NCBI GenBank assembly: GCA_951406725.2
Contig: OX597827.1
Location: 45,136,001-45,200,000 of the forward strand
DNA length: 64,000 bases
Direction of reading: 5' to 3'
Origin: Octopus vulgaris
Lineage: Eukaryota
Shown here: positions 1-64,000 of the stretch, piece by piece
How the letters are laid out: every line of letters starts with the position of its first letter
How positions within the stretch are numbered: position 1 is the first letter of the stretch
The notes under the pieces: model-generated
What the model was told of the DNA's origin: nothing
The model's database searches: none
What the model saw: only the letters and a program-made list of their open reading frames with translations
Translations under genes and position numbers: made by a program

Positions 1-74
1 AGCATACTAACTGGTTTGAATTCACTTCCCAAGATACAAATTTCAGCGTACAATTTTACGTCAAGAATCACAAA

Positions 75-166
<92 letters not shown>

Positions 167-174
167 CTCCATCC

Positions 175-254
<80 letters not shown>

Positions 255-1097
255 GTCTATCTATCTGTCTATCAGTCTGTCTGTCCGTCTGCCTGCGAAC
301 GCGCGCGAGTATGTATGTATGTATGTATGTATGTATGTATGTATGTATGTATGTATGTATGTATGTGTGTATGCATGTATGTAAATGCGTTTATAGCTTT
401 TCTTGTCGTGCATCAGTGAGGGTGTAAACATTGCCGAAAAACCAGTGCTCTTTGAACGAAATCCCTTTTCATCATCTGTACAGGTACTCCCATAGTGTAG
501 ACCAGTAACTTACCCGTTTGAAACCTGTAGCTAACGACGCCATTCTTCAATATTGCAATATAGAATAATTAATGACTATATAAATAAAAATTGAGCCTTT
601 TGTTGTTAATCTTGAAATAAGTTCTCATCCAACAGACCCGTGACCAAAGGCGTTCCTAACATGACTATTCCATTTCTTTCTCTGGTATTGGGTACCTAGG
701 ACTACATAGCCAAAACGTGCGCCTCTTGTTTCGACACCGTAGGATAATAAATTCGAGGGTAATTAGACTACTGCTGTTGTTTCTAGCAAGTCGAGTCATA
801 CCGTCTCAGTGTGAATACGTACTTCTTTTTCTTCCTTTATTGAAGCGAGTAGGGTGTGATTTTGAGGTAGATTTGGCTGCCATTTCTAGCATGTGGAGCG
901 ATCGCATAGAGGCGATTTTCTCTTGACGGGAGGTGGTTCACACTTAGCGCTTACGGCAAAACGATACCTTCGTCAATTGCATTTCACATACTACAGCACC
1001 ACCACCAACAACAACAACTACTACTACTACTACTACCATACCCCCTCGAACATCCCGTCCACCACCACTGCTATTAACATCCCTATCACCACTCCCT

Positions 1098-1153
<56 letters not shown>

Positions 1154-1713
1154 GCTACTACCACAGCGGTTGCTATTTTGCAAAGAATATAAACAAGACG
1201 GGTAGAGTAGGGTAGGTAGGGCCGCAGTGGCGTGATGAAGAAGGAAAGAACGAAAGAAAGAAAGAAAGGATGGAAGGAAGAAGGAAAGGTCGAAATTGAA
1301 CCGAACAGAGAGTCGATCCGGGTAGCAGACCCTTGTTTCTGAGAGGCTACCGGAGTCGTAATATTTACATACAGAAAGAAGGCAGAGTTAAGAGCTCTTA
1401 GGTTTTTGTTTTTGTTTTTGTTGTTTGTATTGGATTAATGAAAATACCGGGTAAGACAGTCTAAGGAGGATAGCAGCGAACGGCAGCGGGTAGCGTCGGA
1501 CCATTTTCGTATGGGACAGTAACCGAAAAAACAACAACAACAACAACAACAACAACACCAGCAAACCCACCGCATACATACGTTAGAAAATTTTTATACG
1601 GGATCATTCGAACGGTGGAGTTTCTTCAGTCGCGCGGACACACGGAAACCCTCAGCGGCCAAACAGCATTCACAAAGCCTGCTGCTGCCGGGGAAGGACA
1701 TATTTAAATAGGA

Positions 1714-1870
1714 ATGCCGAGGATCAAATACCAGCGGTTGGGACCGTCCCTGGACAACACTCATGCCGGACATGTAACCGCAAGGCTTCAGGATATATTA
1801 CTTCTAATACTTCTACTGTTGGTCACTTTCTCCGGCCACTCAGTGTCCGCCGAATATGATGATACGAATG
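1714..1870 (+). CDS. Exon 1 of secreted/GPI-anchored ADEL/DUF3011-like lectin gene (signal peptide)
   Basis: ATG 1714 with in-frame TAA 9 nt upstream; MPRIKY...QDILLLILLLLVTFSGHSVSA|EYDDTN has a hydrophobic core and VSA cleavage motif; phase-1 donor ATG|GTTTGT at 1871 matches the phase of the next exon. Confidence 0.75.
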
Positions 1871-1909
1871 GTTTGTACTGTTTTTCTCTAGAAATTCTTT
1901 TATATTGCA

Positions 1910-1962
<53 letters not shown>

Positions 1963-1984
1963 ATGTGCTTGTGTAAATGTATAC

Positions 1985-2386
1985 TCTTTTTACTTGTTTC
2001 AGTCATTTGACTGCGGCCATGCTGGAGCACCGCCTTTAGTCGAGCAAATCGACCCCGGGACTTATTCTTTGTAAGCCCAGTACTTATTCTATCGGTCTCT
2101 TTTGCCGAACCGCTAAGTGACGGGGACGTAAACACACCAGCATCGGTTGTCAAGCAATGCTAGGGGAACAAACACAGACACACAAACATATTCACACACA
2201 CTTATATATATATACATATATACGAGAGGCTTCTTTCAGTTTCCGTCTACCAAATCCACTCACAAGGCATTGGTCGGCCCGGGGTTATAGCAGAAGACAC
2301 TTGCCCAAGATGCCACGCAGTGGGACTGAACCCGGAACCATGTGGTTGGTTAGCAAGCTACTTACCAAACAGCCACTCCTGCGCCT
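1985..2386 (-). mobile_element. tRNA-derived SINE family A (head ggcgcaggagtggctgtgtggtaag, internal microsatellite, tail gactgaaacaagtaaaag)
   Basis: About 20 near-identical copies in the window with A/B-box-like head. Confidence 0.9.
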
Positions 2387-2417
2387 ATACATACATACAT
2401 ACAAATGTGTGTATCTA

Positions 2418-2646
2418 TGATTTCTTTACTGCCCACAAGGGGCTACACACAGAGGGGACAAGCAAAGGCAGACAAACGGATTAAGTCGATTATATCGACC
2501 CCAGTGCATAACTGGTACTTATTTAATCGACCCCGAAAGGATGAAAGGCAAAGTCGACCTCGGCGGAATTTGAACTCAGAATGTAGCGGCAGACGAAATA
2601 CAGCTAAGCATTTCGCCCGGCGTGCTAACATTTCTGCCAGCTCGCC
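2418..2646 (-). mobile_element. SINE family B (ggcggcgagctggcagaa..gtcgactttgcctttcatcctttcggggtcgat, Meta-domain-like core)
   Basis: More than 15 copies in the window. Confidence 0.85.
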
Positions 2647-2694
<48 letters not shown>

Positions 2695-2820
2695 TGTATG
2701 AATGCATGTATGTATATATACATATATGTACGCTTGAATTTGTGAGTGTATATATATATATATACACATATGTATATTTTTATATAAATATGTATAAACA
2801 CACACACATACACACATTCA

Positions 2821-2904
2821 CACATTCCCTCGACTATCGCGGGTGTTGCGTTCCAAAATCCCGTGCGACAGGTGAAAATCCGCGAAGTAGAAACGGTACT
2901 GTCC

Positions 2905-2960
<56 letters not shown>

Positions 2961-3122
2961 GGTTTGGAGATGATGTACACGTATTCTATATTAGAAGAAA
3001 TGAGGTACTCAGAAATTCGGATGGTTTTATAATTACATATATATATTTGTATATTACATGTTCTTATACATCATATATCATATATTAGCGCTTTCGTCCA
3101 TTCTAGTGGAGTTTTCAAATTG

Positions 3123-3183
<61 letters not shown>

Positions 3184-3184
3184 C

Positions 3185-3224
<40 letters not shown>

Positions 3225-3581
3225 CATATATATATATAAGCATATTACTCTACCACTGGTATTTGAGTACTCCTTTTTCCACCTTGTTTCACATTTATGT
3301 GTTTACTCCGGTATATATATATATATATATACATATTTTTTAATTATTCTTATATAATTTGGTATGCAAGTACTGTGACAGAAGCGTATTCAATCATATT
3401 AGAAGAAATGAGGTACTCAGAAATTCGATTAAGTGACCTCTAAGCTAAATTGAACGTCTGCATAGACGAAAAGGCCCGATTATATAAAAACAACACCACG
3501 GAGGAATCGACGTAAGCTTAAATAATAAACCGCGATAGATGAACCGTGATAGGTGAACAGCGATATAGCGAATGATTACTC
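2821..3581. mobile_element. Tigger/pogo-like MITE filled with (TA)n
   Basis: Left end tccctcgactatcgcgg..ggtgaaaatccgcga and right end ccgcgatag..gcgatatagcgaatgattact form diverged TIRs with subterminal ccgcgat repeats. Confidence 0.55.
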
Positions 3582-3767
3582 TATATATACATACAAGATC
3601 CGTTTGTCTGTCCTTGTTTGTCCCATCTGTGTTTAGCCCCTTGTGGGTAGTAAAGAAATATATATATATACATACATGCATGCATACATACATACATACA
3701 TACATACATACATACATACATACATACATACATACACACACACACATACATATTCTTTTATTGTTAT

Positions 3768-4189
3768 TTGTTTCAGTCATTTGACTGCGGTCATGCTGGA
3801 GCACCGCCTTTAGTCGAGCAAATCGACCCCAGGACGTATTCTTTGTAAGCCTAGTACTTATTCTATCGGTCTATTTTCGCCGAACCGCTAAGTTACGGGG
3901 ACGTAAACACACCAGCTTCTTGCAGTTTCTTTCCGTCTACCAAATCCACTCTCAAGCGCTCCTACACCTGTATATATATACACATATGTATTCTTTTCTT
4001 TGTTTCAGTCATTTGACTGCGGCCATGCTAGAGCACTGCATTTAGTCGAAGAAATCGACCCCAGGACTTATTCTTTGTAAGCCTAGTACTTACTCTATCC
4101 GTCTATTGGCCGAACCGCTAAGTTACGGGGACGTAAAGACACCAGCATCGGTTGTCAAGCAATGGTGGGGGTGGGAGGTGACAAACACA

Positions 4190-4223
<34 letters not shown>

Positions 4224-4793
4224 CATTTCAGTTTCCGTCTACCAAATCCACTCACAATGCTTCGGTCGGTCCGAGGCTATAGTAGATGACACCTGCCTGA
4301 GGTGTCACGCAGTGAAACTGAACCCGGAAGCATGTGGTCGAGAAGCAAGCTTCTTACCACACATCCACTCCTGCAAGTATGTATATATCATTTTGATATG
4401 TGATTATATGTACTCTTTACTCTTTTATTTGTTTCAGTCATTTGACTGCGGCCATGCTGGAGCACCGCCTTTAATCGACCAACTCGACCCCAGGACTTAT
4501 TCTTTGTAAGCCTAGTACTTACTCTATCCGTCTATTGGCCGAACCGCTAAGTTACGGGGACGTAAAGACACCAGCATCGGTTGTCAAGCAATGGTGGGGG
4601 ACAAACACAGACACACAAACACACACATACATACATACATACATTTCAGTTTCCGTCTACCAAATCTTCTCACAATGCTTCGGTCGGTCCGAGGCTATAG
4701 TAGATGACACCACCTGAGGTGCCACCAGTGGGACTGAACCCAGAACCATGTGGTCGGGAAGCAAGCTTCTTACCACACATCCACTCCTGCGCC
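3768..4793 (-). mobile_element. Three adjacent SINE family A copies
   Basis: Repeated tail/core/head sequence; the last two share private variants. Confidence 0.85.
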
Positions 4794-5029
4794 TATATAT
4801 GAGAGTTTATTTTATGAAGATGGTGACTCAATATGTCGTTACTCCAAGTTTCTTACCAAATGCTGCTTTTCAGAACAATGTTTCTTCCACCCTTATGTCA
4901 CCCGAGATCGATAAAATACGTATTGGGGTAGATAACGAGTATAGCTTAAAAAGTCGTACACCATCATATCTGCATAGAGGTATTGAAGCCTATTAAAGTT
5001 TTTTTTTAAATACACGTATGCTCCTATAC

Positions 5030-6120
<1,091 letters not shown>

Positions 6121-6631
6121 AAGCTCAATTAAAATACCGCTGATGAAGATGAGCAAAGCAAAACTTCGAAATCACAGTCAACTTTTTCATTTTAAAACTT
6201 AATACGTACTCCACTAAAAAAGTATTGAGGAATCTTTCAGCTTAATATTATTTGTTTTTAATACACACACACACAGACGCATGCACACACGCGCACATAC
6301 ACACACACACGAGTATGTATACACACACACATGTATGTATACACACACACAAGTATGTATGTATATATATATACACACGCATACATACTTGTGTGTGTGA
6401 ATTTTTTTTTTACTTTTACTTGTTTCAGTCATTTGGACTGCGGCCATGCTGGAGCATCACCTTCAGTCGAACAAATCGACCCCAGGACTTATTCTTTGTA
6501 AGCCTAGTACTTATTCTATAGGCTTCTTTTCCTGAACCGCTAGTTTACGGGGATGTAAACACACCGACATCGGTTGTCAAACGATTTAGGTGGGGGGCAA
6601 TCACAGGCACACGCACACACACACACACACA

Positions 6632-6717
<86 letters not shown>

Positions 6718-6725
6718 TTAATAAA

Positions 6726-6955
6726 GGCGGCATGCTGGCAGAAACGTTAGCACGCCGGGCGAAATGCGTAGCCGTATTTCGTCTGCCGTTACGTTCTGAG
6801 TTCAAATTCCGCCGAGGTCGACTTTGCCTTTCATCCTTTCGGGGTCGATAAATTAAGTACCAGTTTACGCACTGGGGTCGATGTAATCGACTTAATCCGT
6901 TTGTCTGTCCTTGTTTGTTCCCTCTGTGGTTAGCCCCTTGTGGGTAGTAAAGAAA
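6726..6955 (+). mobile_element. SINE family B
   Basis: Full copy. Confidence 0.85.
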
Positions 6956-7278
6956 TATATATTTAATGCCTGCGTGTGTGTGTGTGTGTGTTAGCATAAG
7001 ACTAACATACTTCCCAATCATTTCTTAATTAGTCAAGTGGCTGATGTACAAGTCCATTAACCTGAAGTTCGCATGTTCATAATGTTTCAACCGTCAGGCA
7101 CCTATTTGCAGCTGAAGTAATAGTGGAGGTGATTCGGACTAAATTATCTGTCACAGACACAGGACCGCGCAGTTCTGGTAACAAGAATCAAAACCCCAAT
7201 TCTTAGATTGCTCAATAAACACTCTGACGACCACTAATCCATATACGGCGCTTTATAATGTTGTTATTGCTGTATTTT

Positions 7279-7666
7279 GTGGAGGCGCAATGGCCCAGTG
7301 GTTAGGGCAGCGGACTCGCGGTCGTAGGATCGCGGTTTCGATTCCCAGACCGAGCATTGTGAGTGTTTATTGAGCGAAAACACCCAAAGCTTCACAAGGC
7401 TCCTGCAGGGGGTGGTGGTGAATCCTGCTGTACTCTTTCACCACAACTTTCTCTCACTCTTTCTTCCTGTTTTTGTTGTACCTGTCTTTCAAAGGGGCCA
7501 GCCTTGTCACACTCTGTGTCACGTTGAATCTCCTCGAGAACTACGTTAAGGGTACACGTGTCTGTGGAATGCTAAGCCACTTGCACGTTAATTCCACGAG
7601 CAAGCTGTTCCGTTGATCGTATCAGCTGGGACCCTCATCGTCGTAACCGACGGAGTGCTCCTACTA
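7279..7666 (+). mobile_element. tRNA-derived SINE family C (ggaggcgcaatggcccagtggttagg) with 15-bp TSD
   Basis: TSD ttattgctgtatttt at 7264-7278 and 7667-7681. Confidence 0.9.
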
Positions 7667-8210
7667 TTATTGCTGTATTTTAGTATGAGGACACATAACT
7701 TAGTTGTTAGGGTGTTGTACTCGCAATTGCAAGATCATGGTTTCAGTTCCTAGACCATGGGGCGTGTTGTGCTGTACTGTTTTGAGCACAGCACTTCATC
7801 TCACTTTGCTCTGCTATCACTTCGACTCCTGACGTTTCATACACTGTGCTCCTGTTCAGGCAGCAGTGATTTGATGGAAGGAGTGAACTAATGTACTGCA
7901 CGTACATTTGATCACTATGAAACAAGTCATTTGTACAGGTTTGTTCAGCAACAGATTACAGAACCTTCTTTCTTAGACTACGAGAAACCACCATCCTTGC
8001 TGTACGTTAGTGATATATTCAGAGGAGGAAGACCAGGGTTCATGACCCTTTCAAAGTCTCGTTCACTGACTGTAGGAAGGGACGAAGTTATTCTCAGACT
8101 GGACATCTAGTCACAGTGCTTGAAACAAAATGGTGTAAGCAAATGTGTAGAGGATTGTCTTAAACGGGACGATAGATTTGGATTCCTGTTTGGCTTTTTT
8201 TTGCTATAGA

Positions 8211-8373
8211 GGCGTAGGAGTGGCTGTGTGGTAGGTAACTTGCTTACGAGCCACATAGTTCCGGGTTCAGTCGCACTGCGTGGCACTTGGGGCAAGTGTC
8301 TTCTACTATAGCCTCGGGCCGAATAAAGCCTTGTGAGTGAATTTGGTAGACGGAAACTGAAAGAAGCCCGTCG

Positions 8374-8410
<37 letters not shown>

Positions 8411-8642
8411 ATATATGTATATGTATATATATGTGTGTGTTTGTGTGTCTGTGTTTGTCTCCTCAACATCGCTTGACAACCGATGCTGGTGTGTTTACGT
8501 CCCCATAACTTAGCGGTTCGGCAAGAGAGACCGATAGAATAAGTACTAGGCTTACAAAGAATAAGTCCTGGGGTCGATGTGCTCGACTAAAGGTGGTGCT
8601 CCAGCATGGCCATAGTCAAATGACTGAAACAAGTAAAAGAGT
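8211..8642 (+). mobile_element. SINE family A
   Basis: Full head-to-tail match to other copies. Confidence 0.9.
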
Positions 8643-8649
8643 AATATCT

Positions 8650-9000
8650 AGAGGGAGGAGCAGTATGTCCTCATTATTAATACTCCCAATGGATCTTTGT
8701 GAGTTAATACTTTAGAAAAAGTCGGGAAAGACATGTGAAGAAGTTCTAGAAGGCTAGCATTCTGGGAAGAATGGAAGTACTAAACTTAACGATTAGTGCA
8801 AGATCTGGAGGGTTTGACACAATAAGAAGCATGAGAAAAGGGGGAGTCAAATGGGTCGGGAATGCTTGGGCGAATGTAAAACGAACCCATCCAGGCTCCC
8901 AGGAGCCGAAGCCTTTATCATAGCGGTAGAAAAGGCAGAGAAAAAAGAAAGCACATCTGTAGTCAGCTGCTGGAGCCTATCTGTGAATGACTGTATGTAA
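8650..9000 (-). mobile_element. Decayed CR1/Jockey-group LINE 3' fragment
   Basis: Remnant LQQL..FYRY..G..S.E pattern on the minus strand. Confidence 0.35.
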
Positions 9001-10219
9001 GTTAGTTGTTTGACCCTTTTCTAGATGTAATCTTAGATATTTGTATGTACAACGGCAATACCATCCCAGATAAGAGAGCACTACTCCATGGTAGGTCTGG
9101 CGCGAGTCTTGTAAAGCTGTTGCAGACTGAAGTTTCTTCCGGCGTTGTTGTTGTTGTTAAGCAACAAGACGGGTAAGGGTGATTAGGTGATGGTCTAGGC
9201 TTAGGGGCGGGAGACCCCAGACCTTGGAAAAAAAACAACTTTGGTCGTCTTGTTGTAGTCGAGGGCTCTTCGTTGACGCCCGACACCGCTGGGAGGTGGC
9301 CCTCGAAGTCGCTAGAAATGGAGATCTCCAGGTCCGAATTCTTGAACGGCTTCTTCCGGCGTTGAAGAGAGGGGCCAGTCATTGGAAGAAAACTCTTGTT
9401 ATGGACAGAAACAGTTTTTACTATAAACTTCCGCACGATTTCTGTCTATTAAATATTCTTCACAAGGCTTTGATTGACTCGTGGGTTATGTAAGGTGCCG
9501 TGATGTAGGATCGTGACCAAAGTTCCCGAAACTCTAATCCTAACTTAACCACACAACCCTACCTGCATACAGGGGGAAAACCTAGTCAAACCGAACAGTT
9601 ATTAAAGGTATGCCAGCCGTGACCATCTAGCATATTTGAGGCTGACCTAGGGTCAAACGACTTCGTTAACGCCGCCGCCGCCGCCGCCACCGCCACCGCT
9701 ACCACCACCACCACCACCACCACCACCACCACCACCACTGTATGGTGAGGAGTGTATGAGCCGCACACTGGCGTACGAGTGGTTCAGACGTTTCCAAGAT
9801 GAACGATACGAATTCTCTGCTCAACTTTATCTGTGACGGTCAATGCAACGATCACACGCTACACATCTTCCTTCTAAGCACGGTTGTAAGCAGCAGAAGT
9901 GAGCTAGAACGTTGAAACTTAGTGTGCATGCATAGCAGCCTTTAAGGTCAATCTGTGCGAAGCGGCTTTATTGTGCGTGCCTTAGCTTCGTTACTATGCC
10001 AACAGTCAGGATACTTATTGATTTGACCATGTACACACAGATATCTCAACAGATCACAAGTCATATATTTTTGTAGTAACTCAACTACTACTGCTGCCCC
10101 CAACCCCTCACCTCTATTTTAAGAGTTTCAAAACTGTAATATAAAACATGTTATGGATATTTTATACTAATTTATTAATATTATTTTAAGATGAAATTTG
10201 TATTTCCCCCCTTAAACAG

Positions 10220-10435
10220 GATGTCATGAAAGAATTCAAAAAGCATCATCTTCTGAAAACCAGCCATTCGAGGGACAAGCTACCAGGGGTTATGTTATTA
10301 ACTCCTTGAAAGTACTTAGGCAAATTTCTTCGCAAGAATGTCTCCCCAATGTAATGTATGGGTATACGCTCACATCATGGTGGGTGAAAAAGGGATGCAT
10401 TGCAAAGTTTAAAATAGAAGAATGTCATCTTGCCG
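10220..10435 (+). CDS. Exon 2, lectin domain 1 (ADEL/DUF3011-like)
   Basis: Acceptor ttccccccttaaacag|, donor GCCG|GTAAGT, 216 nt, phase 1-1, open: GCHERIQKASSSENQPFEGQATRGYVINSLKVLRQISSQECLPNVMYGYTLTSWWVKKGCIAKFKIEECHLA; Q-x-S-x(2-3)-C...GY...WVxxGCxAxF motif as in Aplysia egg/gonad lectins. Confidence 0.9.
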
Positions 10436-10479
10436 GTAAGTTCTACTTTTGATTTATATTGTTGTTGTCATTGCTGCCG

Positions 10480-10908
10480 TTGTTTTTGTCGTTGCTGATT
10501 TTGTTGCTGTTGTGACTATAGTTGTTGTTGCTATTGCGTTGCTATTGTTGTTTGATGCTACTGTTGATGTATTTGCTGTTGGTGGATGCTGATACTGTCG
10601 TTATTTCGGTGCTGTTGCTGTCGTTTTTGTCGTTGCTGATTTTGATGCTGTTGTGACTATAGTTGTTGTTGCTATTGCGTTGCTATTGTTGTTTGGTGCT
10701 ACTGTTGATATTATTTGCTGTTGGTGGATGCTGATACTGTCGTTATTTCGGTGCTGTTGCTGTCGTTTTTGTCGTTGCTGATTTTGATGCTGTTGTGACT
10801 ATAGTTGTTGTTGCTATTGCGTTGCTATTGTTGTTTGGTGCTACTGTTGATATTATTTGCTGTTGGTGGATGCTGATACTGTCGTTATTTCGGTGCTGTT
10901 GCTGTCGT
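10480..10908. repeat. Tandem repeat, 141-142 bp x3, GTT-rich
   Basis: Unit starts at 10482, 10623, 10765. Confidence 0.9.
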
Positions 10909-11120
10909 TATTGTTGTTGGTGCCGCAGTTCTTGGTGATGCTGCTTTATTTTTTCTTTTGGTGTCGTCGCTGTTGTGCTGCTGCCACCGTCGTTGTTTTT
11001 GCTGATGTTTCCTGCTACTTTTGTTATCGTTATCGTCACTGTCGTCGTCGTCGTCGTTGTTGCTGTCATTGTTGCTGGTGTCGTTGTTGTGGTTTTGTTG
11101 CTAATCTTGTTGATCCTGAA

Positions 11121-11177
<57 letters not shown>

Positions 11178-11736
11178 GAGTGAGAGAGCAGTGCATGCCA
11201 TCAAAGTGACACTGGGGTAAAATATACGAAGCCCAGTATACCCATCATGACTACCGATCTGATAAGGGTACACTAGGCACTTGCATCACAACCATATGTG
11301 CGCGACATGGTGATCTCATATCAAGATAAACAGCACATGACCTTGCAGGTGGGGTGCAGTCAGAATTTTCTTCTGGTCGAGTAGCCCATCCCGCTCAAAA
11401 GATCTCTGAATAAGGGTTGTTTAAGGATGTTAACTGAAACACCCATGTTTCCAGAGGTGAATTATTCAAACCCCAAAGAATCCCTCTCAACACATGGCTA
11501 TGATGCTCCCCCACTAATTCTGCTCGTGATCTGAGATGCACACGCATATCGTCAGCCACCAAGGGACATGCTCAACTGGTTAAGGTCAAACAACTGACGA
11601 GCAAATCTGTGGTATTGAGCAGAATATTTGCTGTAGCCCATCTTTTATACCAAGACAAAACAATGTACATGATAACACTTCCAATCAGTTAAGATCAGAA
11701 GCCATGAGAGCCACTGCCTGGTACTGCATCAGGGCT

Positions 11737-11769
<33 letters not shown>

Positions 11770-12569
11770 GCTACTGCTCCTGCACATGGTATTATTCTTG
11801 CTACTGAGCAGAGACACATGATCAAAAGCATTCCAAACGTGATCCCCCAGGGCCACATAATCCAGTGCATCACACCTTATCCAAGACTTCGGCATGTGAT
11901 TACGAAGCGAATTAACTGCTGTCACCTCTAGCAACTGATGGGACCACGCAGAGGCTCCCTCGTAAATAGTTGCCAATTATTTTGTTGCTGTGACTGCTGT
12001 TGTTTTTGTTGTTGCTGTTTTTGCTTTGGCTTGTGTTCATGTTGTAGTGTTACTGTTGCCCTTTTTGTTGTTGTTGTTGTTGTTTCTGATATTGCTATTA
12101 TTGATGTTGTTGTCGTCATGATTGTTGTGTTGCTGTCACCCCTTGTCCTTATTTTTGTCGCTTAATTCAAAGTCAATTCGGATTCAGCAGACCTCTAATC
12201 AAAAGGCTTTCCATCCATGAGCATCCCGTCTTTTTTTTCCTTTTCCATACACTATCCTGATGTATCTTTCGCTTTATTAAAAAAAAAGAAAAGGAAGTTT
12301 TCGATGCCATTTTTTGTTTTAGTAGAATGAGCGACCCTAAAGAGGTTCTGTCTAATCAGCTCGGGTGAATAGGCGGGTGGATAAAGATCCTTTGATCCAT
12401 GGTTAATAAAAAACAAACAAACAAAAAAAAACACACCAAAATGCAAAGACAAAACATGTTGGGGATCTTACTGTGAAGTCCGACATACTCGGGATATTTG
12501 TGGTTGCTGTTGTTGTTGATGCTGTCGTTTCAGTCTTCCTGATCCAAGCTCCCCACCAGCTGCTGCTGT

Positions 12570-12634
<65 letters not shown>

Positions 12635-13244
12635 TCAGTTATCAGCGAAGCGTGAATGCAACCACTCGACCTGCTCGTAGTAGCAGCCAAATCTCTCTCA
12701 ACTCATGCGCTGTAATCTTAAAAGTAGGAAGAACGTCGGAGAATTTTGTCATGAATGGCAGGATGGATGGGTGCGCTATGTCTGAATAAAAGGTGGGACG
12801 GCCGTGGCTGGAATGCTTTTGATCGTAAGTCTATTCAATCATGGTTGGCCTAGGGTTAAACAATAACGACAAGAACAGCAATAACAGAGAGAGAAAGAGA
12901 GAGAGAGTGAGAGAGAGTGAGAGAGAGAGAGAGGTGGAGGGTGGGGGAATTAGTGAGGAGAGGGTGAATATTGAGGCTGGGCAATGGAAAAGCCTCGTTC
13001 TGGCATCCGTAGTGTAGTCAGAAATGTACAGATTTGAGCATTCTCGGCAGATATACCAACGACAGACTCCGCTTCCTGTCTTACAGGTGGCTAATATATT
13101 TGGTTTAGGCGAGGCTCTGACCCATTTGGACAAAGCCAATGGCTTCTACAAGCACTACCGTCCTCTGGCAAGGACACACTGGATAGTTGCCTGGTATCCC
13201 AACAAGTGTATGGGGCCCAACCTTGCCTAACCTTGCCGTTGATA

Positions 13245-13460
13245 CGAGTGGGTGCTGAAAAGTTCCTGGTTTTAAGGGTGTAGCGAAAGGCTTGGTTGGA
13301 GGACCAACTTTCCGTCTTCTTTTGCAGGGTTTAAAAAAAACTGAAGCACTGCAATAAGTGTGTGAAACTGAGAGGGGAATATGTTGAATAAAATCATAAT
13401 TAAGTGAGCCTCCTGTATTTTCTTTTTACCCAAAGTCAGGAACTTTTCAGCACTACCTCG
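13245..13460. mobile_element. Mariner-derived MITE
   Basis: TIRs cgagtgggtgctgaaaagttcctg / caggaacttttcagcactacctcg, TA flanks, 216 bp. Confidence 0.8.
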
Positions 13461-13519
13461 TAAATAAATACTATAGGGTTCAAGGCATTTATTTTCCCCC
13501 TTGGCCTAAATGTTGTTAA

Positions 13520-14070
13520 GGCAGCACTGCCATATAGGATGAGCCACCGCGACTCGGTAGCGGTGGTTCAGTGCTGACGGTTTCCGACTCGTTCTCAAAG
13601 ACTTGATTACTTCGATGTACAGCGGTGGATTTACGTACTCTGTTCGTCAAAGTTGTGTCATCACTCACGCCGTACCTTTACGTTTTAGTTCTTTAGTCAT
13701 CGCTGCAGGAACCCAGAGTCCTTGTTGAGATTTTTTCGCTCGAACTGGGACGCAGGAGGGTCGTGCTGGACATCATAGTAATCGTGATGGTCTGCACTGT
13801 ACTGAATAAATATGAGCCGATGACATGAGTACGCATTTAACGAGGACAAACTGGTGAGTTTGTAGTTCGATACGGTGGCAAATCAAAGTTGGGAAGCATT
13901 TGGGTCTGTGGAGCGAGGGTCATGTTAAGATGCTTGGTCTCGTTTGCGCGTCAAACCTTTTGGTGTAGAGTGCTTGGGATAAGTTAGATTACTAGCGGGG
14001 TTACCAGCGTCACACAGTAATGGGCTGAAAGGAAGCTAAAACAGAATGCACGCGCTTTGATGGCGGATTC
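13520..14070 (+). mobile_element. Highly decayed L1/Tx1-like reverse transcriptase fragment
   Basis: SVRQSC (cf. SVRQGCPLSP) and GHVKMLG remnants; many stops. Confidence 0.4.
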
Positions 14071-14375
14071 ATACATCATCCATGATGGGTATATTTTGGC
14101 GTAAGACCATTAATTTTGGGGAAGGGCTAAGTTGATTACATAGAACCCAGTGTTCAACTGGTACTTGTTATCGACCTCTAAAGGATGAAACACAAAATCG
14201 ACCCCGGCGGAATTTGAACCGAATATGAAAGACGGACGATATGCTGCTTGAATTTTGCTCAACGTGATAACAATTTGGCCAGCCGGCTGCCTTGTCCATG
14301 TTATTTATTACTGCCGAAATATCTTATCTACCTACCTACCTACCTACCTACCTACCTACCTACCTACCTACCTAC

Positions 14376-14423
<48 letters not shown>

Positions 14424-14465
14424 AATACAGGTAACCCGCATTGTTACTCCTCATCCATTTCTCTG

Positions 14466-14507
<42 letters not shown>

Positions 14508-14739
14508 GTATGTATGTATGCATATATATGTATATATATATATACATACATAAATACATACATACATACAAGCATGCATATATGCATGCACACACACACG
14601 CACGCACACACACACATACACACACACAGAGTGACACACACACATAGTCACACACACACTCACGGTTGACGAGCGAACGACACATTAAGTTGTATAGAGC
14701 CGGATGAAGATGTCATTAAATAAGTAATATATATATATC

Positions 14740-16685
14740 GTTACCTGACTTGTCGTCCGATGTCACTTTGTCCACCACTTCGTCCACGTCTTTTCGCCCG
14801 ACGTCTTTTTGTCCAACGACTTTTTGTCCAATTTTAAATAAGCTCTTTAGAAAACAAGGTGAACATGAATTCATTGAGAATTTCATTGATAAAATTCAAA
14901 TAAAATACTGAGGGGAAAATATATTTAAAAAAAGTCATTTAAAAAAAAGTAATAAGATATAACTAATGATTTATTATGATCACTTAAATTATGTGTCACA
15001 CTCTTCAAAAAAATCAATTTTTCTTGTTGACCCATATCCAATGACCAATCTTTTGAGGCGTTCAGTAATTCTTCGATATCGTGTACATGAATTTGATGAA
15101 TCTCTTTGAAGAATTTGAGCCTTTTTACCTCTTCCTTCAAGAGTTTTGATGAGTTTCCAAATATTCAAATGTGCTCCATCCGCCGAACGCTTTATCGCAG
15201 AATGAAACCCCTCCGCAGCATTATTTATTCTGGGAAGGTCTTGAAGAATACGCTGATTAACATTCCATACAGCTATCGGGAATGTAGGGGGTTCTCTCCT
15301 TCGTCTCTCACAACGTCTATGTAACTCAAGTCGCAGTAAGCCATGAATTCAGTAGGTAGTTCTTCATCGCGTATTAATTCTTCATAGACCTCTTCGACTT
15401 CTTCAACGAGTAGGAAGGCTAATGCTGAAAAACATCGAATTTTAAGACAGAATTCAGAGTCTTTATTGTATTTTTCTTTGGGGCCTGAATCTGTGATTGG
15501 CTCAAATGAATCAAGCATGCCACGGTAGATGAAATAGGGAATGATGAATTAAATGCCTTATGAACTGCAACTTCGAAATCTGCCATGAGAGCAAGCGGAT
15601 ATGCATTGGGTTGCATAATTTTCAATTGCTCGAAAAATAATTAATATATCTGCTTTGTTTTATTCGCTAGTAATACAAAGAGCCGTGGAAAACTGCTACC
15701 TTTAATTTGTACATGAATGGTAAACAGTTGAAACCACTGTTCTGGGACAATTTTGAACGTTCCATCACATACCCAATGACGATATGAAGCTATATCCTGA
15801 AGAGAACTTTCTGATGCAAATGATAGCATGCGCTGTTGATCCTCGAAACCCGAATCGTATCTCAGAAACTGTTCGCCATTATCAAGTTTATAATATTCTT
15901 CAGGTATTTCAAAACCAGTTCTAGCCCCTGGATTAGCGGGAAATCTAGAATTTGTTTTGTCTGCACCTTTGAATAGACCTTGAAAGTACAGGTAAACGAG
16001 GAAGTTGAGAGCAATTATTTTATATTAGTTGCGTAAACTTAGCCGCTATTATGCTACGCGAACTTTCTGCTATGTTTTCCACCGCTTCATGCTTTATTTC
16101 TGCAACTGCTTTTCTAGCATTTAACGAATCTACGTCAGCTGGATGAAGGTGCTCACTAGAAAAATAATTTTCGGCTCCTTGTTTCCCGTTACCGTGTGAA
16201 TTCGCACTGAACACAGCCTTCTTCTCTCACATCTCCAGCATTCTTTTCCTAGTTTTGTATTGCTTAAATGAAAGTCGTAGAAGTGATTACTTTCATCAAC
16301 CACTTTTCTTTTGTTTTTGGCCTATGCTATGAACGTTGTCATTTCGGAATGGATAAATTAAAAATATGTAAACTAAATTTGCAGCACACTCTATACACAG
16401 CACCGTTCTTAAGAGAAAGAAGGAAAAAGAGAAAGTAAAACTGTTAACAGAGAAGGAAAAAGAACGATAATAACAATCCTATAACGTGGCTCGTTATAGT
16501 CCTGTGAATATAGCACCAGAGATATTTCACCTTGTATTCTAAAGAGCTTATTTAAAATTGGACAAAACGTCGTTGGAGAAAAAGAATCACCGGACAAAAA
16601 GACGTCGGACGAAAAGACGTAGACGAAGTGACGTTGGACGAAGTGACGTTGGACGAAGTGACGCCGAACGAAAAGTCATAGCTAT
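14740..16685 (-). mobile_element. Mutator-like (FLYWCH-MULE) DNA transposon, decayed
   Basis: Long TIRs with internal subrepeats (about 14746-14864 vs 16526-16678); WVCDGTFKIVPEQWFQLFTIH and LMADFEVAV..ACLIHLSQ MULE motifs in broken ORFs 16214-14925. Confidence 0.9.
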
Positions 16686-17354
16686 ATATATACATATACA
16701 CTCACACACACTCAATTCTCAACGTTTCGTCTATGATATACTTCCCCTACCTTTATCTATTTTGCTATTTGCCCCATTACTCTCATGAAAGATATGCATA
16801 AAATAATCTCTCTCTTTCCCAACCGCTCTTTTTTAGATAGCGTGTTAGCACTATCACAAACCTGTGTGCGCGGGCGGTTGAAAAATTTTCTATGTTCTAT
16901 GATCATTCAGGTTTTCTGGGTTATTGATTATTTGCTAAATGGCTTCTGGTCTTGATGCCAATATGTTCATAGAGTTTCGGTTCAAATAAATATTCGTGCA
17001 ATACATTAAACCTTCAATGTTTAGGATATTCCACGATTCGACATTGAATGATATTGCGGGCTGCGGCGGGGGATGAAGGCGATGTTTAAGTAAGTGTCAG
17101 TCGCTGTAAATGAATGGGATATAGCTTTCCCTTAGGATAGGATGATGTGTGACCTGCATAATCAGCTTTCCTAAATGGATTTGTACGAATAAGGCGTATG
17201 AGTGGCTGTGTGGTAAGAAGCTTTCTTTCCAACCACATGGTTCCAGGTTCAGTCCCACTGCGTGGCACCTTGGGCAAGTGTTTTCTACTATAGCCTCGGG
17301 CCGACCAAAGCCTTGTGAGTGGATCTGGGAGATGGAAACTGAAAGAAGCCTGTC

Positions 17355-17541
<187 letters not shown>

Positions 17542-17551
17542 CATATATATA

Positions 17552-18639
17552 TAATACAATAAAATAAAATACAATAAAAATGGTAAATAATTTTCCTGTG
17601 GTTTTTCATGTAACCAACAATTATTTACCGGTAAATTTCGGTATGTAAATACGACAAAATAATTGTCAAGACCTTTGTAAGGTTCAGTATATAGTAAAGA
17701 AAAATAAGTTGGCTAGCAGCAAGCTGTTTCGCCTCATACCGAAGGAATTAGAAATGGCAGTCAAAGACCAATTTTTTCCATTTCTATAAGTGGAGATTCC
17801 AAAAACGAAGGCCCTTGGGTCTCACATACACAAAACCGGAGTGGCAAATATACGAATTCAGTCACTTACCGTTAATAGCGAACACGGTGTTTCTGGATCA
17901 CAAACATATAAAAAAAGGGGAGTTTGAATTCCGTCATCAGCGCTATATTCGACAGCTTTATCAAATGCCACCAGCCCTCACTACTGACCCAGCGACATCA
18001 GATAGTGGGGGGAAGTGCGCAGATGTTAAAACCAAGTAACGACTGGGAACGTAAACTTTCCCTCCAAAATTCTGCCATGCGCGCCTTCTGGGTAATCGTA
18101 ATGGAATGAGGAATCCACATGGTAATACAATAAAAATGGTAAATAATTTTCCTGTGGTTTTTCATGTAACCAACAATTATTTACCGGTAAATTTCGGTAT
18201 GTAAATACGACAAAATAATTGTCAAGACCTTTGTAAGGTTCAGTATATAGTAAAGAAAAATAAGTTGGCTAGCAGCAAGCTGTTTCGCCTCATACCGAAG
18301 GAATTAGAAATGGCAGTCAAAGACCGTTTTTTCCATTTCTATAAGTGGAGATTCCAAAAACGAAGGCCCTTGGGGCTCACATACACAAAACCGGAGTGGC
18401 AAATATACGAATTCAGTCACTTACCGTTAATAGCGAACACGGTGTTTCTGGATCGCTATTAACGGTAAGTGACTGAATTCGTATATTTGCCACTCCGGTT
18501 TTGTGTATGTGAGCCCCAAGGGCCTTCGTTTTTGGAATCTCCACTTATAGAAATGGAAAAAACGGTCTTTGACTGCCATTTCTAATTCCTTCGGTATGAG
18601 GCGAAACAGCTTGCTGCTAGCCAACTTATTTTTCTTTAC
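17552..18639 (-). mobile_element. Penelope-like / retrozyme-like non-autonomous element: tandem pseudo-LTR plus inverted copy
   Basis: Direct repeats 17568-17899 and 18124-18454 (offset 555-556); perfect inverted arm 18453-18639; hammerhead; 55-aa minus ORF 18165-17998 ending AEFWRESLRSQSLLGFN resembling a GIY-YIG C-terminus; inserted in (TA)n. Confidence 0.7.
17875..17946 (-). ncRNA. Type I hammerhead ribozyme motif (intact core)
   Basis: Minus strand: AUAGCG-CUGAUGA-C-GGA..CAAAC-loop-GUUUG..UCC-A-GAAA-CAC-C-GUG-UU^CGCUAU; 6-bp helix I, paired helix II, minimal near-palindromic helix III, NUH = GUU; predicted cut between 17881 and 17880. Confidence 0.8.
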
Positions 18640-18644
18640 ATATA

Positions 18645-18680
<36 letters not shown>

Positions 18681-19814
18681 TGTATGTATGTATGTATGTA
18701 TGTATGTATTTGTGTGTTTGCGTTTGTTCGCCCCACTATTGCTTGACAACTGGTGTTGGTGTGTTTATGTCCCCATAACCTAGCGGTTCGGCAAAAGACA
18801 ACCGATAGACTAAGTACTAGGCTTACAAAGAATAAGTCCTGGGATCGATTTGTTCGACTAAAGGTGGTGCTCCAGCTTGGCCGCAGTTCAAATGGCCGAA
18901 ACAAGTAGAAGAATGAAATAATACAAATGAAATGAAAAGCAAAATGGATTCGAAGTTTCTTAATTGGGAGGTTCATCAAAATGAACCTCCCAATTTAATG
19001 GAATTCGGAATTTAAGAATTTAGGACTGATATCTTAATTGCCACTCGACTAAAGAAACTGGCACTCCGTCGGTTGCGACGACGAGGGTTCCAGTCGATCC
19101 GATCAACGGATCAATTTGTTCGTGAAATTAATGTGCAAGTGGCCGAGCACTCCACAGACACGTGTACCCTTAACGTATTTCTCGGCGAGATTCAGCGTGA
19201 AACAGAGGCCGGCCCTTTGAAATACAGGTACTACCCATTTTTGCCAGCTAAGTAGACTAGTGAAGTAGACTAGTGAAGTAGACAACTAAGTAGACTAGTG
19301 GACTAACGTGAAGTGAAGTGTCTTGCTCAAGGGCACGACTTGTCGCTGGGAATCGAACTCACAACCTTACGATTGTGAGCCGAATAGCCTAACCACTAAG
19401 TCACGTACCCTCACCGCCACTTAATTAGATTAGAATTAATTGCCGAATTCCGCACTTTCTGCCATTGTTGTCGTTCTGTGTAGCATAAACATGTGGTATA
19501 AGCATCACTATCTTTCAAAATCCTGCTGCATTCCACATGGAATTTTTGGTCATCCAAAGTCGTCTTGGAGTATAAGTCGACCCACCATTTTTTGGCTGTA
19601 AATTTTAGCTTGAAAAAGTCGACTTGTATGCCGGAAAATACGAGAGCTAATTGGTCTTTTATATTTGACAATTCCCAATTGTTCCCTTGACCATTCTTGA
19701 ACTTTTGACTTTAAATGGGGGAAGCTGTGATTATGCTTGCAAAGACGATAGATATTATTTATATTCATGTTTGGAATTATCTTTTGAAACCTCCGTCATT
19801 GTTCTGTGATTCAG

Positions 19815-20042
19815 ATTGTGTCATACGTACTCGATCAGGGAGCAATCCTTATTTCGTCCTCACTTTCCACCCTGCGACACCGGGCTTTCGTATAAAACTT
19901 GTTAGTCTATGGAAGCAGACATCCTACCACCCCTGCCGGCCTGGTTCCACTTTATTCTACAATGAAACGATGTGGTGGCTTGACAAAGGATGCGAGGGCA
20001 GGTTTCAAATTCTTGAATGCCCCTTACTTCCGATCGATTACG
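19815..20042 (+). CDS. Exon 3, lectin domain 2 (ADEL/DUF3011-like)
   Basis: Acceptor gattcag|, donor TACG|GTAAGT, 228 nt, phase 1-1: DCVIRTRSGSNPYFVLTFHPATPGFRIKLVSLWKQTSYHPCRPGSTLFYNETMWWLDKGCEGRFQILECPLLPIDY; four Cys aligned with exon 2; NET sequon. Confidence 0.9.
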
Positions 20043-20073
20043 GTAAGTTTTTGGCTCTTTATATACATATAAA

Positions 20074-20545
<472 letters not shown>

Positions 20546-21290
20546 TATATATATATTTGATCGAGGTGGCAGTCGATTTTCTGGAAGAATCTAGGAACCT
20601 ATGTTTCCATTGGTTTGGCAAATAGCTGATATTATTCTACAGTCGCAGCTCCTGGTAGAAGCGTTAATGTTTTTCAGTGTCAGAGACGAGATTTGAACAT
20701 AAATACTCTAAACAATTCCGCTTATCCACCGCCCTGATCTGATATTTGTTTTTTATCGTGCTCGAAAGGATAGAAAGACAAAGTTGATCTTAACGTAATT
20801 TGAATTCACACCGCAGAGAGTCAGAAAAAATATCGCGAGTCATTCTACTCAACACCGTTAAATTTATTTCAAGAGGAGTCAAAGTTTTCGTCGCACAGCT
20901 GCGACCTTTTCACTGACATAACTGCAACTACTTGAAACTCTGTTAACAGTCAATTCTGAATGAGGTGGTTTTTTTCTTTTCTTCCTTTTATTCTAGTTTG
21001 AGCTTAGAGACATGTGTGTTCGTTGTACTTACGTACACTAACTCTCTTCCCATCGTATCAATTGCTAATCGGTTAATCATTTTTAGTTTACACACACACA
21101 CACACACATATATATATATGTGTGTAAATAAGTATATAGTTAAGTGTAACCACATTTGTAAGTTCATATTAAAGCTTTTTATGTTTATTACTATTGCTTT
21201 CTCTTTAACATTTGTCCATTCAACAAAACATCACAAACACCTCTAGTACCTCAATACTTAATTTCTAAAAGTATGTTCCCCGTCTTTGTA

Positions 21291-21622
21291 GGCGCATGGC
21301 TCAGTGGTTAGAGCGTCGAGCTTACGATCGTGAGGTTGTGAGCTCGAATCCCGGACCGGGTTGCGTGTTGTGTTCTTGAGCAAGGCACTTTATTTCACGT
21401 TGCTCCAGTTCACTCAGCTGTAGAAATGAGTTGCGACGTCACTGGTGCCAAGCTGTATCGACCTTTGTCTTTCCCTTGGATAACACTGGTGGCGTGGAGA
21501 GGGGAGGCTGGTATGCATGGGCGACTGCTGGTCTTCCATAAACAACCTTGCCCGGACTTGTGTCTAGGAGGGTAACTTTCTAGGTGCAATCCCATGGTCA
21601 TTCATGACCGAAGGGGGTCTTT
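21291..21622 (+). mobile_element. tRNA-derived SINE family D with 19-bp TSD
   Basis: A/B boxes tggctcagtgg / gctcgaatcc; TSD tatgttccccgtctttgta at 21272-21290 and 21623-21641. Confidence 0.9.
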
Positions 21623-21670
21623 TATGTTCCCCGTCTTTGTACACATTAAAGTATATAGCAGAAATTTCTA

Positions 21671-22218
21671 TTGGGTTGTCCGGAAAGTTCGTGCCGATTT
21701 ATAGTAGCTTATCTTTCGACTTATTTTAGAACATGGTTGTGGCCATAAAATAGGATTTGACTACACCTCCATTTAGAGCATAGTTTAAGCTATCTTTTCG
21801 TGGAAGAAGGTTTATGTTCCTATAACCTGTGTTAATTCTGTAACCCTTTAAAATGGAAGATAAGAAAGTTCATTTTCGGCACTTGATGCTTTGGGAACCA
21901 AACAAAAATTGCTGCAGCTCGGCTGGAATGTGTTACTCCACCCTCCATATTCACCAGATATTGCTCCTTCGGATTTCCACTTACCAGGTCTCTACAGAAT
22001 AGTCTTAATGGTAAAAATTTCAATTCCTTGGATGATGTAAATTCTTTGCCACGAAACCACCTCATTTCTGGGAAGAGGGTATTTTCAAGTTAAAGGAAAG
22101 ATGGAGATGCATTGTGCAACAAAATGGCTCATATTTGGTTGATTAAAAATGTAATGGCAAGTATTTATTGACCTGTTTCTTTCCTTTAAAAATCGGCAAG
22201 AACTTTCCGGACAACCAA
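21671..22218 (+). mobile_element. Internally deleted mariner
   Basis: TIRs ttgggttgtccggaaagttc / gaactttccggacaaccaa, TA flanks; MEDKKVHFRHLMLW joined to LGWNVLLHPPYSPDIAPSDFHL. Confidence 0.9.
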
Positions 22219-23084
22219 TAAGTTCCAAGACTTAAACCACAAAAGAAAATTTTAATAGCACGATTTTGTGAGTTATTAAATGCGTCCTTGGTGATGTAGT
22301 GTGTGTATGTATGTATGTCATTGTTCAGTTTTATTTCAAGATTTCTTGCCAATAGGGAAAGAGTTGGTTTCTAACCTCGATCCAAGGCTTCTTCATTGAA
22401 ATGTCAACATCAACATCAACAGCAGGGTATTTTTGCTTGTGTGTATGAATGTATGTATGTATGTACAGATTTGTATGTTTTTTATGTATGTATTCTCATG
22501 CATATAGTTACATATCTAGATATTCTCATATATATTTAATTGATAAATGTCTGGAAAGTTGTACTTCTATGTATGTATGTATGTATGTATGTATGTATGT
22601 ATGTATGTATGTATGTATGTATGTATGTATGTATGTATGTATGTATGTATGTATGTATGTATGTATGTATGTATGTATGTATGTATGTATGTATGTATGT
22701 ATGTATGTATGTACGTACGTACGTACGTGTGTGTGTGTGTGTGTGTTTTGAATAGGATTTGATGCAAATTTTGACAACCGATGTTGACTTTTTTTAACAT
22801 TTCATGTGAATCATTCGATCAGATCCTATTCAAAACATATACTACTCTGAGCCATGAACTCCCTATAAAAATAAGGCAATCTTCAAACACTAGCCAGTAG
22901 CAAGACATCTGCGACATAAGCCACATCTTATACCTTTGGATAATGGAACATTAAATTAAACATCCAATATATATTCTTATTTTTATTCGTATATTTCCCT
23001 TTATACCTCCTGTATCTCTCCCTTTCCAAAATAACTTCTGATATTGAACTCTAGCAATTTTCTTCTATCTAACTCTCTCATATC

Positions 23085-23133
23085 GTCTCTGATAAGATGG
23101 GGTATTTTTATATCCACGAAACAGCTGTAGGAC
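23085..23133 (+). ncRNA. Degenerate hammerhead motif (core CUGAUAA) in a Penelope-like remnant (about 22846-23210)
   Basis: GUCU-CUGAUAA-GAUGG..UAUCCAC-GAAA-CAGCUG-UA^GGAC; palindromic helix III ACAGCUGU; upstream PVARHLRHK...TLN* GIY-YIG-like remnant. Confidence 0.55.
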
Positions 23134-23215
23134 TACCTTTCTCTTTATAAAATGTCCGAGAAATTTCACACTGCTTTGGCTTAGTTGTCTCATTTTTTAA
23201 AACATATGTATGAGT

Positions 23216-23268
<53 letters not shown>

Positions 23269-23544
23269 ATGTATGTATGTATGTATGTATGAATGTATGT
23301 ATGTATGTATATATACATTTTCTTTCTCTCTCAGTCTCTCCCTCTCTTTCTTTCTCCTTCTGTTACTAGTTTCAGCTTGAGGCAGTATTTATTTTTGGTT
23401 TTCTTTATCGTTGCCTTTTTCCAACACTCGACATAAACCCCACTGCCCACCTACTGTTTCTGAGCTTCGTATTCATAATATCATCCGTCTGTCGCTCATT
23501 TGGCAAATATATAAATAATCGTCATTATTGTATTTTTCCAACAG

Positions 23545-23867
23545 CCTTGACACCAACTGAAGCGCCCGGAGGGAGTCTGGAAGTAAACGAAAATCACAAG
23601 AGCAACAGGAAGCATTTTAAATTCGACGCCGACACTATATCCCCGGGCTATTACCCGAGCGAAAGAAGGAAAACCGCACAAGAGAGGAGAGGCAACGATC
23701 GAAAACAACAAACACACGAAGTAGAAGCTTCCGGTAACGTTCATCCACTTACAATGGAGAAGAGTGACACAACCACTGCCAGCCGTCATGAAGGCAACAG
23801 CTCTCCAGCACTATTGATCACGACGTTGTTGTTAGTTGTCGCCCTTGGAATACATATGCTTCTGTAA
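23545..23867 (+). CDS. Exon 4: hydrophilic linker and C-terminal GPI-anchor-like signal
   Basis: Acceptor tatttttccaacag|, phase 1; ends ...RHEGNSSPALLITTLLLVVALGIHMLL-TAA (23865-23867) with no cytoplasmic tail; AATAAA at about 23926 and 23934; four exons sum to 924 nt = 307 aa + stop. Confidence 0.85.
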
Positions 23868-24019
23868 CTGTATATATATATATATATATATCTTTAAAAA
23901 AAATACAAATATAGTAAAAATATCAAATAAAACAATAAAAAAGCAACAATAACTAAACAGAAACGAAATAAAACGAGGAAAAAATATCTAATATCTAATC
24001 ATTTATTTATTCATCTTTT

Positions 24020-24329
24020 ATCTTTGACTTGTTTCAGCCATTGGACTGCGGCCATGCTGGGTCACCGCCTTGAAGAAATCAATCTCAGTTCTTTCTCTTT
24101 TATTAAAGGCCTGGTACTTATTCTATCGGTCTCCTTTTTGACGAAGCGCTAATCATGGAGACGTAAACAATCCAACATCGGTTGTTAAGCGGTGGTGGTA
24201 GGACGAACACACACAAAAACACATATACATACATACATACATACACGAACACCTACCTACCTACCTACCTACCTACCTACCTACCTACCTACCTACCTAC
24301 ATACCTACCTACCTACATACCTACCTACC

Positions 24330-24371
<42 letters not shown>

Positions 24372-24540
24372 CATATGACGGGTTTCTTTCAGTTTCCGTC
24401 TTCTAGATCCACTCACAGGGCTTTGGTCGACCAGAGGCTGAAGTAGAAGACACTTGCCCCGGGTACCACGCCGTGGAAGTGAACCCAGAACCATATGGTT
24501 GGGAAGCAAGCTTCTTAATCACACAGCCATGCCTGTGCCT
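24020..24540 (-). mobile_element. SINE family A (diverged)
   Basis: Reverse-complement match to family. Confidence 0.8.
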
Positions 24541-24680
24541 GATTCTACGCCTGCGCATGTTTCCACGCCTGCGCCTGTTTCCACGCCTACTTCTACTGCA
24601 ACGCCTTCGCTTGTTGCCACGGCTGCATTTGTAGCCATGCCCGCGTCTGTAGCCACGCCCGCGTCTGTAGCCGCGCCTAC
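24525..24680. repeat. 18-bp minisatellite (gccacgcctgcgcctgta-like)
   Basis: About 8 diverging copies abutting a SINE A 5' end. Confidence 0.75.
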
Positions 24681-25278
24681 TGTGTATTTTGTTGTAGAAT
24701 TAACCGTGAAAGGATGTGCGTGGTCATTTCTCCTTGTGTACCTTAGAAGAGGCTAGTGTCTGATTTCAAATCATTTCCCTCTTTATGTTCATTTCAAATG
24801 GTGTCGTGTGACGAAGAGGAGCACACTGTAAGAGGAAATGAAAGGAACGAGAAAGCCAGAATCGAAAGCTCTCCGCCTTTCGTTAAAAGAATGAAAAAGA
24901 AAAAAATAATAGTCCATTTGCAAAAGAAACACAACAGCCATCGTCACTCCTTTGCCAACAGCAGCAGTAGCAGCAGCAGCAGCTGCTTGGAAGCAAACAA
25001 AGCTTCCAAGACTATAGTCACAACTAACCACCATGAATTATCTCCCTTAGCTCAATAACGTTTAGATCGTACGCGTGCGTACCCCCTACACACAATAAGC
25101 TTTTTCCTTTAATGACCCGTCAATCTTGGAGAATACTTGGAGAATCCTGACACCCTTGAGATTGTCTTCCCTTTTCGTATGGAGTTTTTCCCAGTTACCA
25201 TTTGGTTATTTGGCGAAGATAATTTTGATAAACCAACAACTGTTAACCTGGCGAGTGTTAACATACGTCAGTAATAAA

Positions 25279-25880
25279 GGCGGCGAGCTGGCACAAACGT
25301 TAGCACGCCGGGCGAAATGCTTAGCGGTATTTCGTCTGTCGTTACGTTGTGAGTTCAAATTCCGCCGAGGTCGACTTTGCCTTTCATCCTTTCGGGGTCG
25401 ATTAAATAAGTACCAGTTACGCACTGGGGTCGATATAATCGACTTAATCCGTTTGTCTGTCCTTGTTTGTCCTCTCTGTGTTTAGCCCCTTGTGGGTAGT
25501 AAAGAAATAGGTATTTCGTCTGCTGTTACGTTCGGAGTTCAAATTCCGCCGAGGTCGACTTTGCCTTTCATCCTTTCTGGGTCGATTAAATAAGTACCAG
25601 TTACGCACTGGGGTCGATATAATCGACTTAATCCGTTTGTCTGTCCTTGTTTGTCCCCTCTGTGTTTAGCCCCTTGTGGGTAGTAAAGAAATAGGTATTT
25701 CGTCTGCTGTTACGTTCTGAGTTCAAATTCCGCCGAGGTCGACTTTGCCTTTTATCCTTTCGAGGTCGATTAAATAAGTACCAGTTACGCACTGGGGTCG
25801 ATATAATCGATTTAATCCGTTTGTCTGTCCTTGTTTGTCCCCTTGTGGGCAATAAAGAAATAAGAAACGTTAGCACGCTG
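25279..25880 (+). mobile_element. SINE family B trimer (184-bp internal unit x3)
   Basis: ggtatttcgtctg at 25326, 25510, 25694. Confidence 0.85.
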
Positions 25881-25884
25881 GAAC

Positions 25885-26725
25885 AACTTGAAAGAAGCCT
25901 GTCGTATATGTGTGTGTGTGTCTTTCTGCCTGTGTTTCTCCACCCCCACCATCGCTTGACAACCGATGTTGGTGTGTTTACGTCTCCGTAACTTAGCGGT
26001 TCGGCAAAAGAGACCAATAGAATAAGTACTAGGCTTACAGAAAATAAGTCCTGGGGTCAATTTGTTCGACTAAAGGCGGTGTTCCAGCATGGCCGCAATC
26101 AAAAAACCGAAACGTGAAAAAGGGTAAATGTATACATATGTGCCCGCAACCAGTGTTTTAGGCAATTGCAGCCCCTATCACCATATACGCGTACATTTAT
26201 GTGCTTTTAGCTCTTATTTCTAGCGATGGAAGTGCCTTGACATCTTTAATCACCTTCAGTAACGTTTATATTTTTTCTTTATGCTATCGTTTTTGGCTAA
26301 AAGAGTGGCTGTATGGTAAGAGGCTTGTTTCCCAACCACATGGTTCCAGGTTCAGTCCCACTACGCAGCACCTTGGGCAAGTGTCTTCTACTATAGCCTT
26401 GGGCCGACCAAAGCCTTGAATGGATTTGGTAGACGGAAACTGAAAGAAACCCGTCGTGTGTGTGTATGTGTGTGTGTGTGCGTGTGTGTGTTTGTGTATC
26501 TGTGATTGTACACCCCCACAATCGTTTGACAACCGATGTCGGTGTGTTTACGTCCCTGTAAACTAGCGGTTCGGCAAAAGAAGCCTATAGAATAAGTACT
26601 AGGCTTACAAAGAATAAGTCCTAGGGTCGATTTTTTCGACTGAAGGCAGTGTTCCAGCATGGCCGCAGTCAAATGACTAAAACAAGTAAAAGTAAGAGTA
26701 AAAGAATTCACACAAGTATGTATGC

Positions 26726-26762
<37 letters not shown>

Positions 26763-27146
26763 CATACATACTTGTGTGTGTGTATATGGTTCCGGGTTCA
26801 GTCCCGCTGTTTAGCACCTTGGGCAAGTGTCTTCCGCTATAACCTCGGCCGACCAAAGCCTTGTGAGTGGATGGAAACTGAAAGAAGCCCGTCGTATATA
26901 TGTATATATATGTGTGTGTATATGTTTGTGTGTGTATATGTTTGTGTGTCTGTGTTTGTCCCCCAACATCGCTTGACAACCGATGCTGGTGTGTTTACGT
27001 CCCCGTAACTTAGCGGTTCGGCAAAGGACGACCGATAGAATATGTAGACTAGGCTTACAAAAAATAAGCCCTTTGGTCGATTTGCTCGACTAAAAGGCGG
27101 TGCTCCAGCATGGTCACAGTCAAATGACTGAAACAAGTAAAAGAGT
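25885..27146 (+). mobile_element. Cluster of three SINE family A copies
   Basis: Copies at about 25885-26110, 26302-26700 and 26786-27146. Confidence 0.8.
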
Positions 27147-27161
27147 AAAATAATTAAAGAT

Positions 27162-27192
<31 letters not shown>

Positions 27193-27197
27193 CATGT

Positions 27198-27249
<52 letters not shown>

Positions 27250-27259
27250 CCATTCCGAA

Positions 27260-27300
<41 letters not shown>

Positions 27301-27334
27301 GTATACATATATATATATATATGATATCGAATAT

Positions 27335-27415
<81 letters not shown>

Positions 27416-27940
27416 GAAATAAGGCAGTGTGGCTGATATCGAATAACATACAATCTAATTGCAATGCTGATAAATATAATTTCCATTTAAAACTTAGCAT
27501 TTCCCACTCCTGTCTGAAAACCGTTTGGCATTCACCAATCTCCCAAAGAGATTTTATTTGTTTTATTAATTTGAATGCGACCATGCTGGGGCACTACTTT
27601 AAAGGGTTTCGTTTAAGATTCCAGTACTTATTTTATTTTAAGCCTGGTACTCACGCTTTTTGTGGGGACGTAAACAAAAGAAGATCGGTTGTCAAGTGGT
27701 GTTGGGGGACAAGCACAGTACTAAGGCGCGTACATGCGTACAAACATACACACACACACATGGACGCAGCACCAGTCTCTATAATTTCTTATGGGGGTGG
27801 CGCCTAACACCATAAAAAGTACTGGAGAAAAAAAATCACCAAACAAAAATACAAATCCAGCATTCAGAGAAATGAAACAAAGTCTTTCATTCTAAGGGAG
27901 AGAACTCTGACGGAAAGCAAATTCTCACCCGCACTTTTTA

Positions 27941-29253
27941 TTGGGTTGGCAACTAAGTTCTCACCGTTTGTATTTTTTTAATTTTAAAGTTTTTAAAAGG
28001 TTCAATAAAAAAGAAATAACAATTAATCAATCAATAATGTATTCATCTTTGTTGTTTACAACTTCTTCCCAACGTTCAACAAGATTTTCAATATCTCGTT
28101 GGTAGAAATCACCCGATTTCGACTCGAAAAATTGATCCAGCCAAGCTCTCAATTCTGCATCAGTATTGAACAAAACATCGCACATAGCATTTGAAAGAGA
28201 TCGAAAGAGGTGGAAATATGTTAGTGCCAAATCAGGTGAGTATGGCGGGTGTGGCAGCACTTCCCAGCCATGCATTTGAATGGCTTCCTTGGTCATACTG
28301 GTGATATGAGGGCGGGCATTGTCATGCAGCAGAAGAACTCCATGCTGCCGATTAGGTCTTTTCTCTTGAATAGCCGTCTTGAGTCGTTCCATCTGTTGAA
28401 CATAGAGTTCCGGGTTGACCGTTTGGTTCCGTTCAAGCAATTCGTAATGGATAATCCATTCCCAGCCCCACCGTACACACAACATCGTTTTACGCGGATG
28501 AAGATCTTGTTTCATGCGCTGTGTTGCTTATTTACCGGGGCTAAGCCATTCCTTACGCTGCTTCATATTGATGTACAGGCACCATTTTTCGTCACCAGTA
28601 ACGGTTCGGTAAAGAAATCGTTGCTTGTGTCCATGAGTTGAGCGGTGACGAGCAAGCAAACCAGCGGAGATTGCGGCTCGTTGATTTTTGTTGTTGTTAC
28701 TTAAAGCATGCGGAACCCATGCTCCATACTTCTGAGCTTTTCCCATCGAATGAAGATGCTTCTCTATAACAGTGTAGGAGCATTCCGTTTTCTCTGCCAG
28801 TTCCCTTGTCGGTTGACGAGAATTTTCGTGTAAAAGTTGATTTAATCGCTCTTCATCGAACTCAACTGGACGGCCGGAACGAGGTGCGTCTTTGAGGTCA
28901 AAATTTCCATTTTGAATTTGGCATACCAATCCCGAGCGGTTCTTTCAGCTATGGCACCTTCTCCATACACAGCACAAATGTCGGAAGCAGCTTTTGCGGC
29001 TTTAGAACCTTGATTAAAAGCAAAAAGAAGGTGGTGTCGAAAATGCTCGTTTTTCTTAACTTGACATTCCATTTTAATGATATGAAAATAAACAAAAATT
29101 AACTAAAATTAACTAGAAAAAAATAAACAACAAAATAGATTCCAAAATGATTCAAAAATAGAATTCTCAGAAAAAAAAAAAAGATTTCAAAATTTAAAAA
29201 CGCAATAAATTCCAAAATTTAAAAAATCGACGGGAACTTAGTTGTCAACCCAA
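27941..29253 (-). mobile_element. Full-length mariner transposon (mellifera-like), transposase pseudogene 29072-28027
   Basis: TIRs ttgggttggcaactaagttc / gaacttagttgtcaacccaa with TA on both sides; WVPHAL, TGDEKW, HDNARPH, HPPYSPDLA motifs; one frameshift, one stop, third catalytic D replaced by Y. Confidence 0.95.
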
Positions 29254-29362
29254 TATATGATCTTCACTTTAGCATTATTCATCTTGTCTTTTTTTTTTCA
29301 CAAAAACAAGATTGAATAAACAGGATAAGACCAGAGAGAAGAGGAGACATGAAGAACAGAAC

Positions 29363-29405
29363 GTTATTGAAGAGGTCACAGAATATGTGACGAAAGAACT
29401 CTGAC
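29363..29405 (+). ncRNA. Degenerate hammerhead motif (core UUGAAGA)
   Basis: GUUA-UUGAAGA-G-GUCACA(GAAUA)UGUGAC-GAAA-GAAC-UC^UGAC followed by AATAAA; one core substitution. Confidence 0.5.
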
Positions 29406-30044
29406 AAATAAACTAATAATAGCAATAAGCTGAAGGATGTTCAAAATGTCTCTCCGCAGTAAGTATTTTATTGCAAAATAAATATTCATAAGATGGTATA
29501 AGATTACAAAAGAATATATTAGACTTTACAAGTCTATAAAGTTTTTTAAAGACTTTAGAAGACTTTAAAAAACTTTATACGAGGTGTTGTTGAAAGAATA
29601 TGCATTACTAATTTCACTTTTAGTGTGTTGCCCTACAAATGGATAGACAATATTTGAGCAGTGAAAAAAAATTCACTGCGGAGAGACTTTTTGAACACCC
29701 TTTTGCCATATGACCAAATTTTTACTACTTTCGCAAAGGCATATGGATAAGAATAAAATACTTCGAATTAGAGGTTGGAATTGAATGACGAAAATACGAT
29801 TAGGGCTAATCTTTGGTTTCAGATGCGGAAATTATAATGTATTCACCAACCATAACAATACAGAACAAAACTTAAAGAAAACGAACGAAGCAAACAAAGC
29901 AAACCTTTGTTTGCGCTCCTTAAGAAGCCATATTAATAGAATTTAAGGAAATTTAATGAAGTATAACATTTAATAATTAAATATATCACATGGTGATATA
30001 TTTCTTTCTTTCTTTCTTTCTCTCTTTCTGTCTCTCTGCTTATA

Positions 30045-30104
<60 letters not shown>

Positions 30105-30957
30105 AGTGTTTGTGCTCTTTTTTTCCTCCACCAACGCATAGCAACCGGTGTTGTTTGTTTACGTCCTCCTAACCAAGTGGTTCGGCCTAGGAGAGCAATA
30201 CAATAAGAATCAGGTTTATAAGTAAATAACGGGATCTTCGAAGCAGTGCCCCAGCGTGGCCGCAGTCAAATGTATGAGACAAATAAAAGATATCAAACCA
30301 GCATAAAGTTTGACATGGGAGATAACTTATACATGTTTTATGATAAATGAGCTATAATAGTCAAAAACAAAAGGTAAATTTTGTTAACTGTGTTAAAATA
30401 AAGGCCTCAGTTTTGCGAGTTTTGTGATTGACGTTATAAAACTTGGTCAAAAGACTAATTTAAAAACTTGTACAAAATGGAAAAAGTATAATTTTCATAT
30501 CAGAAGATCGCTGAGAAATGAGTGGAGTATACTTCAGTTTCAATGAGAGGAAAATAAATAAAACAGGAACGAAGCAAAGTAATAAAAATTAGAATGGAAG
30601 TCCAGAAGATATTCGTTCAATATTTAAAAAGAAATTTTCAAAAATTAAAGCAATGAAATACATTAATTTAGTGTAGAAGACAAGAAAATGTAGGGCATAA
30701 CGCGCTGGAAATTAGGGCAAATCAAATGTATGGAGAGTGGATGTGTAATGGGAAGTAACTGGGAAAGAAATCGAGAGATTTAAGAGATTGTGTTGAAAAA
30801 TATGTAAAAAGTCTAGAAAAATACACATAAAATTACTTATGCATGTTTATATACAAACGAATATGTGTACATCTTCATTTGAATATAACCATATATCGAT
30901 ATAAATTACAAAAAATATACGTGTGTGTGTGTGTGTGTGAGTGTGTGTGTGTGTGTG

Positions 30958-31075
<118 letters not shown>

Positions 31076-31134
31076 GTCTGTCCGTCTGTCTGTCTATCTA
31101 TCTATCTATCTATCTGTCTGTCCGTCTGTCTGTC

Positions 31135-31181
<47 letters not shown>

Positions 31182-31207
31182 GTCTGTCTATCTGTCTGTC
31201 TATCTGT

Positions 31208-31248
<41 letters not shown>

Positions 31249-31267
31249 TGCCTGTCTGTCTGCCTGC

Positions 31268-31340
<73 letters not shown>

Positions 31341-31411
31341 ACACAAACACGTGGTGTGTAGTGTATCTGTCTGTCTCTCTCACATATATACATACATACA
31401 TACATACATAC

Positions 31412-31461
<50 letters not shown>

Positions 31462-31921
31462 GCCCATTTGCATGTGGGCGTTTGTGTTTGTGTGCTGTAA
31501 ATGAACGTTTTATATAAAATCAACAAAAAACAAAAACAAAAACAAAAAAAAACAAAACCAAATTGCAGACTACGATAACAAGTATTCATCAATGAAACCA
31601 GTTACAAAAACCCCACCAAAGACCTTCAAATGACGTTCAAACTTTGACGTGTCTCAGTTTCATAGGATCAGATTACTTGAAGATCTTTTAAATTTGAACG
31701 TAATGACTTTCCATTGAATGATGAGGTAGCAGGGTGAAGGTGGGTTATAGCCATCGCTTACAATTGCTCTACATACATACATACGTACGTACATACATAC
31801 ATACATACATACATACATACATACATACATACATACATTCATTCATACATACATACATACAAACATATATACATACATACATACATTCATACATACGTAC
31901 ATACATACATACATACATACA

Positions 31922-31953
<32 letters not shown>

Positions 31954-32094
31954 CATACAAGTATATATGGGCATGTATAGATATGCAGGTAAATGCATGA
32001 AAAGACATACATAAAACAAACATACAAATCTTCACATATACTCTATTGGCAAGAAATCTTGAAATAAAACTGAATAATAACATACATATGTATT

Positions 32095-32177
<83 letters not shown>

Positions 32178-32179
32178 GT

Positions 32180-32476
32180 GGAGGCGCAATGACCCATTTG
32201 TTAAGGCAACGGACTCGCGGTCGTAGGATCGCGGTTTCGATTCCCAGACCGGGCGTTGTGAGTGTTTATTGAGCGAAAACACCTAAAAGCTCCACGAGGC
32301 TCCGGCAGGGGGTGGTGATCCCTGCTGTACTCTTTCACCACTCTTTCTCACACTCTTTCCTCTGTTGGCCTGCTCGCTTAGCCAGCGGGGTGGCGTCATT
32401 CGAAGGCTAAAACAATGCGAACGCATTGTGACCAGCGATGTGTAACTACATCTGATGGACTGGTCGGTCACGTGAT
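32180..32476 (+). mobile_element. SINE family C head with a variant tail
   Basis: Head matches 7281. Confidence 0.8.
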
Positions 32477-32601
32477 ATACACATATATACATACAGATGC
32501 ATAATACATACATGCATATGTGATAACCACAATGTACGAACATGCACATGCAGACACATCTATACGCATATTTATGCACATGTGAACATTTCTCTTTCTC
32601 A

Positions 32602-32662
<61 letters not shown>

Positions 32663-33487
32663 TCTCTCTATCTCTGTCCCTCTCTCCACACACACAAATT
32701 CAAATGTGAATTAAAGCAGCGCTTGTGTCGTAAACACTACCGAACACATACTCAATGTAAGCCACAACCCCGTTCGCCGTCGCTGAGAAGTAGCGTGGCG
32801 GAATTGACTCTCTCAAACCGCCGGGTGTTAAAAGTCATAGACAGGCGAGACAACTCATCCTACATCCCATTCAAGAGCGATGAACAGCGATGTTTGAATT
32901 TTTTCCTAAGTATACATCGTCGAGGCATAGAAGCAGACGCTTCGTACTTTATTTTGCATATAGCCATGTAATGGTAATTCCGTTCACCTCCACTTCCGTT
33001 CACCTTCACTTCCATTTCACCTCCACTTCCGTTCAGTTACGTGGTGTTGATAAGCAACAAAAATGGTTAGTGTTAATATTTTTGTGATATATTTTAACTT
33101 CTAAAAGTTATTTCACTGTTGCTTGCCGTGGAGAAAGCGGGAAAAGAAATGCTTAGCGGTATTTCATCTGCCTTTACGTTCTAAGTTCAAATTCCGCCGA
33201 GCTCAACTTTGTCTTTCATCTTTTCAGGGTCGATAAATTAGGTACCAGTTGCGTACTAGGGTCGATCTAATCGATTGGCCCCTCCCCCAAAATTTCGGGC
33301 CTTCTACCTAGTGTAGAAAATGATATACTTACGTCAATTGTCTCAAATATAAATTTGTTTCATCATCCTTATTTCCTTTCAACTAAAGTATTTGATTGTT
33401 GTGTACAATGCTTTGTAAAAGATATTGTTACAGCAACGCTAAAGCAGATATCTTCACAAGGCGGCGAGCTAGCAGAAACGTTATGTC

Positions 33488-34533
33488 ATGGAAGACAAGG
33501 ACGTTCCCGAGGATACTTCCTTGGAAGATTTCCTGCAAAAGGGTGATGTCAACCCGCAAGAATACCAGGGTGTGGTGAAACTAGTGAAATCGGGGAAACA
33601 GGTGGTGTTGAAGCGTCAACCTTCAGAAAGGTGGATCAACCAGTATAATCCTGGCTCAAAACCTGGCGTGCCAACATGGGCCTGCAGTTCATCATGGACC
33701 CATACTCGTGCATGAAAAGTGAGAGGGCTATGAGTGAACTGCTGAAAAAAGTAGTTGGAGAAAGCAGAGGCGAAGACTTGAAATCAAAACTGAGAAAAGT
33801 AGGATCAGCTTTTCTGAACAACAGGGAAGTTAGTGCTCAGGAAGTTGCCTACAGGATCCTCTCCCTGCCACTGAAGAGGGCCAGTCGGAAAGTGGTGTTT
33901 ATCAACACTGCACCAAACGACAAACGCGTGTCCATGCTTAAGCTGCAGAAAATCTTCCAAGGTATGGACGAAGACGATGAAGATATCTTTTGTATGTCAC
34001 CTCTTGACCGTTATGCCATGCGATCGAAGATATGTGCTTTGCAGAATTTGCAGCCACTTATACAATTGAAGGAAAAGATGCTCCTGATGATGCAGCTGAC
34101 CACATCCCTGATGTTTTACACGGATGTGATGACATCGAAGGTGGTGGCAATAACTCAGATACCGAAGAAATTGCAGACAAACTCCCAAAAGTTATCACTC
34201 TAAAAAACAGCTTGGGTTGCATGAAAAAACAAAAGACGAAGACAGGTAGTGTATAAAACAAACAGATGTATTAGTATAACGCTTAGGAATAGAAAAAGTT
34301 TTTTACGTTTTCCACAAAGAAAAGAAGGAGAAGGCAGATACAGGAACCAGTTGATGCTTTACTATCCATGGCGAGACGAAGAGATTGATTTGAAAGCTGA
34401 CAATCCATCCTACCAAGAACACGACGAAAGCGTCGAAGCTACTGTCCATTCAAACGAAGCCATGTTCAGTATTAACGCTGCTGAATTGGACAGAGCCTAT
34501 GATGAGGAGAGAAGAGAAGCTAAGCGAAACTAA
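33488..34533 (+). mobile_element. Helitron/Helentron Rep-helicase fragment
   Basis: VVLKRQPSERWINQYNP, NMGLQFIMDPYSC, REVSAQEVAYRILSLPL, CFAEFAATY, LMLYYPWRDE across frameshifted ORFs. Confidence 0.85.
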
Positions 34534-35849
34534 GCTAAGCCAAGCTTAGCCAAGCGAAGCCAAGTCAAGCCATGCTCGCAGTCTTTTTAAAAAATTGGGA
34601 ACCCTCTCGCACCCTAAGCTAAAATCGCACCCCTAGATCAACTAGGCAGTTTTGAAAGGGAAAATAATGTAGGAGTTCTATTGGACTTTTAATATTAAAA
34701 AAAATATAAATTCAAGTTAAATTAACCAAGTGAAGCGATATCAGTTTCCCGTTTGTTTCATTTCCCTTTAAATTTATCAATTTATCTTATATTATATGGC
34801 TTTGTGGTGAGTGTAGATGCTAAACTCCCTTGTTCGAAAATATAAGGTCACGATGTTTCTTGGAGCTAAATAACAATAACATTCGTCCTAACCAGGACTG
34901 CCACATTATGTTGGCGAATAATCTTTAGTCAGTTGTGTGAATACACTCTAAGATACTTTTACAACTAGGTGTAATAAACTAATCTGTTCCCTTAATGTTT
35001 AAAAAGATCATTCTAAATTTAAACGATACCAGAGTTATAGACATATCAAATTTCGCCACCACCCCCAATGTCCATTACTTCGATATTTCATCTTCCCCCA
35101 CCAAAAGTATACTTTGAAAACGTATATCTAATACATGCATCTTCGGTTCGCTTCACCTAACTGTGTGGGAAGCACTTAGAATAAAGCTGTATAGGATCGT
35201 CAAACTTTAAATTTTAATGTGTTGCAATTGATTTAACATAGATCAATTAACTGCACGCATCTTCTGTATCAAAAGGCACAAAGGCTCTTATACAACAGAA
35301 ACACGTGTCGGAATGGATATGAAGAAAGTACTTCAAAAAAATAAATGAGGTTTAAATTCCATTGTGTTCTTTTTTTTATACTTACGCCGCATCTAGAACC
35401 AGCCATGAGTTGGATCTACGGCTTAAATTGGATTAGCTACTTCCATATCTACAGTATACTGCCAACACCTGATATCACCTCATAGTGAACCTATGTTATT
35501 GCACCTAGCCATCTCTGGCGCACTACGTGTTGATGTTCCTAGATTCTATTGAATCGTACAACTAAGCATCTATGTGTGTGTGTGTGTGTGCGTGTATTCA
35601 AAGTTGTGAGATGTTTAAGTAATCTAATCGAATTCAAGTGAGACACACATCAAAGACTGATTGCCAGAGTTTTTTACTGACTTCATTTGATGAATCATTT
35701 GTGTTGTATTTTGTAATGTTTTTGTTTCTATCATTTAATAACATTAACTAACTCAAAGAGACGCATACATTAACGTATACAGTCACTGTTTATCTCGTAT
35801 AAATTAAGACACACTTATAGGATACACACGGTCTTACACACACTCTCAG

Positions 35850-35919
<70 letters not shown>

Positions 35920-36013
35920 CATGTATATACATATAGATATATACATATATATATACACACATATATATGTAATACACATATATATATATACATAGATATA
36001 TACATATATATAC

Positions 36014-36050
<37 letters not shown>

Positions 36051-36275
36051 CATATATATAAATATACATATATACATATATACATATACATATATACATA
36101 TAAATATACATATATATATGCATTTATATATACATATATATACATATAATATATATAACACACATATATATATATATATACATATATATATACATATACA
36201 TACATATATACGTATATATACATACATATATATATATACACACATACATATATATATACATATATATATACATAC

Positions 36276-36321
<46 letters not shown>

Positions 36322-36426
36322 GTACATATATATATACATATATATATATACACTCACTCACACACACACATATATATATACACATATATTTACATATATA
36401 TATACATATAGATATATATACACATA

Positions 36427-36462
<36 letters not shown>

Positions 36463-36629
36463 CATATACATATATATACATATATACATTTACATATATA
36501 TACATACACATATATATATATATATGTACATATATATATATATATACACACACACACATATATATATATATACATATATTTACATATATATATACATATA
36601 GATATATATATACACATATGTATATATAC

Positions 36630-36677
<48 letters not shown>

Positions 36678-36830
36678 ACATATATATACATATATACATT
36701 TACATATATATACATACACATATATATATATATACATATATATACATATATATATACATATATACATACACATATATACATATATACATGCATGTATATA
36801 CATGCATACACATACACACTCATATATGAG
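35850..36830. repeat. Compound (TA/CA) microsatellite of about 1 kb
   Basis: Direct reading. Confidence 0.95.
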
Positions 36831-37557
36831 CACTAATTTGTAGATCACGTTACATATTTTTGTGGGTTTGTGTGTGTGATATGTGGCATCGGCATGTGTG
36901 TGCGTGTGCGCATTGCGTCAACGCATATCTGTACAAGTATACTTTTTGCTAACATACGTTGCTTTCCACTTTCCAATTGCTTTTTTGTGTAATATCTGAT
37001 ATTCTCAAATATACGCCTATACATACACAGAAATACACACACACACACATATATGTATATGTATATATGTATATATATATGTATGTTTGTATATATATAT
37101 ATGTATGTTTTTTTTTTGTTCTTGTTTTCGTATACATTTGCTTGATTTCTTCCAAAGAATCTAGTGCTCTTAGCTTAGATTTTCTCGGGGCCGACCAGAT
37201 TGGAGAAGTCTCGAGTGTAACCGGCTGAAACTGAAGAGGTGATCTGGAACTCGACTGACGATAGAAGGCTCCGAATGACCGAATGACCCGTCCTTGTTTT
37301 TTCTGTCCTTTGTATAACCTAGCTGTCTGGATGTTTTGTTGTCGCCTGTTAAGTTCTTGTTCCATTTTTTGTTTATACATATATTTATACACACAAATTC
37401 GCAATATTTGTTGATTAGGAATGCAACCAATAATTTCATGTAAAGAGATTACTACAATTGTTCAAGCGAAGCACATGGAAATGTATTGGTACCAGTCCCC
37501 GGAGACGTGGTAAATAATTGGTAAGATTTCCCTCACATGAACTCATTGGTTGCCATG

Positions 37558-37627
<70 letters not shown>

Positions 37628-37628
37628 G

Positions 37629-37706
<78 letters not shown>

Positions 37707-37729
37707 TTCATACATGTATCTGTCATCGT

Positions 37730-38287
37730 CGTCGGCGTCTTATCGAGTGTCCGATAATTTGGCTTCTTCTAGACCACTTCTTCCCTTCTGTCCGTGTTTA
37801 TGCCTCTGATGACTAATGAAGCCGATTCTTGCATGGAAGCGTCTGTTTCAAAGTTCATAAGGGATCCGTGGCGAAGTCTTTGGTTGTTGCCGCCTCCATT
37901 TTCTTTCTTGTCGTTTCTCTTCTTCTTTCATCTATCGTTCTGCTTCAAAATGATCTGTCACAGTGGAAATGGAATGATGCCAGCCAGACCTGATCTGAGC
38001 TTCAATATCCTAGACTTCGGGATCGATTCCAGTCAGTTTTAGGCTTTGCTTCAGCTGGTCCTTGTATCGATGGAGGGGACAACCACGGAGTCTTCTTCTG
38101 GTGGAAAGTTCACCAGGCGCAGGAGTGGCTGTGTGGTAAGTAGCTTGCTAACCAACCACATGGTTCCGGGTTCAGTCTTCACTGCGTGGCATCTTGGGCA
38201 AGTGTCTTCTGCTATAGCCTCGGGCCGACCAATGCCTTGTGAGTGGATTTGGTAGACGGAAACTGAAAGAAGCCTGTCGTATGTATG

Positions 38288-38318
<31 letters not shown>

Positions 38319-39310
38319 ATGTCCCCCTAGCATTGCTTGACAACCGATGCTGGTGTGTTTACGTCCCCGTTACTTAGCGGTTCAGCAAAAGAGACTGATA
38401 GAATAAGTACTGGGCTTACAAAGAATAAGTCCCGGGGTCGATTTGCTCGACTAAAGGCGGTGCTCCAGCATGGCCACAGTCAAATGACTGAAACAAGTAA
38501 AAGAATAAAAGAAAGAAAATATAAAATTTGGCGAGGCAGCCTGGTCTCTTTCATTTTTGCTACGTGGCCTGGCCATCTCAGACGATGTTTTAGGATTGTT
38601 GCCTCGATTCTGCTGCTTTTCGTTCTCTTCAAATTGGAGATATCGGTCACATAGACATTTGATATTCATAATAGAGCGGAACTTCTGTTGGTTTTTTTTA
38701 CGTCACTTTGGTAAAGAGGCCAGGTTTCACAACCATAGAGGAAAGTGGAGATCACGACTGTTTGGTAGACACTCAATTTAGTTTAGTGATACAGATCTTT
38801 GTTCTTTAAGACCCTATTCGCAAGTCCACCAAACGCGATGTTAGCCACTCTTAATCGGTTCTTCACGCCCTTTTCCGATGTGCACTTGTTCGAAAGCAAT
38901 CTTCCTAAGTATGAAAAGTAGTCGACTTTCTCCAGTGGCGTCTCCAAGATGGTAATGTTAAGGTCTGGAGTGTCTTGACTTAGAACGGGTTGTGCCAGGA
39001 TTTTTATCTTTTTGATGTTGACTTTAAGGCCGAACCGAGTGTAAGCATTGGTGAAGTTATTCACCGATTGTTGAAGCTGTTCACAGGAATGGTAGAATGC
39101 TGCGTTCTCATCAGCAGACTGAAGTTCAATGATCTTTTGCTTACTGGTCAGTCTTCGTGACTTCAATATGGCTAGGTTGAAACATCCTCCGTCATATCGG
39201 TACTTAATGTTGACTCCTGGATTGTCCGAAGGCAGTTCATGAAACATTACTGCAAGGTACAGGGAGAAGAGCGTCGGGGCTAAAACGCATCCTTGTTTTA
39301 ATCCTCCCAC
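37730..39310 (-). mobile_element. 5'-truncated RTE-clade LINE (RT domain to 3' end), interrupted by a SINE at 38116-38510
   Basis: GLKQGCVLAPTLFSLY, SADE (decayed FADD), LKVNIKK, VDYFSYLG motifs. Confidence 0.88.
38116..38510 (+). mobile_element. SINE family A inserted into the RTE LINE
   Basis: Full copy. Confidence 0.9.
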
Positions 39311-40579
39311 GTAATATTGCGTTATAATAATATACTGGAGCTTAACGATAGATTAATAAACCTCTTCTTAATTTGTTGTGATATATTCTGTAGTACTTCA
39401 GCTTCAATTTCGTATATAAAAATTACTATTTTTTGGAAAGAATTCTAACTTGCAGTAACTGCAGGAAAAAAAAATGAAAAATGAAAGCATCTGTAAACAA
39501 AATCCTGTCCAGAAGGACCATTACAAAAAGACAGAAAGATACTGGTTTTGCTCCTAAACGATAGACTAGGGAACTTCTGTTAACCAAGAAATAATAACAG
39601 TAAAAAACCCATTAAGGACAGACCAGTTTTTAAACCTATGTATGGTAACTGTGATTTATTTTCGTTTCACGTAAACCTGTATAGTGACGAATGAAGAATT
39701 AAGCTTTGTTGTGAAACTCCAGATCATATGTTTTGTCGCACCTGAAGAGGCGACGTCTTGAGTGCATCTCAGTAGCTGTGAAACAAGAAGATAGAATTAT
39801 GGTACGGGGTATATGTTTACCCGAAGGTATTGGTGAGCTGATAGGGAGTAAACCAGTGATTTTTAACCTAGAAACTCCCTTGGTACATGTTTTACTCAGG
39901 TGGACCTTCAAAGCCATTCAGTGTTTGAAAATGTTATTAGAAATTGTATAAAAAAATTAAAATATTTTGTATATTGTAGTGGTATAACCAATTTATTGCA
40001 TATAAACTATAGCAACAAAATCTTATATGGACCCCGCTAAAGATCAGGTGTAAACAATCAAGTACTGTTTTAGAATATCTAAAAGTGTTAGAGAGGAGAT
40101 TTTTTAGTCTGCAAGATTATTCTCAGGAAAAATAAAAGCAAAGAAGTAATTTTTCAACAAAACAACGCATGGATTCATATTGCAATAGCGAAAAAGAGAA
40201 AAAAATGGTTAGAAGAAAACATCCTGAAAATTATGTTCTGATCAGAATAGAATAAAGACAGACACGAATTCCAAAGGGAATACTTGGGTATGCATTTGGC
40301 GCGAACTAGGTGGAAGAAACTTCGATAAACTTTGCGGAACATTGAGAAGGTGTAAAACATAAACGGGACAATATTCAAAATTCTTGGAGCAAACCACAAT
40401 ATGATAGTTTATCCTGAGCACGGGGTAACTTGAAGAAAACAAAGGAATATGTAATTCCGTATTAATTTACTGAAGTATTCTTCATGTTCCTTCCTTTCAC
40501 AGACTTTTAATATGTACTAAAGTAGTTATTACCAAAAAGATGCATAAAATTGCTCTGGTTTATTTTTTGTGTCCTGGAG

Positions 40580-40801
40580 TGGTGTACATATATTTGCATG
40601 TATGTATAAATGTGTGTATGTGTGTGTGTGAGTGTATGTGTATGTGAGTGTATGTGTGTGGGTATATATATATATATATGTATATATTTCGTTGCTATTA
40701 TGTTAAAATGCCGTATGTCCAAATTTGGCTCGCATTTAAATCTTGGGTGTATTAAATGATACATACATGCATAGACACACACACACATACACACACAGAC
40801 A

Positions 40802-40849
<48 letters not shown>

Positions 40850-40868
40850 ATATATGTGTACAGTATGC

Positions 40869-40900
<32 letters not shown>

Positions 40901-40911
40901 CTATACACACA

Positions 40912-40951
<40 letters not shown>

Positions 40952-41246
40952 ATAAATGTGTGTATTTGTGTGTACGCGTCTGTATATGTATATATCATAT
41001 GTATATCTCATATATATTTATATACATGCAGTATGCATATAGATACACGCATGCACACGCGCGTGCACACACACACACGTACACTCCCGCACCTCTGTAT
41101 GTAATTTAAATCGGCAATTACAGACTTTCAATATATTTCCTAGAATGTAAGAAATTAGAAGTTAATTGTGGCAATTATTCCAGCAGAAGAATACTTCGAT
41201 TTCTAATTATTGCTAAGACCACACACGCATCCGTACCACCTCTATT

Positions 41247-41304
<58 letters not shown>

Positions 41305-41570
41305 TATAACTCATGTGTATAGCAAGAAACATGTATATATAAATATATGCACGTATATAATTATATGCACGTATATGTTTGCATAGTTTTATGTTAGTTT
41401 CTATATGCACATACATGCACGTATATGTGCATATGCATATGCTTATGCGCAGTTGTACACATACACACAAACACGCGCGAACACAAACACATATATAACA
41501 AGAGAATCACAAAGCACAAATATATATACATATATATATGTATATATATATATACATATATATATATGTA

Positions 41571-41650
<80 letters not shown>

Positions 41651-41713
41651 TATATATGCATGTATATATATGTATATACATATATATCTATTTATCTATA
41701 TATATATATACAT

Positions 41714-41744
<31 letters not shown>

Positions 41745-41894
41745 TTGTTTACAATTATATATATGTATATACATACATAATATTTAAATACATACGTATT
41801 TAAATACACACACACTCACACACACATGCGTTGTTTATATTCAAGCCTGCGTAAATATACATACATCTATGTCTGTCTGTCTGTCTGTCTGTCG

Positions 41895-41943
<49 letters not shown>

Positions 41944-42100
41944 CCTTTTTTTCTACCTATCTCTATGTATACATGTATATCTACATGCAACAGATATTTA
42001 AATATATATATATATATACACATATATACATACATAGACACATACACAAACACATAAATATATATACATACATATATATATATATGTACATATATATATG

Positions 42101-42178
<78 letters not shown>

Positions 42179-42230
42179 ACATATATATATATATGTATAC
42201 ATATATATATATACACATATATGTATAAAT
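40580..42230. repeat. Compound microsatellite tract
   Basis: Direct reading. Confidence 0.9.
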
Positions 42231-42829
42231 CATTATGTGAATGCTTAAGATGTATAAATGTCACATCACAATTTTAATATATTATCTAGTTGGAGCATCA
42301 TGCAAATGAGCAGGAAATGAGTGTGTTGTGTTTATCTACCCCACCCAGCTCCTCCTGTCCACCCTCCTCCACCTCCCTACTTACTCCATTATCCCCTCTC
42401 TCCTATCCAACAACCTCCCCGCACCCATGATGTCAATAATAAATAACCTTATCATGTTTTGATGTTTTCCTAATAATCTTCTGAATATATATTTTCTTTG
42501 ATCGCTGTTGTTGTTGTTATTTTAGATGTTCTTGTTATTTATTCATGTCCAATCCAGTTTTGGTTTATATTTTTCTTATTAAATCATTTACGTCCTTTTT
42601 TTTTTATTAATATTGTTGCTGCTGTTTTTTCTGTTGTTGTTTTGTTTGTGTATTGCTGTCGTTTCATTAATGATGTGCAGAGATGTTGGTAAATATTTAT
42701 CGTAGAAACTTTGTTAACATCCAATAATGATATTGTAGGATGGTTGACGAGATCAAACCCAGCAGGATGTTTGTCCGTTTCAGTAATGAAATGATTGTAT
42801 AAGCCTGATTCTGACGTACTGTTTGACAA

Positions 42830-43680
42830 ACTGTCATACAAACAGGCTCCCATACTGTCGTACTGTAATAATGTCATACTATCTGAAGTCATACTGATGC
42901 ATTAAGAGACTGTCACATACTGTCATACTCACAGTCTGTCCAACAAACGGACTGTTATACAGACAAAGTGTCATACTGTTGCATATGTCAAATTGTCAGA
43001 CTGACATAACAGCGTAGTATCTTATTGTCATATTGACGTACTGACATACTGTCAAACCGACAGACTGTTATTCAGACGGATTGTCATACTGTAACACAGA
43101 CGGACTGTCATTCTGTCGTACTGTAATATTGTCGGACAGACATGCTGGCGTATTGTGAGACTGTCACAGCAACGTAATATCTTATTGTCATTCTGATGTA
43201 CTGGCATACTCTCATACTGACGTACTGACGTACTGTCATATTGACAAACTACCATACAAACGGGCAGTCACACTGTCATATATCCGGTCTCTCACTTGTC
43301 GTACAGTAATATTGTCATACCGCTGGACAGTCATACTTACATACTGACAGTCTGTTATAGTGGTGTAATGTCATATTGCCATACTGGCGTACTGACAGAC
43401 AGTTATACCGATATATTATCAAACTGACATATTGACATACTGCCACACTGACATACTGATTAACTGTCATACTGATAGACTGTCATATTCACAGATTGTC
43501 ATACTGACTACTGTGATACTGTCATACTGACAAACTGTTATTGGTGTATTGTCATATTGACGGCCAGTTATACTGACGGCCAGTCATATTGATGGACTGT
43601 CGTATTGACGTACAGAGATGGCCATGTACTGAAAAACAATAAATGCTGAAGTACTGTTACACTGACGTACTTTTATACTC
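42830..43680. repeat. Degenerate minisatellite (actgtcatactgac-like)
   Basis: Recurrent tgtcatactg motifs; resumes at about 44185-44270. Confidence 0.75.
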
Positions 43681-43704
43681 ATATTTACTCACTGTCCGAA
43701 ATGT

Positions 43705-43997
43705 GGAGGCGCAATGGCCCAGTGGTTAGAGCAGCGGACTCGCGGTCGGAGGATCGCAATTTCGATTCCCAGACCGGGTGTTGTGTGTGTTTATTGAGCG
43801 AAAACACCTAAAGCTCCACGAAGCTCTGGCAGGGGGTGGTGGCGACCCCTGTTGTACTCTTTCGCCCCAACTTTCTCTCACTCTTTCTTCTTGTTTTTTG
43901 AGTAACGCTGCGATGGACTGGCGTCCCGTCCAGCTGGGGGGGGGGGGCACATACGCCATAGAAACCTGGAAACCGGGCCCATGAGCCTGAAAAGGGC
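43705..43997 (+). mobile_element. SINE family C
   Basis: Head matches 7281; tail related to the 46800 copy. Confidence 0.8.
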
Positions 43998-44362
43998 GCA
44001 TAAATAAATAAAGGTTTTGTCAATCCCATCGATTGTGTACTTGACTGGTACTTTATTTCATCGACTCCTAGAGTATGAAAGGCAAAGTTGACCTTGGCGG
44101 TGTTTGAACACTGAACGTAAAGAGACGGAGGAAATAATGACGCGCTTGCGATTCTGCCAGCTTGCTGCACTTGACGAACTACAATATTGTCATAGTGACA
44201 CACGGTCATACTGATATACAGAAGTTTTATCACACGGACGTACTGTCATACTAACATACCTTCAGACCGTTGTACTCTCACGTGCACACGCACAAACGCA
44301 AATATTTAAGAGCCATCTTATACAGTTTGCACAAGGTTATAAATTATCGTTGAGTATGAGTA

Positions 44363-45832
44363 GGCGCAGGGGTGGCTGTGTGGTAAGAAGCTTGCTTTCC
44401 AACCACGTGGTTCCGGGTTCATTCCCATTGCATGACACTTTGGGCAAGTGTCTTTTACTATAGCGTCAAGCTGACCAAAGCTTTGTGAGTGGATTTGGTT
44501 GATGGATCTGAAAGAAGCCCTTCATGTATATACAGAGTGCGAGGAGTATTTGAGGACAGTTTTGGTAAACAATAAAACAATTATATTCCAGCATAAATAA
44601 ACATGTATTTGAATAAACTCTTGTGCAATTAGTCTTGATAATGAGTTTTTAAGCAAATTATTCTATGAAATCGCCTTCGGCTTCGATGACTACTTAAATG
44701 CGAGATCGAAACCGCTGGCATGCTGACACTATATAATCCTTATTTATTTCAGACATCACCTGCACAATGGCGGCCTTCAGTGAAGTTATGGTATGATGAG
44801 GATGGCGATTAGTCTCCCTTTCATTAGTGCTCCACACATAGAAGTCCATGGTGTTCAAACCTGGCAAGTTTGAAGGTCACATATTGGGTGTTAAATAATA
44901 GTAAAGATTGTCTGACAACTATTCTTAGGTGACTAGGACCTAGTGAGACGATGCTGAGTCTTGTTTAACATGTATGGCCTTCCATTGCACATTTCATCAA
45001 TCCAGGGTTTGATAACAGTTTCCAGTACCTCAATGTATCCAGCAGCATTAATTCTAAGACCTAGTGGGAAAAAGTGGGGAGACATCACATGACCTTCGCT
45101 ACTCACCACTCCTAAAATCATCCCAGTTGCTTGAAATTTAGTGTGCATCTCTCTGGGTACTTCAGAAGGATCTGCACATAACCACCTGTCCTTTCTTCTG
45201 TTAGACTTTTGATTCTGGTCAAAGATTTTTCGCCAGAGAAAAACCAAAGTATGCCTTGTTCATAAGGGTTTTTCACTTTGTTAAGTAACCGTTTTGAACG
45301 GATGAAACGGTTTTCCTGTGTCTTTGCAGACTCGATTTGGCCGTTCCTCATTACATAGGACTTGTATCGAATGTCACGATGTATCACAGTTCTGACAGTC
45401 CACTCTGACACCTGAAGTTCTTTAGCAATGGACCTCATTGATTTTCTGGAGTTTTCATCGATAACATTTTGAACATATATAAATTCCGGTGTCCTTTTAG
45501 TGTCTGAGCATTGTGAATGTTTTCTCCTCTTTGATACAGGTGAAACATTCCCATCAGATGCCTCTAATTCCAACCAAACTTTGTGTACAAATGATCTTGC
45601 AACATTTAGAAAGCTGCTAATTTCTAAATCACTGTGGTTTGCATGTATGGCATCTATGATTGGATGTCTTTACATTTCTTGAGTTAGCATGATATCTTGA
45701 AATAGTTACCTGAAAAAAAAATTATACACTAAATAATTTGAAGGGGCAATGAACTAAAAATGAAATGTCCTCAAATACTCTTCATAGTATGTCAGTATCA
45801 CGTCACTATGTCAGTACGTAGATACACACACA

Positions 45833-45913
<81 letters not shown>

Positions 45914-46172
45914 GTCGGGCCGGTCAAAGCCATGTGAGTGTATTTGGTAGACGGAAACTCAAAGAATCCTGTCGTATATATATATATGTATTTGTGTGTC
46001 TATATTTGTGCCCCCACCATCGTCTGACAACCGATGTTGCTGTGTTTACGTCCCTGTAACTTAGCGGTTCGGCAAGAGACAGAATAAGTCCTGGGGTCGT
46101 CTTGTTCGACTAAAAATCCTTCTAGTTGGTGCTCCAGTATGGCCGCAGTCAAATGACTGAAACAAGTAAAAG
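44363..46172 (+). mobile_element. SINE family A split by the Tc1/mariner element
   Basis: Head 44363-44520, remainder about 45915-46172. Confidence 0.75.
44533..45791 (-). mobile_element. Tc1/mariner superfamily transposon (DD37D/maT-like), decayed
   Basis: TIRs gagtatttgaggaca / tgtcctcaaatactc; KSMRSIAKELQVSEWTVR HTH, WFFSGEK, QDSASSH, MDFYVW remnants; nested in the microsatellite of a SINE. Confidence 0.85.
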
Positions 46173-46319
46173 GATGTAAGAACGAGTATAGTCGACTCCG
46201 AGTACATTACTGCTATCTGTTTAATAGAAACCCTCGGAACTCAACTCTCTATGACCGATCATGAAAATACAAGACACTTGCACATATAAAAACCAGGTTT
46301 AAAATATTCACCGAAATAC

Positions 46320-47480
46320 GCATTAATAAACACTACAAATTAACGCTTAAAACTAACTTTGAAATTACAAATTACAGACTCACATTTATGATCACCCTTA
46401 AAATACACATTGATAATTTGAATTTCTGACCAATCTTAAAATATTTATTAGAAGTTCATTTTTAAGACGAAACCTTACATTTTACATTACAGATTCACAT
46501 TAAAGATTAACCAACCTTAACATACATTTAATCTTAAAATACACGACACATTTTAGTTTAATCTTATAATATACGTTAAGATTTCACATTTAACCCTTTC
46601 ACTGCAATATCAAATTTCATGATTATTCCAGCAATAATGTTAAATATTTACCCCCCCCACTAAAAAAAAAAAATAGAATTGATATTTTCTGGGAGTCATG
46701 TTGCCTCAATAAACTCGACATATCTCAACAAAAAATAGTTTCCAACCTGACATTCCCAACAAAAGCTAGATTGGTTTATAAAACTGTTTTCTGCAGCTGT
46801 TTCTTCCTTCTCGAGCCATGCCTGGCTCATAAGGGCCGGTTTCCCGGTTTCCCGGTTTCCATGGCGTATAGGTTCCCCACCTGGACGGGACGCCGGTCCG
46901 TCGCAGGTGAGCTGTAAGATGCAGGAGGAAAGATAGAGGGAAAGTTGTGGCGAAAGAGTCAGCAGAAGTTCGCCATTTCCTTCTGCCGGAGCCGCGTGGA
47001 GCTTAGGTGTTTCGCTCATTAACACACACATCGCCCGGTCTGAGACTCGAACCTGCGATCCCTTGACCGCGAGTCCGCTGCTCTAACCACTAGGTCATGT
47101 GCCTCCACTTTTGCAGCTAAGGACAATACAATTCTGAGTGGATATATCTGATTTTTGCAGTAAAAGGTTTAAGACTAACCTTAGGATATAGACTATAATT
47201 TCACATTTAAGATCAGTCGTAAAATATACATTTCAAATTTACATTAAAGGCGAATATTAAATCACGCTACAAATTCACATTTAAGATAAACCTTAAGACT
47301 TTCAAACCAACCTATCACAGATTGAGGTTTAAGACGAAACTTAAAATTACACATTGCAAACAAACATTTACGATTTTTAAGTACAAATTACAAATTTCTA
47401 TTTAAAGCTATTCACATTACAATACGCATTACAAATTCCCATTTAAGATGAATCTTAAAATAGTCATAAAAAATTTTCAT
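46320..47480. repeat. Degenerate AT-rich tandem repeat (ttaaga..aaccttaaaat..acatt)
   Basis: Recurrent motif at roughly 40-bp spacing, interrupted by SINE C. Confidence 0.55.
46800..47106 (-). mobile_element. SINE family C
   Basis: Reverse-complement of family head. Confidence 0.8.
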
Positions 47481-48039
47481 TTAAGAATATCAAAATAAAA
47501 AATTTACATCGAAGAAAAAAAGACCTCATTTATTTCAGTAGATTTATGTTAAAAGTAATTTTATTTTTATTTTATTGAAAATATTAAATTCAGTTCACAG
47601 CTGCATATACAGTTCTAAAACAAGATTATTAAAAAAAATAGAGTTCCTGCGTTTATACTATTCCTAAAATCTTATTTAAAGGAAGGAGCCATTGTATGTT
47701 TCTATTTGCTAATGAATATTGGTTTCTGGATCAATGTAATAAGTTTTAGGAAGAAGACTACGAAAACTGCACTGTACTCAAATGTTTTCGTTATTAGAAA
47801 ACAAAACAAGACTAAACGAAAAAAACCACAACAACAACAACAAAACTCTTCAAAACAAACATGGTTAGCGTTGTGTATGAAGTGAAATTGATTCATATAG
47901 GAAAGCAAATTAAATCATTGGTTAGGTTTACCGAAAGAATACCACAAAGTATCCGCATAGCAAAATCATCGATCTCAAAACGCAACCAATCTCCAGTCAA
48001 CGCGCTATTTGTACAAATCCCTATCCACAGTTACCAAAC

Positions 48040-49435
48040 ACAACATTATCGAGTGCACATCAACATTACCTGGGCCACTCCAACATTATCTGACACATAG
48101 ACACACTATTTATCGCACACTAACTTTATCTACCATACTCACATACATTGCCTAGGGCATACCGACATTGCTTAGCTCACATCAATATTAAGCAGTACAT
48201 AGCAACATTATCTAGCACACATCAACATTATTTACCGCATACCAATATTATCAAGCGCGTACCAATATCATAAAGTACACGCCAACAATATCTAGCACAG
48301 GCCAAGATTATCTACCGAACATTATTATCTAACACACATCAATGCTACCTACTGCATATCAGCACTGTCGAGGGCACTCCTAGATTATTTAGGGCGAACC
48401 AATATTATCTCGCCAAGACCAACATTATCTAGTACATACCAACATTATTTACCGCACGCCACAATTGCCAATGGTACACTTAGCGCACACAAATATTATC
48501 CGCATATATCAACATTATCTGGCACACATTAACATTGCATAGCGCGTACCAACATTTTCTAATGCACACCAACAATAACTATCACAGGCAAATATCATCC
48601 AGTGAACACTAATATCTAGTGCACATCAATATCATCTAACACACACCAGCATCATCTAGGATACATCAACACTATTTTGCGCAGACCAACAATTATCTTA
48701 CGAACCCCGAACGTATCTTGCACAGACCAACTTTATCTAGTGTATACCAACATTGTCTTGAGCACATCGACATTATCTAGTGAACACCAAGATCATCTTG
48801 CGCAGAGTAACAGTATCCAGTACACATCACCATTATCTACCGCACACAAGCATTATTAACCGTGCACCAACATTATCTAGCACACACCAACTTTATCTAG
48901 CGCACACCAAGATTATCAACCGCACATCAACATTATCATCTGCGCATCAACATTATCTAACGAAACCAACATGATTTAGTGCAAACCAATATTATCTTGC
49001 GTAGCCCAATATTATCTTGCGCAGACCAATATTATCTTGCGCAAACCAATATTATCTTGCGAAGACCAACATTATCTTGCGCAGACCAATAATATCTTGC
49101 TTAGACCAACATTATCTTGCTTAGACCAACAATATCTTGCTTAGACCAACATTATCTTGCGCAGGCCAACATTATCTTGCGCAGACCAATATTATCTTGC
49201 GCAGACCAATATTATCTTGCGCAGACCAACATTATCTTGCGTAGACGAACATTATCTTGTGCAGACCAACATTATCTTGCTTAGACCAACATTATCTTGC
49301 GCAGACCAACATTTTCTTGCGTAGACGAATATTATCTTGCGCAGACCAATATTATCTTGCGCAGACGAACATTATCTTGCGTAGACCAATATTATCTTGC
49401 GCAGACCAACATTATCTTGCGCAGAACAACATTAC
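48040..49435. repeat. 20-bp minisatellite (accaacattatcttgcgcag)
   Basis: Degenerate from 48040, homogeneous 48985-49432. Confidence 0.92.
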
Positions 49436-49889
49436 GCACATTACATATCAAGGGTACACCAAGAAGGAAATACAATCATTAGTACCACACTTTTATTTAA
49501 AAAAACAACAGATATTGGTTCAGTTTGTTCGATTTAAATACTTTAAGGCAGTGCCCCAACATGGTCGCATTCCAATGACTGAAATAAGTAAAAGAATAAA
49601 AGATAGAGAGAATATTTTAATTTTGTTTTTGTTTTTATTGATTCAAGTCTGAATACTTCACATTCTTTTAGTTCACATTCTTTTAGAGTTTTGTTTAAAT
49701 TTCAGTTTAAGTCTAAATACTCTGCTTCACTCTTCTTTCTTTATTAGTTGAAACAAAATATATATATAAAAAAAAAAAACGAAATTGCGTCTAAATTCAG
49801 GTATATTGAAAATGTATCAGTTTTAAATAAAAAATGAAAATCATTTTATAGAAATCGAATCGGATTTTGATTTTTTAAAAACTAATATA

Positions 49890-50186
49890 CATAGTGTGTG
49901 TGTGTATGTATGTATGTATGTATGTATGTATGTATGTATGTATGTATGTATGTATGTATGTATGTATGTATGTATGTATGTATGTATGTATGTGTTTGTG
50001 TGTGTGAGTGCGTGTAGTTGTGTTTGTATAAGGTATGTAAATGTAAGGTAAACATTACAAGCCTTTGAGTTTAGGAAACGTAAAATTTTTGGTTGCTGTA
50101 AAAAGTAAACAATGTAGTAAAACGTTGATTACTCTCTCTCTCTCTCTCTCCTCTGAGTGTCTCTCCATCTCTCTGTATTATGTGTT

Positions 50187-50243
<57 letters not shown>

Positions 50244-50423
50244 GCATTTATATATATATATATATGTACGCATTTATATATATATATATGTATTTAGATA
50301 TATATATGTATGTATTTATATATATATATGTATGTATTTATATATATACATATACGTATGTATGCATCTGTATGTATGTATATATATATATATATATATA
50401 TTTACACGTATATATGTATATAA

Positions 50424-50485
<62 letters not shown>

Positions 50486-51021
50486 ATATATATATACATA
50501 CATACATACATACATACATGCATACATACATACATACATATATACACACATACATATAAGCTGCGTTTATGTTTGTGTTGGTATTTACGTTTCAAATGTT
50601 CCAGTATAACGTTTGATGTTCGGAATAAAAAAAAAAAGATTTTGCTTCGTATTATATAGATATACTGGGTATATAATAATAATAACAATAATAATAATAA
50701 TAATAAATATATAAACAGTATTATACAGGTGTGTCGTTGAGAGTATGTATAATGCCTATATTGTCCACGCATGTTTCGGTATATGTACATCGATATATTT
50801 TGTTACTTTATAGGGATAAAAAGTTATAAAGTTATTTCTTGAGTATGTATATATGATTATATGTATGAATGTGTGTATATAAATACAGACATACATGTAT
50901 ATATATGTACCTCTCTATATATACACACATATATACATAAATATATATATAAAATATATATACACATATTTACCAAGATACATACAGACAATATATATAT
51001 ATATATATGTATGTACATGTA

Positions 51022-51093
<72 letters not shown>

Positions 51094-51497
51094 TATATAT
51101 ATATATATATATATACTTATATGTATGTGTGTGCATGACAGTAGATGTACATCTTGAAAATGTCATTCTTTATTATATAATAAATATGCGTGCAGGAAAA
51201 TGGTCTATACATAATATACACACACACATATATACATATACACTTATATATTTGTATATATATCTATGTATTTATATATTTATGTGTGTATATATATGTA
51301 TATATATATATATGTATGTATACATATGTATGTATACATATGTATGTATATATATGTATATATATGTATATATATATATGTATATGTATATATAAATGTG
51401 TATATATGTATATATATATATATGTATATATATGTATATATATGTGTATATATATATATGTATATATATGTGTATATATATATGTATATGTACATAT

Positions 51498-51539
<42 letters not shown>

Positions 51540-51900
51540 GTGTATATATATGTATATGTATATAAGTATATGTGTATATATATATGTATATATATATGTG
51601 TATATATATATGTATATATATACATACATACATATATATATACATATATATATACATATATGTATGCGCGCGTGTGTGTATATATATTTGCATGTATGCA
51701 TATATGTATAATATGTATATGTATGTATACATATATATACACACATCACACATACGTAAACATACATACATATATACACACATCCATATACATATATATA
51801 TATATGAAGACACACACATACACACACGCGTGCACCCAAGTACTCACACCCACCCACAGGCACACATATACACATACACACAACCACAAATACAAGTATG
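49890..51900. repeat. Compound microsatellite tract
   Basis: Direct reading. Confidence 0.9.
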
Positions 51901-51909
51901 TCAAATAAC

Positions 51910-52430
51910 AAATTCTTGATTTATTAAAATTTTCTCTGCTTCTGGACGATGTGACATAATGACCAAATATTAATTAAGGCCAGCTCCACATATCACTGGC
52001 ATCTTCGAATTATTTCTCTTAGCTCATTTCTGTTTAAATTCTGCAAATTACTTACGCCGTAAGTGTTTTCTTCTAATTTTTATATAAATTCCTTGGCTAC
52101 AGGAGATAAGGTCGGACAGTTGCCAGGCTGATGACGGCGATTGCGCCAGAAACACGTGTCCACAACTGTCCTCATATATTCAGACAATAAGCCTGTCCTT
52201 TTTCTTTTGTGAGAAATTCTTGATTGTCGAGATTATCTCCCCTGAAGTGGAGCTGAACTTAATAGCCATTTGTTAACTGTTATACATCCTCTAGAGGCAG
52301 AGAATATTTTATTGAATTAATATTTTATTTTGTTATTTATTTGAGACACTTGTATTTGTCTATGTTATTCAAATACATGCCACTGGCCTTTTTGAGTTAT
52401 GCTTCTCTTAGCTCGTTTTTGTTTAAATCA
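51910..52430 (+). mobile_element. Degenerate Penelope-like pseudo-LTR remnant around the hammerhead
   Basis: Diverged inverted repeat about 51920-51989 vs 52247-52316 and diverged direct repeat about 51995-52040 vs 52381-52429, flanked by microsatellites. Confidence 0.5.
52114..52171 (+). ncRNA. Type I hammerhead ribozyme motif (intact core)
   Basis: GGACAGUUG-CCAG-G-CUGAUGA-C-GGC(GAUUGC)GCC-A-GAAA-CACGUG-UC^C-A-CAACUGUCC; 9-bp distal helix I, palindromic helix III ACACGUGU, GUC cut site after 52160. Confidence 0.75.
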
Positions 52431-52484
<54 letters not shown>

Positions 52485-52585
52485 GTATATATATATATAT
52501 GTGTGTGTGTGTGTATCTGCACACACATACATACACAATATATATATACATACATGCATACATGTATGCATGTCAGTAAAGTCTT

Positions 52586-53157
52586 TCAAATTCTCTTCTG
52601 TACCATTTGGTCGTTGACATGCATTTTGTCGTAGATCAAAATCCTGCTAGTTGCCGTACGAGTTGAGCCGGAAAATGTCGACACTGAACGGGTCTCTCTT
52701 CGTGTTAGACTCGGGTGTACCGTGTGCAAACAACGGAAAGCGGAGACAAAAGCCTGGCGGAACTTGTTGTTCATGAAACAATATGTGATTGGGTTGCAAC
52801 ACGAAGATACATAGGCTAGCAGCTGTATGAATGAATGGCTTGTAGGACTAAGTATATCGTTGGCTCCTTTTTCGTCGAAAACAATCCATGTTTGAACGAC
52901 GTATAGCGGCGACCAACAGACAAAAAATTCAAGCACAATGACGAACAACATTCGAATGACGCGGATTTTGGAAGCTCGGCTTTTTTCACTATTAGACTGT
53001 CTCATAGCACGGTTATAATCAAAGCGTTCTTTACTTTTGGTCGTTTGGCGGACGTTGTTTTTCTTCGTTGATGATGACAGTGACGATGACGAGGCGGCCA
53101 TCTTGTTCATCATTGTTTCGGCTTCTTCCTCGACATTTTCGATACCGTTTCTGGCTT
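52586..53157 (-). CDS. CCKR: Terminal coding exon of a cholecystokinin/gastrin/sulfakinin-receptor-like rhodopsin GPCR (ICL3, TM6, TM7, C-tail)
   Basis: KIRVIRMLFVIVLEFFVCWSPLY (CWxP) and SFIQLLAYVSSCCNPITYCFMNNKFRQAF (NPxxY) closely resemble CCK-type receptors; acceptor ttgtatttttcag| at 53158-53160, phase 1; no upstream exons recognised within the window. Confidence 0.88.
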
Positions 53158-53431
53158 CTGAAAAATACAATTAATGAAAAAAAGTTATGAAAGAATGTGA
53201 ATGAATATACGGTGTAGTAATTAGTGTTTTCATTGAACAAAACGATAGATGACCGAAACCATAAAATAACTATCGGAACGCTGACGGTTGGTTATCCAAA
53301 ATACAGAAAAATTCGAAATGTGCATGGTCGATCTCATCTGATGACCCCTGCCCACCAAGACATATAAAGAAAAATGGCATGAGGCACCGATTGATACGAT
53401 CTGAGGTACTCATACATATATCCGTGATAAC

Positions 53432-53547
<116 letters not shown>

Positions 53548-53552
53548 ATCAA

Positions 53553-53980
53553 CCCTAGTATTCAACCGGTACTTATTTTATCGACCCCGAAATGATGAAA
53601 GGCAAAGTTGACCCCCGCGGCATTTGAATTCAGCGTAAAGACGGACGAAATACCTATTTCTTTACTACCCACAAGGGGCTAAGCACAGAGAGGACAAACA
53701 AGGACATATAAAGGGATTAAGTCGATTATACCGACACCAGTGCGTAACTGGTACTTATTTAATCGATTCCGAAAGGTTGAAAGGCTAAGTCGACCTCGGC
53801 GGAATTTGAACTCAGAACCTAGCGGCAGACGAAATACCTGTTTCTTTACTACCCACAAGGGGCTAAACAGAGGGAACAAACAAGGACAGATAAACGGATG
53901 AAATCGATTATATCGACACCAGTGCGTAACTGGTACTTAATTTATCGACCCCGAAAGGATGAAAGGCAAAGTCGACCTCT
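53553..53980 (-). mobile_element. SINE family B multimer
   Basis: Same tail-to-body junction as 25510. Confidence 0.8.
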
Positions 53981-53981
53981 G

Positions 53982-54256
53982 TCGGACGTAAGCACACCAG
54001 CATCGGTTGTCAAGCGATGTTGGGGAGGGGGGAGGAACACAGACACACAAAACACACACACACAAACATACACACACACACACATTTATATACGACGGGC
54101 TTCTTTCAGTTTCCGTCTACCAAATCCACTCACAAGGCTTTGGTCGGCCCGAGGCTACAGTAGAAGACACTTGCCCAAGGTGCTACACAGTGGGACTGAA
54201 CCCGGAACCATGTGGTTGGTAAGCAAGCTACTTACCACACAGCCACTCCTACGCCT
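53982..54256 (-). mobile_element. SINE family A (3'-truncated by family B copies)
   Basis: Reverse-complement match. Confidence 0.8.
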
Positions 54257-54787
54257 ATAAAATATAAAATGCGAAAAAATATAAAATACGAAAAATAAAA
54301 TGAAGGAAGGCAGAATGAAGGAAAAACAATAATAAAAAAAAATGAAGAAAGTAAAAATAAAAAAAGAAAAGATGAATGAAGTCCATACATAAGTTTATGA
54401 ACCATTGAGTAAATAAGAAACGGTTGAGTAGGAAAGACAAAATGGCGACCGTTTGTTGGTTCAGTTACGTATTTGATAGAATTTGAGGTAAAAATTAATA
54501 AAGTCAAAGTGGAGCAGAAACGGTAGCGGTTGTCGTGGTTGAAATGTTGTTGCTGTTGGTGGAGATGGTGGTGATGATGGTGTGTGTGTGTGACTCAGTA
54601 TGAATGTGTGTGTGTGTTTGTGAATGTGCGTGTTTGTGAGTGCCTATACGTATGTGTTTGTGAGTGTGTGCGTATGTCGTTGCTGTAGTGGTGTTGTTAC
54701 TGATGATGGTGATGGTAGTTTTGTGATACGAATGGTGGTTGGTAACGGCGTACAAGTGAGTGTTTTTGAGTGTGTGTAAGCCAATGT

Positions 54788-54833
<46 letters not shown>

Positions 54834-55793
54834 TGTTATCGTTGACTACAGCTATGGTTGTAGTATAATTTTATTGATGGTTGCATGAGTGGTGTTATTG
54901 GTGGAGGTTGTGTCGCTGCTAGTATTGGTAGACGCAATGTTGGCGGTGATAGTACCTTTGTTTAGTTGTTGATAGTGGAGGTAGAGGGGATGGCGGTTGT
55001 GATGGAGTCGGTGGTGGATAAAATGAAAAAAAAAAAGACAAAAAAACAAAAAAAAAAAACAAAGACAAAAAGCGGTTTCTATCGAGCAATCAGAGATCGA
55101 ATTAAGCAGCCGCCTACATGTCATAAATATTATGTCGGCTATAAAGACGGTATTTACTTTGGGATAACTGTCACTGTGGTTTTTATACAGTTCTGAATAG
55201 ATGCGTGTGTCTGTGTATATGTATGTGTGTGTATGTGTGTGTATGTGTGTATGTGTGTGTGCGTGAGCACATAAGTATTTATGTATGTTTGTACGTATGT
55301 ATGTATATGTTTGTAAGTATGTTTCCTTATGGGTATGTATATATGTATGTATGTCAGTGTTCCATTTGAAGATTTTCGTATAGTGATTGTACTCCACATT
55401 ATGTGCTAGCACGCATATTTATGTACGTACGTAGGTACGTAGTATGTATGTATGTGTATGTATGCACATATAGCTGTAGGTTTGTGTGTATATATATATA
55501 TATATATGTACACATGAATACGCATGCACACATCTATTTATAATTACATATACACGCACATTTATATACGAAACTATATATATATATATATGTACATATA
55601 TCTATATCTATATATATGCAGTTAAAGGAAAAAATACTGCATACATATATGTATATATGTATGTATATACATATATGTAGATAAATGTGTGTGTGTGCGT
55701 GTGCATATTTGATCTTATGTATATACACTCACACACACACACATATATAATATGCATACATATATATATATACACATATATACGTACAAAACA

Positions 55794-55825
<32 letters not shown>

Positions 55826-56287
55826 CTCACACACACGCATATATGTATCTAAAGACAAACTATATGTATATACCTATACATACAAACACACACACACACA
55901 TATATATATGTGTGTATAGATATGTGCATACTTACATATACACACACATGTATACATATATCAATGAAAGGAATAGAAAAAGGAAATGAATAGTCATAAG
56001 GGCGGACAAGACAGGCAATCGATAGATCGATAGATTGAAAAGTTGATAGATATAGGATTGCATTGAAAAAGAGATTGATATTTATTTAGGCAGACAGAAC
56101 AAAGATTGGTGTGTGTGTGTGTGTATACGTACGAGTGGATGTTGTGTGTGAGTGTGAACGAGTATGCATGTGTATGCGTGTTTATATGTATATATATATA
56201 GAACCACATAGATACCTATATACATATGCACACACACGTACGCATATGGACACGCAAAAGTATGTATGTATGTGTGCGCGAGTGTGC

Positions 56288-56378
<91 letters not shown>

Positions 56379-57134
56379 GACAACCACATGCACAGTTTAA
56401 AAATTTTTTTACTGCTTTCTCTCATTGATCTGCGACCATACTGGAGCACCACATTTAATTACTTTAGGAGATCAACAATGTTGAATCTATACCGGCGAGA
56501 GCTGATATTAAGGGAGTTTTCCACAAACCAAAAAATTAAGGCTAAGATACTGAGCATGAGCCAATGAGATGTCAGCACTAAAATAGTATATTCTCTGCTT
56601 GATGAGCTCGGATCCTGATTCCATGGAGACCATTTCGAAGAGACTGTTCAACGAAAAGATATTTCATGTAAATTCACCGAAAAGACAATTCATCGAAATT
56701 CCTCTTAAGCGTTTTACATTTAAACTGGCATTTAAACCTTCGGCTAGTCAACATATTCTACATGTTTTATGTTCAAGCCAGCCAGATATGATTTATCACT
56801 CCTAATCTGCAATAACTAACCACATCACCAAAAAGATCAAATATATAAGATAATGCAGATTAACTCAAAGAAAGGAAAGGACATTTCATTAAAATTCAAT
56901 AAAAAGATAGTTTATCGAAAGAACTGGTAATTGAATGGTTAGTCACTGAAAATCATCATCGAAGATTAAAAGTCGAAGTTAACCTCATCGAGATTTGAAC
57001 TCGGAATGTAAAGAACCGAAACGAAAAGCTGCAAAACACCTCGTTCAACGCTCTACCGATTCTCACAATGTATTAGTTTACTACTTAATTTATTTAATAA
57101 TTTACTTTTGTTAATTTTCTTAATAAAGATACTG

Positions 57135-58345
57135 CGGCAAATTGGTAGAATCGTTTGAACGCTGGGCAACATGCTTAGCAGTATTTTTTCCGGCTTTACG
57201 TTTAGGGTTCGAATTCCAAAGAGGTCGAGTTCAACTTTCATGCCTCTCAGGGTCGATGAAACGAGTACCTATTTCTTTACTACCCACAAGGGGCTAAACA
57301 CAGAGGGGACAAACAAGGAAAGACAAACGGATTAAGCCGATTATATCGACCCCAGTGCGTAACTGGTACTTATTTAATCGACCCCGAAAGGATGAAAGGT
57401 AAAGTCGACCTCGGCGGAATTTGAACTCAGAACGTAACGGCAGACGAAATACCGCTAATCATTTCGCCCGGCGTGCTAACGTTTCTGCCAGCTCGCCGCC
57501 TTATATGAAACGAGTACCGATGAAACGAGTACCACTTCCCCACTGGGGCCATTGTAATTGACTCGCCCTTCCCACAAAGTTTCAGGCATTACGTCTATAG
57601 TAGAAGGAAGCTTTCTTCATATAAATTTGATTATTTCTAACATAGGTAGAAGGTCGCGATTTTATGAAAAATAAATAAGAAGCGGGCAAGGTTTAGTCGG
57701 TTAAATCGATCCAGTTCTTGGTTGTTACTTCGGAAAACAATGGATGACAACGTCGGGCTCTCGCACTTTTCGAACAAAGAATCTTAAAAGAGGATGTTAG
57801 CTAGGGACTGTCACAAAGAATTATTTGTCCGTGAAAGGGAAATATTGAGGGCAAGAATTTTTTTCTTTAAATGGAATTAAATTCTTTTTTTTCTCAGAAT
57901 CATAAAGGGGTTTTTCCAAAGCCAGCAAGTTCAGTGGAGGGGTGTGTCGGTCGATTACATCAACTGTCGTTCACAGCTGGTACTTATTTTATCGATTCCG
58001 AAAAGATGAAAAGCATAGTTAACCTCGACGGAATTGAACTCAGAACGTTAAAGACGGACGAAATGCCGCCTAGCGTTTTATCCGGCGTGCTAATGATTCT
58101 GTCAGCTCGTCACCTTCACGAACATTTTTATATTGGTTTCAAATTTTAGCACAAGGCCAGCAAGTTCAGAGAAGGGGGACAGTCGATTACATGCCCCACC
58201 TCCGTACTCAACTGGTACTTATTTCATCGACTCCGAAAGGATGAAAAGCAAAGTCGACTCCACTGAAATTTGAACTTAGAACGTTACAGACAGACGAGAT
58301 GCCGCCAAGAATTTTGTCCGGCGAGCTAACGATTGTACCAGTTCG
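57135..58345. mobile_element. SINE family B cluster (both orientations)
   Basis: Several young and old copies. Confidence 0.75.
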
Positions 58346-59159
58346 ACGCTTTGCTCTCCCAGCGATAATTAAATACTTCATATATTACTTATTTGAAACA
58401 TATGTTGTTTAGTATTAGCCTCTTCGTTGTTGCGTGGTTAAGAATACCACTACGTGCTAGCGAGTTCATTCTGCTCAACACAATCGTTAAACTACACTCA
58501 ACATATGAAGCTAGAATTCTTGAAATTAAGACTTTTACACTTCTTCCATTTTTATTTCCTGGATAAACATGATCTTAATTCTTTCAAATCGTACGTTCAT
58601 CGATTTATGATTCTTAGGGCAGCTATTCATTAGATTTTCTGACTTTTCTATTGTATGTTTCAACGTAATAAATGTTTTTTTTTCGCAGGTCTGTTCTGCT
58701 TCCTTAATGGGAAACACTTTAAATAAGAGACCAAAAAACAGAAAAAGGACATATATATGTGCGCGCGCGCGTGTGTAAGTAAACCAAACATACATACATA
58801 CACACATACATACATACATACATACATACATACATACACACATACTTATAGTCATACATACATACTCACATACAGACATACATACATACACACATACTTA
58901 CATAATACATACATACTCACATACATACACACATACAAACATACACACATACAAACATACATACACACATACTTACATAATACATACATACATACTCACA
59001 TGCATACATACTCACATGCAAACACACATACATACATATAACAAATAACAGAGGCGGAAAATGGAATATACGAGAAACTTTATTGCTCACGACAATCGTT
59101 TCGATCCCTCGAACGTACTTCAGCGGCTTACTATACTAGGAACATACCCAACACTTAAC

Positions 59160-59255
<96 letters not shown>

Positions 59256-60869
59256 CACACATATACATAGGACGCTGTACAAGGTGCCACGCAGTGGGAC
59301 TGAACCTGAAACCATGTGGTTGGTGAAGCAAACTTATTACAACACAACTATTTATTCATATCTAATATGTCCAGTTCCTCTAAAGATAAACAGAACGAAA
59401 CAATAATTTGGATCATTATGTAATTCCGTTTACCTTACATTTAAACAAACTGATACCGGACTGTAACTCAAACATTTGGTTCCACAGGGAATTTCCATTG
59501 TAAGTTCTGATGTTAGTTTTAACCATCACTGCTACGGTGGTGTCTGAGTATCCCTTTGTATAGTCTTGTTGTATTTATATTTCATAGTTTTTATCTTATT
59601 TTTTTATTTTATTTTCAGACCAGTATAGATTCAAAATTATCGATTAATGACTGGATCGAATGTGTTATTTGTACGCAAGAAAGGGATCTTTAAACAGAGA
59701 TGTTCCTGCCAAATTCAATGCTATCTCGATTGGCGTCCAAGACTATATTCACTCAGTGGTTGGAATATTTGCTCAGCCTATTCAAAGAATCTGAAACGGT
59801 GCTTGAACGACAACGTAATAGTAAGCAAAAACTGCAGCAAATGATTCCGAAATAGCTATAATGGTATCTGATCTTTCTGAGAACAGCCTGTGAATATCGA
59901 GCAGAAAAAACTGTCATTTGAAACAAATATATGATGTTCTGGCCAACAAATTTTTTTACTTATTTTATTTTCATATAAAGAAAAATGTCATTTCTGCCCA
60001 TAAAAACGTGCAGCATATATAAGAATTTCATGGTGATGAGATGATCTGACATAAAAATATTATGAATGGTTCACATCACAGCAACAAATTACAGTTTAAA
60101 GGAAGCTATATTTTCCCCTTGATGGCCTGATAACATCTATAGAGCACGTTTCTGGCCTACAAAAAACCCAAATTGACATGAAGAAGGGTATTTTACCGTA
60201 ACCTAAAAATTGTGGTTTAGGTTGGGATATTTTGTTGAAGGTTTGATCCTCATTTCTTTTGCAAGGGTAGCAGGCTTAACCTGCTGCCCTGTTTGACACT
60301 ACCACTTGGCTCTTGGATACTTTTAGTGGAGTCCATTCTGTTACAAGCATTCAGGTAAGATCTCTGGTTTGAGGATATCTTACTCCCTCCTTCCAACAGG
60401 TCACGTAGGACCTGTGAAGGACCCCAGGGACTGCTTTCTCTCCCGATTAAAAAAAAATTCTTTCTTATTTGTGAGATGACTTTCCTTCGTCAGAACGATG
60501 TAAAATTTGTCTTCAAAAAGACGGTCCACATAGCATTTTGCTATCAGTGTGAGGAATTACTTAAATTAAGCCTTTTTCTGAGAAATTAGGCCTATCTGAA
60601 TGATAACTTAGGTCTTAACATCTGACACCTCTTAATTATTTTCCCCTGTTGTGGTCATCCACGGTCAATATAATCTGAAAAAAAAAACTGACTTAGAACT
60701 TTCAATATACTAAAAGCTGGTAGTCAAGGCCATTTGCGATAAAATTAGTAGAGGCCTCCCAAAAAGGATCCACAGTTTTTGTATTCAACGGCGTCAAAAA
60801 TGGTTAGATGTCAAACGTCATCACTTTGAACATTTTTGCAATTAAGGACATTTTAAATTAATTTCAAAT

Positions 60870-61780
60870 TTTAACCCAAGGCCAGCAATTTGGAGGAAAG
60901 GAGGGAGGGGGTAAGTTGATTACATCGACTCCAGGGACCAACAGGTACGTCTTTCATCGACTCCGAAACGATGAAAGACGAAATTGACCTTGGCGGAATT
61001 TGAGCTCAGAAAGTAAAGACGGAAGAAATGCCGCTAACCATTTTGTCGAAGGTGCTACCGATTCTTTTCTACTCTAGGCATAAAGCCCGAAATTTTTGTG
61101 GTGGGGGCCAGACGATTAGATCGACCCCAGTACGCAACTGGTACTTAATTTATCGACCCCCCCCCGCGAAAGAATAAAAGGCAAAGTCGACCTTGGCGGA
61201 ATTTGAACTTAGAACGTAAAGACAGACGAAATACCTATTTCTTTACTGCCCATAAGGAGTTAAACATAGAGGGGACAAACAGGGACTGACAAAGGGATTA
61301 AGTCGATTACATCGACTCCAGTGCGTAACTGGTACTTAATTTATCGACCCCTAAAAGATGATAGGCAAAGTCGACCTCGGTGGAATTCGAACTCAGAGCG
61401 TAACGGCAGACGAAATACCGCTAAATATTTCGCCCGGCATGCTAACGATTCTGCCAGCTCGCCGCCTTACGAAAAGTTTATATTAGCTTCAAATTTTTAC
61501 ACAAGACCAGCAACTCAGAGGGGGTGGGTAACCAATTTCACTGACTCCAGTGCTCAACTAGTACTTATTCTATTGACCCCGAAAGGATGAAAAGCAAAGT
61601 CGACTTCGCAGAATTTGAATGTAAAGATGGACGGAATGCCGCTAAGCGTTTTGCTTCGCGTGGTAACAATTCTGTCAGCCCACCGCTTTCACAGTTATTT
61701 TATATTGAGTTCTTTTTCAATGAATCCAGATTTCTGAGCCGACTAGGATACATACATTCTTATAGATATGTGTGTGTATG

Positions 61781-61823
<43 letters not shown>

Positions 61824-62047
61824 TTTTATTCTTTTATTTGTTTCAGTCATTTGACTGGGACCATGCTGGAGCACCGCCTTTAGTCGAGCAAATCGACCCC
61901 AGGACTTATTATTTGTAAGCCTAGCACTTATTCTAATCGGTCTGTCTTGCCGAACCGCTAAGTGACGGGGACTTAAACACACCAGCATCGGTTGTCAAGC
62001 GATGTTGGAGGGTGGGGGGACAGACACAGACACACAGACACACAAAC

Positions 62048-62094
<47 letters not shown>

Positions 62095-62670
62095 TACGAT
62101 GGACATCTTTCAAGTTCCGGCTACCAAATCCACTCACAAGGTTATAGTAGAAGACACTTGCCCAAGGTGCCACTCAGTGGGACTGAACCCAGAACCATGA
62201 GGCTGGTAAGCAAGCTACTTAGCACACACCCACTCAAACACACTCATATATGTATTTGTATGCGTGTATCTATCTATTTATCTATCAACTGGTGCTTATT
62301 TTATCAACTCCGAAAGAATAAATGGTAAAGTTGACGTCAGGGGAATTTGAACCCAGAACGCAAAGCGACGAAATGCCACTAAACATTTCCCTCGGCGTCC
62401 TAACGATTCTGCCATCTCACCGCCTAATCACCAATCTAACAATAATAAGAATTCTTCCTAATTTTGGCACAAAATTGGCAATTTTGAGGTGGGGAAACAA
62501 GTCGATTACATCGAGCCTAGTGTTTGAGTGGTACTTTATTTTATCGATCCCGAAAGGATGAAAGGCAAAGGTTACTTCGACGGGATTTGAACCGATAACA
62601 CAAAGAGCTGGAAGTAACGCTGCTAAGCGTTTTGTTCGACGCTCTAACGATTCCGTCAGCTCGCAGCCTC
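60870..62670 (-). mobile_element. SINE family B cluster
   Basis: At least five copies, including a multimer at about 61120-61466. Confidence 0.75.
61830..62235 (-). mobile_element. SINE family A
   Basis: Reverse-complement match. Confidence 0.85.
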
Positions 62671-62827
62671 ATCCACAGTATCAACAGCAGCAGCAGCAGC
62701 AGCAACAACGACAACAACAACAACAACAACAACAGCAGCAGCAGCAACAACAACAACACTAATAACAACAACAACACTAATAACAGCAACAATAACAGTG
62801 TCAGCAACAATAACAACAACCACCACC

Positions 62828-62904
<77 letters not shown>

Positions 62905-63354
62905 ATTACATTATTAAAAACAACTTCATTAGCACGGTCGCCGTCATCAACAAGTAGTAGTGAACAGTACCAGCTCTCCCCCACCAGCACATCTCCTCCA
63001 CAGCCAACAGAAACAGGTAATTACTTTGAAGCCAGCCAATAGTTTTAATGTTAGCCTGTTTGAAAGCCGAGAACCACATTTGTACTGGGTACTTAAGTGG
63101 AGACGTTTGATATTACAATACACAACCTGAGTAGTATTGATTTCTAGCGTGTTTCTTTTGTTTGTTTGCATGTTTTCTTTGATTCTAGCTCCTCACTAGG
63201 TCGCAATGTAAAAAAACAAACAACAAAAAACAAAAGACAAACAATAAAAACAACGAAAAATCTCAGAAAAGAACAGTGTTTGTAGCTCGAGATGATGGTG
63301 ACTAGAGCAGAGAGCAATGTTTCATATCCGGTTCAGCGTCCGACCTCGCCACTG

Positions 63355-63950
63355 AGCTGGCATAACTGAGCTGTGCTTGTGTCACAAAGAGAATCGAGTT
63401 TGACAGCTTAATCTTATCACTGAGTAATGTGGAAACGAGTCTGGAACTAAGTAATGTGGAAACAAGTAATGTGGAAACTGAGTAATATGGAAACGAGTCT
63501 GGAACCAAGTAATGTGGAAACGAGTAATGTGGAAACTGAGTAATGTGGAAACGAGTCTGGAACCAAATAATGTGGAAACGAGTAATGTGGAAACTGAGTA
63601 ATGTGGAAACGAGTCTGGGACCGAGTCTCTGCTGTGTAACTTGACAGAAACTCAGACGACATACTCAGTCTGGTTTCATCATCGAGCAAGACATAGCTGA
63701 GTTGTGCTGAGTCACCGACAGAACGACACTCGACAGTCCGATCTTGTAATTGAGCAACGTGTAAACTGAGCCTGTGTGGTGTCGTTGATCGAAACACACT
63801 TACCAGTCAGATCTCATTAATGTGTCAGTAGTAACTGAGCTGTGCTGTGCGACTGAGGGAATGACATTTGACAATCCGATACCGTAACCGAACAACGTGT
63901 AACTGAGTGTGTGCTGAGCAACTGAAAGAAACACGACTTGATTGTTAAGT
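63355..63950. repeat. About 68-bp degenerate tandem repeat with an internal expansion of gagtaatgtggaaac / gagtctggaac subunits (63421-63620)
   Basis: ctgag..tgtg motif at about 63364, 63696, 63764, 63833, 63901. Confidence 0.7.
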
Positions 63951-64000
63951 GTTCACAAGACTCAACTCAAAATGGCTTTAATCTTAATTGTTGTGCAATG

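What the first reader, a model, noticed from the sequence alone, without database searches (positions are those of the whole stretch)
18250..18639. Perfect 187-bp palindrome whose inverted arm starts at the predicted ribozyme cleavage site
Seen: arms 18250-18436 and 18453-18639 are exact reverse complements around a 16-nt spacer and carry the variants of the second direct copy, not the first. The right arm begins (T)CGCTATTAACGG; its C at 18454 is the first base of the predicted hammerhead 3' cleavage product, within a 2-nt TC microhomology. Inference: the junction may be a genomic fossil of reverse transcription ending at a self-cleaved RNA 5' end, which would be indirect evidence of in vivo ribozyme activity. 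In the host pre-mRNA it forms a long dsRNA stem (ADAR/Dicer substrate) that also masks a sense ACG|GTAAGT donor at 18465.
Basis: partly seen in the sequence, partly recalled or inferred. Interest (0 to 1): 0.7.

Follow-up and report, generated by a model that had tools for sequence, protein, structure and literature searches.

The report
Penelope-type insertion with folded-back copy
An octopus intron holds a small ribozyme-bearing jumping element with a perfect back-to-front copy of its own end, a layout typical of Penelope-like elements that likely arose when the new DNA copy folded back on itself; the fold point falls on the predicted ribozyme cut site, but one case cannot show that cutting caused it.

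Summary
The palindrome is exactly as described. It is the 5' end of a 1.09-kb insertion: 1.6 tandem units of a non-coding 555-bp element (minus strand, one complete minimal type I hammerhead) plus a head-to-head inverted copy. It sits in the (TA)n tract of a SINE in intron 2 of an Octopus DUF3011 gene. Two direct repeats plus an adjacent shorter inverted copy is the published Penelope-like (PLE) layout, also made by Naiads, which lack canonical hammerheads. The TC microhomology does straddle the predicted scissile bond (3 of 555 positions by chance). But the direct copy reads 19 nt through that bond, and GA at 18435 is the nearest partner for its 3' TC: a cDNA snap-back signature. The 'second-copy variants' are family-majority alleles, so they do not identify the template. 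In contigs of 4 runs, no listed joint or shown loose end lies at the cut site; contigs cannot show absence. Verdict: new member of a known kind; cleavage-linked inversion stays open at about 25% and is cheap to test genome-wide.

The parts
17191..17356 (+). 5' half of a SINE-like repeat (A- and B-box-like head) interrupted by the insertion
   Evidence: aligns to uninterrupted copy 20072-20537; head sequence; 'SINE' label from recalled features
17356..17552 (.). (TA)n/(TATG)n target tract, left part
17553..17567 (-). 15-nt duplication of the element 3' end, likely repeated priming at the start of reverse transcription
   Evidence: mechanism inferred
17568..17899 (-). direct copy 1 (3' pseudo-LTR-like repeat, 332 bp), with private alleles at 17770/17771 and 17820
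17875..17946 (-). only complete minimal type I hammerhead motif; predicted cut 17881|17880; C.A at 10.1/11.1; near-palindromic stem III
   Evidence: activity untested
17900..18123 (-). single-copy part of the 555-bp unit
18124..18454 (-). direct copy 2 (331 bp), 5'-truncated inside hammerhead stem II, 19 nt upstream of the scissile bond
18250..18436 (+). left arm of the palindrome (part of copy 2)
18437..18452 (+). 16-nt spacer (stem III, GAAA and part of stem II, antisense)
18453..18454 (+). TC microhomology at the inversion junction; equals U17 and C1.1 of the hammerhead
18453..18639 (+). inverted arm, element sense; ends where the element continues TATATA, joined to (AT)n
18465..18470 (+). 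GTAAGT donor-like site brought into host-sense orientation
   Evidence: use untested
18640..18709 (.). (AT)n/(TATG)n target tract, right part
18710..18904 (+). 3' half of the interrupted SINE-like repeat, in register with the 5' half
10219..10435 (+). host gene exon 2 (DUF3011 protein); exon 1 at about 1714-1870
19815..20042 (+). host gene exon 3; last exon about 23544-23867

Best explanation
The palindrome is the inverted 5' end of an insertion of a non-coding, hammerhead-bearing 555-bp element, likely mobilised by a Penelope-like reverse transcriptase and likely formed by snap-back of the new cDNA rather than by run-off at a ribozyme-cut end. Inferred steps: (1) an endonuclease nicks the (TA)n tract of a SINE; (2) reverse transcription starts at the AT-rich 3' end (17553, with a 15-nt re-priming duplication) and copies 1.6 units of a tandem RNA, reading through the first hammerhead and through the second scissile bond; (3) it stops at 18454, inside stem II; (4) the 3' TC pairs with the nearest GA (18435-18436) and primes 185 nt of DNA-templated synthesis; (5) the new end joins the other side of the TA tract at an internal TATATA. 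The cut-site coincidence is then a by-product of stalling in the structured, palindromic hammerhead region, whose stem III abuts the scissile bond.
For: Shown: layout of two direct repeats plus adjacent shorter head-to-head inverted copy; insertion in a TA tract with both SINE halves in register; no long ORF in the unit (longest stop-free stretch 95 codons); direct copy continues 19 nt past the bond; 18435 is the closest of 11 GA sites listed in the 200 nt behind the end; under nearest-partner snap-back the median loop is 12 nt and 63% of 555 end points give a loop of 16 or less; the arm's far end lies at an internal TATATA next to (AT)n. Published: the same layout is typical of PLEs, with palindromes at head-to-head junctions read as self-priming (PMC3846280, passages); Naiads without canonical hammerheads make it too and prefer (TA)n (PMC8557442, passages and section 15); in vitro a PLE inserts from unprocessed RNA, hammerhead mutants do not alter the product, and no RNA-seq reads start at the cut site (PMC11167929, parts 1-2 of 4); snap-back is a recognised class of R2 5' junctions (PMC11371274, passages). 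In contigs of 4 runs (1152 laid) the one joint listed is 17686/17944, and none of 24 shown loose ends (of 122) lies at 17880-17881.
Against: Only 3 of 555 end points would put the nearest snap-back across the scissile bond, so the model needs a 0.5% coincidence unless RT stalls preferentially in the hammerhead, which I could not test. The 2-bp snap-back is not stable alone (+2.1 to +2.6 kcal/mol against -1.8 for the local MFE) and would need protein help. No autonomous PLE partner was found, so PLE mobilisation is inferred from layout. The contig test is weak: single-copy junctions inside a high-copy family are easily dropped, even this locus's own junction was not seen, 98 loose ends were hidden, and the 17686/17944 joint may be a nested insertion at TATAT rather than a 5' inversion. 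The authors of PMC3846280 argued for self-priming on an antisense RNA template, a different chemistry from cDNA snap-back.
Confidence: 0.62

Rival explanations
1. Cleavage-guided inversion. The RNA was cut at the copy-2 site. Either RT jumped the nick onto the 5' fragment, copied 19 nt and was left with a single-stranded tail that folded back at the nick; or a second cDNA, primed at the internal UAUAUA by the other target strand, ran off a self-cleaved 5' end and was joined through TC. The junction would then record in vivo hammerhead activity.
For: The microhomology straddles U17|C1.1; chance 3 of 555. The motif looks conserved in the family: among the 40 substitutions shown (of 57) the only one inside the CUGANGA/GAAA/GUH core is N7 (17936; runs X6, X13); a related family keeps CUGAAGA with another stem II (loose ends at 17937); 2 of 3 stem III deletions give perfect palindromes, as expected of dimeric minimal hammerheads (PMC4209133, parts 1-2 of 4). 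The nick-and-jump form explains both the short loop and the site. Precedent: R2 5' junction types correlate with ribozyme cut position (PMC3774820, abstract only).
Against: One post-hoc case picked from a large scan. The two-template form needs the direct cDNA to end by chance within 19 nt of the same site. The motif is imperfect (C.A at 10.1/11.1, GUU triplet; ribozyme fold -9.1 against MFE -12.0) and metazoan minimal hammerheads cleave weakly in vitro. Hammerhead-less Naiads invert too. No recurrent joint at the site (weak).
Confidence: 0.25
2. Assembly or library fold-back artefact.
For: Arms are 100% identical; no contig showed this junction.
Against: After the arm the sequence resumes in the right half of the same SINE in register and host exon order is intact; the arm ends at a TA microhomology; copy 1 keeps separate alleles; the layout is the published PLE one. 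Best run held 0.72 of the words, so the runs may lack this insertion.
Confidence: 0.07
3. The inverted arm arose after insertion, by template switching at a stalled fork or during break repair in the TA tract, unrelated to retrotransposition.
For: The same 2-nt microhomology and short loop fit fork-associated fold-back (general knowledge, recalled). Arms show no differences while copy 1 has two private events in the same 187 bp, which fits a younger arm or later homogenisation.
Against: The inversion sits exactly at the element's 5' boundary, where PLEs routinely make it. Two events falling in one of three copies is not unlikely (about 1 in 3).
Confidence: 0.06

Closest known systems
Penelope-like elements (EN+ PLEs): two direct pLTRs plus adjacent inverted 5'-truncated pLTR, e.g. 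Pen2a_Av (PMC3846280; PMC8557442)
   Same: Partial tandem, shorter head-to-head inverted copy at the 5' end, palindrome at the junction, minimal hammerhead in the repeat, AT-rich microsatellite target with no readable target-site duplication, a donor-like site in the repeat.
   Different: No RT or GIY-YIG ORF; unit only 555 bp; no autonomous partner identified; no 30-40 bp tail recognised.
Metazoan non-LTR retrozymes (PMC7229834; bioRxiv 10.64898/2026.07.22.740005)
   Same: Non-coding tandem unit with a type I hammerhead, low GC, dispersed high-copy family; proposed to be non-autonomous PLE derivatives.
   Different: Unit 555 bp against about 150-450 bp; only one complete motif here, so not 'active' by the preprint's two-motif rule; circular RNA untested; inverted 5' copy not mentioned in the passages I saw.
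R2 snap-back 5' junctions (PMC11371274) and R2 HDV-ribozyme-defined 5' ends (PMC3774820)
   Same: cDNA 3' end priming on itself before joining; ribozyme cut site reflected in genomic 5' junctions.
   Different: R2 is a site-specific non-LTR element with an HDV-like ribozyme at the true 5' end; here the direct copy extends past the cut site.

Membership tests
Penelope-like element (autonomous) | ORF with telomerase-like RT and GIY-YIG endonuclease | tested here: not met
   longest stop-free stretch 95 codons in the insertion's direct part
Penelope-like element (non-autonomous derivative) | partial tandem forming pLTR-like direct repeats | tested here: met
   332/331-bp copies, 99% identical
Penelope-like element (non-autonomous derivative) | adjacent inverted 5'-truncated copy, head-to-head | tested here: met
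Penelope-like element (non-autonomous derivative) | minimal type I hammerhead with palindromic stem III in the repeat | tested here: met
   motif scan and pairing; family variation; no Rfam hit; C.A at 10.1/11.1 is atypical
Penelope-like element (non-autonomous derivative) | AT-rich or microsatellite target | tested here: met
   (TA)n on both sides, SINE halves in register
Penelope-like element (non-autonomous derivative) | sequence shared with the pLTR of an autonomous PLE of the same genome | not testable with these tools
   no genome held; another family shares the 3' end up to 17651 (loose ends) but its nature is unknown
Penelope-like element (non-autonomous derivative) | 30-40 bp optional tail at one end | tested here: inconclusive
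   both direct copies end at the same unit position; a 15-nt terminal duplication instead
Non-LTR retrozyme | non-coding tandem units each with a complete type I hammerhead | tested here: not met
   1.6 units, one complete motif at this locus; other loci not seen
Non-LTR retrozyme | self-cleavage and circular RNA expression | not tested
   no RNA run laid; needs bench or raw RNA reads

The most novel reading that the evidence does not exclude
Hammerhead self-cleavage sets the point at which Penelope-type cDNA folds back, so inverted-pLTR junctions are a genome-wide fossil record of in vivo cleavage by minimal hammerheads, and this octopus 555-bp family shows it.
Probability: 0.22. Interest if true: 0.65.

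Novelty: new member of a known kind. Interest (0 to 1): 0.33.

Why it matters
As it stands it is one more PLE-type inverted end, in a hammerhead-bearing octopus family for which my searches found no description. The role of the hammerhead in endonuclease-bearing PLEs is stated to be unclear (PMC8557442) and the one in vitro system found cleavage dispensable (PMC11167929). If inversion points cluster at the scissile bond across copies, that would give in vivo evidence for cleavage and tie it to the unexplained inverted pLTR; the test needs only an assembly. The intronic hairpin is unlikely to matter to the host beyond being an editing or siRNA substrate like other PLE inverted repeats (PMC3681739, passages).

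Tried and rejected
Own-genome search: no genome held, so no census of copies. Exact 21-nt patterns: 0 matches in metagenome contigs, genome contigs, viral contigs. No second copy in the window. Rfam: 0 at gathering; 28 matches at E up to 10, none a hammerhead, the best being miRNA models matching the hairpin far below their cut-offs. Earlier findings: nothing in 3 look-ups. Literature: searches returned no paper whose listing or read passages link PLE inversion points to the hammerhead cut site; the Terminon paper was not held, the Adineta sequence supplement (.fas) was unreadable, bioRxiv supplements were closed, and most older Penelope papers are outside the library, so absence from print is not established. 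Rejected: copy-2 variants as template evidence (family majority); donor masking as a function; a target-site duplication could not be called inside the microsatellite.

Full report
Observation. The arms 18250-18436 and 18453-18639 are exact reverse complements with a 16-nt spacer. They belong to a larger structure. On the minus strand, 18454 down to 17553 is 1.6 tandem units of a 555/556-bp sequence: copies 17568-17899 and 18124-18454 (99% identical, three differing columns) around a 224-bp single-copy part. The right arm is an inverted copy of the first part of copy 2, joined head-to-head through TC at 18453-18454. There is no other copy in the window.

Setting. The insertion splits a SINE-like repeat inside its (TA)n tract: 17191-17356 and 18710-18904 align in order with an uninterrupted copy at 20072-20537. 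It lies in intron 2 of a four-exon + strand gene: exon 3 is 97% identical to Octopus bimaculoides LOC106874738, whose protein maps at about 1714-1870, 10219-10435, 19815-20042 and 23544-23855 and matches DUF3011. The genus is thus Octopus. The unit is held by 20 of 24 listed runs from 10 studies and 4 organism codes, best share 0.72, and 1152 contigs of 4 runs lay on it: a multi-copy family.

Ribozyme. A pattern scan of both strands finds one hammerhead-type motif, minus strand 17946-17875: six-pair stem I, CUGAUGA, a stem II of 3 + 5 pairs around a 3x3 internal loop, GAAA, a 9-nt near-palindromic stem III that self-pairs at -7.4 kcal/mol, and GUU; the predicted cut is 17881|17880. It is imperfect: positions 10.1/11.1 are C.A, and the ribozyme fold (-9.1) is above the MFE (-12.0). 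Rfam does not detect it. Family variation favours a conserved motif: of 40 substitutions shown (57 in all) the only one in the core is at N7; a related family keeps CUGAAGA with another stem II; two of three stem III deletions give perfect palindromes and one breaks it. This matches the dimer-type minimal hammerheads of PLEs, which cleave weakly in vitro (PMC4209133, parts 1-2 of 4 read). Activity was not tested.

The junction. If cDNA ends were uniform over the unit and folded to the nearest 2-nt complement, 3 of 555 end points would do this. Against the literal reading: the direct copy continues 19 nt beyond the bond, so its template was not simply ended there. GA at 18435-18436 is the nearest usable partner of the terminal TC, and a loop of 16 or less is what 63% of end points give under snap-back. 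The arm's far end lies where the element continues TATATA and the flank is (AT)n, which fits either end-joining after snap-back or internal priming by the second target strand.

Variants. At 17820 all depth in all four runs has the copy-2 allele, and the one-base deletion and loose ends at 17770-17772 also give the copy-2 form. Copy 2 and the arm therefore carry family-majority alleles and copy 1 the private ones; the sharing does not identify the template. G17818 is shared by all three copies and absent from the four runs, which fits one source, though it could be a species-level allele.

Other copies. No genome is held and pattern scans found nothing. In one search one joint was listed, opposite strands 17686/17944 in run X3, 64 nt from the bond; its orientation is not given and both ends are near TATA-like sites, so it may be a nested insertion. 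None of the 24 shown loose ends (of 122) is at the bond, and this locus's own junction was not seen. Contigs drop rare junctions, so this only argues against a common, identical junction.

What is known. An inverted 5'-truncated copy next to the upstream pLTR is the typical PLE layout and is made also by Naiads, which lack canonical hammerheads and favour (TA)n (PMC8557442, passages and section 15). Pen2a_Av has two 218-bp direct pLTRs and an adjacent 181-bp inverted one, and palindromes at such junctions were read as self-priming (PMC3846280, passages and part 3 of 5). A purified PLE cuts both strands at AT-rich sites, primes internally and uses unprocessed RNA; hammerhead mutants do not change insertion (PMC11167929, parts 1-2 of 4). 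Snap-back is a described 5' junction class for R2 (PMC11371274, passages), and R2 junction types track ribozyme cut position (PMC3774820, abstract). Non-coding hammerhead repeats are known as retrozymes (PMC7229834, passages) and are proposed to be non-autonomous PLE derivatives (bioRxiv 10.64898/2026.07.22.740005, part 1 of 5 and passages). Octopus vulgaris has recently active PLE families; that paper has no occurrence of 'ribozyme' in its main text (PMC13282606, passages). PMC6431247 (passages) added nothing on inversions.

Mechanism. Most likely (0.62): target-primed reverse transcription in the TA tract, read-through of an uncut tandem RNA, a stop in stem II, snap-back and end-joining. All steps are inferred from layout. 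The coincidence with the cut site then follows from stalling in the structured region, which is untested. Main rival (0.25): the RNA was nicked, RT crossed the nick and the 19-nt tail folded back at it, or a second cDNA ran off a cut end. The nick-and-jump form explains loop and site together and is not excluded. Artefact (0.07) is unlikely because the SINE and the gene resume in register. Post-insertion template switching takes 0.06.

Host effect. The pre-mRNA would form a 187-bp hairpin (-367 kcal/mol for 18240-18650). PLE inverted repeats are known siRNA sources in Drosophila (PMC3681739, passages). But the gene region has 26 other inverted pairs of 50 bp or more, and intron 2 has two other GTAAGT sites outside the hairpin, so neither dsRNA nor a silent donor is special. 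Editing, siRNA and splicing were not tested.

Verdict. Real feature, known kind of structure, probably undescribed small family. The one surprising element, the junction on the scissile bond, is a single case with a good passive explanation and a clear genome-wide test. Interest 0.33.

Noticed in passing
window 17568-17651 (loose ends at 17651, runs X3, X6, X14): 8-9 contigs per run share the element's 3'-terminal ~85 bp and then diverge: another family with the same 3' end, a candidate autonomous partner or sister non-autonomous family.
   Followed up: no
window 17937 and 17945 (loose ends, runs X6, X13, X14): Related families keep the upstream region and a hammerhead-like core (CUGAAGA in X6 and X13) with a different stem II.
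   Followed up: partly
window 17866-17871 (minus strand): A strong donor-like site lies 9 nt downstream of the predicted cut in the element's own sense; PLEs are known to keep introns near the pLTR hammerhead. Splicing not tested.
   Followed up: no
window 17753 (run X3): A contig joins the element near 17738 to a (TA)n tract: another copy with an internal 3' end at an AT-like site.
   Followed up: no
window 1714-23867 (+): Four-exon gene for a protein with two DUF3011-type repeats, an N-terminal hydrophobic stretch and a hydrophobic C-terminus; ortholog of O. bimaculoides LOC106874738.
   Followed up: partly
window 14700-16690 (-): Decayed DNA-transposon-like element in the same intron: inverted ends at 14753-14863 and 16526-16641 and broken transposase-like frames; MULE-like by recall, no Pfam hit for the piece tested.
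   Followed up: partly
window 52586-53170 (-): Last exon of a rhodopsin-family GPCR (7tm_1); resembles CCK-type receptors by recall.
   Followed up: partly
window 21690-22220, 28027-28944, 44933-45669: Mariner/Tc1-like transposase remnants seen in sequence and ORF lists; label from recall.
   Followed up: no
window 48041-49434: Tandem array of about 70 copies of a 20-bp unit.
   Followed up: no

Follow-up and report, generated by a model that had tools for sequence, protein, structure and literature searches.

Mapping of a named octopus protein onto the window, the whole 64,000-nt stretch of Octopus vulgaris DNA analyzed here, identified a host gene with four plus-strand exons (86-96% identity). 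Exon 1 lies at 1714-1872 and exon 4 at 23544-23855, and the intron between exons 2 and 3 carries an antisense insertion (Table 1). The earlier note had assigned this insertion to an intron of a lectin gene. The intronic location is correct, and the lectin part corresponds to two DUF3011 stretches in the host protein, a domain of the Aplysia egg lectin according to the accessible text of PMC5484111, with sugar binding putative. No relative of the host protein was found in the PDB, and the effect of the insertion on the host gene is probably neutral. Transcribed as part of the host pre-mRNA, the insertion would fold, over 18250-18639, into a 187-bp double-stranded hairpin that may constitute an RNA-editing substrate, and a donor-like GTAAGT occurs on this strand at 18465-18470 (+). 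Elsewhere in the window, a 142-nt tandem repeat (10475-10919) directly follows host exon 2, and further tandem repeats occupy 25326-25847 (184 nt), 48041-49434 (20/40 nt) and 53564-53979 (182 nt). The minus strand of 15641-16330 holds fragmented ORF pieces bearing a DGTF motif, which we take to be typical of MULE-type transposases; the 127-aa piece among them has no Pfam match.

The insertion consists of two arms flanked by TA-rich repeats. The main arm, 887 nt long, comprises a full 555-nt unit (18454-17900) and 332 nt of the next unit (17899-17568). Compared across these 332 nt, the copies show two substitutions and one indel, in keeping with the roughly three differences previously noted. 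The head-to-tail repeat with cut sites 555 nt apart that had been described is correct in its period, but its upstream site is a half-site devoid of CUGAUGA. The 187-bp inverted arm, absent from the earlier description, joins the main arm 5'-to-5' with an overlap of 2 nt. Its start coincides with the ribozyme cut position, and its end (here 205) is the one found at ~211 across the family; with the main arm ending at ~330, the window copy matches the family's ends.

Table 1. Features of the octopus insertion and its surroundings (window coordinates).
Feature	Position	Strand	Remarks
Host gene exons 2 (~10219-10434) and 3 (~19811-20044)	10219..20044	+	Element antisense in intron 2
(TA)n target repeat, left flank	17356..17552	.	
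15-nt tandem duplication of the main arm's 3' end	17553..17567	-	At the TA-repeat junction
Main arm	17568..18454	-	3' end at the family's ~330 end
Conserved 3' motif	17735..17760	-	Common to the wider superfamily; also at 18316-18291 and in the inverted arm
GTAAGT donor-like site	17864..17869	-	Overlaps the stem Ib 3' strand; no sign of use
Extended type I hammerhead motif	17868..17953	-	From sequence and covariation; model score 82 bits, by construction
Hairpin of 5 bp with 10-nt loop, upstream of the ribozyme	17983..18002	-	Compensatory changes across sister families
55-aa ORF	17998..18165	-	Homologues not detected; reading frame not conserved among sister families
Upstream hammerhead half-site (GAAA, helix III, putative cut position 18436/18435, helix I 3' strand)	18430..18454	-	Lacks CUGAUGA
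Inverted arm	18453..18639	+	Perfectly reverse-complementary to 18436-18250 over 187 bp
(TA)n/(TATG)n repeat, right flank	18640..18709	.	

The type I hammerhead that the earlier note placed on the minus strand (17946-17875) is real as a motif, although its helix II, taken to be paired, opens with a C17933/A17894 mismatch. Helix I pairs 17946-17941 with 17880-17875 (6 bp) and is preceded by stem Ib and a 3x3 internal loop. The core is formed by CUGAUGA (17940-17934) and GAAA (17893-17890), helix II contains an internal loop, and helix III consists of 3 bp within a near-palindrome (17890-17882). Judging from the sequence, the putative GUU cut site falls at 17881/17880, after U17881. The mismatch occupies position 10.1-11.1, which is thus C.A where hammerheads have G10.1-C11.1. 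The motif is the sole descriptor match on both strands of the 64 kb, with none on the host strand. The Rfam search that had been suggested as a check returned no hammerhead at E ≤ 1 in window positions 14000-22000, and none reached the gathering score among four related loci. For the motif alone, the minimum-energy fold is not the hammerhead (z -0.28; -9.9 kcal/mol for the hammerhead fold versus -16.0 kcal/mol for the minimum), while the whole unit presents more structure than 40 shuffles (z -3.4). The final pair of the small hairpin upstream of the ribozyme is broken in the window copy.

In a predicted fold of the whole-insertion transcript, the 187-bp arms form a long hairpin that absorbs the 3' strand of the upstream half-site and places this half-site at the loop/stem junction. 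With a single full hammerhead, and an upstream half-site that should be locked in this hairpin, the window locus is predicted to be a poor source of circles. Release of a 555-nt monomer from this locus, as previously proposed, is not supported for the same reason, and the window locus itself is probably a passive copy.

Genome-wide searches revealed that the unit is multi-copy and forms tandem arrays, where the earlier note had envisaged a single-copy unit as grounds for abandoning its reading. The unit yielded 146 scored matches from 40 of 1090 candidates, with full units 93-100% identical, and exact matches numbered 142 for the ribozyme 5' half and 538 for the 26-nt 3' motif, against none for the reversed-pattern controls. 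The first 100 matches to the 3' motif were grouped by us into 68 loci, from which the total, older subfamilies included, extrapolates to roughly 300-370 insertions. Arrays reach ~4.6 units, spaced at 552-562 nt or 546-549 nt, with up to four complete motifs per array. The unit is low in GC (0.40) and non-coding, its 55-aa ORF being free of homologues and broken in frame in relatives, and the family is dispersed across most chromosomes, inserted at TA targets with 3' ends that are fixed and 5' ends that vary. A looser version of the 3'-motif pattern gave 4477 matches and led to sister families, all of ~500-550 nt, with no long ORFs in the copies examined. No RT + GIY-YIG ORF was found inside or adjoining the fetched family copies. 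Copy number, identity, insertion footprint and helix covariation all agree with the young, multi-copy, non-autonomous, Penelope-associated hammerhead element first envisaged.

Several other loci surfaced in these searches. Three multi-unit arrays (L007, L008 and L088) lie within 35 kb near a contig start (G000:C13:266791-301592) and adjoin gaps and poorly polished sequence; they may be source loci or mis-assemblies. Other, unrelated hammerhead-bearing two-armed elements occur in TA repeats at L185 (1390-1860), L042 (2780-3145), L039, L095, L098 and L112. The C7 cluster of a 13-mer proved unrelated. One family copy (L005) lies near an exon with a QACRG motif, presumably caspase-like, and another (L081) near an exon that we assume to be potassium-channel-like, both named from motifs.

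To assess the ribozyme helices we analyzed covariation in 23 sequences hand-picked from 92 distinct ones, in which changes derive from only 2-4 lineages and hence represent few events. Within this set 97.2% of cells are paired and 11 of 20 pairs present changes on both sides, a level reached by 13 of 500 shuffles, while slid controls give at most 2. The helix covariation on which the earlier note had made its reading depend is therefore found across the sister families, and involves helix I, stem Ib, helix IIb, helix III and the 3-8 core pair, which is C-G, U-A or U.G in all 23 sequences. Across 188 clade contexts, position 3-8 is C-G in 155, U-A in 22, U.G in 8 and otherwise in 3, position 4 is U in 124 and C (U4C) in 63, and the cleavage triplet is mostly GUU. 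Helix III is palindromic in 179 of the 188, among which a few repeats are possible from overlapping loci.

Position 10.1-11.1 is G-C in none of the 188 clade contexts, being A.A in 97, C.A in 78, an unopposed A in 11 and otherwise in 2. The outgroup family G (20 copies from 25 loci), which shares the helix II register, presents G-C in 15 copies, G.U in 4 and A.C in 1. Because this outgroup mostly keeps G-C, the mismatch is likely derived. The accessible text of PMC4209133 describes G10.1-C11.1 as highly conserved in Penelope hammerheads, U.U is the sole 10.1-11.1 exception named in the consulted portion of a natural-variant survey (PMC3088659), and the available part of PMC544870 contains nothing on 10.1-11.1 mismatches. 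The helix III palindromes are predicted to pair between two copies, with no hairpin, at duplex energies of -4.6 to -10.3 kcal/mol. Palindromes of the dimeric axolotl ribozymes likewise pair between copies, as reported in the accessible part of PMC7229834. Together, these features suggest a ribozyme that would be slow and dimer-dependent; among predicted Xenopus dimers, 8 of 9 failed to cleave according to the available text of bioRxiv 10.64898/2026.07.22.740005.

The insertion footprint was read from an alignment of all 68 loci (at least 84% for 61 loci, the remaining 7 being older subfamilies). The 61 aligned loci comprise 28 two-armed and 33 one-armed insertions, and in all 28 two-armed loci the 5' ends are joined and the 3' ends point outward. 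These 3' ends form two clusters in the unit, at ~211 (class 183-215) and at ~330 (class 322-335), and both sites are short TAT-like stretches. Both ends fall in the main classes in 20 of the 28 two-armed loci, with one of each in 19 of these 20 (p 2e-5); the other eight loci have one end outside the two classes. The interval from ~211 to ~330 corresponds to a 120-nt version of the Penelope 'tail', and a (TA)3 lies within 24 nt after 76 of 78 main-site ends. Penelope-like elements are described, in the accessible text of PMC8557442, as carrying a tail of 30-40 bp at one of their ends, together with inverted 5' copies and a (TA)n bias, and the Anolis Penelope enzyme, in that of PMC11167929, as a predicted dimer that cuts both strands, with two internal RNA start sites delimiting the tail. 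An RT + GIY-YIG Penelope copy within the octopus genome (L175, 1296-4480) likewise lies in TA repeats as two arms laid out in this way, one of them longer by 27 nt. Its hammerhead carries U4C and U.U at 10.1-11.1, and its relatives L181 and L189 have U4.

We consider that the locus is best explained as a young, dispersed, non-coding 555-nt hammerhead repeat, likely written into TA microsatellites by a Penelope enzyme acting in trans. That the element is non-autonomous and mobilized by Penelope machinery is, within this reading, very probable, whereas real self-cleavage is supported and opposed in about equal measure, and the case for a circular template is likewise evenly balanced. Under this model the arrays would be transcribed, and paired hammerheads would cut slowly in a dimer fold, perhaps assisted by protein, after which a host ligase would close some of the 555-nt monomers. 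A Penelope-type RT/endonuclease supplied in trans would then nick both strands of (TA)n, and each DNA 3' end would pair with a short TAT-like RNA site, one RNA offering two fixed sites 120 nt apart. Synthesis from the primed ends would proceed round the circle, or else follow an uncut multimer, and the two cDNAs would be joined at their far ends via short homology.

Compatible with this explanation is the possibility, doubtful in our judgment, that the unit is an internally deleted Penelope element, its ORF fusing the parent's start with a GIY-YIG end and its 5' region retaining an intron. The 55-aa ORF is real, although the end quoted for it in the earlier note falls 8 residues short. Endonuclease C-termini of the GIY-YIG type proposed there do occur in this genome, the best 21-residue match of the unit to them is the ORF end, on the sense strand, and natural subfamilies present Pro or Gly at the places expected of such an end. 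Xenopus retrozymes also match Penelope pLTRs in the accessible text of bioRxiv 10.64898/2026.07.22.740005. Against this derivation, the score against a profile of 16 in-genome endonuclease ends is equaled by 63 of 300 shuffles (27 of 300 for the B subfamily), so that the likeness does not rise above shuffles. Frameshifts affect the sister families, the final Asn is missing from the commonest ORF variant, and the ORF has neither a Pfam match nor a homologue among 1.84 billion representatives or by word search. The GIY-YIG remnant is consequently not upheld. The GTAAGT said to lie about 11 nt after the cut site does begin 11 nt after it, at 17869, but the retained intron it suggested finds no spliced joint in the contigs of the sequencing runs, and the GT is missing from sister families D and E.

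The search for an autonomous parent combined PF01541 matches, a back-translated endonuclease-end pattern, single copies with 3.5 kb upstream and a covariance model (70 sources). None of the fetched GIY-YIG loci shares unit sequence, in a search that scored the best 150 of 6136 candidates. A weak covariance-model match (L042) is a separate element on the opposite strand. The search also brought to light a young 781-codon RT + GIY-YIG Penelope family with many intact frames (L172, 1439-3781 and ~4655-4705; L171, L173, L174 and L180), whose 3' end shows by eye a U3-A8 hammerhead-like motif before a TA repeat. This family is a candidate donor of the enzyme.

The nature of the template separates the preferred explanation from a second alternative. 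Only 2 of 85 arms start within 3 nt of the cut, the 5' ends being otherwise scattered. On this count 5' ends were rejected as marks of ribozyme cleavage, although the inverted arm in the window does begin at the cut. Moreover, the cut site lies inside 55 of 94 arms, and arms extend beyond one unit. Given these scattered 5' ends and arms crossing the cut site, the template would not have been a linear monomer released by cleavage, and would instead have been either a closed circle or a multimer left uncut. Locus-private variants common to all overlapping pieces number 14, in 11 of 86 loci, and span opposite arms in 6, compared with 119 private variants confined to a single piece, in a sample of 122 of some 300 loci. 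These shared variants lend modest support to each insertion deriving from one template molecule. Identity within loci (~1%) is no better than that to the nearest other locus, and as a test it does not separate circle from multimer.

Sequencing runs bear on the same question. Parts of the stretch are present in 20 of 24 listed runs from 7 studies, none of which is recorded as RNA. Two runs that are RNA only by guess (X1 and X2) each yielded one 585-nt contig, ~98% like the unit, and the X2 contig contains a joint going back 555. A third such run (X6) was fragmented among variants, and X11 gave no contig. The 585 nt would correspond to the 555-nt unit plus a 30-nt assembly overlap, as expected from either a circle or a pure multimer. 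Coming from uncontrolled runs that are RNA by guess, these contigs are at most a hint of unit RNA.

We regard as rather unlikely the alternative that Penelope-driven spread uses an uncut, multimeric read-through transcript, with a slow or dead hammerhead kept as a protein-binding or dimerizing structure. The clade-wide 10.1-11.1 mismatch and U4C in a third of the contexts fit such a structure, and tandem transcripts would yield the same 585-nt contig as a circle. The genome shows no trace of cleavage, as 5' ends are not piled at the cut site, and hammerhead cleavage was unnecessary for insertion of the Anolis element in vitro (PMC11167929, accessible text). On the other hand, conservation through many substitutions extends to the 3-8 pair, to G5, A6 and A9, to the GAAA and to the NUH triplet and palindrome, as catalysis requires. 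Furthermore, copies of a multimer should only shrink, yet arrays of more than four units recur in old and young subfamilies. As for a DNA-level satellite or assembly artefact with a chance hammerhead-like motif, which the Rfam result and poorly polished contigs such as L088 might suggest, it is highly improbable and largely refuted by the dispersal on most chromosomes, the fixed 3' and variable 5' ends, the TA targets, the presence in 20 of the 24 listed runs and the covariation.

The element, read as a retrozyme-like repeat mobilized by Penelope machinery, can be set against known systems, here through the accessible portions of the works cited. Like the metazoan non-LTR retrozymes (PMC7229834; bioRxiv 10.64898/2026.07.22.740005), it consists of low-GC, non-coding tandem units with one type I hammerhead each and a short palindromic helix III suited to dimers, dispersed as monomers to multimers, for which a Penelope origin has been proposed. 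Its 555-nt unit exceeds the 170-400 nt of retrozyme circles (Cervera and de la Pena 2020, PMC7229834) and lies within the 51-972 bp given by Li, Clavereau and Pollet (2026, bioRxiv 10.64898/2026.07.22.740005), by whose two-unit rule the window locus, with one complete motif, would fail. It differs from those retrozymes in the 10.1-11.1 mismatch and in an insertion footprint that can be read directly, while cleavage and circles are putative here. With EN+ Penelope-like elements and non-autonomous partners of theirs, for example MRC1 (Craig et al. 2021, PMC8557442; Frangieh et al. 2024, PMC11167929), it shares partial tandems, an inverted 5'-truncated copy, a tail at one end only, (TA)n targets and two internal start sites. 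Unlike EN+ Penelope-like elements, it has no RT or endonuclease, and its tail is 120 nt rather than 30-40 (PMC8557442). TA-like microhomology is present at the octopus start sites, in contrast to the Anolis sites, which lack homology to the target (PMC11167929), and we found no description of the near-strict pairing of one site per arm in the available text of PMC8557442 and PMC11167929. Palindromic helix III, U3-A8 covariation, low expected activity and use as dimers are common to Penelope pLTR hammerheads and natural variants in Cervera and de la Pena (2014, PMC4209133) and Perreault et al. (2011, PMC3088659). Those sources stress a conserved G10.1-C11.1, whereas the octopus clade has A.A or C.A fixed, and a helix I that is extended, not minimal.

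Taken together, the element would work like an animal non-LTR retrozyme mobilized by Penelope machinery, as a variant with a non-canonical core and putative cleavage and circles. Given that G10.1-C11.1 is absent from every clade context, we file it as a retrozyme-like variant and not as a canonical member. The class and its footprint are already known; this family stands out by a 10.1-11.1 mismatch that runs through the whole clade while the outgroup is canonical. We found no account of cephalopod hammerhead retroelements in the article texts searched, and the family may be catalogued unnamed in Repbase or Dfam. Cephalopods are not covered in the available parts of bioRxiv 10.64898/2026.07.22.740005 and PMC7229834, and the main text of PMC13282606 contains none of 'ribozyme', 'hammerhead' or 'retrozyme'.

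These results bear on how retrozymes enter genomes, on the role of Penelope hammerheads and on the origin of inverted and tailed Penelope insertions. As a substrate the family is short and young, its copies ~98% identical and its start sites mapped, and it provides a natural core series (C3-G8, U3-A8, U3.G8, U4C and the 10.1-11.1 mismatch) alongside a canonical outgroup. Speculatively, and with more against it than for it in our estimation, a whole octopus retrozyme clade may have replaced the near-invariant G10.1-C11.1 with a mismatch. Its hammerhead would then be deliberately throttled and depend on a dimer or a protein, and its 555-nt circles would be copied by a dimeric Penelope enzyme that primes both ends of the TA break at two fixed sites 120 nt apart. 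If true, the clade would offer hundreds of natural records of a Penelope integration intermediate, as well as a series of natural mutants in an active ribozyme core.
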